Assembly: GCF_006345805.1 (NCBI RefSeq)
Contig: NC_043001.1
Location: 61,132,001-61,196,000, forward strand
DNA: 64,000 nucleotides
Direction: 5' to 3'
From: Octopus sinensis
Lineage: Eukaryota
A model generated the notes under the pieces. It was given only the letters and a program-made list of their open reading frames with translations, was not told the origin of the DNA and did no database searches. Below are positions 1-64,000 of this stretch, piece after piece; position 1 is the first letter of the stretch; every line of letters starts with the position of its first letter. A program made the translations under genes and the position numbers.

Positions 1-500
1 AAACATTATAAAAAAAATTACTGACTGATGTAGAGATTGACCAAATTAAACAAGCAGTAACGGATAAAAAGCTAAAGAAGATACTAGCGAGGAAAAAAAT
101 TATAGACCAACCCAGGGCTGATAAAAGCGCAGTAAGGATTGACAGAGTTAATGTAAGTCATAGGCAAAGTGAAATACTCTCTGAACCAATCATAAACACA
201 AAGACAGATGAAAATCAAATACATGAAGAAAGTCACACAAATATTGACCTAACTACATGAGCTAAAAAATCAAATCATGATTGGATGGCTGAAAATTAAA
301 GAAACCAGTATGGATGAACGCGATACTCTCCCAAAAAGCAGCGATTCTAACCAAAACCTGAAAATAATTGGCAACATCCACCTTGCACTTCAGGATATAA
401 TTTCAGCTAATGATGCGGATAACATAGATCTCAACCACCTATACTATGCATCCGCGAAAATCTCAACGATTCTATGTGGTGAAATGCCTGGAAATGTATA
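1..500 (+). mobile_element. Decayed N-terminal fragment of an R4/Dong-like non-LTR retrotransposon ORF
   Basis: ORF 277-501 (ERDTLPK...LQDIIS...LNHLYYASA) resembles the pre-RT region of the RLE element at ~54500-54800 (LQEIIS...NLLIYAG). A-rich coding-like composition. Confidence 0.4.
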
Positions 501-544
501 AAATAGCGCCTACTCTGCGAAACTTTTTGTCTGTAAGTATGAGA

Positions 545-896
545 TCATGCGCAGAAGTACTGAGGGAACATCATAGTCATGTGTTCAGAGGGATTATTTG
601 GGGCTTGAGTACTTCCCCTTTGGAAACATGAGTGCTTCATTCAACATCCTTAAACAACCCTTATTCAGGGAACTTTTGAGCGGGATGGGCTACTCGGCCA
701 GAAGAAAATTCTAACTGGGCCCCACCTGCAAGATCATGCGTTGTTTATCTTGATATGAGATCTTCATGTCGCGCACATATGGTTGTGATACATGTGCCTG
801 GTGCACCCTTATCAGACGGGTAGTCTTGATGGGTATACTGGGCTTCTTTTTTTTTTAACCCAGTGTCACTTTATGGCTTGCACTGCTCTCTCACTC
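545..896 (+). mobile_element. Non-coding SINE-like element with (AAT)n tail (family C), 5'-truncated
   Basis: Homologous to the reverse complement of ~34400-34700 and to 62726-62792. Ends directly in the (AAT)n tract at 897. Confidence 0.75.
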
Positions 897-1081
897 AATA
901 ATAATAATAATAAGAAGAAGAAGAAGAAGAATAAGAATAATAATAATAATAATAATAATATAATAATAATAATAAATAATAATAATAATAATAATAATAA
1001 TAAGAATAATAATAAGAAGAATAAGAATAATAATAATAATAAGAAGAAGAAGAAGAATAAGAATAATAATAATAAGAAGAA

Positions 1082-1112
<31 letters not shown>

Positions 1113-1143
1113 AAGAAGAGAAGAAGAAGAAGAAGAAGAAGAA
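897..1143. repeat. (AAT)n/(AAG)n compound microsatellite
   Basis: Directly visible. Confidence 0.98.
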
Positions 1144-1844
1144 TGTAATCAGGGAGATTTTTTGCGTATTTTCAAATGCTTGTAAAATGATGGGATAAAA
1201 AATTCTCAGAAACTATGGTAATAACAATGAGAAGTAAATGATGAGAATTAAATAAAGTGAATTTATACACTGCTAAAAATAACTGACGTGTGGTGTACGA
1301 AAGAAAATGAGAAGAAAATGATGAAAAATGGAGATATATTTATGTTTCTTCGACAAATTATAGGAAAAGTTTTGAAAAGCTAACCTTCTACATAAGAGTA
1401 ATACGGTGGAATATATGGAAAAATCTATCACAGGGCCGGTCTCAGTAGAACTTGTGAGAAAATATTGATAAAAATAAAACTCAGATGTGTGAGTAATCTT
1501 CTGTATAGCAAACTGAATGTAAAAATTGGATGCCTATCATAATAAAAGTAAAAGGCTGTAAGTGTTAACGGCGTAAGCTGAAAAAATAATCATTGAAATA
1601 CAAAATAATATCTGCATTGTAATGACGGTGAAATAGATGAAAAATTGCGTAAGAAAATTTGTTAATGAGTAAAATGTTTTCAGTATTATATTTGACAGGA
1701 TTCAAATAAACGTGAGCGGAACAAAATTAAATAGTTCAAGCTGAAAGAATCGGTGTGTAGTGTATTATGCCGAGAAAAAATTGACCATAACATAAACAGT
1801 GTATTTGTAAAATTGTATTTTTATGCATATATAGTCCAATCTAC

Positions 1845-1956
1845 GTTCGGAGTTTCAATGTTGATGTGGTCTACTTTGACTTTCATGATTTCCTGATGGA
1901 TAAATTAAAGTACCAGACAAGTACTGGCGGCAATGACTGCCCCCTTCCTTCAAAAC
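1845..1956 (+). mobile_element. Old fragment of the tRNA-derived SINE family seen at 37066-37295
   Basis: ctactttgactttcat...gataaattaaagtaccag matches gtcgactttgcctttcat...gataaattaagtaccag. Confidence 0.5.
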
Positions 1957-3641
1957 AGATGATATTTCGATAAAATTTAGAAAGAATTGTTATCACCAAT
2001 GCGGCTGAACTTTACAAATATTTGCTTTGCACAAATGTGGTAGTTCAAATGTGTTAATATCGCGACTAAATAAGCTATTTGTATTTTATGTATCAATTTT
2101 TAAAAACAAACGAAGCAAATCGCTGTTTCGGAGCTAAATTATTTAATCTCTAAATTCTGAATTTTCACTTTTTTATTCTTTCCGTGCTTATTGTTATTAT
2201 CCTTAGCAATATTATCTCATTATATCCACCGCTACATACATGTCTAAGTTCTAGCTAATTTAGCCGGACCTGCATTATAGCCACAATTTCCTTTCGTCAG
2301 TTATTTTGCTTGTTACGGAACATATGCATTTCTACGTTAATTATTTTATGTTGTGCACATTAAGAGGAACATTAAGAGGAACATAGATTTCCTATAAGTG
2401 TAAACAAACGCACACATAAATCACACACATCACACACATGCACAGAAACACATCACGCGCGCGCACACACTCATATTTAGATGCATAACTATTTTTATAT
2501 GCATGTGTATATGCGGGAGTTAGTACTGAAATTTACAGAGGGGTAAATAAATAATTGCGCGGTTGTGTTCCTTTCATTTTATTGCAGTTGGTATGCTGTT
2601 TTGTATAAATAGAGACATCAGCGTAACATTTCTGTTTAGTTTTCAAGTTCTAGCACGTTGTGCTTTTCAAGGTTTAACATGCTAAGGATTTAAATACATA
2701 AATCACACACACACACATACACACATACATATACACAAACACGCACACACACGCACATACATACATGCATACATGCACATGCATTCATACATGCATCTTA
2801 TTCTCCTTTCGATATTCAAAACGTATTGTTGCGTGGATTGATTACAGACATTTCATGCATGAAGTAGTAATCATTTGAACATCACCAATGCGATTTTGGT
2901 CCTTGGGAAATATTACGGTTACAGTAAAGATGGCTTCTATGAAATTAGACCTCAGAGAGTAAAGTGCCGAACTATCTACCACGATAGCTTTATCCAAGAT
3001 CTTAAAGTGTGTAATTCTACAACCATGCCTAAATATATTATGAATATTTTAAAAATAATTCATCCCATTAAATTTATGTTGAATATCTGGCTAACATTGT
3101 AATAGGAAAGTTATATTTGTTTGCTCTTCCGTTTGATGAGAGTCAATTTGGCTATTTGCGTATTATTTGTTGTATCTACCGTCAATGTTTAAATTCGCCG
3201 ATAATAAATGATTCGGAATTGATGTGACAATCGAGAATTGAATGATTAGATAATCATTTGTGAGAGGTGAGTGTAAAGCAGCTTGTAACTGAATTATAGG
3301 TGTTGCAAAGTGATGATATTGAAGAGATGTATGTTATTTAATAAACGTAATATGCTTTATTGATTTGTTTGTATTAATGAATCTGGCGGTGAAATATTCC
3401 TGATAGTTAAGTTGTAAAGTTTGATAGAGGATTAATGGATCTTGAATGCCAAAGATTCTAAGCATTTGGCTGTATAGATTTTATTTTAAGGTACCAACTG
3501 TGATTTTGGCTCCATTATTTATAGAATTATATTTGGTGTTAGTGAAGTTTCGTATAGCTACAAGCAATATTGTTTATATACTATAGTACTTTTGAGTGCA
3601 TATGATACTTGCTTTATCTGCCTTCATAAAATATTTTTGTA

Positions 3642-4043
3642 GGCGCAGGAGTGAATGTGTATTAAGAAGCTTGCTTCCCAACCACAAGTTTCCGGACTCA
3701 GGTCCACTGTGTGACAACTTGGGCAAGGGTCTTCTATATTAGCTTCTGGCCGACCCAAACCTTTTGAGTGAATGTGGTAGACTGAAACTGAAAGAAGCCC
3801 GCCGAATATGCGTGTGCGTGCGTGTGTATATGCTTGTCTGTGTCTGTATACCCATCACCGCTTGACAACCGGCGTCGGTGTGTTTGCGTTCCCAAATCCA
3901 GCGATTCGACAAAAGAGATCGTATTGAATATGAGCCGGGTTTTAAAAAACCAAGTACAGGTGTCGATAAATTCGAGTGAAATTTCTTCAAGGCGGCGCCC
4001 CAGTATGGCCGCAATCAAATGACTGAAACAATTAAAAGAAAAG
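3642..4043 (+). mobile_element. tRNA-derived SINE with CORE-like domain (octopus OR-type resemblance)
   Basis: Head ggcgcaggagtg...aagaagcttgcttcccaaccac, CORE-like aacttgggcaag motif, internal (GT)n and A-rich tail. Reverse-complement copies at 35802-36193, 39086-39215 and 41653-41822. Confidence 0.8.
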
Positions 4044-4243
4044 ACCGAAGAAAAGATAAATTCTCAATGTTACTTATGTTATTCGACAACTTTTTGAACT
4101 AATGTTCATGACATTGAACATTTTAAAGCTTTTCGCAATTTCAAAATGTTCCTTGGTCTACTGTACATATGAGACGGCAGGCCGTACTGTCATATCACTT
4201 CAGAGAAAATGTTTAGGGGCACATCTTTCTTTTTACCTTGTGA

Positions 4244-4365
4244 GCTCTAATCTCCCCGAAATCAACAATGCCTTTCATCCCTTCAGGTCAATAAAATAAA
4301 GTGCCAGTCTAGTTCTGAAGTCATTGTAATCGACTTACCCCTTCTTCCTCAAAATTGCTGCTCTT
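4244..4365 (+). mobile_element. Old SINE fragment (37066 family)
   Basis: gcctttcatcccttcaggtcaataaaataaagtgccag...gtaatcgacttacccc. Confidence 0.55.
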
Positions 4366-4429
4366 GAAACATGCTATGGACCGGCGTCTCTTTCAGGGAG
4401 AATGCTGTCTAACTGGGTTCCTACTTTTG

Positions 4430-6300
4430 TGTCGTCAGCACAACTGGTCCGATTGGCTGACTTACCGCTGAGGTCATGTCTGACAGGGCCACCGCAAATA
4501 GTAGTGGCCCAAGTACAGTTCCTTGTGGGGCGCCCCTGAGAATTGGTGTCTCTTCAGAGTGAGCACCATTGGCTACAACTGACTCATGCCCTTCAGAAAA
4601 TCATGCAGCCACTCTCCCAGTTTCCTGGTGATACCAAGGTTACGCAGCTTGTGACATATGCTATGATCGACCTTGTCGAAGCCTAGGAAAAGTCGAGGTA
4701 TATCACGTCCACAGCTAACGGGTTTAGCTGTTACTTCAGTACCCAGTCAATGTAATGCAGCAACTGTGTGAGGCAGCTCTCCCTGGACGGAAGACATGTT
4801 GCATGTTTGTGAGAATGTTGTTTTCTTCTAGGAACGTTTTCAGCCTTTTTCTGACAATGCATTCCATTGTCCTGCTAACGTGTGAGGTCAGAGAGATGGT
4901 CTTGTAGTTTTTAGCTTCTTCTCTGCTCCTTTTTTTATGGCCAAGGCATATTATAACCTCTTTTAGCATGTTGGGCAGTTTACCACAGGCAAGGAAACTC
5001 TGAAAGAGTATCTGCAGTGGCTTTGAAAGACCCTTTTTACATGTGTTTAAGAGAATAGCTGGGAGTCCATCTGGGCCTGTAGCTGAGTATGATCCCATCT
5101 CATCAATGGCCGATATTACATCATCTTCTGCTATGTTGATGTAATCGATGGTTGCCTCTTTTCTGAATAGATTCATTACATTGAAAAACTCCCTCGTCCT
5201 GTTCATTTCCATATTTTCCAGTGGAGAAGTGAAAACATTTTGGAATTGTTTATTTAGAGCTTCACTTATCTTCCCCGGGTCTGCAGTTAGTGACCCGTTT
5301 TTACTAAATAGTGGCCCTATCTTATGGCGTACTGAGCCAGTCTCCTTTGCCAACGTGTAGAAGGTTTTAGGATTTTATTTTCGACTACCCAGGTCTCTCT
5401 TTCTTCGCTTTATTTTTCATGGGTGATTTGGAGATTAGTTTCTATTTCGAAGAATTTCTCAGTGAGGTGGGATTTCACACTGTCATTAAGGTGCTTGTTT
5501 AAACGATTCGGGATCTTTATCTCCACCGCATGAGTCTCGGGGAATTATGTTTTTGTGTGTATTGGCCCCCTTCTCTGGGATATATTTAACGCATAAGGCT
5601 CGCATTATTGACATGAATTTATTAAGTTTCGTATCTATGTCTTGCATAAGGAGGCTTTTAGACCAGCCCTGCTGGAGTATCTGTTTTTCAAGTGACTTCC
5701 ATCCAGCCTTATACAAATTTAGGCTGGATAGGGTTTGAGAGTCACTGCGCGGAGTTTATCTTTAATTAATTCCGGGCCATACATCATCAGTTCTATCATA
5801 GTCTGAAAATATTGTCCGTGATATATTTACGCTGTGTACAATTTCCACATTGTTGGTAAAACAAAGATCCAGGATATTTTTATGTCTGGTTGGAGAGAGA
5901 GTATGATCTACTCCACGAACAGCATTTTCGTAAGGTCAAGTAGAGATTCTGCTTGATTTCGCTCTTTGTGCGTCATTCCTGGGATTATATTACCCTCAGG
6001 CCACCTGATGTTGGGGAAGTTGACGTCACCCATCAGGAATATAGTAGTGCGTTGATCCAATTGTGTTAATACTTCTTTTATCGCACTGAGGCTTTCCTCA
6101 AATTTTCCATCATGATTTGAAGTATCAGCTGGGCGATCTAGTGTGCAATATCATTATACCAAGTTGCTTTAGATGTACACTGAGTGTGTCACACACCAAG
6201 TTCGCGTGCGATAACATGGTTAATGGTGTGACATCTTCTCGGCTGTACATTGAAACTCTACTGTGACTGCTTTTTCTTTTGTCTGTACGGAAGATTTGTA
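4430..6300 (-). mobile_element. Decayed CR1-like LINE ORF2 (APE endonuclease + N-terminal RT)
   Basis: Minus-strand motifs: IFLMGDVNFPNI (~6030) and ILDLCFTN (~5870) for APE; ATGPDGLPAILL, NYKTISLTSHVSRTMECIV, YLDF..AFDKVDH and GAPQGTVLGPL for RT. Multiple stops and frameshifts. Confidence 0.85.
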
Positions 6301-6636
6301 GAGTCTACGGGATATTTGGATGTTAGCTTACCAAACTTTATAAGGATATTCATCACAAATGCGATTGGCGTTGTATTTTGATTATTCTGAATGTAACGCA
6401 TTAATTTATGTCTGTATTGTCAAAATTCCATCAGTTAATTTGGTCGATTGATATGTTAATGTTCCTAAAGATTCCGAAATTATTTAAATTCACTGAAAGG
6501 TAAATGATGAATCCTTTATTGTATTGAGGATAATTGGTACTTTACACTCACTTACACACACATACATACGTAGACACATACATGATACATACATACATAC
6601 ATACATACATACATAATACATACATACATACATACA

Positions 6637-6668
<32 letters not shown>

Positions 6669-9115
6669 CATATGTAAGTGTGTGCATGCGTGCGTGTGTG
6701 CGCGTGTGATGAGGTGAGTAATCGGCTGTCCTTAAGATTGAACAAATCTATTTTAGCGTGGCATTGGTTACGATCGTAAATTTCTTCATTCATTTCTATA
6801 TATCATTCAGAAATAAAAGCTCTGTATTTCATTGTTTTCTTTTCAATTTGTCTTCATACTTGTTTTATTATTTCAATTCTAGGATAATGAGGTCCATCGT
6901 ACACTCAAGTAGCCCTCAAGTTACATTTATTTCTACCATTAACCACGTATGCTATATGATAAACATTAAGAAGAAAAAAAAGTTGATTTGTTTAGAACTG
7001 AATACTAATATATTAAATCAACACATACAAGAAAAGAGATCGCCAGAGACTGTGAAACAGCATTATGTACGTAGCAATTACACGAGTTCATTAAATAGAT
7101 TAAGCATATTGCTTACAATATAAGTACATTGCTTAAAATATAAACGGCTGCTGATACATTTTAAACTACTAATTATAGCTATTATAGCTCCAAATACCAC
7201 CATCATCATTATTATTTTTATAATTTCCAACACCATTAACACTAATCTTCACTATCAACAAAATCAACCACAATTATAACATCTAATCTGCATCTGAGGT
7301 ATTGTAATACATATCACCAATATCTTTATCATTGTCCATTGAAGAATATTCTATTTAAATCTCTTCCTTAATTGTTTATAAATCAGTGACATCTTTATTA
7401 GTGTTAATATAGCTTAACAGTATGTTAAGAATACCTGCACGCTTGGTTGGCCTAAATATATATTTACGGTTTCAGTTTCATATTTCTTGAAGAAGAACTC
7501 TATAATATTAATCAGTGTCTATTATTTATAAATTACTTAGAAGTTGCAGGTAATGTTCTACATATATATTCGAAAACGAAAGTGCTTTAAAGTATTGCAC
7601 ATGCTTTGAGAAGAGTTCGGAATGATAGCTGTGCAACATTTTTAAGCAATTACAAATATTCTATTATCCTGTCCAGGCTTCAGTAATGCATTTGGAAGTA
7701 GCCCCACTAACTGAAGCAAATTGGAGGTAAATGATACAATGCTGTGTGTAGATATATACAAAATTTATTTAAACCATACACATGTGGTATTCTTTCGATG
7801 AAGCAAAGAAAATCTCTCAAGGAAGAATAGCATGTAAAATACAGAGGGGAAATTCAACGAAAATACAAAAGTTAATGAGAGTGTGTTTTTAACACTTTCA
7901 ATTGGAAAGAAAGTACACAGATAAAGTGCTCTGAAATTGACCTTCAGTAGTGATGGTAGTGAATACAAAAATTAGGAGAGGGAAAGAAACAGAGAAAAGG
8001 GCTAAACGTGAAAGTGGGCAGTAGAAAATCGAGAGGAGAAAAATATAAAAAGTGCCTGTAATAAGAGAAATAACAAGGGAATAATTCAGAGAAGGAGAGA
8101 GAAAGAGAAGGAGAGAATGATTACAAAGGAGGAAAAGAGCGAATTGTCACATCTATAAGTGGCTATAATCCTAGGTCGTGCATTACAAATATAATAGGTA
8201 AAATCTAAATAGAACATGCAAATTATTAACGAAGAAATTTAAACTTGAAAAATAATCCTTGGAAACAGTCACCAAATCTAAATTAATAAAGATCTAACGC
8301 ATGCCAGATTCCTTATACAATGTATGTTGTATAGCATCATCAGTAGTAAGACCATAGACCATAGAGGACACTAAGCGCATAAGAGTTTTCCAGGCCGAAA
8401 ATAAATAATGTGGTCTTCCTTGTTTCGATCTTTTATTAGCAACTAAATCGCTGAGCAAGGCGATTTACCCCACTTCCCGACATTACACGAAGCTCAAGTT
8501 CCCGTATTACCGCAGCTATTATTAGCTTCCGCATCACTCCTTCTTTAACATGGAGAGTTGCAGCAGGCTCTCAGAGCAAACTCTGTAATCCATATTGCTT
8601 TCTAGTGTGGCACTCATCTCGAATTGTCCACGAAAGTGCTGCTGAAAAGATGTAGTCATCTGCAAATAGTCGGTAATATGCATTCATTTCGGCACATCAA
8701 AGACCGACTTGTGTATTTCTTGTCAAATGGTACCTATGCTACTGAAGCCTACCGAAGGCTTGGGACCCACCTTGTTTAAGAGCACTCGCCTTGGCTCTCG
8801 CAGGATAACCTTCAAGCTTAGCTTTGGGGAACAGTTCAAAACACATTTTCACAACCAATACGTCGTTTGTGATTGCTGACTTACCTGAGTATCTCTTCTA
8901 AATTTCTATTTAAGTCTTCTTTTCTGTTTTTCTCTCACGCAACGATCTTGCTGAACTTTGTTCTTTGCACTCTAAACACTGCTTTAAAGCGGAACTACAA
9001 TTTGTTGTTGCAGATTACCCCTGTCAACGCCCGGTTACTGCAATACTAAAAAGAGTTTGTAAATTTGGTGTACTATCTAGTACTATCTAGTACTATCCAT
9101 AGAAGACACAACATA

Positions 9116-10384
9116 CGAGGGGCGTTCAATAAGTAATGCCCCTGACCCACTTCCCATAGCAGTAGAGCAACGACACTTGGCACAGTTATTAGTCTTTTCC
9201 TACATAGGAACTACCCAGAGTTATGCATTTCTCCCATCTTTTGATACAGCTCTGGAGTCCGTTTTTGTAGAAGAACCCAGCTTGGTCCTCCAACCACGAC
9301 GTGACTTCAGAAATCAAGGCTGCATCATCTGGGAAACGCTTTCCTTTCAAAATCAACTTCATGGCTGGGAAGAGGTGAAAATCAGAGGGTGCAAGGGGAG
9401 GAGTTCATAGCTGCACGCCTGTGCTTCTGATCTGGCGACACGCGAGTTGTGGACCGGAGCGTTGTCCTGCAGGAGGAGGATGCCTTTGCTGATCTTGCCC
9501 CGCCTCTTGATTTTGATAGCTTCTCTTAATTTCCTCAAAAGTGAAGCATAATAGGCTCCTGTAATTGTGGTACCCTTTGCCAGGAAATCTGTCATCACTA
9601 ATCCGTCCTGGTCCCAGAAGACTGTGAGCATGACCTTGTCAGCAGAGGCTGCACCCTAGCCTTCTTTGGAGAGTGTGAGTCACGGTGCTTTCACTGCATT
9701 GACTGGGCTTTGGTCTATGGATCATAGTGATGGACCCAGGTTTTATCCTGTGTAATCAGTCTTTTGAAAAAATTTGACTCATCTTCTTGGCACATCTCCA
9801 AATTCATCCTGGAGCACCCAACGCGTTCTTGCTTCTGGAAAGGTGTGAGCAACCTGGAAATCCATCTGGCAGACACCTTTTGCATATGCAAATGGTCATG
9901 AATGATAGTTTCCACAGACCCAGTACTAATCTTGACCTTATGGGCTATTTGGCGAATGGTTATGCGTTGACCTTCCAAAATGGCAGCCTCAGCTTGACGG
10001 ACAGACGTCTCATCAACGGCAGAAGGGGGCGACCAGATCTGGGAGCTGTTTCCACAGAGTTCCGACTATGTTTGAATTCATAATGCCAGCGTTTTATAAG
10101 GTCATATGATGGGGCATCATCACCATAAGTTACTTTAATTTCATCAAAAGTCTCCCGTGGTGTGCGTCCTTTCAAATACAAAAGCCGGATCACTGCTCGA
10201 CACTCAACAGGCTCCATTTCACACTTGACTCAGTTCAAACACCTGTAAATCAGAAACCACAATTAGTTCAGAGCTGTAATTCGCCACTTAATCTATAGAG
10301 GTATCCATAAGTGCACTTGCAAGATTTCAGCTAGATCAAACAACTGCAAATGGGTCAGGGGCATTACTTATTGAACGCACCTCG
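9116..10384 (-). mobile_element. Full-length mariner transposon, 1269 bp
   Basis: 34-bp TIRs cgaggggcgttcaataagtaatgcccctgaccca (1 mismatch) with TA target duplication at 9114-9115 and 10385-10386. Confidence 0.97.
9189..10217 (-). pseudogene. Mariner transposase, frameshifted
   Basis: Three ORF pieces: HTH region (MEPVECRAVIR...PRSGRP), KVSARWISRLL / ITQDKTWVHHYDP, and LQDNAPVH. The YSPDL motif is partly deleted, leaving LAPSDFHLF. Confidence 0.93.
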
Positions 10385-12320
10385 TACTATGAAAATGTCC
10401 AACCCCACAGTCAACAGAAAATAATGAGAAACCTAAAGACTATGTTAAACCCATACAGAGAAGGGCTCACCGACAAAGAATATGATTATATTACTAACTT
10501 CAAAAGTAAATTCAGTCAATTCCTAAGATACACAAAAGTGAGAAAATAAGTAACGCGTGCAGAATAGCTACAGACATAATAATCAATCTACTCCTAATGA
10601 CCTCAAATTAAAACCTATAATATCAGGTCCCGCATGCTATACCTACCGCCTCAGTAACTTTTTAGACACATTCTTAAAACCATTCCTCAGGCATATCAAA
10701 AGCTACATAAGGGACGACGTAGATATGCCTCTCTAAAACAATAAACAAAAACTCCCTACTAGTATCCATCAATGTAGTCAATCTCTATTCTAATATCCTC
10801 TACAGCCTAAGAATAGAGGTAATCCAATTCTGGCTAGAGAATTACTCCATTGAACTCTCACATAACATCAAAAAAGTATTCGTCCTAGGAGGGCTAATAT
10901 TCATCTTCGAAACTACTGCCTTCAAAGACAACTTCTATCGACAAAAATCGGAGACTGCGATGGGTAACAGAATGGCCCCCTTCCTTTCTAACCTAGTCAT
11001 GGGACATCTAGAAATTAGTCTTTGTTGTAAGGTACTATAAATATAGGTCAACCCATTCTCCCTCAACATAGAAAATAACTGGAAGCGGTATCTGGATGAC
11101 TAGTTCATTCTTTGGCATGAAAGTATAGAGAGATTTAAAGAATTTCAAGCACCTATAAATGGACTTGACAGAAACATTCAATCTCTGATGGAATAGAGCC
11201 TTCAACAACTTCCATTCCTCGACATCCTAATTAAGAAATCCAACAACAAAGTAGAAACAGATATATACTACAAACACACGGGCTCCGAGCACTATCTACC
11301 CCAGTCACACTAGAATGAATATCCCCTTCAACCTAGCTAAATGGATTTATACTATAGTTTCTAATACAAGCACCAGGTACACACGACTACATGATATACT
11401 CATTACCAGGAACCACCTACAATCACTATTTGATAAAGACGTTCAACGTGCCCTACAACTCAACATCCACGAACTCAGGTATCCCAAACTAAAGAGGCAT
11501 TTAAAACAACATCACACAAAACCCCCTTAACAATGAAGCCATCGACACCATCCTCCGGAGCATCCCCCTACTAAAGAGGGATGACAGAATGAATTTAATC
11601 CTCCAAATGCACAATCTCATAAGGAGTAAAAGACAACCAAAATCTATGAAAAGACTCTTAACTCGAGCCCAAGTAAGCTTGACAATAACTCTGACGCCGT
11701 TAGTAAAAAAATGCGGAAGACCAAAGTGTAGTATATGCGTCAACCTAATCGAGGGATCGGAATTCTCTTTCAAACAGGGTCAACGTTTTACTGTGAAAAA
11801 CATTTTCACGTGTGCTTCGGAAAACCTAACATATGTATTAACTTGCTCAGGGTGTCAATACATAGGCGAAACCAAAAACAGTCTGCGTTAAGGTATGGCT
11901 CTACATAGATCCCAGATCAAAATTCGGGAATACAGAAAGGTAGCATTCAGCAAATACATCGACACTTGTGCCACTCACGAACAAACCAGCTTCAGAATTT
12001 TTCTCCTCTATAAAGTCAGGGTCTATGCAACCTGTAGTCAGCGATTTAGGGAAGAGTTCTATTTTATCACAAAATATAAACCCCTTTAAACGTGTCCATC
12101 ACCAATGGCATTAATACAGGGGCATTAGAATAATATGCACGCAAATATTAAAACGATATATTCAGTAGAGTCACTACCCATTAATTTATTCAGAACAATT
12201 CCAGTCACTACTATTACAAGCACAACAGATCACTTTTAGGACCTTTGACCATTTAAGAGGATTCCACCAACTTCTTATTACTGTCATACCACTCCCTTTT
12301 TTTATAATTCTTTCTCATAT
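10385..12320 (+). mobile_element. Decayed Penelope-like element (RT + GIY-YIG); its 5' stub ~9095-9115 is split off by the mariner
   Basis: RT motifs LKPIISGP..TYRLSNFLD, VVNLYSNI, QKSETAMG.RMAP, WKRYLDD and LPFLDILI. GIY-YIG region KCGRPKCSIC...NLTYVLTCSGCQYIGETKNSLR (11589-12089). Confidence 0.92.
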
Positions 12321-12392
12321 TTTTATATGATAAATGAGACAACAAAGACAAAAGAGTATGATATTTCTTGGACATTTATAAAGAAAAAGGTA

Positions 12393-12440
12393 GTCTTACA
12401 GCTGTTTCAGTGATATGAAAGATATCCCATCATCAGAGAC
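12393..12440 (-). ncRNA. Minimal type I hammerhead ribozyme motif
   Basis: Minus strand reads GUCU-CUGAUGA-UGGGAUAU(CUUUC)AUAUCACU-GAAA-CAGCUG-UA-AGAC. 4-bp stem I, palindromic stem III insert, imperfect base of stem II. Confidence 0.8.
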
Positions 12441-12745
12441 AAAATGAGAGAGCAAAATAGAAGGAATTTTGTTTCTTTATTTGTCACTTCTCCATTCGGT
12501 ACATGATGCACGGTGTTTACATACAACTATTACTTGTAATTTTATTCACTTATTTATATACATTTATTAGTATATTTAATTCGTTGCGTGATTTGAATTA
12601 TGCTTATGAATTTGTATTCGTTGCCTAGATGTGTTCCTTCTATAATTTCTCTTATCACCCGATTTAGCTCGCAATGAGCACTTCTTAATACAGCCCATAT
12701 GTTGTAAAGTATACTTAAAAATATACTTTATAAGAAACATTTAAC

Positions 12746-12980
<235 letters not shown>

Positions 12981-13299
12981 GATGTATATGCACGTGTGTG
13001 TAAATGAATATATGTACCTATACTCTTTGGGATACACAGATGGACCAAAACAAAATAACAAGTATTCAAGTGATCACTTCATCCTTACACTAGATTTAAA
13101 GAGATAGTAACAAGGACAACGACACCAGCACAATAATGAGCTACAACAACTTCACAAAATGACACTCTCTAGCAATAGTTAACGTCCTCCTTATAAAAGA
13201 AGAATTCGATTCCTTTATGTCACAAGCGTAAAAGACAAAATGGGAAACTAATCTACGGCCTTGTTTTAGAAATGCCATAAGGGTCATGCCTATTTAGCC

Positions 13300-13960
13300 A
13301 TTGCATTCTATATGGTTCATATGGTTTTAAATATCGAATATATTACGTCAAAGCGTGTCTGACTGAAAACTGGGTAATCTGATCCAGGTCAGAAAGATAT
13401 ATACGTTTTCCTATAAAACAAGACCTTTTAGCCGCAAAGCTAAAAATGCATACACTAAAACCACTTCCTATATAAAAAAAAATGAGTAAACAGCATGGCT
13501 GGGGATAAAGTATGTACGCGCGGCTGGGATTAATTGCCATACCATTGTGTAAGGACAGTCAGGTTTTGCGTCTTATAACAAGGTTGCGGGTCAGCATTGT
13601 GTTGAACTTCCTTAACAGATCATATCTCTGTGGCCAACTATAGTCAACGAATATTGAAATGGTTGCAAGTTGCAACGAAAATTTTAGTAAAAGTAAATAA
13701 GTAAATCAGTGAGTGTGTTAAATTAATAAGGCAGAAAGAGAATGACTCCCCAGACACAACAATAACGTAGTTCATAATTTATGTTGATGGCTACTGGAGG
13801 TTGATGGTGTATGTACAGATTCAGATAGAATTGGCAAATTTGAGCTTCAAGTGTGTAACAGAAGACCTTGTCAAGTATATTCCAAGGGATATTGAGTGAG
13901 TCAATCCTATGCCGACATTGTCCAGATGAAACAGGAAATATGGCTGACTGTGAACAAATG
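13300..13960 (-). mobile_element. Highly decayed Penelope-like RT remnant
   Basis: Weak motif traces only (PVSSGQC...ILDKV near 13870-13935; NGMAI near 13540). Confidence 0.3.
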
Positions 13961-14871
13961 AGGGATGTTTAAAGCGATTAGGTTTCCCAAGTGGTTACCC
14001 ATATATGTCTTCGTGTGTGTGTGTGTGTGTTTTTCTGTGTGTGACTGTTTGTCTGTGTGTGTAATACCTGGATAGCCTCTTTGAATTTAATCTGAAAATT
14101 CTACTTAAGGTATTTAATTTATATGCACATGGAAATATGCAATACTATAAATGTGGTCTTTAATTAAACTTAAATAATAGATTTTATCCAAAGGTCTCTA
14201 AAATTTTTTTTTAATACATTAAAACCGAAATAAAACGCACATATTTCTCTAAAAGATTAGAAAATGCACTGAATAACATTAATTAAATTTTATATTTTAA
14301 TAGTCACATTACAGATCACGAATTTACGCTCACCAACAGAGGAGTAAATAACTCAAGTGGTTTCTCTGTTTTACGTGTTTACGTCCATTTAACATGAAAA
14401 ACATTAAAATTAATAACAGGATTACTCATTAATTCCCATAAAGATATGTGTACCAATCTAAATAGTTTTATACATATTTTTACGTTCTAATATTCGATAT
14501 TCTACAGCACGATATATTACACGCTTACTTCCTCAGACCAAGAAACATGCACACACAATTACAGGCACAGTGTTTTCTCTCGATAATATAGATATCCAGG
14601 CTTAGTCTCGCAAATATACATGTACACTATGCATGCAATGATAAATAAAATTATTTTTATGTAGTTATTTATACGTTGTGTGTATGTGCGTGAATATGAA
14701 GGATATGTCATCCTTATTATATTCCAGTATAACATTCTCTATGCCTAAATTTCAAAAGTTTCCTAAGTATGTGATTATATAAGGAACCTGAATAAAAGTA
14801 TTACAGCAAAATAATTTTAAGTATGGTCATTCCGTTGTCAGAAACACTTTAGTATACACATTGTGGAAGCC

Positions 14872-15510
14872 TACTGTGCAAAAAGTTCTCGGACTAGTTA
14901 TGCTTAACAGAAAATAATTTATTTACCTAAGTTTTAACGATACACCGGTCCCAACGATTCCTGCCACTTTTGGAATCCGAACGGGAAGCGACTGGGAGAC
15001 TTTTTGCGATTCACTCTGGTCTCGATAACGCTGTAAAAATGGTGACCTCTCAACTGCATTTTCATCTTGGGGAAGAGATGGTAGACCACAGAGGCTAAAT
15101 CTCGCGATAGGGCAGGTGCGGAAGTTGTACCATGTAATTTGCTGCGAGAAGCTCACGAGTGTGGAGAGCTGGGCGACAGAGTGCATTGTCGCCGTGAAGA
15201 ATCCAATACTTCGTGTTACTCAGATCCGGTCGCTTTCGCCGAGTGCCCTCCTTCTAACGCTTCAAAACGTCGGAGTAGAACTCTCGCTTGACGGTCTGGC
15301 CCTAGAGAACGAATTCTCAGTGCACGATACAAATGATGTCGAAAAAAAGAAACGATGAGCACGCCCTTGGTTGAGCTGCGGTTCTGTTGTATCTTCTTCG
15401 GTCGTGGAAATGAAGGTCACTGCTAGCTCTCATTGTTCACGCACCTCTGTGCTGCCAATCTGTTGGGGCGCTACAGCACTATTCGGTGACACTTTTGGAA
15501 CCAGTTCGTT
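14872..15510 (-). mobile_element. Mariner remnant, internally deleted
   Basis: Minus-strand ILHGDNA...LPHLPY.RDLA...HLFPKMKMQLRG. TIR-like gtgcaaaaagttctcggactag at ~14876. Confidence 0.7.
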
Positions 15511-15849
15511 TATACTTAAGCATTTTTTATTCTTCTATGTACATGTTCATACATACTAAACGAGTTTAATTATACTTAATGTTTTGACGCAGAGCTGACG
15601 CTTGTTTATTGCGTTAAATTACATGAGGCAAGTTACAGAACATTTAGAAATTGGTATCTAGTATAAGATACCGATGGAACGTGGCCAAATCTGCAATGAA
15701 AGTACATGTTTAGGTTGTTCTTAACAAAGTGATGCAGTTTTATGTGACATTATTTATTCGGAATACAGACTAGTCGGAAAATAAAGAGATTTTAGGAGAG
15801 GAAACAGTGTTTTGAGAAGCTGTCGAGTATATAAGATGCTGCGTCGCAT

Positions 15850-16620
15850 GTAAGAAAAATATTCTCATTATAGCAAAGATTCAATTTAGTTGCATCCATA
15901 ATTTTCAAGAAGGGTTGAAAGTGGAGGGGCAAACACAAAATATGCGCGCACAGGCATATACGCGTGCGCATCAACATGTCTACTGAAAACGAAGTATCCC
16001 TCTCCAGGAAACACGAGGGCAAATTGAAACATTGAAACATTTTTAGTATCCGGACATAATGACAAATACACTTCGAGACAAATCATCCTTGTCAAATCTT
16101 CATACACCGTTATTTTATGTCAGTAACGTGAAATTATTCAGTAGAAGGATCTTCATTGTGTTTAAGTGCGGGGGCAATATCATCATGCTGGCTGTGAGCA
16201 TTGACCGTGTGCAAGCAATCGATTTAACGAATTTTTTTCGCTTCCGTAAACGTGTGTATCTATAATCTTGTACCTACTGTTCCGTTGATTTCCAACAAAT
16301 TCCATATATTCAACCATCTCCGTGTATACAAACGGATGAATTTCTGAATAATATTGTTGTACGGCTTTTCACACTGTGCTTAACATGCTGCCGCACATTC
16401 CTTTCTTCCTCTTGTTCTCACTCGCCATCCTACACTCAAATACACTTAAACTCTCTACAACAATACTTATCTGTCAACTATATCTTCCATTCGATGCAAT
16501 TGCAACTAAGCAACAAATATCCGAAGCTATTTCGGGTGTCTCTACACGTTTTCGTCTCTCACAAAAGCATCCAAATTAAGTTTTGTTACTGTTTATTACA
16601 CAGAGAATTTCACAGATTTA
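15850..16620 (-). mobile_element. Very decayed Tc1-like transposase remnant
   Basis: Traces resembling ES.F.VF..DGRV (~16420-16460) and QHD..AP (~16170-16190). Heavily mutated. Confidence 0.35.
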
Positions 16621-16946
16621 TACATCGATTTCAAACTCTTTATATTGATATTGATATTGTGTTTTTCATTGGTTTTGTTTACATTGCATCATATATTGCA
16701 AGATACATTAATATATTATTTCGAAAAGACATACAGACACCATTCACTAGATGGTGCGTCATATTTTTCAAAATTAACATTCACATACTGAGTAAATATT
16801 CGGTCAATAAGAAACACAACTGTGTGTATATACATACTAAATTTAATATACATTAGGTCGACATATGTTAATATATCTATACAGGAGTATATAAGAAACG
16901 AATTACACGCAAGCATATATAAGTCTCCCTCTCCCTCAACCCCATT

Positions 16947-16977
<31 letters not shown>

Positions 16978-17490
16978 CTCTTTTTTTTTCATCTAACTGT
17001 CTAAATTACTTATTCGTCTCTCCCCCTTTTCTGTGTATTTGCATATATGTATTTATGCTCACAATCATGTATATATATATATGTGTGTGTGTGTGTGTAT
17101 GTGTGTGTATGTGTGTGTGTGCGTATGAGTATGTGTGTGAGTATGTGCGCGTGCGTGCTTGTGTGCTTATATATGTATAATATTATGTCTTTGTATTTAC
17201 GTCAATATAATTGCAATTGTATTGTTAAATCTCCATAGTAAACTAAATCAATCATATATATTTCACAATAAATCAAAATGTATTTTAAATACCAAAGAAA
17301 TCTTTTAAAAATATTATTGATGTATTCAATTTAGATATAATAAATGGTATTCTATTATCTAATGTATTCAAATATTTCATATAGGACCGTATTAAGGATG
17401 ATCTTTTTTCTTGAAATATACGTATAGAAATAATGTTTTCCACCATACATATTTATGTATAGGCATAGTTATATGTATATATGTACATGG

Positions 17491-17555
<65 letters not shown>

Positions 17556-18251
17556 TGTTGTGTATATATGTGTGTGTGTATATTTATATATGTAACTCAT
17601 ACACACACACTCTCTCTCTCAGACACACATATACACATATATATACATACCCAAATGCATACACACATATACAGAAATATGTATTACAACTACGTATATA
17701 TATTTGTACGCAAACTGAAAGAAGCAACGATTAAAATAACGGCCTTTCTATTTATTTTTAACCCATTGCATCATATCAGAATGCTGCAGCAATTTAGTTG
17801 TATGTTCTGAGAGATAAACTTCTGCAATGAATTTCATTCCAGTTCTAACGTGCAGAAATGATAGAAATAAGTTGGGAACTTAATTTTGATTGTAGCTGCT
17901 TCATATGTTTAGTCTGAATTAATTCCACATTTTTGTCTAAACACATACCAATAAATGATTTCTTCGTTGTTTTCAGTATAAGAACAGATCTTCCTGTCTA
18001 AATCAAATTGCCCTGGCGGTCTCTATTACTGACATGGCGAATTCAAGCCGACACACTGTTTGTGGATGTCCGCTAACATAAGTTGTTATTAACGTTCTCA
18101 AATGATACAATGGTTTAAAAAATATATGCAGAGATCGGTATGTTCAACGACGTTACCTACTCTCTACGGTCACGCGCGCACCCACACACACACATATGTG
18201 TGTATATATGTGTGTGTATATAGATAGATGGATAGATAAATTCATCTGTAT

Positions 18252-19350
18252 AAAACGGAAATGTTACACAAATACAAATAACAGGACATAACAACAGTTG
18301 TCTTTTGACTAAGAAGTAACATTCTCCGTTTTTTTCCTTCCTTGTTTTCGTATATATTCGCTGCTTTCTTGCAAGGAACCTAATGCTCTTAGCTTAGTTT
18401 TGCCTTGGGGATGGCCAGATTGGAGCAATCTCGAGTATACCCAGCCAAAATTGCAAAGATAATCAGGAACTCGACTGAGGAAAAAAATCCGAATGACCCG
18501 TCCTTGTTTTCTTTGTATCGTCTATCTGGATGTTTTGTTGTCCCTGTTATGTACCTCCTAACTCTCTGGATGGTTTACCTTCTTGTCCCATTTTGTATTT
18601 TTATATATGAAACATAGCGACGTACGTACACTTTGGTCCTTTATATGTAAGTATATATTTATCTAAATCTTGTACGACCCTATTCTTTCTATTATTCTTT
18701 CCTTCTTTCTATCTGCCCTTTCACGCTTACTTCGTTCTTTCGTTCCCCCTCTCTCACATTCCCTGCCTTCCCTTCATGCTCACTTTCCCCCCTCTTTTCA
18801 TTTCACTGTATCCTTGTCATTTTTCTCGCCCCTCCTTATTTCTATTGTCCTTTACCTCTACCACTCTCTCTTCTCTCCCCACCTGACTGGTGTTCGACCA
18901 AGCCTGACCTTTCTTTCTTGCAACCTCTATATTCCTCCCTGTGCTTGTGAAATCTTGTATCCCTACCGTAAGGCTTTACTTCCACATACGCCAGCTTAAT
19001 TTAATTCGTCCTTAGTCGAAAGACACCGGTTGTTATGTACTGTTATTTGTATTTGTGTAAAATTCTCCGTTTTTGTCCATCTTTGTTTTCATATTCATTT
19101 GTTGCTTTCTTAAAAGGAATCTGATGCTCTTAGCTTAGTTTTTCCTTGGGGCGGGCCAGAATGGAGCAATCTCGAATATTACCAGCCGAAATTGCAAAGA
19201 TAATCTGGATCTCGCCTGAGGAAAGAAACCTCCGAATGACCCGTCCTTGTTTTCTTTGTATCGTCTATCTGGATGTGTTGTTGTCCCTTTTTTGTATCAC
19301 CTAACTTTCTGCATGTTTTGCGTTCTTGTCATATTTTGTATATTTTCTAT
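18252..19350 (+). mobile_element. Non-coding repeat pair with pseudo-LTR-like direct + inverted arrangement (Penelope-like)
   Basis: 18316-18600 is a diverged direct repeat of 19056-19340. 18252-18313 is the reverse complement of 19011-19073. Pyrimidine-rich spacer; (TA)n follows. Confidence 0.65.
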
Positions 19351-19357
19351 AATATAC

Positions 19358-19425
<68 letters not shown>

Positions 19426-20064
19426 GTATATCTCTATGTACGTATATATATCCGTGTGTGTGAGTGTATATATATTGCATTTTTTAATTTGGTTTGTAAG
19501 ATTCCTTATGTGAATTCGTGTATTGAAGCATATTTTGTTGTTTCTGAAGATAATCATTCGGTATGAATGGCTTATTTTATTTAATACACTCACCGATTCA
19601 GTTTCCTCTCATTATTATTTCTTCTTAAAATTTTCGTTGCTTCTTGCAAACTCTTGAATATTTGTTGACTCTGTCCTTTATTGGAGCTGTGTTGTTTTGT
19701 TTGTTTGTGCACATGTGTGCCGTCTGCTACCCTGCAACAACTTGTCAGACTTTGAGTCTATTTCTTTCCTCCTCATGGTCAATTTCCTGTTCACCATGCA
19801 GTATTTTGCAACTAACTGTTACCCATATACCAATATCAAACCACGACACCGTCTGACCTTCCTCGACCAATCGCAGGCCACCTTACGGTAATAACAATCA
19901 ACTTCGGTCATTCAAATTCAAAATGGCTTACGATTAGCTTCGCGCATGAAACTCAAGAGTACTAAAGAATTTGAATCAAACTGTTTTGATCCATACACAT
20001 AACTCCCAATAAACTAGTTCAGTGCCCTTCTTTCATTTGTCCACTCACTCCTATATATATATAC

Positions 20065-20130
<66 letters not shown>

Positions 20131-20140
20131 CCGTATATAG

Positions 20141-20528
20141 AACAAGTAAAATAGCTAGTTGTAAAATCTGAAAATAGATCAGAGTAGTAATTATACTAAT
20201 AAATAAAGTTATTCGCCACATCAGAGCTGTTGTTCCATGTCACTATTAGTTTAACCTCAGGCAGAACTTCCGCCAGCTGGTTATCGGTGCGATACTGCAC
20301 CATGTCTATTGCTAGCAGGGGGAGAGAACACCTTCCATTCTCTAGCAGACAACAGGATCGCGCGACTAACTCAGTATCTTGCTGCTTGACCCCCTTAACC
20401 AGCTGGTGGAATATCTCCCTCTTGTTAAACTGGTAGTAACATCGAACATCCACTTTGACATGCGATTAACTTTACTTGTTATTATAGTTACTACTGTGAT
20501 CATTTTTACAACTAGCTATTTTGCGTGT
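20141..20528. mobile_element. MITE-like palindromic element
   Basis: Termini aaaatagctagttgtaaaa / ttttacaactagctatttt, with further inverted homology inward (20230-20280 vs 20400-20450). Confidence 0.75.
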
Positions 20529-20584
20529 AACCAACCAGTGATCGATGAGCGCTTTGTTTACAATCTATTGCTGGCTGGAGTGGA

Positions 20585-20757
20585 CCACGGCTGTCGCTCT
20601 GGCGACTGAGGAATGGCCAACCAGCTCGAAACTGAGTCAGTCTCGCGATTCCCTTGTCTGCTAGCGAATGGCAGGTTTCGCTCTCCCTGCTAGCAATATA
20701 CAGGGTGCCGCTGGCGGTGGAAGATCTACCTGGATTAAATTAGTTGTAACAGGGGAG
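20585..20757 (-). mobile_element. Truncated inverted copy of the same MITE family
   Basis: 20632-20709 is the reverse complement of 20297-20375 (gcaccatgtctattgctagcagg...gactaactcagt). Confidence 0.7.
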
Positions 20758-20769
20758 AACCACAGAAAA

Positions 20770-21152
20770 CCAAAGACATTGCAGTACCACGTCAACGGGC
20801 GAGGAATTGTGAATGAAATGAATTGCAACAAAATTTGTGCTTCGCTTGCTCACGGAAGATCAAAAGCAGTCACAACAGAATGTGTGTAATGAACTGGTCA
20901 TCTAAGGCCATAACTCGTGATGAAAGCTGGTGCTATGAAATTTTCAAAAGTCGAAGATATTAAGAAAAGCGATGGAGGCGTGAAAAGGCTTCACTTCTCG
21001 AGAGTTGCAGCAGTTTCAAACAGTGGAAAACTAATCTGGACCAATGCATTGCTTCAAATGGAGAATATTTTGAAGGCGTTAAAAGTGTAAACATCTAAAG
21101 ATAAGTGAATAAAATAACATTGCAGGGTTCTGGTTTATTTTGGATACCCTCG
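20770..21152 (+). mobile_element. Internally deleted mariner remnant
   Basis: ITRDESWCY (~20910) joined to C-terminal QWKTNLDQCIASNGEYFEG. Right TIR-like end ...tttggataccctcg followed by TA. Confidence 0.7.
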
Positions 21153-21247
21153 TATACACACACATACATGTGTATATATATATATAAGGTATGTATATAT
21201 ATATATATATATATATGTATAAAAATATATATATATACACACATATT

Positions 21248-21282
<35 letters not shown>

Positions 21283-21286
<4 letters not shown>

Positions 21287-21690
21287 ATAAATATTAGGGA
21301 ATAAATCCAAATTTACAGGGAAAAATCAGATTTAGGATTAAATCCAATTTTATAGTAAAATATTATATAATATAATTCGAGACAAAACCACTACATTGCA
21401 AAACAAACAAGGAAAGACTTAATCAATACATAAAAATTTTTAATATAAAGAAATAAACCGCCACTACAATCGTTTCATGTCTTCAATGACATTCGTCAGG
21501 TGGACGTTCGATCTCCTAATCTGTTTTAATTTTAATTTCAGATCGGTTGTCAAAGTTTACTTAGTATCGTTAGTAACTTTAAGCATGCTTATAGAATTTA
21601 TACTCCGACTAACTCTGTAGCAGACGCGGCATGAACTTTGAGTGCTGGACTTGTTGTTTTGTCTTGTCTCTGATTTTAATTTAAATTTAT
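21283..21690 (-). mobile_element. Non-coding hammerhead-bearing element between microsatellites (PLE pseudo-LTR/retrozyme-like)
   Basis: Flanked by (TA)n and (CA)n. Contains the HHR at 21461-21503. 21536-21674 recurs inverted at 22290-22428. Confidence 0.65.
21461..21503 (-). ncRNA. Minimal type I hammerhead ribozyme motif
   Basis: Minus strand reads CCAC-CUGACGA-AUGUC(AUUGAA)GACAU-GAAA-CGAUUG-UA-GUGG. Perfect 4-bp stem I, perfect 5-bp stem II, intact core. Confidence 0.88.
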
Positions 21691-21702
21691 ATGTCTATAC
21701 AT

Positions 21703-21757
<55 letters not shown>

Positions 21758-21758
<1 letters not shown>

Positions 21759-21991
21759 ATTAAAAATGAGGGTGTCTAAAAGACACCAACATGCCGAAAT
21801 AGCAGTCGAAACACTGACTATAGTACTTTAACGTGGTACTATAGTCAGTGTTTCGACTGCTATTCCGGCATGTTGGTGTCTTTTAGACACCCTCATTTTT
21901 AATTGTTAAAAAAATTTTTTTACCTTTGTAAGGAATTTCTTTCATGCTGGCCACTTGATAATTTCGACACTTAAATATCGATATTATCCTC
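21758..21991. repeat. Fold-back element: 69-bp near-perfect hairpin plus ~87-bp tail, in (TA)n
   Basis: Arms 21758-21826 and 21836-21904, 1 mismatch, 9-nt loop. Confidence 0.9.
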
Positions 21992-22289
21992 ATATATAAA
22001 TATATATATATATGATATGCATGGAGTTGAGCATATATACACATATATTTTCCTATATATATTTGTAAGAAAATACTTTATTTCTCTACGTATATTTGAA
22101 GGAGAAAAATATTACCATTAATACAGTTTTATTTGAAAGATTTACATGAATACATTCGATAACATAATATACATTATATTATGAAAATTGAATGCATCAA
22201 TAATATAATTTTTTAAAATATTTTCAGTATTTAAAGTGCATTTTGATTGCTTGTGGAAGCTGTTTTTTTTTTGAGAGAGTATTGTCAGG

Positions 22290-22428
22290 ATCAGAGACAA
22301 GACAAAACAACAGATCCAGCACTCAAATTTCATGCCGCGTCTGCTACAGAGTTAGTCGGAGTATAAATTCTATAAGCATGCTTAAAGTTACTAACGATAC
22401 TAAGTAAACTTTGACAACCGATCTGAAA
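22290..22428. repeat. 139-bp inverted copy of 21536-21674
   Basis: About 3 mismatches by eye. Confidence 0.9.
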
Positions 22429-22859
22429 GAAGGCACAGGAACCGACTCTCTCTCTCTCTCACTAGCTGAAGGATGAATTTTTTCTCAAAAGAAACGAACT
22501 CTGCTGGATTTGAGCAACTTCGGCAGATAGCTTTTATTAGTGAAGATCTTTTGCTGCATCGTTAATAATGTAACAATTTGCGACTGAACACTTAGTTACA
22601 ACGTCCAAAATGTAAAATGCATTAGCATTCAACCAGATCATTATGGGACCGAAGCTGAACGTCAAAGGATGCACAACGGTATATTAAAATTACAACAAAT
22701 TCTAACCACGAGTACCCACCGTTCATCCAAGGCTTATATGAATTTATCTTTTACTTAAAATTAGAGGTAAAAGATAAATTCATGTTAATAACTGCATTTT
22801 TTTACAGGTAAACTGACATCTCTCTGTTCAAAGAATACTTCAAATGCGACTGCTTTTGA

Positions 22860-23708
22860 AAATTAAGAAAATTTCACATCATAGTGTTAAGAAGTATCTA
22901 CAGAGAAAAGGGTTAACCAACAAGGACAGTCATCCTGACATGGTTGCTGCATTAGAGGATAAGGCTCCAGCATTATCAACAGTGCAAAAGTAGGAAGCTG
23001 ACCTTAGGAGGGGAACAGATAGGCTTGAAAATGACTCAAGGTATGTAACTTCAAGTACAGAGGAAAACATTGATCGTGTTCCCCACACGGTGATGGATGA
23101 TCGGCGACTAACTATAAATCAAATAGCCAATGTACTATTATCTCATAAGAGTTTTGACAATATACTTACATAATGAACTTGGCATGGCGCAAGCCGCTGC
23201 TCGCTAGGTGCCAAGTCTTCTGATACCTGATCAAAACGCACCAGGCTGATCAAAATGCGGGCAAACCTGACATAGTTTGAGGCAGTTTCAACTAGTTTCC
23301 TTGAAGGATTTCTAACACAGAATCACGAAAAAGATTTTGTTTCATCAAGACAATGCTCAGCAAAAACATGTTTGGTCTCAATGGCTGCTGTTCGTGACTG
23401 TGGTTTTGCACTTGCTGATCACGCTCTCTTGTCTCCTGGTTTGGAGTGATCTGACAATCGTCTGTTCTCCAACATGAAAAACACTTTGCTGAGAAACAAC
23501 ATCGCAGTGATGATGACTCAGTATCTGCTATTGATGTTTGTTTTGGACAACAGGCTGACAGCCTCTTGACCAATGGGATCAAAACACTGCAACACTGATT
23601 AGAGAAGTGTGTGGACTGCAACGGGGATTATGTTGAAAGATAATCTTCATCTGTTAACATTCCAGGAGAGCATCTTGGTGATGGTATGAACTTTACAGCA
23701 GACTCTCA
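22860..23708 (+). mobile_element. Decayed, internally deleted mariner
   Basis: HTH region KYLQRKGLT...DMVAALEDKAPALSTVQK*, AR*VPSLL (WVPRLL-like), and C-terminal CNGDYVER*. Confidence 0.75.
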
Positions 23709-25564
23709 CACAGACTCTTGAGAAAATGAAAATATGTGGCTCGAAGGAACGAATTTTAATCTTACAAGCAGCAAAAAAATTTGGATCAAATTACAAACCG
23801 GGAAAGAGTCCGGAAAATATTAGGCATCAATAAACTTGAAAGAAGGGCAGTGCTAGATTTGAAAGCAATAATAGTTACACATTGTTAAGACTTGTGGGTG
23901 GTGTGTTACTATCCATGTAGCACACAGCGGATAACAACGAAACTTGAAAACTTCAGTACATAATATTAGCAACATGTTTTTCAGGTAAATGTGGAATAAA
24001 AACGACAGATCTAAAGCATCAGAAAAATTTAGTATAGCATATATTCTACCATCAAAAATAAATTAATTGGTATTTGTCGGTACTTTCGATAAATAACAGC
24101 AATAGTGATTATTCCCTAAAAATGAAAGGTAAATTACGTTATACTCTTAATATAAACCAGTTCAATATCATGATGTTTAGTGAAATATGTGCAGCAACCG
24201 TTTCACTTAGTAAGGGATATTAGTAAAGCTAGTTTAATGACAGGAGGCTTAACATGGAATGAAAGAACATATAAAAGAGTTATAGGAAGCATGAAGTTCA
24301 TTGCCAGGGGAAATTTTTTACTAAAAATTACTTAGTAATACAAAAAAGAGATGTAGAGCAACATAAATATATAAGAAGACGTTATACGAGAATTTCAAGA
24401 GTGCCTGATACATAAATATTTTCTTATAATCCAGAGAGCTTGCCGTTAAGTAAATACGTGCACTCAGCAGTCAGTTTACAGCCGAAATTGATTTTGAAGT
24501 GAATTCCGTTATCAGAAAAACAGCAATTACTGCTATTAGAATTACTCAATATCTGAGAGAGAGGCAATAAGAATGGAATTATATTTTCCTTTCCGTATTG
24601 AAAAATATCTTGGCTCTTTTCGATATTATGACAGGGCACGAGGTAAGATAGAACGAAATATAATTTTCAAAAAAGAATTCCCAAGGCAAAATTCTGTATG
24701 ATAATTATATTTTTGTTATCGAACTTTCTAATAAAAAACCCAAATTAACAAGGTACCACTATTTTAAAATCTTTCTTATTTTTGAGGGGTGGGGTCAAAT
24801 CTTAGTCGAATTCAATAGGTTATGTGGGAGATGAAATTTGAGATTAAAACTTTTGTGAAAGACTTGGTTGGAAGGCACGTTGGTGCTATTAAAGAAATTA
24901 ATTAAAGTAATTTGCGAGCTCGCATTCGAGAAAACAACTGAATAAAAGCTTGTTAATCAATATACTTTAAAGAAACGAATCTGTTCCATCAACATTTCAT
25001 TTGTACAAATTGAAGCAGCATTGGCTCCGATATTTATCAATTAAGGAATTTAGAATTATTTCAATGGCTACTAATGAAAGTCACTACCGTTTTGTTAGAA
25101 TTCTTCTTTCCAGATTCAAATGGATTACACAATTATTAGTTTGCTGTGAGACTAGCAAATGTTTTGTTCATGCAGGAGAAAACAAAAATATTTTAAATAT
25201 GTAAACTTTAAGCTTTCCACACACTCCGTAATATATTTCACAAAATCAATTCGTTCTCCACATTCATCTAAATTATCTAATCTTATTTCTTTATTTTTTG
25301 TTTCATGCATATCCAAATATGTTATACAAAAAGTAAATAATTTAAATTTAAAACAGTATTTTATATCTATTTCTACGGTGGATATGATACTAATGGGATA
25401 TATAATTCTTTGATTTGTGAGACTCACGTTCCCACACACAAACACTCACACACACACATGCTCACAAACTCACACGCATTTACACACACACACTCATACA
25501 CACAAAGATACATACATATACATGTGGGTGGGTGTCTGTGTGTGTAAGTATGCGTACATATATA

Positions 25565-26140
25565 TAAGAGTTACGGAATGGAGTAGAAAAGTTCGGACTA
25601 CATATGTTTCATGGCAGGTGGAACACCAGAAGAGGTAACATCCAAGCGAGGTAACATCCAATACTCTTCAGGCCAAGGATATCTTGATTAGATTAAAGGC
25701 TACACTGTCATAAGGAGGTATGTATAGACGCAAAGAGGACTCGATTAGAATGTGTGGAGGGCACAGTGTATGAGGGGTATATACATGTAGTGAAAAATAA
25801 GTATTAGAAAAAGGGAAGAAAGAAGAGAAAGAAAAAATAAAAAAGTAAATAAAAAATAAACTACAGGGGAGTGAAAGAAAGGAGGAATTTGGGCAGGTCA
25901 GTAATAGATAATATAGTAGTTTAGCTTAAGCATAGAATTTAAAAGAGGAATTGGTATTTGAAGAGAAAAATCAATTGGCGGTGAGAGGGTGAGGAAATAT
26001 TTTTGGTCGTGATAGAGAAAGAATATGTGTGTGAATAAAGCAAAGTAGGGTGGGGGATTTAAGCATGGCTAGGGATTGATTTCTAGTCGAGGAGTTTCTA
26101 TAACCGAAAGGCATAAATTGGTACAAAAGCGAAGAAACTT
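25565..26140 (-). mobile_element. 3' remnant of a Penelope-like element with hammerhead motif
   Basis: HHR-like motif at 25596-25674. Purine-rich plus strand (pyrimidine-rich 3' UTR), as in the 42420-45720 element. Confidence 0.5.
25596..25674 (-). ncRNA. Type I hammerhead motif with intact core but weak stems
   Basis: GGC-CUGAAGA-GU...AU-GAAA-CAUAUG-UA-GUC. Palindromic stem III insert; the stem II region contains a short tandem duplication (gaggtaacatccaa x2). Confidence 0.55.
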
Positions 26141-26842
26141 ATGAAGTTTCTACCCCTCCACCCGTAAACACACAAATACATATAGGTGTATATATTTGTG
26201 AGGAGGGAGGGAGTAACTCAAATCAAGGAGACACCGACGACACCAAAGTTAATACATGCACACGATATATATAAATATATGTATGTATGTATGTGTATGT
26301 ATGTATGTGCATATGTATGTATAAGGTAGTAAGTAAACATACTGCTGCGTTCATTGCAAACAGCTATGACCTATGCATGGATTACACTTGTTGTTATATC
26401 CACAGTAAGATTTGGTGTAGGTGACTATGAACCATTTGAGAGTGTAAGGGGTTGAATCAAGCTTTGTTTACTGATAAGATTAGATAAAGTTGTACTGTTA
26501 TATTTTGTTTAGGATTTTGTTTAGGATTTGAAGCTAAAGTACTAATTACTCACCCTAGCTTTGAAAGAGGTGCTACATGAGCCGATGTAAATGTAGTTGC
26601 ATTTGTTAGCTGAAACTATGCACTTATAAACTACGTTTTTAGCGACACACCGTTTACTTAAGGCTCAGGAGGCTGAGTGTCTGCAGCTGCATAGGTTTGT
26701 AGGGTTGTTCCGGACGAACTTGCGAGAGTAGTGTTATTTATTGAGGAATCGGTGCTAGGCTCGTTATTATAGTTGGTGCTAATGTTATCGAAGCTAACTT
26801 TCTTCCTATACCTTAATCACTGGGTCTTACATTTATATATAT

Positions 26843-26986
<144 letters not shown>

Positions 26987-27471
26987 AGATATGTGTATGT
27001 TTGTATGTACATATGCATGTATGTACGTATGTATGTATTCAATTGTATTAGATCTAAACAGTGTTTAGGCATAAGCGAAATTTATGTGAGTTGAAATATG
27101 TTTGTAACATACTTCAACTTCTAAAGCAAAATTTACCATGGAGAGAAAAGAAAAGACTCTCTTATGGTAAAATGTATAAAAGCACCATGGCTATTCCATG
27201 CTGCCTTCTTTCAGATTCTCCGACGCTGTATTTCTAGCACTTTAGCATTTATCGATGGGAAATACTGCAGATAGATAATTCTGGGAAGATTTTAAAGCCT
27301 AAAGTTATGGTTTTAAAATCTACCAGAGTTACCTCAGTATTTCTCATTGATGACGTCTAAAGAGCTAGAATTACGTCTGGGTATCCGATAGGTCGTAGCA
27401 CAGAGCAGATATGTTGATTTTACACTTTTTACCGTTAGAGAGTATTATTTGTCATGGGTAACTGCAGTGAA

Positions 27472-28664
27472 ATAATAAAATAAAATAAATAAAAAAAAAG
27501 AAGAAAAGGAAAAGGAACAAAAGAAAAGAGAAATGAAAAAAGAAGAGAAAAGGGGGAAAAAGGGGGAATAGGAAAAGAAAACGATCAATAGGGATCGTGC
27601 ATCACAGTGTTATGATATATGGTGTAAAGGGGAAAGCAAGTAAGGTTTATCCGTGGGAAGAAAAGCCTACGAAAAAGACCACGGTAACCTTGGTCAATAT
27701 TGTTATATGTTATCACATTTGTTTGCAAGTGGGTAACCCTCTGTTTTCAATTTCTGGGTTCATAAGACTATGCTCAAGGTGGCTTCGTCATTCATACGTG
27801 CCATCCTTGCTACATTCACCCATCTTTTTTTAAAACATTCGCTAGACAAAACTTGCCTCTCTACTCTCACTTTCCTTTTCAAGTGGTACTTGAAGAAGTT
27901 GATGAGAGATTGACCAGAGAGGAAAGTGTTTGTCTCCAATCCTTTCAGACGCGTCCACCAGATACATTCTTTCGCCATAGCCACAAGGATGATGAAAATA
28001 GCTCTTCCTTCCCATTTGAAGGAAGGAGGCGTGACAATATTGACGATAGACTCAGCTGATAAACCGACTCGTCTCACACGTGACAGCAGTTGTTCGACAT
28101 AAGCCCACAGGTCGGAAATTGTTGGACACGGCACAAGTGCGTGCAGAACGGTTTCGTCGCTCTGACCGCATCTCGGGCAGGTCGGCCCCGTGTTTCTCGA
28201 GCCGTGTCTGTAGAGCTTATCCCGAACGGTTAGCGCTTCTCGGTAGCACTGCCAGGCCAGGGATCTCTGGAAGTTGTCCATGGGCCCTGGCCCGAAAGTC
28301 GTCCCGAACAGGCGGGTCAGGTACTCCTCGTCGACGTCCAGGTTCGCCCCGAGCTCGTCGTACCTCCCCTCCACTAATCTCCTATAGAATGTTTTGGTTG
28401 TGATGAAGTCATTCAAGGTCGACCCAGGACGGCAGAGTTGCTTGAGAGCAACGCGACACTCGCGGTGCCATTCGCCCTTCCTCGGCCTCTTTTTGATCCA
28501 CGACTGCAGTTCGGTCATGGAGATGAGCTGCGGGAAAGCGTGCCTCACAAACGGCGACCACACCTGTTCACCGTCGTCTACGAAGAGCCTGAGATGTCGC
28601 AGTCTCAGCGCGTGTCTGCGCATCATCAACCACGGCATGCCCAGTCCTCCTTTTAACGGGTGTT

Positions 28665-28665
<1 letters not shown>
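27472..28665 (-). mobile_element. 5'-truncated Tx1/L1-clade LINE (ORF2 C-terminus + 3' UTR)
   Basis: Open ~300-codon frame 27760-28665 with HPLKGGLGMP, the zf-RVT-like CPRCGQSDETVLHALVPC...LW and AKECIWWTR. GC-rich relative to flanks; 5' end abuts (GATA)n. Confidence 0.85.

Positions 28666-28760
<95 letters not shown>
28666..28760. repeat. (GATA)n microsatellite
   Basis: Directly visible. Confidence 0.97.
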
Positions 28761-28761
<1 letters not shown>

Positions 28762-30099
28762 GTATGAATGTATGAATATATCTATGCATATATACGTACA
28801 AATTCATGCGAACATGTGAATACTATAATATGTACGCGCTTGTATTGTTCTGTGTGCTACTTTGCCTTAGTATATATTGCTTAGTATTGATGAGTAATTT
28901 CAGATATTTCATATTAATCTCCTTTTGAGATTGCGCGTGAGATATACATTAGATCATCATATGAGGCAAGATGTTTGATAAAATGATGCTCCAGTAATTT
29001 ATCTATTTATGTTTCAAAAGAATTGAAATATTGTATAAAATGAACATAGGCTTTGTTTAGCTGCTTTTGAAAAGAATAAGTTGGAGATTAATTTAGCTGC
29101 ACTGTGTAATTGTTTCTTATCTGTAGAAACAATTTGCAGAGCAACAGGTTATGACAAATACGATTTATCCAACAAATGTATGTACCAATTATTCTTAAAT
29201 AAATTGTCACCATGATGTTCATCGTTACGAGTATAACACATAGATGAACATTTCAACTAAAATTCACACGAATGAACAGAGCTGTGAATTCTTGATTTAC
29301 TAAAAGAAACGTCTTTCGATTAAAGTGAATGGAATGGATGAAAATTGCAAAGCACTCTGGTAAATTTTGGTGGCTAATAGGGCATCAGCGTAATCTGATT
29401 ACTTTTGCCCCGATGTAATAACTTTCTGGATTAAAAAGAACATTTTATTATAAACGCTTAGAAATTACATTAGAATGTTTTATGACGGCTAAAGATCAAC
29501 TATTTGTGCAATCAATTTCTCCCAACACTTACAAAAAAAATCTCGATCTGTTACATTGAGCCCGTGTTAAATGTTAGTGGTAAATCTCCTAAGGAATTTT
29601 AAATTGCTTTTTAAATATAAGCTTACTGCTCAAAAAGAAATTTATCGAAAAACCAGTGTCAAAGTTACATATATTTATATATAGCTGATCAATTTTACTG
29701 GTAAAATAATGATTGTTATTAAATGAAATGTTGATAACATTGTTGATAACATTGTTATCAAATGAAATGTTGCGTGATTATGTAATATTATTTTATGTTA
29801 TTTATCAAGAATTATATAGCCATGCGATGGAAACATGCGTTGCACAATTGAGCGACCTTTCATATATTTTATTATATTTGTATATACATACTTCCTCCAG
29901 AAGCCTTTCGGAGAAATCCCATTTCAGCTACTTGTATTCTCGAATGTATCAATTCTCTCATTACCAAACAGTCATGACTGTAGGTGAGGATAGGCACTAA
30001 ATACGAACCGAAGTTGGTGTGATTTGCTTTTCTGTCAGCCATTTCAGTTCTGAGGGTCGAATGACAAAGCTAGTACACAATTGTTCCAACACCTGCAAT

Positions 30100-30540
30100 T
30101 CTAGCATCAGGTTCAGGTTCCTGCCTTCTGTAAGTCGTGAAATACAGCACTGAAATATTCAAAATTCTTGACTGGTGTCAGTAATATTCCACTAAAGATG
30201 GGAAGGCTTTATTTAGAGGACCAATATCTCAGTCTTTTGCAATACTGACTTCCATCACTGTCACATGAAGCCCTCGGCAGAGAACTAAGGTCGAGCCATT
30301 AAGTCTCTGCATCGAGAGGTCAAAACCTCCAGTACAATGGACATGTGATTAGAATATCGCAGAAAAGTATCCAAGATGCAAACATGAAGCCAAACCAAGC
30401 AATATGATAACCAGAAGTAAACCAAGAACGAAAGCGTTGGATAACTTATATAGTCTCAGTTCGTCATGTTTGGGAATACAACCTTCAAGTATCATGATTG
30501 TTGCTTTTGACAGGATACCATAGGGGTGATGCCTGGTGAC
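30100..30540 (+). mobile_element. Decayed RTE-like LINE 3' fragment
   Basis: IERSK.QYNGHVIR...PRSKPRT resembles the RTE C-terminal GHV.R...RPRGRP motif. Confidence 0.4.
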
Positions 30541-30831
30541 TGTACACGTACGACCCTCCCAGGAATACTGGACGAATAAGTTGGATGGTTAGAAATACAT
30601 ATTTAAACACGCAAAATATAAAATCAACACATGGAATTAAATTAATTATACTTCCATGTTTATGAAGATTATATTGTCGCGACAGAGAAAAGTGTTTAAC
30701 GTTAAACGGTGTAGACAACCTACAGAATGAGAGGTGCAGGAGTGTTGAGCGACTCGGGAGTTTCTGAGTGTAGATGGAACAAGATTAACCAACTCGTAGG
30801 TGCCGATACCATTCAATTAGAGTTACAAATT

Positions 30832-31140
30832 GCATGTCTGTGGACCAGAAGCTGCCATGTGCCTGCAACTGAATTATGCGAATTACTCGACTAACTTTCC
30901 TTTTGATGCTTTCTAGAATATCTGATATGTAGCAATAGACAGTCCCGGGATTGTTTGCTGCTACATGTGAGAGTACCACATGCATGTATGTGGTCCGGAA
31001 GCTGCCACATTCCTGCAGATGAATTATGCGAATTATTCGAGTAACCTTTCTTTTGATTCTTTCTAGAGGATCGAATGTGTAACAGAATATCGAATATGTA
31101 ACAGTCCCAGGACTGTTTGATGCTACATGTGAGTGCATCA
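30832..31140. repeat. Diverged ~150-bp tandem duplication (LINE-derived)
   Basis: 30832-30980 vs 30981-31140. Minus strand reads LERIKRKVTRII / LESIKRKVSRVI. Confidence 0.75.
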
Positions 31141-31329
31141 CTACAGTATTGGTAAAATTATCAATGCAAAGCTAATGCCAAACCTGGAAGCTTTGTTTTA
31201 ATAAATGCAGTAGCGAATGCATTAGCTATTCTACTAACAAAATTCACGTCTTGCAAAATATTAGACTATAAATATATTTGCAATTATGATCAATTAATTC
31301 CGCCTTGATTAATTTTAATGCTGTATACT

Positions 31330-31900
31330 TCGAGTTTAAAAATATGGAGCGGATAGTATATAATGCTGATATAGTGTATACTGCAGAATAAATGAATTCA
31401 TGTGAAACGCGAAACCTGTTAAGAGCTATAGTAATAAGTCAAATCTATTTTGTAAAAAAAATTACATAAAATATTCTTTCAAATATATGATTGAGCATAC
31501 GTAAATGTATTCCGGGTCTTAGGAGAATCTTTAAAAATAAGTTAATTATCTGTTTTCAACATCTGTAGAACTTCTTTCTTTCATGTCCGAAGGGTAGGTT
31601 TGTAATTATGGATATAATTAAGGAATTTTGATACAGCGTCGATATCAGAATTCAAATATTCCTCTATTTGTCTATATAAAGTAAACATTAGAATCAGTTT
31701 ACTTGCTGAAAAGTTCTCTTTTGTGAAGGCATATGATAAAGTCTTGAATGTCCGCATTTAGTTTGGTTTTATTTGAGATAGGAGTGAGAAGATATTTTAA
31801 TCTTCATTAAGAGATCGATATTTAAATTTCCTTTCAATAAATTTATAATTTTTAGGTTAATATTTTACATTTTGTTGTTTCCGCTACTCTGGTTTCCTAC
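31330..31900 (-). mobile_element. Decayed Penelope-like N-terminal region
   Basis: Minus-strand traces IINL...TKLNADIQDF...RELF resemble the PLE pre-RT domain. Confidence 0.35.
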
Positions 31901-32639
31901 TGCGACAGACTTTCCTTAAAACAACAATTAGCTGCCTTGTGACATCTGTACCTTGGACTTTTCTTGCTTATCTTTGGATTACTCATGCTTCCATTTTCTC
32001 TGTTTGTGACAGATTTCTATTCTTGTCCAATACATTTTCGTCTCCTGTGCCATTCCTTTGTGAGTGATGTTACATTATGGTGTAATGTATGTTGCGTTTT
32101 AGTATATCTGAGTGAGTGCTACGTTTCAACTTCGTAATGCGTGCGTTTCAAGTGTGAGTTTCTTGATCTCCTCAGGCTGTTTCATAAAAGGTGCTGGGGC
32201 GTTTCATTTAAATGATTACTGTATCCAATTCTTTTTGTGATACAGTTTAATGGCCATTGATTTATCTTATTTATTTGTTCCGTTTGCGTTGAGTTTTAAT
32301 ATAGAGTTTTCTCCACATTTCTGCGCCAACCAATGTTATATATATTTGTCAAATTATGTAGCTTTATCATCCTATTTCCAGTCATGTATATATTCATATT
32401 TATGTAGGCGTGATGTGTGGTAAGAAGCCTGCTTCCTACGCATGCGTTGGTCAGTGTTTTCTTTGCACTGTTAGGAGACACGACACCAACGTCGTGAATG
32501 TATTGAACAAGTGAAGCACAACTACAAAGTAAGATATTTGTTTTTTGGTGGGGATTCAATGGGGGTTTGTCGCTCGTATTTAATTATTTTGTCGAACAAG
32601 AAATCTCCATTGAGTTCCGAGCATTTGTCTGCCTGTAGT

Positions 32640-33405
32640 TGTGGTAAAAGTCTCACTTAGCGGTGACAAGTGTGTTTTAAGGGCGTATCCCTCCTTCTAT
32701 AATTGTGCTTATTTTTTTACCATTTTTGGTGAAATTGTTTTGTGACTATTTTGTGCCCTGAATTACCAAGAGGATTACCGAGTTAGCCATGAGTACCAGG
32801 ACAGCCAGAATAGTTTGCTGTGATTTTGAACTGTTTCTTTTCTTCCGTTCATCCTGAATTTTTTTTTTAATCTGTGAACTTTTGTTTTTTGGTGACTTTT
32901 TCCAAAATAATCATGGCAAAAATGACAAACAATACTCTTCGCTAAAGTGGGAGATTGTCCCACCCATACAGTGGATGAAAGACCTTGAAAAGAGGACTGT
33001 GGTGTTAAAGGACTTATTCAAAGTAACTCGACATCATCGCCCTCTTTCAAAAGAATCAAATTGAAAAGAGTTGGCAGAATATTTGACAACTATTAAGTTC
33101 ATCTCCAGCGGGTGGAGTCAAACATGCAACGGTGTGGTTGATATTTGACACCCCCGAGGAAGCTGGGAAATTTTCGAGTCAGCCCTTAGAGGGCAAAGAG
33201 ATTTTGTTTCTTCCCACGTATGGGTCTGCAGGTTGCCACCCGGGATAGAACCCGAGTGGATAGAAGACACTATCCGCGGGAGTCTGGGTGGCAGCGGTTC
33301 CAAGCTGCTTGATGTAAAAATGTTGCCGGCGGCTGATTGGGTTGGGTCAAAAGCTGTTTTGACCCTGTGGACCCAATTAGCTAAGAATCTGGTCTTTCCA
33401 GATTT
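32640..33405 (+). mobile_element. Possible 5' UTR/ORF1 fragment of a Tx1/L1-like LINE
   Basis: Higher GC, broken frame with VWVCRLPPGIEPEWIEDTIR. Truncated by the fold-back element at 33422. Confidence 0.4.
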
Positions 33406-33421
33406 TTTGTGTGTGTGTGTA

Positions 33422-33676
33422 TAAATTTTACAAATATTTTATAATTATATACATAATTATAACAAGGGATTGGCTTTACGCTTCTCCACGCACTGTAAAA
33501 TAAACGTTAAAAAACACTATTACCACCTTAAAATCACGGAGGATAACACACTACTACCAGAGATTTCAAGGTGGTAATAGTCTCTTTTGACGTCTATTTT
33601 TGTAGTGCATGAAGAAGCGTATAGCCATTCCCTTGTTATACTTATGTATATAATTATAAAATATTTGTAAAATTTA
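33422..33676. repeat. ~114-bp imperfect inverted repeat (fold-back) attached to Penelope RT sequence
   Basis: Arms 33422-33535 and 33562-33676, 26-nt loop. Confidence 0.88.
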
Positions 33677-34310
33677 CCTTTGGGAATTGAATGTTACTAT
33701 TTATATCATTTAGTGTTGATTTGAAATCCAAAAGTTTGTCGATATTCTCCTTCCAAATGATAAAGCAGTCATCTAGGTATCTCTTCCAATTTTCTCTTAT
33801 GTAGAGGTAAAATGGGTTACCATTCAAAATAACCCATTATTAGGTTCGCAAGAACATTGTAGCTTGGCCAGCCTGTGAAACTCACCGCCTAAGCAATTTT
33901 ATAGACATTCTTCTGAAACTCCTGCTGAAATGCATCAAAAGTTTCATTAGAGATAATTTAGACATGCTAGAACACCTATCAAAAACGATTAATGAAGAGG
34001 CAATATTGGTTACCCTCGATGTTATCAATCTTTACACCAACATCCCCTATGACTATGGAATAAAAGCAATTAAATTCTAGTTGGAAAAATACCCCGAAGT
34101 ACTCCCGGAACGCATAAACCAGATCTTTATTATTGAATCCTTAAAATTTATACTTCAGAACAATTATTTCCTATTTGATGACAAATACTATCGTCAGAAA
34201 TGCGGAATTGTGATGGAAACGAAAGCAGCCGCTGTTCTTTCGAACCTAATAATGGGTTATTTTGAATTCACCTTATATGAAGTATCACTTCAGAAATATG
34301 TTTACCCACA
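33677..34310. mobile_element. Rearranged Penelope-like RT fragments (minus 33677-33857; plus 33860-34310)
   Basis: Minus: WKRYLDDCFIIW. Plus: THRLSNFIDILLK, LVTLDVINLYTNIP, ILQNNYFLFDDKYYRQKCGIVM. The gaacctaataatgggttattttgaa segment is present in both orientations. Confidence 0.85.
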
Positions 34311-34364
34311 CAGCCACAAGAGGATTTTAAAGACAACGACAATGCAAAACACCAATGCCCTAAT

Positions 34365-34906
34365 GTAGTACCAGACAGTGGCTCTCGTGGCTTCTGATAT
34401 ACCATCAAAGTGAAACTGGATCAAAATATATGAAGCCCAATATACCCGTCTGATAAGGGTACGCCAGGCACATACATTACAAACATATGTACGGACATTG
34501 TGATTTCATACCAAGATAAATAGCGCATGTCCTTGCAGGTCGAACCCAGCTAGACATTTCTTCAGGTCGAGTAGTCCATTTTGCTCAAAAGTGCCCTGAA
34601 GAAGGTTGTTTCGGGATGTTGAACGAAACACCCATGTTTCCAAAGAGGAATTATCAAAACCCCAAAGAATTCCTCTCAATACATGGCTATGATGCTCCCC
34701 CACTACTTATGCTAGTGATCAGAGATGCACATATCGTCAACCGCTAAGAGACATGCTCAACCGATTAAGGTCAAACAACTGACAAGCAAATCTGTGGTAT
34801 TGAGCAGAATATTTGTTGTAGCCTATCTTTTATAATAAGACAAGACAATGATAACACTTCCAATCAGTTAAAATCAGAAGCCATGAGAGTCACTGTTGGT
34901 ACTGCA
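34365..34906 (-). mobile_element. Family C SINE-like element with an inverted duplicate of its 5' end
   Basis: 34400-34700 is the reverse complement of 560-880. 34365-34398 is the reverse complement of 34873-34906. Confidence 0.75.
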
Positions 34907-35801
34907 ATATGGCATAGTTGTTTTGCATTGTGGTCGTCAGATAATTTTCAATCAATCATTTTGACGCCTCTATTTCTTCAGCAGATATCGTTAACATTCT
35001 GGCATGGTTGTATAGTTCTATCTCAAATATTCTTCATTGTTGTCAGTCGCAGTACATCCTTTTTCAATTTTCCCTTATTGTTACTCCATTTTCATCTGTC
35101 ATTTGATTTATATAATAGCACTCTCTAGTAGTCACATGGATATCTTTGCGATACTTTTTTCCTCTATTAGTCTTATACTAGAAGTCGCAGTTTGACAACC
35201 GCACCCTTCATACAACTTAGTGGCAAAAATGCAGGACACGGCACCATCAACACTGATTCCAGTCCCATATAACTTTTTATCTATTAAATTTCTTTTAGAG
35301 ATTTCATTTATAGAGGCTGAGTGGTGATTTTTGTAGCATTATCCCTATATTTATTACTAACCGAGGTTCGGAGATGCTCCATCCACTCAGTTAAGCTGCG
35401 CTAGGTCTCACACTAGTTTTTCTTATATTGCTTTTTGTTAGCATTCAAAATTATCCCTCTTCTTAGTAGACTACTGACACAATCATCCTAGCTACTTTTG
35501 TCCATGTATACCCCTCTAGAGGCCCTTTGTTATTGTTTTCAAGGGCTGATGGTGGAGTAATTGCCGAAATGACCAAAGTTACGTAAGTAGAGACCATTCT
35601 AAATTCTTCTCATTTTATTAATATGAAGTGTATCTGCCCATGGTCGTTGGCCACTAAGAAAGAGGTAGGATGATATTTCCGGCCAAGCTTAAGTAATTGT
35701 GCGCCAGTTCTCTGCCCATAATCACAGTCTTTCTCCCTCCCTCTTTTTATTTCTACCTGTCTCTCTCTTTCTCTTTTTCTTTCCTTTCTCTTTTCTCTTT
35801 C

Positions 35802-36193
35802 TCTTTTACTTGTTTCAGTCATTTGACTGCGGTCATGCTGGAGCACCGCCTTTAATCGATCAACTCGACCCCGGGACTTATTCTTTGTAAGCCCAGTACT
35901 TATTCTATCGGTCTCTTTTTTGCCGAACCGCTAAGTGACGGGGACGTAAACACACCAGCATCGGTTGTCAAGCAATGCTAGGGGAACAAACACAGACACA
36001 CAAACAAACACATATATATATACATATATACGACAGGCTTCTTTCAGTTTCCGTCTACCAAATCTACTCACAAGGCATTGGTCGGCCCGGGGCTATAGCA
36101 AAAGACACTTGCCCAAGATGCCACGCAGTGGGACTGAACCCGGAACCATGTGGTTGGTTAGCAAGCTACTTACCACACGGCCACTCCTGCGCC
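35802..36193 (-). mobile_element. tRNA/CORE-like SINE, well-preserved copy
   Basis: Reverse complement of the 3642-4043 family. B-box-like ggttcagtcc and CORE-like atcttgggcaagtgtc. Confidence 0.85.
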
Positions 36194-36894
36194 TATTCCT
36201 TCTTCCTCTCTTGCTTTCTTTCTCTCTCTCTCTCTCTCTCCTTCTTTCTCTCATTTTCTTTCTCACTCTCTCTCTCTTTATCTCTCTTTCTCTTTAGTTG
36301 TTCTAGTCCCACTCATAGTGACAACCTTCAAGGCGGCTGCCCTAAAATTTTGGGCCCCATAGGAAAAGTGTGGGAGGAGTTCTAGTAACATTTGGGTAAT
36401 TTTCGACTCATGTGGTCGATATACCCTTTTTATTAGTTACACTGGTAGACTGCGGGATAATTCAAGAAATTCTAGAAAATAAAACAAATGAAATCAAAGC
36501 AATACTATAATGCTGCCCAATTTCAAGGCTCATATTTTACATTCAGTTAGAAATTTATATAAAATTTGTTTATATAAAATATAGAAATAGATGCATATAC
36601 GTACATTGTAACAGCTAATCTCTATATATTTAAGTGTGAAGGTTTAACATTTCCATTTGGAAGAATATCTACATATTCATCTACCAACAGAACATTAGGT
36701 AGGGAAATCACGGCATAAAAGAATGTTAGCCAAAAAACAAACTAATGCCTCGATCAAGGTGACACACATATGCCACACAGAAAATGCTATATGGAACAGA
36801 AAAGTCTTCCTCTGGTGAATTTGAATCTCTGAACTAATTCTGGTCACTGGCCCATTGATAATAGCCTTTCTAAAGTTGAAATAATACCAACATT

Positions 36895-37055
36895 AAATTT
36901 TGAGGGAAGGGGGAAGTCGATTAAATTGACCGCACTACTCAAATGGTACTTATTATATCGACAGGAAAAATCGACCTTGGCTGAAATTGAACTCAGAACT
37001 TAAAGCCAGGAGAACTGCCGCTCAGCATTAGGCCCGGCATGGTTATCATTTAGCA
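36895..37055 (-). mobile_element. Older SINE copy (37066 family), inverted
   Basis: Reverse complement reads atgccgggcctaatgctgagcgg...gagttcaatttcagccaaggtcga...aataagtacc...aatcgact. Confidence 0.7.
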
Positions 37056-37065
37056 CATAACAATC

Positions 37066-37295
37066 GGCGGCGAGCTGGCAGAAACGTTAGCACGCCGGGC
37101 GAAATGCTTAGCGGTATTTCGTCTGCGTTACGTTGTGAGTTCAAATTCCGCCGAGGTCGACTTTGCCTTTCATCCTTTCGGGGTCGATAAATTAAGTACC
37201 AGTTACGCACTGGGGTCGATGTAATCGACTTAATACCTATGTCTGTCCTTGTTTGTCCCCTCTGTGTTTAGCCCCTTGTGGGTAATAAAGAAATA
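37066..37295 (+). mobile_element. Young tRNA-derived SINE with Meta/Sauria-like central motif
   Basis: A-box-like tggcagaaacg, B-box gagttcaaattcc, central gtcgactttgcctttcatcctttcggggtcgataaattaagtacc. Imperfect TSD ggttatc(a/c)tttagcaca. Confidence 0.85.
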
Positions 37296-39085
37296 GGTTA
37301 TCCTTTAGCACAATCATAATAACGTTACGAATTGTGTGAAATATTGAGATAGTGTAATGAATTTAAGTGGGAGTACAGATGATTAAATAAACTTTTGCAC
37401 GACGCAGATCATTAGTTTTATAGTTTTCGTTGTTGTTATTGTGATTGACAATGGAGTTATGCTAAATTACGATGATATTCGATTTTCTCAAATATATTTA
37501 AGCTTGGAACATAAACTATATTACTGTTTCTATCACCTAAACTTAACCTCCTGCTTTATCAAAATGTCGGACATAAAAATTACTAATACATCTTCTGTCT
37601 GTAACATTATCAAACATTTTGCCGACTCATGATGTTGCACGGTACAAAAATATTTTATAAACATACAAAATTAAAATAGTAAATATAGTAAGCAGATAAT
37701 TGAAAATAAGAATTCTGTATTAATTGCAGCATAATTTCTGTGCAAAATGCATACATACATAAATATAAACAAATATACATATATATGCCCATATGTATGT
37801 GTGTGAGTGTGTGTGTTTGTGTGTGTGTGTATGAGAGAGAGAGAGAGAGAGAGAGAGAGTGTGTGTGTGTGTACATATATATACAATGAAAACGAGTAGC
37901 CGCTACAAAGTCTCTATAATTCTTTCTAAATAAATAAACAGCGAAGTGAAAATAAAAAGCACAAAACGAAAGTTAATTTACTTATTGATCACAGACAGTA
38001 TAGGCAAATGATGCTGTTAAACGCATGGATATCATGAGATATTGAATTCTGTAGTCAAACTGGCTACAAGAGTGACTCTAAATCATTCTTTGCCGTGTTT
38101 GGAGATTTTCATTTTCCTTATTTTTTTTAGTTTTGAAATTTTTTTTTGTTTAAGTATCAAATTTCGTAAAATGAAATCAGAAATATTACACGAGAGAAGT
38201 GTATCATATAATTGTAAAACTTGGTGAATATTCCAATAAATATACTAGTATTTTGAGCAAATAGACAACACTTTCAGTGAATCACATACCATTCATTAGG
38301 TAAAGTTAAATTTGAACCCGTAGTTCATTCATATGAATTTTGAAACAAGTAATCCTAATTCTTGTTGATTGACGTCTCATAATGAAGGCTGTAGCTATTC
38401 GTATTTTTTTAAGGAGATGTTTTGGGTAAAATATCTACAACATTGATATGGGGGCACATGAATGATGGATTGCTAAGTTTTATCTGTTTATTTATTCATT
38501 TCAACATCAAATAACTAACCCTTTCCTGTAAAGTTCATAGAGATGAAGAAATGATATAATGCGTATTCTATGTAAAAAATTATGCTCAGTCACATGTAAA
38601 CTACCACAAGTAAACTACATATATAATGCGATCAATATAATACAGACATATTACCATTTACATTAATGACTGTGCTAATTCAAAGATTTTCAGGGAACTG
38701 TGCCAAAACATACAAGCCTGCTTGACATCCGATAACAAATTTGAAATAGTTTTAGGGGTCTAGAGAGAATATGGATCAATTTATACGTATGGATTATATC
38801 AGGTTCACGTGATGCCGTCAAAAGCCACTTAAGGATCTTAGTGGGAATGGTGAAGACTAGGAGCAGATGACAGAAAATCGATCAGTTGGGAAAGAAATGA
38901 TCTACAATGGTAGTAAAGTATTTGAAACACAGAAAATAGAACAATCCCTTTTGAAATGAATATTTCGCAAACTGGACATTACTTCAGTCCCGGATATCGT
39001 TGTGCATGAAGATATTTGTAACGTATGCCGTATGGTCTGTTTGTGAAAAACCAGACTTGCAAGTCCTTGAGATTTCATGACACAG

Positions 39086-39215
39086 ATCGACCCCGGACTT
39101 ATTCTTTGTAAACCTAGTACTTATTCTATCGGCCTCTTTTGTAGAACCGCTAAGTTACGGAGATGTAAACACACCAACATCGGTTGTCAAGCGATCGTGG
39201 CGGGACAAACACACA
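39086..39215 (-). mobile_element. Partial CORE-like SINE
   Basis: Matches 35865-36000. Confidence 0.75.
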
Positions 39216-39412
39216 CACACAAATATATACATCTATACATACATAAAAAAAAGTTCATTTCTATGTTTTTGTTTTTAAGTTTTCGTATCTCATTGTGTTC
39301 TATTTTTTAATGTCCTGTACCCATATATGCATGTATATATACATATATATGTAGGTATGTACATACATGTATGTATATATGCATATATTTATATATTATT
39401 TATAATATTTAT

Positions 39413-39451
<39 letters not shown>

Positions 39452-39509
39452 GCACATACACACACACACACACACATATATATATTATATATATATATAT
39501 ATATAAATA

Positions 39510-41137
39510 CAGTTGCGGTCAAAATGTTCAGAACGGCATTGTTTTCGCCAGAAAAGTAGATATAAGTTTTTATCAAAGTTGTTTTGTGTTCTATACTTTC
39601 CACAGACTATACATACGATATTAATCGTTATTGTCTGAGATTTCGGTGTAATTTGAGAGGATAATACAAAAGTTATGGATGATTTAGCGATTTACTGCAA
39701 AACCCATGGCGGCGAAAATGATGAGAACGGTTGAAAAAATAACAAAATAATCAAAATTGATAGAGAATACTGGAATTATTTAATATTTTGTGTGAAGCCC
39801 TTTAGCTTCAATCACACTTTGACATCTTTGACTGCATGAGGAAATTAAATTTTCAATTTCTTGCTAGGTGATCTTATTCCATTCTTCCTGAAGGGCATTC
39901 CATAATTGCTCGGTTGTTTTAGGATTTCTGGCTTTCGAACGTTCTCCTAGAATATTCCACACATTTTCAATAGGATTGAGATCTGGGCTTTGAGCAGGCC
40001 AATCCATAATAATAACCTTTTCAGACTTCAGGAGGTTCATGACCACCTTAGTCTTGTGACGTGGGGCATTGTCCTGCATGAATATGGGTGGTCGCTTAGT
40101 TGAATTTCTCAGCACAGGCAAGACATGATCTTTTACAAGTTGTTTATAAACTCCTGCATTTACCTTTCCGTGTAATCGCACCAAAGAGCCCACACCATCT
40201 CCAGATATCATCCCCCAAACCATGACCCTTCCTCCACCGAATTTAACACTAGTCTTAAGGCATTTAGGCGACATTTTTCACCTACTTTTCAACGAACGTA
40301 CCTTTTCCCATCTGAGCCAAATAACATAAACTTAGATTCGTCACTGAAATGCACCGTTTGCCATTTTTCTTGAGACCACAACACATGTTCGGTTGCAAAG
40401 GTAAGACGACAGTTTTTATTTTTGGAGCTGATCAGTGGCTTCACTGCAGGTGATCTTGCTTGTAGGTTATGTTCAACTAAACGATGAGACACAGTTGTTC
40501 GAGATAACGTTTTCTTCAGTACAATGCTCATTTCCCAAGAAACAGCAGCAGCAGTTTTAAATCTGTCCTTTTTAACCAACTTTTCCATAGCACAGTCTTC
40601 TCTCTTGGTCGCTTTTCTTGGCTTACCTGTAGACTTTCTTGCTTCACACGAACCACAATCATCGAAGACCTTAAGAATACCGCGAACAACACTTTTTGAC
40701 TTGTTAACAATCTTTGCAATAGACACAATACATAAATTATCCTTCTTTCGAAGCTTAATAATCTGCTGACGAATTGGTAACGGAGTAAGTGGCATTATAT
40801 TAACAAAGTACATTGCAGATATTCTTACTAATGTTTAGTAAACGAACCATCACGTAAACAAATTCAAAACATTAGAGTTCGCCGGTTAAATATACTAAAA
40901 CACGGAGTAAAAGCAACCGTTCTGATCATTTTGACCGCCATGGGTTTTGCAGTAAATCACTAAATCATCCATAACTTTTCTATTATCCTCTCAAATTACA
41001 CCGACATCTCAGACAATAACATTTAATATTGTATTTATTGTCTGTGAAAATTATAGAATATAAAACAACTTTGATAAAAACTTATACCTACTTTTCTGGT
41101 GAAAACAATGCCGTTCTGAACATTTTGGCTGCAACTG
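39510..41137 (-). mobile_element. Full-length Tc1-family (DD34E) transposon with long IR/DR termini, 1628 bp
   Basis: ~224-bp TIRs (39510-39733 and 40914-41137) beginning cagttgc, each with an outer and inner direct repeat (gcggtcaaaatgttcagaacgg / gcggcgaaaatgatgagaacgg). TA TSD, flanked by (TA)n. Confidence 0.97.
39780..40813 (-). pseudogene. Tc1 transposase with two stops and one frameshift
   Basis: FSDESKF, QDNAPRH and SPDLNPIENVW with 34 residues between D and E. TGA at 40289, 1-bp frameshift near 40275, TAG at 39864, end ...AKGLHTKY*. Confidence 0.95.
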
Positions 41138-41176
41138 TATGTATATATATATATATATATATAATATATATATATA

Positions 41177-41459
41177 CCAATTAAGGACTGAACACGAAAA
41201 GTGGACAGTCAACATGCTAGATATAGACGTCAAATCGCCATTCACCACAAAAGATTATGTTCTCAGATCAAACTTGAGTTTGATCTGAGAACATAATTTT
41301 TTGTGGTGAATGGCGATTTGACGTCTATATCTAGCATGTTGACTGTCCACTTTTCGTGTTCAGTCCTTAATTGGTATATATAAATATTTTAATCTTCGGA
41401 TTCTTTTTTAATATGCTAGACCACTGGTCTTAATTGATAAATATCAATTTCTACCCTTA

Positions 41460-41468
<9 letters not shown>
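41177..41468. repeat. Fold-back element: 98-bp near-perfect hairpin plus tail, in (TA)n
   Basis: Arms 41177-41274 and 41277-41374, 2-nt loop, 1 mismatch. Confidence 0.92.
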
Positions 41469-41530
<62 letters not shown>

Positions 41531-41539
41531 TGTATGTAC

Positions 41540-41583
<44 letters not shown>

Positions 41584-41595
41584 GTTTGTATGTAC

Positions 41596-41652
<57 letters not shown>

Positions 41653-41822
41653 CGACGGGCTTCTTCCAGTGTTCCATCTGTTAAATCCAATCGCAAGGCT
41701 CTGGTCGACCCGAGGCTATAGTAGAAGACACTAGCCCAAGTTACCGTGCAGTGGGACTCAACCCAGAACCATGTGGTTGAGAAGCAAGTATCTTATCACA
41801 CAGCCACTCCTGGGCCTGCGCC
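41653..41822 (-). mobile_element. 5' half of CORE-like SINE
   Basis: Matches 36030-36193. Confidence 0.8.
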
Positions 41823-41829
41823 TATATAT

Positions 41830-41900
41830 AAACTAATACATTGTTGCTTGCACACCCGTCTTGGTTTTTTGATTTTAATTTTTTTTGTAAATTCCAACTA
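41830..41900 (+). repeat. Inverted copy of the 3' terminus of the 42420-45720 PLE
   Basis: Reverse complement of 42419-42485. Confidence 0.8.
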
Positions 41901-41909
41901 TATATATAT

Positions 41910-41949
<40 letters not shown>

Positions 41950-41952
<3 letters not shown>

Positions 41953-42330
41953 ATATAAACGGCAGTTTGTCTGTGCGTGTTTCTGTGTGTCTGTTTGCTT
42001 GTACCCTCACCCTGACCACGGCTTTCAACCGATTCTGATGAAACTTGACACACACATAGCCCAATGTCATAATTCAAAACTAACGCAGCGAAAATTTTGA
42101 AAAGTTCCCCCAGTTCTGAAAAAAATCGATAAATTCGACATGGGGTCGAGAATCAAAAAAAATAAACCACAGACTGTCTAGGGGACGCAACTCAACCTTT
42201 TTTTACTCTCAAAAAAAAATTTACCATCATTTTTTTTCTATTTTTTTGCTATTTTTTGGCTATAACTCTCTAAAAATGCTTTATAGTTATTTCCCTTACA
42301 AATCTGAGCAACGCCGGGCGATACTGCTAG
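41950..42330 (+). mobile_element. Non-autonomous Helitron (381 bp)
   Basis: A|TCTATATAAA 5' end, (GTCT/GT)-rich subterminal stretch, and 3' gcaacgccgggcgatactgCTAG|T. Inserted between A and T within (TA)n. Confidence 0.85.
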
Positions 42331-42362
42331 TATATATATATATATGTGTGTGTGTGTGGTAC

Positions 42363-42419
<57 letters not shown>

Positions 42420-42420
<1 letters not shown>

Positions 42421-45400
42421 GTTGGAATTTACAAAAAAAAACAACAAAAGACCAAGATGGGTGTGCAAACAACAATGTATTAGATTAACGCTCGGGAAAT
42501 AAGAAAGCCTTTTACGTTTCGAGCCTACAATCTTAAACAGAAAGGAACACAGAAATAGGCACAGAGAGAAATAAAAAAAAACAGGTTTAGTGGCTAGCGA
42601 TCAATCATGATGATAGCCGGTCAAAGGTGTTTAGACAGGAGAGCTAGGAAGAAGATGAGATTTAAAAAAATAGTGGTGATCCCAAAACGAAGGTGCGCGT
42701 TCGTCTGTATGTGTGTGGATAGGAGCTGGTGACATTGACGTGTGCCTATGTGCATGTCTAGGTGAGTGGTGCTGGGAAGTGGTCAATGCTAGTGTGTGCG
42801 GGGTCGTGTGATGTGGTGTGTGGGGGTCGTGTGTGGTGTGGTAAGATGTGGTGTGGTGGTGTGGTATTGTGTAGTTTGGTGTAGTGGTGTGTGATGTGAT
42901 GGTTTTGGTGTGTGGGGGACGCGAGTGTGGGGGAAACAAGCGTGGGTTGTGGGTTGGGGTGAGGGTGGAGGTACGGGTTGGGTATTTTGGGGTGGGGTGT
43001 GACGGTAGGGTTTGGGTATGTGGGAGTGGCGTGTGAGGATGGGATGGGGTATGTGGAAGTGGAATGAATTGGATAGGGTGGGGCGGGGTGGTATGTGTAG
43101 GGATGGTGGGGTGGGAATGTCTAGGGGTGGGTTAGTGATGAAGGATGAGGGTGGAAGAAAAAAGTGGGTAGGAGTGAAGAGAGGAAGGTGTCAGAGCAAG
43201 AGAGGAGAGGTGGATGGGAGTGAAAGGAGGAAATAGGTGTGAGAGGAAGAGAGGAGAGAGGAGGGGGTTAGAGGAAGAGGAGAGTTGAGCCAATGTGGCG
43301 GAAAGGAGCGAAGAGAGAATATTAATTCTTCTTCACGGCGAAGATGGGAGTCCGGATGGCCCCTGTGCAAGGAAAATGCGAAAACAGACAGGTGTTGTAA
43401 AGAATGAACGGTAGAGCGGAAATAGTGCGAAACTGGGGTGGTGTCGTTGCCGGATCTGATGCCTCAGAGGTGTTCCGCGAACCGGTCAGACAAGCGGTGT
43501 CCCGTTTGACCGATGTATAGAGAAGGACAGGGAGAGCAGGAGATGCAGTAGATGACGTTGCTAGAAGTCAGGTGAAAGAGTTAGTGATCTGATAGGGTCG
43601 ATGATGGGTGCCGGTTAAGATGGTGGTGCTGGAGATGTAAGGGCAAGTGTCGCAGCGTGGGTGGGAGCAGGGGAACGAACCGGATTAGGAGGTCGCGCAG
43701 ATTGTGTGCTCGTTTGAAGGAGAGAAAGGGTCGGTTAGGGAAGATGTGCGAAGTGGAGTAGTCGGACTGTAGTCGCTGAAAGCTATGAGAATTGTGCGTT
43801 GGAGTAGGTTGGTAGTGGTAGGTGAGGGGAAACGGGAGACGGGTGACGGCGGGGCAGGTACGGAGGAAGAGAGCAGATACAAGGTCCACGGAACGTGCTC
43901 TAGCAAGGGTGGTGTGGATAGAGGTGAGGGGATACCCACGTACGATGAAGTAGCGAGCCATGAGTTGAGACCGAGTCTCAAAGTCATGGTTGTCACTGCA
44001 GAGCTTGTGCAGAAGTAGAAATTGGGAAAGAGTGGATGGAGAGCTTGATGTTCTTAGGGTGGGAGGAGGAGAAGTTGAGGTATGAGTGTGAATCTGTGTA
44101 TTTGTAGTGGATGGAGGTGGTGAGAGTGGTGAGAGTTGAGTGATGAATGCTGACCGAAATGTCGAGAATGTCGACGGAAGTGTCGGAAATAGTGCAGGAG
44201 AAGTGGAGAAGTTGGGGCCCATTCTCGTTCCCATGGCCACATATCTGGAGATGAGTTCGTTGAAGCAATTGCATGTGGAGATGATGGGCCGACCAGAGTT
44301 GTTACGTTTGTGGATTATGAGGAAGAAGTAAATTGTGGTGGTGCGTGGGGTGGGGAAAAGAGGTAGGAGGCGGTGGGGGAGAAGCGTGAAGAGGAGATGA
44401 AGTAATGGATCGTAGGGTTGGAGAGCAGAGGACAGTAGAAGGATGTGTCTTGAAGTTCGCCGAAAGCTTCGGCCTTCAAAAGGTCTGCGCACCACACCAC
44501 CACGACACCACCCTTGTCGGTCGATTTTATGATGATGTCTTTGCGGCATCGGAGACGTCGAAGAGCCGACATTTCAGCTGGGAAGATGTTCAGATGTCGA
44601 GGACGCCTGGAAAATTCAAACCGCTCCACAAATATCGACTGTTTGGAACTGGCCAAGAGCTAACGTCCACTGGGACGGTTGGCGGCCCAGGTCAGTGAAG
44701 CAGTCCTCCTCATTAGATGCAGGTGGAGTATCGCGGAATAGCACACACAGCCTAACACGGCACACGAAGCTGTGGATGTGGGCACCAGTCCGAAATTCGT
44801 TGCTGGATGGAGAGAGAGGGATGAAGCGCAGGCTCCAACTTAGGAGGGAGCTCTCCGCCTCAGAGAGGGGAAGGTCGGGAAGAATGGTAACAACACATTG
44901 AAGTGGATAAGGGGTGGATGGGACAGAAGTGGGATAGTGGTGGGGTAGTGGAAGATTGTGAGAGAGAGATGAGGGGTAAGTGTGGGGGCTGGGAGTGTGG
45001 GGTGGGGAGTGAAGGTGGGGGAGCGTATCAGGGAGGGAGAGAGGGACGGAGTACAGGAGGAGTTTGGATAGTGGCATCGGCTGTGATGAAATAGAGAAGT
45101 AATTGAAGTTTATGTTGTTTGGTGTGAGCAAGAAATTCATGAAAGAAAGTATTTAAATGGATTATGTAACGTAGAGTGGAGTTTGCATGGCGGGACGACT
45201 GAGAGAAGAAGATGAAAAAAGCAAGAGGGAGAAGACAGTCGATGGTGTGTATTTTGGAGAGATTAGAACGAATGGCAGCGCGCATAAGGCGATAGGAATT
45301 AGTACAGAGTATGGGTAGGATGCTTGAAGCAGAGTGGATAGTGGAGTAGAAATGGAGGCGGAAACCTTTAGGGATGAGGCGGTGATGAAGGGAGCGACTG

Positions 45401-45720
45401 AGAAAGGAAACGTGGCTAGAGAAGCGTGTATATTGTTTTTTGAAAATTAGTAGGGAAAGGTTAATAGAAGGTTGGAAGCAGCGGAAAGCAAGTGTGGAAA
45501 GTTAGGTGGAAATTTTCGGTGGTGAAAGTGGAGGAGGAAAGTTTTGTAATCGGGCATGATTGAAAAACGAGAAGAAAAAATGGAGAGGGGAGAGAAAAAC
45601 AAATAAAGACGCGAGGAGGAAAAATTCAAAAGCTGTGGGTAGAAAAATTTCAAAAGGCGTGAAGGGAAAATACAAGAGGTGACGGGAAATTCTACAATAA
45701 TAAAGTAACATCCTCCTTGA
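42420..45720 (-). mobile_element. Penelope-like element with internally deleted RT and retained GIY-YIG
   Basis: LPDLPLSEAESSLLS..LRFIP, IIIKSTDKGGVVVVW, GRPIIS, VAMGTRMGP, ILDISV and IHYKYTDSHSYLNFSSSHP. GIY-YIG NVIYCISCSPCPSLYIGQTGHRLSDRFAEH (~43480-43560). Long low-complexity 3' UTR and decayed HHR at 42508-42545. Confidence 0.92.
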
Positions 45721-46199
45721 TTCGTGATAAGCACACGCCCATAAGCACACGCTTTCAAACATGTGCACAGAAATAGATACAAACATATGCATATATGTGT
45801 GTATATGTGCGTGTGCATGTGTGTGTGTGGGCGGGCACGTATGATTTTGTTTCACAAGTATAGTTCTGGTGCAGTCATAATGTCGAGTGTTTGAGCGATA
45901 CACTTCACTTCATGTGGATTCAATTTCCCCGGCAGAAATCGAGTGCAATCCAACTGTTTCGAGTAACCAGTGCTAAGATGATTTGCGAGTGGATATGTGT
46001 GTCTCTAGGAATGCATGTGTGTGTACGTGTTCGTGCAAGTGACGGTTATTTTACAGATATTTGGCATAAATAGAAGTAGACAAATATGAAGTATGAAGTC
46101 TAACTAATGAATTCCCCTGGGAATGATATAGAAGTGCGCGTGTCTGTTAAAGAGGTACGTATAAGCATATATGTGTGTGTGTATGTGTTTGTGAGTGTG

Positions 46200-48125
<1,926 letters not shown>

Positions 48126-48299
48126 TATAAGCTTTTGCAGTAAGCCGTCGCCACTGATATTTGTTCTCTATTATGCTTAACAGAGTGCTGTGATTTGTTC
48201 AGTCGTTGTTGTGGTCAGATCAAGATTTTATTTGTCTGCATCTCCTTCACTCACCTTCAAACGTGTCCTGAAGGATTGTTTTGTACCGACAATTGCGGT

Positions 48300-48830
48300 G
48301 ATATACGTGACCAAAGGGTGGTTTTTGTCTGCCACCATATTTATTGACTTGCTGCCTGATATAGCAGTTAGTTTTGTACTCTGTATACGTTATGCGTAGC
48401 AGCCATCTGAATCATTTGTACTGAAGTACCTGGAATCATTGTTCCATATCAGATGCATGAATCCAGCACTTACACCCGTAGAGAAGTTGGGAAATAAGTA
48501 ATCTATAAACTTTGAACTGCGTTGCAAAACTACTTTTCCATATATTGTTTATCTTCGCAATGCAATGGGAAGACACTGAATTTGTTCCAATAAACACCTC
48601 TCAGGTTCCGATGGAGCCAGAAGTGTGGAAGCCTTGATGTGTCTCCTGCATAATGTGTTCGTGTAAAGAGAATTCCTTGACTCCGGTAGCAGCATCAATT
48701 CGGATATACTGCTTTTCACCTGACTCTCAATCTTGGATTTGTGGCCGTTTTCGTTCACATCCTAGTTACTGCTTCTGCTGGAAGGCTGAACTTCCTAAGA
48801 CCAACCCGAACGCTATAATAGGCACACAGT
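48300..48830 (-). mobile_element. Decayed CR1-like LINE C-terminal fragment
   Basis: LYTNTLCRRHIKASTLLAP...LLEQIQ resembles LY..LVRPHLEY...W.P...LE.VQ. Confidence 0.35.
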
Positions 48831-48897
48831 CAAGACATATACGTATACATACTTACAGACATACAAAAATATCGACTACACACAAGCACACACACAC

Positions 48898-48939
<42 letters not shown>

Positions 48940-50685
48940 ACACGCACGCACGCACGCTGACACACACACATATACATATATACAAGCATAAGTGTGGGGA
49001 AATTTTGGTAGCAAAGTCTTACTTGGAGAAAACTAGTTAATAAGGTTCCTGGAAATGGAAAGGTTGAGATTGAGTAGCAGATTCACAGTCATTGTCTAAA
49101 GATCTACGGTAAGTGCATTGTACATCTATGTGTTATACAAGTTAATTGTATGTTTGATTGTGAATGATTTTTTTTGGTATTTTTTTTTGGGGAAATTAGT
49201 GTTTATCGTTTAGTTTTCGCGTATATGTTTACAACATTGTCTGATGTTTTTGTTACATCATATAACATTGTAAAAATGTATATGTATTTGTTTTGTTTGA
49301 GTTTCGTTGTGAACTTCTGTGTTCAAACATTCTACCTCGGGGATCAATATATAGAGCGTAAACACACGCATTGGTTCTATTTCACTTAATTATTTTTATT
49401 TGTCAATTGGTTAACTATTTAACCAATTATCTAATAGATTGTTTGATTAATCGTACTGTTGATCAGTTAATCATCTCGGTTTATCAAAGTCTTTCTGTCA
49501 CCATTCATACCCTGATGTATGATATACCATTTCTCCAGGTTTGCTTCAGATCTGTCTGTTTTTTAAATAGTCTTGTTAGTAGCTTGACAATTAATTGTGG
49601 TCCACTTTTCGAATTAAATTATATTACACCACATTCGCATTTGTTCACTAAGAGGTGTTTTTTTGTTTGTTTGTTTGCTTTTCTATCACGTTGCTATTGT
49701 GTAACTCTAGTGTACTGCTGAGAATGCAAGCGAAGTAATACTTGTGACTAATGCATGTAGGATGTTTTGTGTAGGATGTGTTTTATTGCTGGTACTATGA
49801 TTGTGGTGTGGAAGTATATTTGTGATGAATATTATTTATTCTGAAATGTAGTGTAACTGGGGCGTAAACGGCAGAGGTCAGAAGCGTATTCGTATGCGTG
49901 TCTATAGAAACGAGGTTAAATGTCAATTCTGGGCGTTACCAATATTTTCTGAATCATTTCCAGGAAATCGAAACTATATCATCATTGTTAACTGGAGTGG
50001 AATTACTGGACTTAGTATTAAGAATAGGTAGGTTTATTGATAAAAGACAATGAAATATTTGATGAACTTTTGGCAATATAGCAGACGTAAATAAACGCGA
50101 GATTACACACAGAACCTAAATTTGGACATTGGGGATGATATCTGACTGTTTTGTTTCCCTTGACTACTCCTGACAAATAACAATATATTTATTTCTCTTT
50201 AACAAGATGCTTAGCTAGCAGGAGAGTAGGGATGCCAGAGAACAAAGGGGCAAATATGTGTAAAAATAGAATATCTGCTATTTTCTGTTTAATTTCATTT
50301 TCTCTACATCGTAATGACGTCTGTATTTATCAAATAGACATTACCAAGATATTTGTTTGTGTTGCTTCTGTATATTTTTACATTGCACTATGATATTATA
50401 AATAACCAAATTGGTCGTACTATTAAATCAATAAATCATATTCAAAAAATTATTGTGACTTTACCTGAACGTAATGTTGAATACAAAAACAAGTCGGCAA
50501 GTCATATGTACACTACGTTTATATGAATATCATAACGTAATCTATAGCTGGACATACCACCATCTCCGCACCTGCTTATTCATCATTCGATATGGTATGC
50601 CTAGCTCTCTTGGAAAATGTAAAGATTTTTGGTAGCAAATGAACCGCCTTATAGGCGATTCAACGCATCTTTTACATAACTACTA

Positions 50686-51965
50686 CACTGGCGAAAATAA
50701 ATTTAAGACCGATGAGAAAAGTTCTATTTCTTACAAAATATGTTGTTACTAACACCAAAGAAATTATTTGTATCTTTTACAACTTATGCAGAATTTATTT
50801 TTCTTTTAAATGATGCAGACAATAACTAATTTTATACAACTTGAAGAATTCTAATGCTAAATTAATATAAACGTTTCAAATTTACCGGCAAAATTAGTTT
50901 AAGACAGTATAATTATAATTTTATTTAAAGCTTATGACTGTAGTAAAAATGAGCAACAAGAACGAAATACATATTAGTAATTTGTGCCGTAGCCTTTATT
51001 CTTAATAACGGCTGCACAACGCCTCGTCATAGAATTCGCTAAGTGATTACAAAATTCTATGAGAATGTTTTGCCATATTTCATTGACATAATCGAAAAAA
51101 TGTTTTAGATTAGATGGTTTTTTAGCATGGACTTTTTTGGAAACATAATTCCACAAATTCTCTCCACGTTGTGTCTGTGCCATTTTGTGTAGCTATCCAC
51201 TACTTTTAAGTAGTAATATCTATTTACCGGGCCTGCAAAACCGATATGCAATCGGGGCAATGGTATTTTCAATTCCGGTCAGGGTTCACATTTGTATTAG
51301 GTGGTTTCACTGCCAGCGCACAACCTCTGCAGCCTTTTACCAGGTTTTCAACATTTTGTCCAAGCTTAGACAGTATAATAAACTTTGCACCAGCACCTTC
51401 ATTCTAGAGAAGACTGCGTGTCCCACATAGAACTCTCTTCTGTAATGTCTGAGGAAAGATCACCCTCTGAGCGCACACTAGTAGACCATCACATATAGAG
51501 TATACGCGCACATCTTGGCGGGATTTTACATCAGAACTTTCTCTATTTCCTTTTGTCGACCACAGTTTCCTTTTCGTCTCAGTAATAAATTTGTCATTTA
51601 TCGCATATATTTTTTTTTCCAGGTTACTGGTAGTTCACGCACGATGTTCCATATCTCTATTTTTGTTTCCGCTCTTAGCACTGCTATTAAGGTGTTCTTC
51701 AGTGGTTCATTATTTCTTGGAATTAACCTAGACAGACCATCAGAACGCCCTAATTGTTTTTGAAATCAGATATTCCATTCTGTTTTCGTAGTTTAATAGA
51801 ATGGTACCCCACCGCTGAAGTTTGTTTACCGTATGTGTCGGTATTCCTTTCTTGGATCCGTATATCGTTATTAGAGGTCTATGGTCCATTTGCAACTGGC
51901 ATGAATGAAACTGTGGAACTTTTTACGCATCTTTTTCAATCTGGCTGTAGCTCTTTTCCACTGGC
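50686..51965 (-). mobile_element. Decayed Tc1-family transposon, one terminus retained
   Basis: ta|cactggcgaaaataaatttaagac terminus with inner repeat at ~50884. C-terminus ENLWNYV...EIWQNI...SMTRRCAAVIKNKGYGTNY*. Confidence 0.8.
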
Positions 51966-52018
51966 AATAACGTCTCTGATGTGTGAGCTACGGCCGGTCT
52001 CCTGTCATCCTTAATCAA

Positions 52019-52100
<82 letters not shown>

Positions 52101-52115
52101 CATGTGTATACATAT

Positions 52116-52156
<41 letters not shown>

Positions 52157-52718
52157 TATAAGTACATTAAAAGGCCTCTAAAAGAAGAATCAAGTACTAG
52201 ATACACAAAAAGGGGATAAATTCATGAAATGAAAATCAAAAACGTTTACAAACTCAGCTCATCTTGTACTGCAGTTTCGTCTTTTTTTTTAGCAGATGAA
52301 TATAATTTATCTGCCTAGGCTAGACTCATCAGCAAGCAGCCTTTGTCATCCTAGAAGTACATATCGTTAGAAGCATGTGCGATTCTAACGACCTGCATTC
52401 TCTAACTTTTCAGACAAGTGCGCAGACGCAAAACATACCCGGCGAACAGAGAGGATGCCGGCAGAAGGTCTACGAGCAAATTTATCGAACAATATGTAAA
52501 CATAGTAAATAGGGTAATAAAATAAATTATTATTACCTGTGTTCTAGCACAAAAGACAAATTAGTCATTAGACTATATGTTATTCATATATAAGTACATT
52601 AAAAGGCCTCTAAAAGTAGAAGCAAGTACTAGATATACAAAAAGGGGATAAATTCATGAAATGAAAATCAAAAACGTTTACAAACTCAGCTCAACTTGTA
52701 CTGCAATTTCGTCTTTTT
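52157..52718 (-). mobile_element. Retrozyme-like non-coding element: 432-bp unit with ~130-bp terminal direct repeat and hammerhead
   Basis: 52157-52286 repeats at 52589-52718 (offset 432). Complete HHR at 52263-52336; half HHR at 52695-52714. No ORF; abuts (TA)n. Confidence 0.75.
52263..52336 (-). ncRNA. Type I hammerhead ribozyme, canonical core
   Basis: CUUG-CUGAUGA-GUCU[...GCAGAU..AUCUGC...]AGAC-GAAA-CUGCAG-UA-CAAG. Predicted cleavage between 52267 and 52266. Confidence 0.9.
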
Positions 52719-52779
52719 GTTTTTTTTTTGCTCGTAGAACTTCTTATATATATGTTTATATATATATGCATATATGGAT

Positions 52780-53545
52780 ATATAACGAAAACAGAAAATG
52801 GAGATGAAATTGATGAATAACAATTTACACCAATTATCATTTATTAACTAATTACTAAAAGACAGAATCTCATCTTACAGTTGTTTCTGTTAGCGGAATT
52901 ACCATGCTTAACCACCACAATAATAATAATAGTTATCATTGTAAGTAATTAATTATACGAATTTCAATAGCGGAACTTCATAAGACCGGAAAATAAAGTA
53001 AAATATAAAAAGTAAAAAGAGAAAAGAAATAGGAGAAAGCGAGAAAACGACAATATATCAATTCATATTACATACTGTCCCTCTGGGAGACTTTCGACCG
53101 ACTAGAATTTAGAAATGGAATTGAGATAGTTATAATATTTAGTGCTACATTCCTATATACCGGATGGAAGGCTACTGCCGGCGTGGGTTAAATATATAAC
53201 AACTATAAGAGCAATTTCTTTAGGTCATAATATAAAAATAAATAGGAAGAAATATAATTAAAAAACAGATAGTTATTAAAATACATAATAACAGTCGGCT
53301 CTAATTTATTGATTTTCTGCGCATTTTACTTATTATTACATGTAGGTAGCATACCCGGACCAACCCCAGATCAGAAGTAGGAATTGTCTGGACAGTAAGA
53401 GTATACTATTGATTAGTTAATCCGTGCTAAGATAGACTTCTTTCTATCATGCAGTTGCCTATTCAGCCGCTCTGAGATCTTTCACGTGCGTCCCATGAGA
53501 ATTTGTGTGTCCCTTGCTTGACAGTGTGCTGGCCTTCTTTGTTTA
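52780..53545 (-). mobile_element. PLE-like non-coding terminal remnant with decayed hammerhead
   Basis: GAAA-CAACUG-UA-AGAU half at 52872-52887 and eroded GUCU-UAUGA at ~52977-52986. Flanked by (TA)n. Confidence 0.45.
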
Positions 53546-53546
53546 G

Positions 53547-53701
<155 letters not shown>

Positions 53702-53708
53702 TGTATAT

Positions 53709-53950
53709 GAAGGGCGGTAGTCAGACTGTCACTGCAAATGGTACTCTTTCCGAAGTGCCACCAGTTCTCGGTGGAGTCCTCCAGGGAAGAGTGCTGGGGC
53801 CACTACTATTTGTGGTTGCTGTCTCAGACTTGCCCTCAGTCACACAGTCCGCCACACTCACCAGCTATGCCGACCATACAAAAGTGTCGCAGGCACTCAA
53901 GTATATCTATGATATCCTAAGTCTGCAGAATGACCTGAACACAATATATA
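53709..53950 (+). mobile_element. CR1-like RT fragment
   Basis: GVLQGRVLGPLLF...SYADHTKV...LQNDLNTIY (PQG and YADD motifs, mutated). Confidence 0.8.
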
Positions 53951-53951
53951 C

Positions 53952-54094
53952 GTGTCATAGGTGCCCTCGGAATGATAGCAAAAGTGGCTGATTCTTACCT
54001 AGCTCAGATACCAGGAAACCCCAAAATGGCAGAAATTCAAATGATAGTGCTCAAGGAAACTGCCTATACCCTACGTAAAATACTGTGTATGTAA
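53952..54094 (+). mobile_element. 3' coding end of a third R4/Dong-like element
   Basis: VIGALGMI...IPG...EIQMIVLKETAYTLRKIL* is homologous to the RLE C-termini at ~57000 and ~62460. Confidence 0.7.
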
Positions 54095-54149
54095 TCTCAA
54101 ATTTCCGAATAACTCTGGTTATAACATCGAAAATTAAACTGGCGCTTGA

Positions 54150-57100
54150 GGGGAAGGCCTCTTCCTCGGCAGTGGATCAGTAAAGATGCAGACTGACCAC
54201 TGCTGTCAACCTAATAAATCATGAGCAGATAATAGAGCCAGGTGGAGGAAGTGGACCAGAAGAGAAAACAGGATAGTGATACAGTGCTACTTAAAAGGTG
54301 AACCTAAAAGAAGGGGCTATAGAAAACAGATGTGAAAACTTTGGGTACGGAAGAGTATGTTTAAAGTGACTGAGCAGAGAATAGGTGATCAAGCTGTAAT
54401 GCTATTAGGAGAAGAAATTGGATGGCAGAATTGGAGGTAGAAGAGATCACAAGAACTGGAAATGAAAGACCAGGCAGTGGGAAAGACAAACGACATCATA
54501 AGAGATACATCTGAAACCAGAGAAGAACCTAATGAAAAAATAATAATAGCGCTCCAATAAAGAAGGGACAACTGGCACCAACGAATTAAAGAAGATCAGA
54601 AGATTTTAGATGATTTGCAGGAAATAATAAGTAAAGAAGAAAAAGATTGCCAGCATTAAATGACATCAGAAAAAATAAGCTATAAGAAATGTGTAAGAAA
54701 ATAGTTTTGTTATCAGGAGGAAAAACACTAAAGATATAGAAGACAGTAACTTATTGATCTATGCAGGAAGGGTAGTAGTTACCAAAAGATTAGATATCAC
54801 ACAAGGAAAGATTTGAAAAGTGCAAACGTGGAAAAGGTGACTACAAAATAAAGTGAAGACTTTAAGACAAGATCTGAGTAGAATAGAAACCTGGAAACTG
54901 AACAAGTTAGGAAACACAAGAAGCAAATCTTCCATCGAGAAAATATATTTAGTCAAAGAGAAACGGCTTGGGACAGTAATAGAAGAGTTGAAACAGCGTA
55001 CCATTGCAGTAGCAGGCAAGCTTCTCAGATATCAGTAAAGAATAGATCATTATCAACAGAATAGACTATTTGAGACAGACCAGAGAAGATTTTATAACTA
55101 AATAAATAGTGGAGAACGAAGTACTGAAGGTGAGAAACCTAGTGCAGAGGAAGCTAGAAGGTTCTGGAGTAATATTTGGGATAAACCAGTCAATCATAAT
55201 GAAGATGCAGTATGGTTAAAGAAAGTGTAGAAGTAGTGAGTAGAAGCCAGATCTAAGATTAACTAATTAATGACTAAAGTGTTAGGGAAAATGCCGAACT
55301 GAATGGGCCCAGGGCCAGATTTATATCAAGGGTACTAGATAAAGAAATTCACTAGTTTACATGGGAGATTGAGGGAGAAACTTCAGGATTCCCTTAATGG
55401 TGAAATAATACCGGATTGGACGACTAGAGGGAGGGGAATACTCATTATGAAGGCGAATACAGCTAGCAACTATAGACCAATCACTTGCTTACCACTAATG
55501 AAGAAGCTGTTAACAGGAATGCTTTCAGAAATAATTTACGAGCAGCTTGACAACCAGAATTTACTACCAAAAGAGAAAGGTTGCAGGAAGAAGGCGAGAG
55601 GAACGCATAATCTATTATATATAGACAAAACAGTTTTAAATTAGGTAACATCTTCAAAGATAAATCTAACAATAGCATGGATAGATTATTGGAAAGCCTA
55701 GGATATGATCCCACACTCATGGATAAGTGAATGAAAGAGATAGATTCCTTAACACCGACCTTAAGACTCTTCATCAAAGATATAGGCATGGAATCTGACA
55801 TAGATAAGTGTGCAATATTAGCCATGAGAAGGAGACAGGTAGTCAAAAGCGAAGGCATCCAATTACCAGATGGCCTGGCATTAAAATCATTGAAAAGAGA
55901 AGTTATAAGACTCTAGGAGTATTAGAATCTGGCATATACTAAATATAGAAATGAAAACGACAACTGAGTAGATCAGAAGTGTGAAAGAAGCTAATGAAGT
56001 CAGAGATGAATGGTTCGAATCTAGTGAAGGCCGTAAATACTTGTGCAGGCTCATTACTTTTACACTCAGCAACTTTTGTTGATTGAACAAAAACTGAATT
56101 AGCAAAGCTAGACAGAAAAACTAGGAAGGAATTCAATATGAATTGAGGATTCCACCCATGTACAAGAGTAGCAAGATTATACCTACCTAGAAAGGCAGGT
56201 GGAAGAGAGTTAATATCAATTGAAGACTGGATGGAGTTCGCTAGAGTAGGTATAGAATCCTATGTAGCTAATAGTGAAGAAAGTTTTTTAAAAGCTGTTA
56301 GATTCACAGCAAGACATGGAGAAACCAAAAAGCAAACGAACTTAAAAACCAGAGAAAAAACCAAAACTTATCTCACTGGCAGGAGAAGGCGTTGAGTGGT
56401 AGATTCTCCAAGATAGTTTCAGTAAATAGTAGTGAGGCATGGTTATGGTTGCCGACGGGAAAGCTGCAGAGGGAGACCGAAAGTTTGTTAGGAGCTGCAC
56501 ACAATCAAGCGTTTGGGACTAATTGGATAAAAGCCAAAATAGACAAAAAACAAGTAAGTTCCCAATGTAGAATATGCAGATCAAAGGAGGAAAGCGTTAC
56601 TCATATAGTAAGGGAATGTAGCATGCTGGCACAGAAAGAATATAAGTAAAGACATGACAATCTAGGGAGAGCAATTTACTGGGAGCTTTGCAAGAAGATA
56701 GGATTTGAACATACAGATAAAAGGCATGAACATGAACCTAGTAAAGTACTAGAAAGTATGAAGTACATGATGTTGTGTGACTTAACATTCAGACTGACAG
56801 TGTGATAGAAGCTAGAAGGCCTGATTGGTAGTAGTAGATAAAGAGAATAGAAAGTGCCAGACAATTGACTTTATACAGTCCCAAATGATGAAAACATTAA
56901 TATGAGAAGTACAGAAAAATAGTGAAGTACCAGGACTTAAATATTGAATTACAGGGACTATGGAAAGGGCGGGTTATATGTATCCCAATAGTTATAGGTG
57001 CATTGGGAACTTTCACTAAATATGTGAGCAACAGATGGATATAAGACATTGGCATAATACCCGGTTTATTACAGCTGCAGAAAAGTGTAATTAGGGACAG

Positions 57101-57202
57101 CTAGAATACTTCGGAGGGTTCTTTGCATCTAAGGCAACTTGCTGTAGGCCGATGTTAGGATTCTTTTCATTTCCAACAACCTAGTCTGTTGAGTGTATAT
57201 GA
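54150..57202 (+). mobile_element. Decayed R4/Dong-clade RLE retrotransposon, family A
   Basis: NYRPITCLP, KGCRK..RGT..LLYID, LYLPRKAGGR.L, CCHC knuckle CRIC...ESVTHIVREC, RHD, RPD and PIVIGALG. The central RT (QG/YxDD) region appears deleted near 55730. Ends in (AAT)n. Confidence 0.88.
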
Positions 57203-57204
57203 AC

Positions 57205-57300
<96 letters not shown>
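57203..57300. repeat. (AAT)n microsatellite
   Basis: Directly visible. Confidence 0.98.
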
Positions 57301-57497
57301 TACATAACAAAAACACCAGGACTTACAGACACATATAACATACAGAAAATTGCACTACTAGGCACTGCACACATCCTACGCAGAACACTTTCCATACAAT
57401 AACCATCAGAGCATCACAACAAATCACAGCACATACCCAAGGCACACAGAGCTTCGCTCGGTAGTGAAGTGAAAGCACGCTATAAAAAATAAAACTA

Positions 57498-57501
<4 letters not shown>
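57301..57501 (+). mobile_element. 200-bp 5'-truncated 3' end of RLE family B (duplicated at ~59737-59936)
   Basis: Matches 62494-62693. Flanked on both sides by (AAT)n. Confidence 0.9.
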
Positions 57502-57530
<29 letters not shown>

Positions 57531-59691
57531 CTTCTTTGAACAAAACAAAAAGTTCAACTCCAACCACAAAAAGTTCTACCAAGAACTTGGCAAAAATAAA
57601 ATAGAAATCACTGCAGCACCAACGGCAGAAGAAGTAGAAGAATTCTGGAGAGAAATATGGTCGGCGAACGAACAAGCAAAAAAAAAAGGAGTATCAAAAT
57701 AACAAACTCAGCATCTGAGCAACTTTGGACCCCCATAACAACTGAAAGGTCACCCAGGCACTGCAAAGATTAAGCAACTGGAAGGCACCTGGGCATGACA
57801 ATATCCCCAACTTCTGGTTGAAATATCTAACAGGAATGCACAAAAAGATGGCTAAAACTTTAACAACCTACTAGCAGAGCCAGAGACAATGCCTGAATGG
57901 CTCACGAAGGGGAAAACCATCTTAATTCCCAAATCAAATGAGACAGCAAAACCAGAAAACTACAGACCAATAACCTGTCTCCCTACTATGTACAAGGCTT
58001 TTACTGCAGTGATATCGCAAAGGTTGAACAAACACCTGGACGAAAACAACCTGTTTCCAGAAGAGCAGAAAGGATGCCGCAAAGGCTCATATGGCTGTAA
58101 AGATCAACTAATGATTAATAAAGCCATAACTGAAGACAGCCACAGAAAGAAGAAAGGCCTCAGTATGGCCTAGATAGACTACAAAAAGGCGTTTGATAGC
58201 ATCTCCCACACATGGATCCTCGAAACACTAGCCATTAACAAAGTAGCACCAACAATCATAAAATTCATAGGGCACTCTATGAATAAATGGCAAACAATGC
58301 TACAACTCCAAACAAAAAGGGACTCATGAAAACCAAAGCCATCCCCATTAGAAGAGGAATATTCCAGGGAGACACGCTCTCTCCACTCCTTTTCTGCTTG
58401 GCACTGTCACCTCTATCTGATATGCTAAATAGAACTGGATGCGGATATAAATGTTACGGCAAAACGATCAGCCACCTTTTATATATGGATGACCTAAAAC
58501 TATACGCTGCAAATGACAAACAGCTGGAAACACTATTAAAGACAGTTCATGGATTTACCAAAGAAATAGCAAAACTAGGAAGGAATTCAATATGAATTGA
58601 GGATTCCACCCATATACAAGAGTAGCAAGATTATACCTACCTAGAAAGGCAGGTGGAAGAGAGTTAATATCAATTGAAGACTGGATGGAGTTCGCTAGAG
58701 TAGGTATAGAATCCTATGTAGCTAATAGTGAAGAAAGTTTTTTAAAAGCTGTTAGATTCACAGCAAGACATGGAGAAACCAAAAAGCAAACGAACTTAAA
58801 AACCAGAGAAAAAACCAAAACTTATCTCACTGGCAGGAGAAGGCGTTGAGTGGTAGATTCTCCAAGATAGTTTCAGTAATAGTAGTGAGGCATGGTTATG
58901 GTTGCCGACGGGAAAGCTGCAGAGGGAGACCGAAAGTTTGTTAGGAGCTGCACACAATCAAGCGTTTGGGACTAATTGGATAAAAGCCAAAATAGACAAA
59001 AAACAAGTAAGTTCCCAATGTAGAATATGCAGATCAAAGGAGGAAAGCGTTACTCATATAGTAAGGGAATGTAGCATGCTGGCACAGAAAGAATATAAGT
59101 AAAGACATGACAATCTAGGGAGAGCAATTTACTGGGAGCTTTGCAAGAAGATAGGATTTGAACATACAGATAAAAGGCATGAACATGAACCTAGTAAAGT
59201 ACTAGAAAGTATGAAGTACATGATGTTGTGTGACTTAACATTCAGACTGACAGTGTGATAGAAGCTAGAAGGCCTGATTTGGTAGTAGTAGATAAAGAGA
59301 ATAGAAAGTGCCAGACAATTGACTTTATACAGTCCCAAATGATGAAAACATTAATATGAGAAGTACAGAAAAATAGTGAAGTACCAGGACTTAAATATTG
59401 AATTACAGGGACTATGGAAAGGGCGGGTTATATGTATCCCAATAGTTATAGGTGCATTGGGAACTTTCACTAAATATGTGAGCAACAGATGGATACAAGA
59501 CATTGGCATAATACCCGGTTTATTACAGCTGCAGAAAAGTGTAATTAGGGACAGCTAGAATACTTCGGAGGGTTCTTTGCATCTAAGGCAACTTGCTGTA
59601 GGCCGATGTTAGGATTCTTTTCATTTCCAACAACCTAGTCTGTTGAGTGTATATGAACAATAATAATAAATAATAATAAATAATAATAATA

Positions 59692-59736
<45 letters not shown>

Positions 59737-59962
59737 TACATAACAAAAACACCAGGACTTACAGACACATATAACATACAGAAAATTGCACTACTAGGCA
59801 CTGCACACATCCTACGCAGAACACTTTCCATACAATAACCATCAGAGCATCACAACAAATCACAGCACATACCCAAGGCACACAGAGCTTCGCTCGGTAG
59901 TGAAGTGAAAGCACGCTATAAAAAATAAAACTACTGAATAATAATAATAATAATAATAATAA

Positions 59963-62690
59963 TCTTCTTTGAACAAAACAAAAAGTTCAACTCCAACCAC
60001 AAAAAGTTCTACCAAGAACTTGGCAAAAATAAAATAGAAATCACTGCAGCACCAACGGCAGAAGAAGTAGAAGAATTCTGGAGAGAAATATGGTCGGCGA
60101 ACGAACAAGCAAAAAAAAAAGGAGTATCAAAATAACAAACTCAGCATCTGAGCAACTTTGGACCCCCATAACAACTGAAAGGTCACCCAGGCACTGCAAA
60201 GATTAAGCAACTGGAAGGCACCTGGGCATGACAATATCCCCAACTTCTGGTTGAAATATCTAACAGGAATGCACAAAAAGATGGCTAAAAACTTTAACAA
60301 CCTACTAGCAGAGCCAGAGACAATGCCTGAATGGCTCACGAAGGGGAAAACCATCTTAATTCCCAAATCAAATGAGACAGCAAAACCAGAAAACTACAGA
60401 CCAATAACCTGTCTCCCTACTATGTACAAGGCTTTTACTGCAGTGATATCGCAAAGGTTGAACAAACACCTGGACGAAAACAACCTGTTTCCAGAAGAGC
60501 AGAAAGGATGCCGCAAAGGCTCATATGGCTGTAAAGATCAACTAATGATTAATAAAGCCATAACTGAAGACAGCCACAGAAAGAAGAAAGGCCTCAGTAT
60601 GGCCTAGATAGACTACAAAAAGGCGTTTGATAGCATCTCCCACACATGGATCCTCGAAACACTAGCCATTAACAAAGTAGCACCAACAATCATAAAATTC
60701 ATAGGGCACTCTATGAATAAATGGCAAACAATGCTACAACTCCAAACAAAAAGGGACTCATGAAAACCAAAGCCATCCCCATTAGAAGAGGAATATTCCA
60801 GGGAGACACGCTCTCTCCACTCCTTTTCTGCTTGGCACTGTCACCTCTATCTGATATGCTAAATAGAACTGGATGCGGATATAAATGTTACGGCAAAACG
60901 ATCAGCCACCTTTTATATATGGATGACCTAAAACTATACGCTGCAAATGACAAACAGCTGGAAACACTATTAAAGACAGTTCATGGATTTACCAAAGAAA
61001 TAGATATGAAATTTGGATTAGAGAAATTGCGCCAAACTAACCATGAAAAGAGGAAAACTAGTTAAGAGAAGCAACATCACATTAGATAAAACCAATGAAA
61101 TAAAAGAATTAGACCAAAGCCAAACTTACAAATACTTAGGAATCCATGAACTAGATAAGACACAACACACACAAATGAAAGAGAAAATAAAAAAGAATAT
61201 TATAGACGAGTTAGATCAATACTAAAACAGAGCTCAATGCTAATAACAATAGGTATTAACACTTTAGCCGTCCTAGTTATAAGTTACAGCTAAAATACCA
61301 TTAACTGGTCACTAAATGAACTGACCAAAATAGATAGGAAAACAAGAAAAATAATGGCAGGGTCTAGGATGCATCACCCAAAGTCTGACATAGAAAGACT
61401 ATATATACGACGTATAGAAGGTGGTAGAGGCCTTATACAGCTGGAAAACTACTATAAAATAACTACCATTGGACTGAAAAAATATCTACTTCAGAAGGAA
61501 GGAAAACTGATACAAATAGCGGCAAAACACGAGCAAAACAAAAAACTGTTCTCAGTATTTAAGGAAGCTGACAAATACAAACAAGAAATCAAACCACCTA
61601 ATAAATATGAAGAAGAAGAAGAAGAAGAAGAAGAAGAAGAAGAAGAAGAAGAAGAAGAAGAAGAAGAAGAAGAAGAAGCAGAAGAAGAAGAAGAAGAAGA
61701 AGAAGAGAAGAAGAAGAAGAAGAAGAAGAAGAAGAAGAAGAAGAAGAAGAAGATAAAGAAACAACAAAAGCTATAAAAGAAATGCAATCCAAACTAAAAA
61801 TAGAACAGCAAAGAACCATGATAAAACGATGGCAAGAAAAGCCCCTTCATGGTAAATACTGGACTAAACTAAACGCAAAAGAAATAGACAAAGAAAAATC
61901 CTAGCAATGGTTGAGAAGCTCAGCACTCAAAGCAGAGACAGAGGGATTTTTAATTGCAGCACAAGACCAAAGCCTCCCCACCAGAAATTACCAAAAACAT
62001 GTAATGAAAAGAAATATAACAAGTAACTGAAGAATATGTGGAGATGGACAAGAAACAATAAATCATATTATCTCTGGCTGCCCAGTCCTGGCTAAGAAGG
62101 AATATATTCACATACATGACAGAGTTGGAACCTACATACACTGCAAGCTATGCCAACATTATGTAATAACAACAGAAAAAAAAGGTATAGGCACACACCA
62201 GAAAAGGTCACAGAAAACGAGAAAGCAACCATACTCTGGGATATGCCGATACACACAGATAGAGAAATTAAGGCCAACAGACCAGATATAGTTGTCAGAG
62301 ATCATGAAGGAAAAAAATGCTTCCTAACTGATGTATCAATACCAGCGGATGACAACGTGTCTCTAAAAGAAATGGAGAAACTTTCAAAATACAAAGACCT
62401 GGAAATAGAGGTAACCAGAATGTGGAATCTAAAAACAGAAACAATTCCTATCTTAGTAGGTGCATTAGGCATGATAAAAAAATATTCAGACAAATACATA
62501 ACAAAAACACCCGGACTTACAAACACATATAACATACAGAAAATTGCACTACTAGGCACCTCACACATCCTACTCAGAACACTTTCCATACAATAACCAT
62601 CAGAGCATCACAACAAATCACAGCACATACCCAAGGCACACAGAGCTGCGCTCGGTAGTGAAGTGAAAGCACGCTATAAAAATAAAACTA

Positions 62691-62693
<3 letters not shown>
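59963..62693 (+). mobile_element. R4/Dong-clade RLE retrotransposon, family B, 5'-truncated and disrupted
   Basis: KAPGHD.IPNFWLK, ENYRPITCLP, EQKGCRK, IDYKKAFDS, GIFQGDTLSPLLF, HLLYMDDLK, RLYI.R.EGGRGL, CCHC knuckle remnant, and RLE RPDIVV...DVSIP...EKLSKY. Flanked by (AAT)n. Partial duplicate at 57531-58569. Confidence 0.93.
61608..61752. repeat. (GAA)n expansion inside the family B ORF
   Basis: Directly visible. Confidence 0.97.
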
Positions 62694-62725
<32 letters not shown>

Positions 62726-62727
<2 letters not shown>

Positions 62728-62792
62728 GGCATACTGGGCTTCGTATATTTTACCCCAGTGTCACTTTGATGGCATGCACTGTTCATTCATTC
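62726..62792 (+). mobile_element. Short 3' stub of family C
   Basis: gggcatactgggcttc...ccagtgtcactttgatggcatgcactg matches 831-896. Lies between two (AAT)n tracts. Confidence 0.8.
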
Positions 62793-63328
<536 letters not shown>

Positions 63329-64000
63329 GCTGGAATATCAGTGACGAGTTGTCACATATTTTTCAATATATTGCGAGCTGAAGCGAACTTATATCTGCTC
63401 TTGCTTCTGATATCTACCCTTGCTTTTTATATTAGCTTTAATTGATATGTAGATTACATATCGACAGGCGAGGAAATAAGTGAATCCTGGCAAATTTATT
63501 GACAAACAATGCAATAATAATTCCGCATGTATTACAAACAATATAACTAAGTAATTAGGAACTCTGTATATTGAAGTTAAATTGAATTTTATATCAAATT
63601 ATACTTGTTCACCTCACCATTCTATAGATTACGAGATTAACAATAATGTTAATTTTGCAGTTTCGTACTTAGATAAAAAATCAATGAAGTTTCCCAACTC
63701 TTGAAGTACCTATGCAAATCTAACCAAGTGGAAACGTTAGATTTGCTAAATTCGTTTTAAGTTTGATATTAACGAATGGTTATAGTAAACTTTTGTTAAA
63801 GAAAGGTTGGAAATATTTGAAAGTAGAATCGCAAACTAGTTGATTTCAGTAGTATTCTGGTAATGACGTAACTGCCATATAAAAATTTTCCAGACACTAT
63901 TGTTACTTCAAGGGAATACAGTCAATTATATTTTATAGCCAATCTTGTGACATTGCAAACATTTAGAGAATCTCGATTACAATGTAACGTAACTCATGCT

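Follow-up and report, generated by a model that had tools for sequence, protein, structure and literature searches.

A hammerhead retrozyme clade in the genome of Octopus sinensis and its likely mobilization by Hydra-type Penelope-like elements

The 64,000-nucleotide (nt) stretch of Octopus sinensis DNA analyzed here (the window) carries on its minus strand a short element without an open reading frame (ORF) that belongs to a large clade of hammerhead-bearing units. The reading that we favor, as reasonably probable, is that this element is a 5′-truncated, 1.3-unit copy of a non-LTR retrozyme, placed into (TA)n by the reverse transcriptase (RT)-endonuclease of a Hydra-clade Penelope-like element (PLE), the template probably being a circular RNA of 432 nt. 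The parts of this reading differ in strength. We regard it as nearly certain that the element is non-autonomous and was moved by a PLE, and as likely that the helper was a PLE of the Hydra type; that the template was circular is, on balance, the better-favored view. The case is built on what can be observed in the genome: the hammerhead motif, the anatomy of the insertions, the family, the covariation of its stems, the target, a rule governing the ends, the tandem arrays, and two loci at which a sister family is fused to Hydra sequence.

Which RT moves the retrozymes of animals, and whether a circle is its template, are matters that the cited accounts propose and do not show (PMC7229834; bioRxiv 10.64898/2026.07.22.740005). 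The octopus genome offers a testable system: a young substrate family, intact PLE ORFs of 717 and 778 amino acids (aa), a (TA)n target, and a pair of sites at which priming is predicted. Its interest rests on the link to a named helper clade and on the multi-lap arrays, not on the single copy in the window.

Structure of the window element

The features of the insertion, in window coordinates, are as follows.

52156..52722, minus strand: main arm of the insertion, an ORF-less element of 1.3 units (unit positions 409-432, 1-432, and 1-111)
52267..52698, minus strand: the single 432-nt unit between cleavage sites, 35% GC
52263..52336, minus strand: complete type I hammerhead motif with a 47-nt stem II and a palindromic 2-bp stem III; predicted cut at 52267/52266
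52695..52722, minus strand: half hammerhead, truncated at its 5′ side, with the 3′ strand of stem II, GAAA, a stem III with one G-U pair, and GUA/CAAG; predicted site at 52699/52698
52156..52290, minus strand: 3′ copy of a pseudo-LTR-like repeat, whose terminus is the family's short 3′ end (unit ~106-113) in TA microhomology
52588..52722, minus strand: 5′ copy of the same repeat, with five of the six private differences that separate the copies
52473..52503, minus strand: long 3′ end site of the family (unit ~203-207) and the motif after it, kept in sister families B and D; it weakly resembles the short end of a Hydra-type PLE, at a level that null runs also reach
About 52727-52744, plus strand (within 52727..52757): inverted short piece at the 5′ junction, corresponding to unit ~219-236
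52022..52155, no strand: target microsatellite, (TA)n/(TG)n, adjoining the 3′ junction
52745-52785: degenerate TA run on the opposite side of the insertion

A first-pass annotation, made from the letters of the window, had described a direct repeat of ~130 bp at a 432-bp offset, with a complete minus-strand type I hammerhead in the left copy, half a hammerhead in the right copy, no ORF, and an adjoining (TA)n, and all of this holds. The repeat measures 135 nt at a spacing of 432, with 96% identity and six differences, and it is a permuted part of the unit. Every component of the complete hammerhead can be located: stem I (CUUG at 52336-52333, 4 bp), CUGAUGA at 52332-52326, stem II at 52325-52279 closed by GUCU/AGAC, GAAA at 52278-52275, and a 2-bp stem III with a palindromic UGCA loop followed by GUA/CAAG. 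The right copy has the 3′ half alone, beginning inside stem II and carrying a C-to-U change at position 15.2. No stop-to-stop frame in the 567 nt is longer than 62 aa. The insertion is flanked by TA runs, and both junctions, which were looked at for a target-site duplication of more than 4 bp, fall within (TA)n. The annotation had overlooked the inverted piece at the 5′ junction, after which 7 nt (within 52727..52757, plus strand) resemble the long 3′ end, a match too short to serve as proof. It had further described the unit as bounded by cleavage sites, and here the result is mixed: the distance from site to site is indeed 432 nt, but the insertions start and end elsewhere, ~110 and ~205 nt downstream.

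The unit thus combines a type I hammerhead motif with the short, low-GC, ORF-less character of retrozymes. It is predicted to fold more stably than 100 shuffled versions of itself (z = −3.47). Against the Rfam model Hammerhead_1, positions 52261-52338 reach 25.3 bits (E = 0.0075), short of the gathering score, which is 34. The predicted active fold of the isolated motif (−9.0 kcal/mol) is not its minimum-energy fold (−15.1 kcal/mol), which, as a matter of modeling, argues against a cycle that depends on cleavage.

The copy in the window is not a recent one, because all six sites that differ between its repeats are private against the family, five of them in the right copy, and it is probably a dead passenger. 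It holds one complete and one half hammerhead, not the two consecutive complete hammerheads by which Li et al. (2026) define an active copy, and a 432-nt RNA would therefore be likelier to come from dimeric loci. In principle, the complete core could cut the upstream half site in a predicted dimer fold; cutting at the downstream site would depend on a weak predicted monomer fold. This locus might release a unit. Contigs from four sequencing runs that are not on record as RNA cover parts of the unit, its ends and any circles being beyond their reach.

A clade of related units

We searched the genome assembly (2.72 Gb, 13,516 contigs) with the unit, which gave 1,964 first-look candidates, and with its 3′ part, which gave 1,534; the best 40 of each were scored, so the family loci described here are best matches and not a random sample. 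They bear out the earlier suggestion that the element is a ~1.3-mer of a retrozyme family. The exact pattern of a long-stem-II hammerhead occurs 438 times in the genome and once in the reversed control, and this excess, together with the covarying stems, shows that the hammerhead is not a product of chance. A short-stem-II pattern has no genomic match, and one further pattern (668 matches against 140 in its control) served for finding loci only. Among the first 100 listed of the 438 matches, 21 belong by our reading to the window's own family (A), 68 to a 404-bp sister (B), 4 are intermediate, 6 belong to a distant ORF-less family (C), and 1 is unrelated. Sister D, with units of ~437 to 439 bp, has 175 pattern matches; the units of sister E span 443 to 447 bp, and that of sister F is 445 bp. 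The clade of ORF-less units as a whole ranges from 398 to 447 bp, and a peak in depth over 52496-52595 traces to sister D and not to an ORF.

Between subfamilies, seven natural units drawn from A, B, the intermediate type, and E are 54 to 87% identical. When 16 hammerheads from families A, B, and D are aligned, 94% of stem cells are paired, versus 28 to 39% in controls with the alignment slid, and both sides have changed in three of the four stem I pairs and in 6 of 11 pairs overall; we give weight to the slid control and the types of pairs, because related sequences can beat a shuffle control. The palindrome of stem III persists despite changes of letter in sisters E and F and in one type of D, and such a palindrome is described as permitting cleavage by a double hammerhead (PMC4209133).

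Rfam reported one hammerhead in a scan of six sister and helper loci, and that one belongs to the window's family. Long-stem-II families are probably undercounted, because their hammerheads score below the Rfam threshold. Further type I hammerhead families of this kind were seen at L122:1991-2611, L030:2803-2896, L078:1819-1910, L123:7696-7789, and L004:2460-2552, one pair of hammerheads being spaced 542 bp apart, and the genome seems rich in them. Family C (six loci, L122-L127) is ORF-less, with a 43-nt stem II and an identical stem III, is otherwise unlike A, and has a splice-donor-like stretch after its cut site.

Target and two-end rule

End statistics were compiled for 49 loci of family A, duplicates dropped and the window included. 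Of 79 3′ ends, 69 fall in two windows of the unit, one short (~106-113) and one long (~203-207). Both lie on ATAT continuing into (TA)n, and the 5′ ends are scattered; the insertions run across the cleavage site and terminate at these two internal sites. An inverted arm is present at 31 of the 49 loci: 21 combine a long end and a short one, 10 have one odd end, and the combinations long with long and short with short are absent. Sister F obeys the same one-short-one-long rule at 7 of 10 distinct two-ended loci, and so does the young, intact Hydra-type PLE family of this genome that has the 717-aa ORF: in the latter, all eight two-orientation loci among 33 combine long and short, the short end overshooting into TA in 3 of those 8. 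A 5′-end hot spot may lie just past the long site, about which the biased samples permit no claim. At one locus, L061:616-3451 (C19:4596500-4602500), an A copy and a 4.8-unit B array stand back to back in a single TA tract.

This anatomy is that of a non-autonomous PLE, with a partial tandem (the pseudo-LTR, or pLTR), 5′ truncation, an inverted 5′ copy, and a tail at a single end, the last being a known PLE trait (PMC8557442; PMC3846280). The (TA)n target with two 3′ ends is Hydra-like. The two-end pattern matches the two internal RT start sites described for a PLE of the anole (PMC11167929).

From these observations we infer a cycle that comprises transcription, dimeric cleavage, circle ligation, twin priming, and a named helper. 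A locus with two hammerheads would be transcribed. Cleavage by the hammerheads, likely paired as a dimer by way of the palindromic stem III, would leave a free unit, which a host ligase would close into a circle. A PLE protein would then introduce a nick in (TA)n and start cDNA synthesis at an internal site of the RNA, ~110 or ~205 nt past the cut. Each DNA strand would use one priming site, which would yield inverted copies with one short and one long end. The cDNA would pass the ligation junction and continue for 0.3 to 8 laps before stopping at random.

Tandem arrays and the RNA template

The first-pass annotation had proposed a check for multimers and copy number. Two exact-core hammerheads one unit apart occur at 5 of the 49 family A loci, and the dispersed arrays of B, a young family, reach 8 units. 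All 12 B loci inspected end at the long site, with scattered 5′ ends, no inversion, and 0 to 8 full units. Substitutions per pair of B units average 2.4 within arrays versus 9.8 between them (42 units, 10 arrays; 0 of 5,000 permutations); in the same sample, sharing a rank does not bring units closer to each other. The six B arrays with at least four units hold 31 variants confined to a single unit versus 4 common to two units, and two of these arrays are variant-free; the variants within arrays include some sequencing error. Such array-specific haplotypes are what repeated laps on one circle would give. Two other routes to the same homogeneity would be read-through of a source array that is itself homogeneous and unequal exchange after insertion.

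The first of these alternatives keeps the non-autonomous PLE and changes the template, which would be an uncut linear read-through of a tandem locus, with hammerhead cleavage rare or late and copying free of circles. We consider it unlikely, and it is the alternative that survives best. Catalytic mutants of the anole PLE hammerhead still insert, with RT beginning at two internal sites (PMC11167929), and in that one PLE, studied in vitro, cleavage is reported as unneeded for insertion and uncut RNA as the main template. The autonomous Hydra elements of the octopus genome have the identical partial-tandem anatomy, and a homogeneous source array would likewise yield homogeneous daughters. With a fixed 3′ start and 5′ truncation, however, daughters of a linear template can be as long as their source or shorter, yet arrays of three to eight units are common in several B haplotypes, and the hammerhead core and stems have been retained across units just 54 to 87% alike.

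The second alternative is that insertion produces ~1.x-mers and that the long arrays grow afterward by unequal crossover, like satellites, which would make them uninformative about the RNA template. Growth of this kind is proposed in bioRxiv 10.64898/2026.07.22.740005, and it fits the array-specific haplotypes and the four variants common to two units of an array. It nevertheless strikes us as improbable. The longest arrays occur in the least diverged family, B, whose units are 94 to 100% alike to one unit, whereas the older family of the window reaches at most ~2 units; moreover, 31 of the 35 within-array variants occupy a single unit, and two of six arrays have none. Copying of a circular RNA is thus the reading of the arrays that we prefer.

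Likely identity of the helper

The first-pass annotation had reasoned that copies always attached to a PLE RT ORF would mark an ordinary pseudo-LTR. Across 168 family loci (114 distinct stretches), the unit was never the normal end of a PLE ORF, and tblastn of three PLE proteins against them returned neighbors and one nested insertion. No ORF joining an RT to a C-terminal GIY-YIG domain, as in autonomous Hydra-clade elements, was found in the unit or in the family loci checked. Candidates for an autonomous parent (a Neptune-like family of 30 loci, three Hydra-type seeds, and family C) had no DNA likeness to the unit, and blastn and nhmmer searches with the units gave no parent PLE among the autonomous families compared. 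It is very improbable, and already largely refuted, that the units are 3′-end (pLTR) remnants of an unfound autonomous PLE: although PLE families remain unseen, because 150 each of 22,234 Hydra-like, 5,436, and 12,029 PLE candidates were scored, the units stand head to tail with no ORF between them, and of 30 loci retrieved through a motif inside the unit, 29 continue into the unit and none into an ORF.

The genome holds two intact PLE ORFs, of 778 and 717 aa, which are 33% alike. By eye, the 717-aa ORF carries RWK, DKT, and CxCX5C, the motifs given for the Hydra clade (PMC8557442), and resembles Hydra-1_Obim; the 778-aa ORF has DKT and is without the linker, and its sole organism-named match is from Argonauta. 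Pfam gave no family for either Hydra-type ORF or for the window's PLE fragments. Both Hydra-type groups end in (TA)n at two sites. Their hammerheads also bear on the remark of the first-pass annotation that stem II is unusually long: the length of 47 nt stands, but long stems are common to several Hydra-type PLE families here (54 to 58 nt in the 778-aa group), with 31 nt in the 717-aa family. Published Hydra hammerheads have a short stem II (supplementary table of PMC8557442). Separately, in two young Hydra-type families (L245-L247 and L166-L169) the core of the hammerhead reads CCGAAGA instead of CUGANGA.

Of the 29 distinct loci of sister F, two hold copies that are joined directly to Hydra sequence, no TA run intervening. 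The first, L241:304-1743 (C1:104607000-104610000), is one insertion composed of a Hydra arm with the long end and 1.75 retrozyme units with the short end; TA lies at the outer ends only, and the remainder of the Hydra arm is missing downstream. The second, L283, has a 227-nt piece of Hydra endonuclease fused to the 5′ end of the retrozyme. Insertion plus deletion could mimic these two fusions. Families A, B, and D yielded no direct Hydra fusion, and a candidate at L017 is instead nested within a Hydra ORF and bordered by TA at either end.

A 30-nt likeness between the 3′ ends of family A and the 717-aa family (25/31; 0 and 2 of 1,000 shuffles) was spotted by eye first and stands among 15 comparisons. 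As a sign of parentage it vanished in a position-blind profile scan, where 18 of 40 null runs were equally high (804 comparisons). Naiad and Neptune elements likewise can target TA (PMC8557442), and Naiad was considered as a helper because the supplement of that paper lists a 35- to 50-nt "half core" for an octopus Naiad; the RT seed from this inquiry proved to be Hydra-like. A Hydra-type helper is the likely one, with Naiad as a possible candidate.

More tentatively, the data may record a recently active radiation of long-stem-II retrozymes, whose circles would be rolled by RT dimers of a Hydra-clade PLE, one protomer per site, even on two different RNAs, as at L241. We hold this broader picture to be possible, short of probable. 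If true, it would name a helper for an animal retrozyme, prove from genome sequence that reverse transcription can proceed by rolling circle, and provide a young substrate, along with intact ORFs of its helper, for reconstitution.

Other elements in the window

A second type I hammerhead, of another family, lies at 21280-21510 (minus strand), with a 16-nt stem II and GUA; its 3′ end is ~190 nt downstream in (TA)n, and related pieces flank several other loci. An inverted 139-bp repeat (21536-21674 and 22290-22428) accompanies it. Positions 10367-12086 (plus strand) hold a broken Neptune-like PLE with RT and GIY-YIG, which has young relatives with frames of up to 784 aa. At 46680-47616, a 450-bp unit occurs in 2.1 copies, 99% alike, with a TA run in each and no hammerhead seen; one frame reads like what we take to be the end of a Helitron-type helicase. 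A tandem duplication of ~2,456 bp (98.7%) spans 56096-61003 in a LINE-like element.

Comparison with known systems

The closest relatives in kind are the metazoan non-LTR retrozymes (PMC7229834). Both have ORF-less, low-GC units, those described here falling inside the reported 150 to 450 bp, a type I hammerhead with a 2-bp stem III and a tetraloop, tandem copies, and coexistence with PLEs. The octopus units differ in a stem II plus loop of 42 to 47 nt, in the mostly dispersed one- to two-unit copies with inversions of family A, and in a fixed (TA)n target with two 3′ ends, which the account consulted in PMC7229834 does not describe. RNA, cleavage, and circles are shown there for coral, mussel, and axolotl and are predicted for the octopus units.

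A preprint by Li, Clavereau, and Pollet (2026; bioRxiv 10.64898/2026.07.22.740005) argues that retrozymes are non-autonomous PLEs, on the basis of 31 vertebrates, 3 insects, and a coral, with no mollusc in the survey as cited. It shares with our analysis the PLE origin and the monomer, dimer, and multimer copies. The frog work rests on co-occurrence and pLTR homology, whereas our comparisons turned up no homology to the pLTR of the autonomous families examined; insertion anatomy and fusions make the link in the octopus, and they point to the Hydra clade. Eight of nine frog retrozyme dimers were uncut in vitro, which counts against the proposed cycle, and the preprint describes the evidence on the retrozyme life cycle as limited.

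The Hydra-clade PLEs themselves (Craig et al. 2021, PMC8557442) share the (TA)n target, a 3′ hammerhead often with GUA or GUU, partial tandems, an inverted 5′ copy, and a tail at one end. The octopus unit has no RT-GIY-YIG ORF, unlike these elements, whose published stem II is short; its tail is ~95 nt, versus the 30 to 40 nt quoted for PLEs. The PAc Poseidon element of Anolis (Frangieh et al. 2024, PMC11167929) is alike in that two internal RT starts past the hammerhead define the tail; the start site of PAc lacks homology to its target, whereas both octopus ends lie on ATAT matching (TA)n.

Our literature search, mostly of titles and abstracts, found no description of a hammerhead retrozyme family from an octopus or other cephalopod; Repbase was outside its scope, and a prior annotation is possible. 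The kind of element, and the PLE origin argued for it, are known; what sets the octopus family apart is the unusual clarity with which the genome points to a helper.
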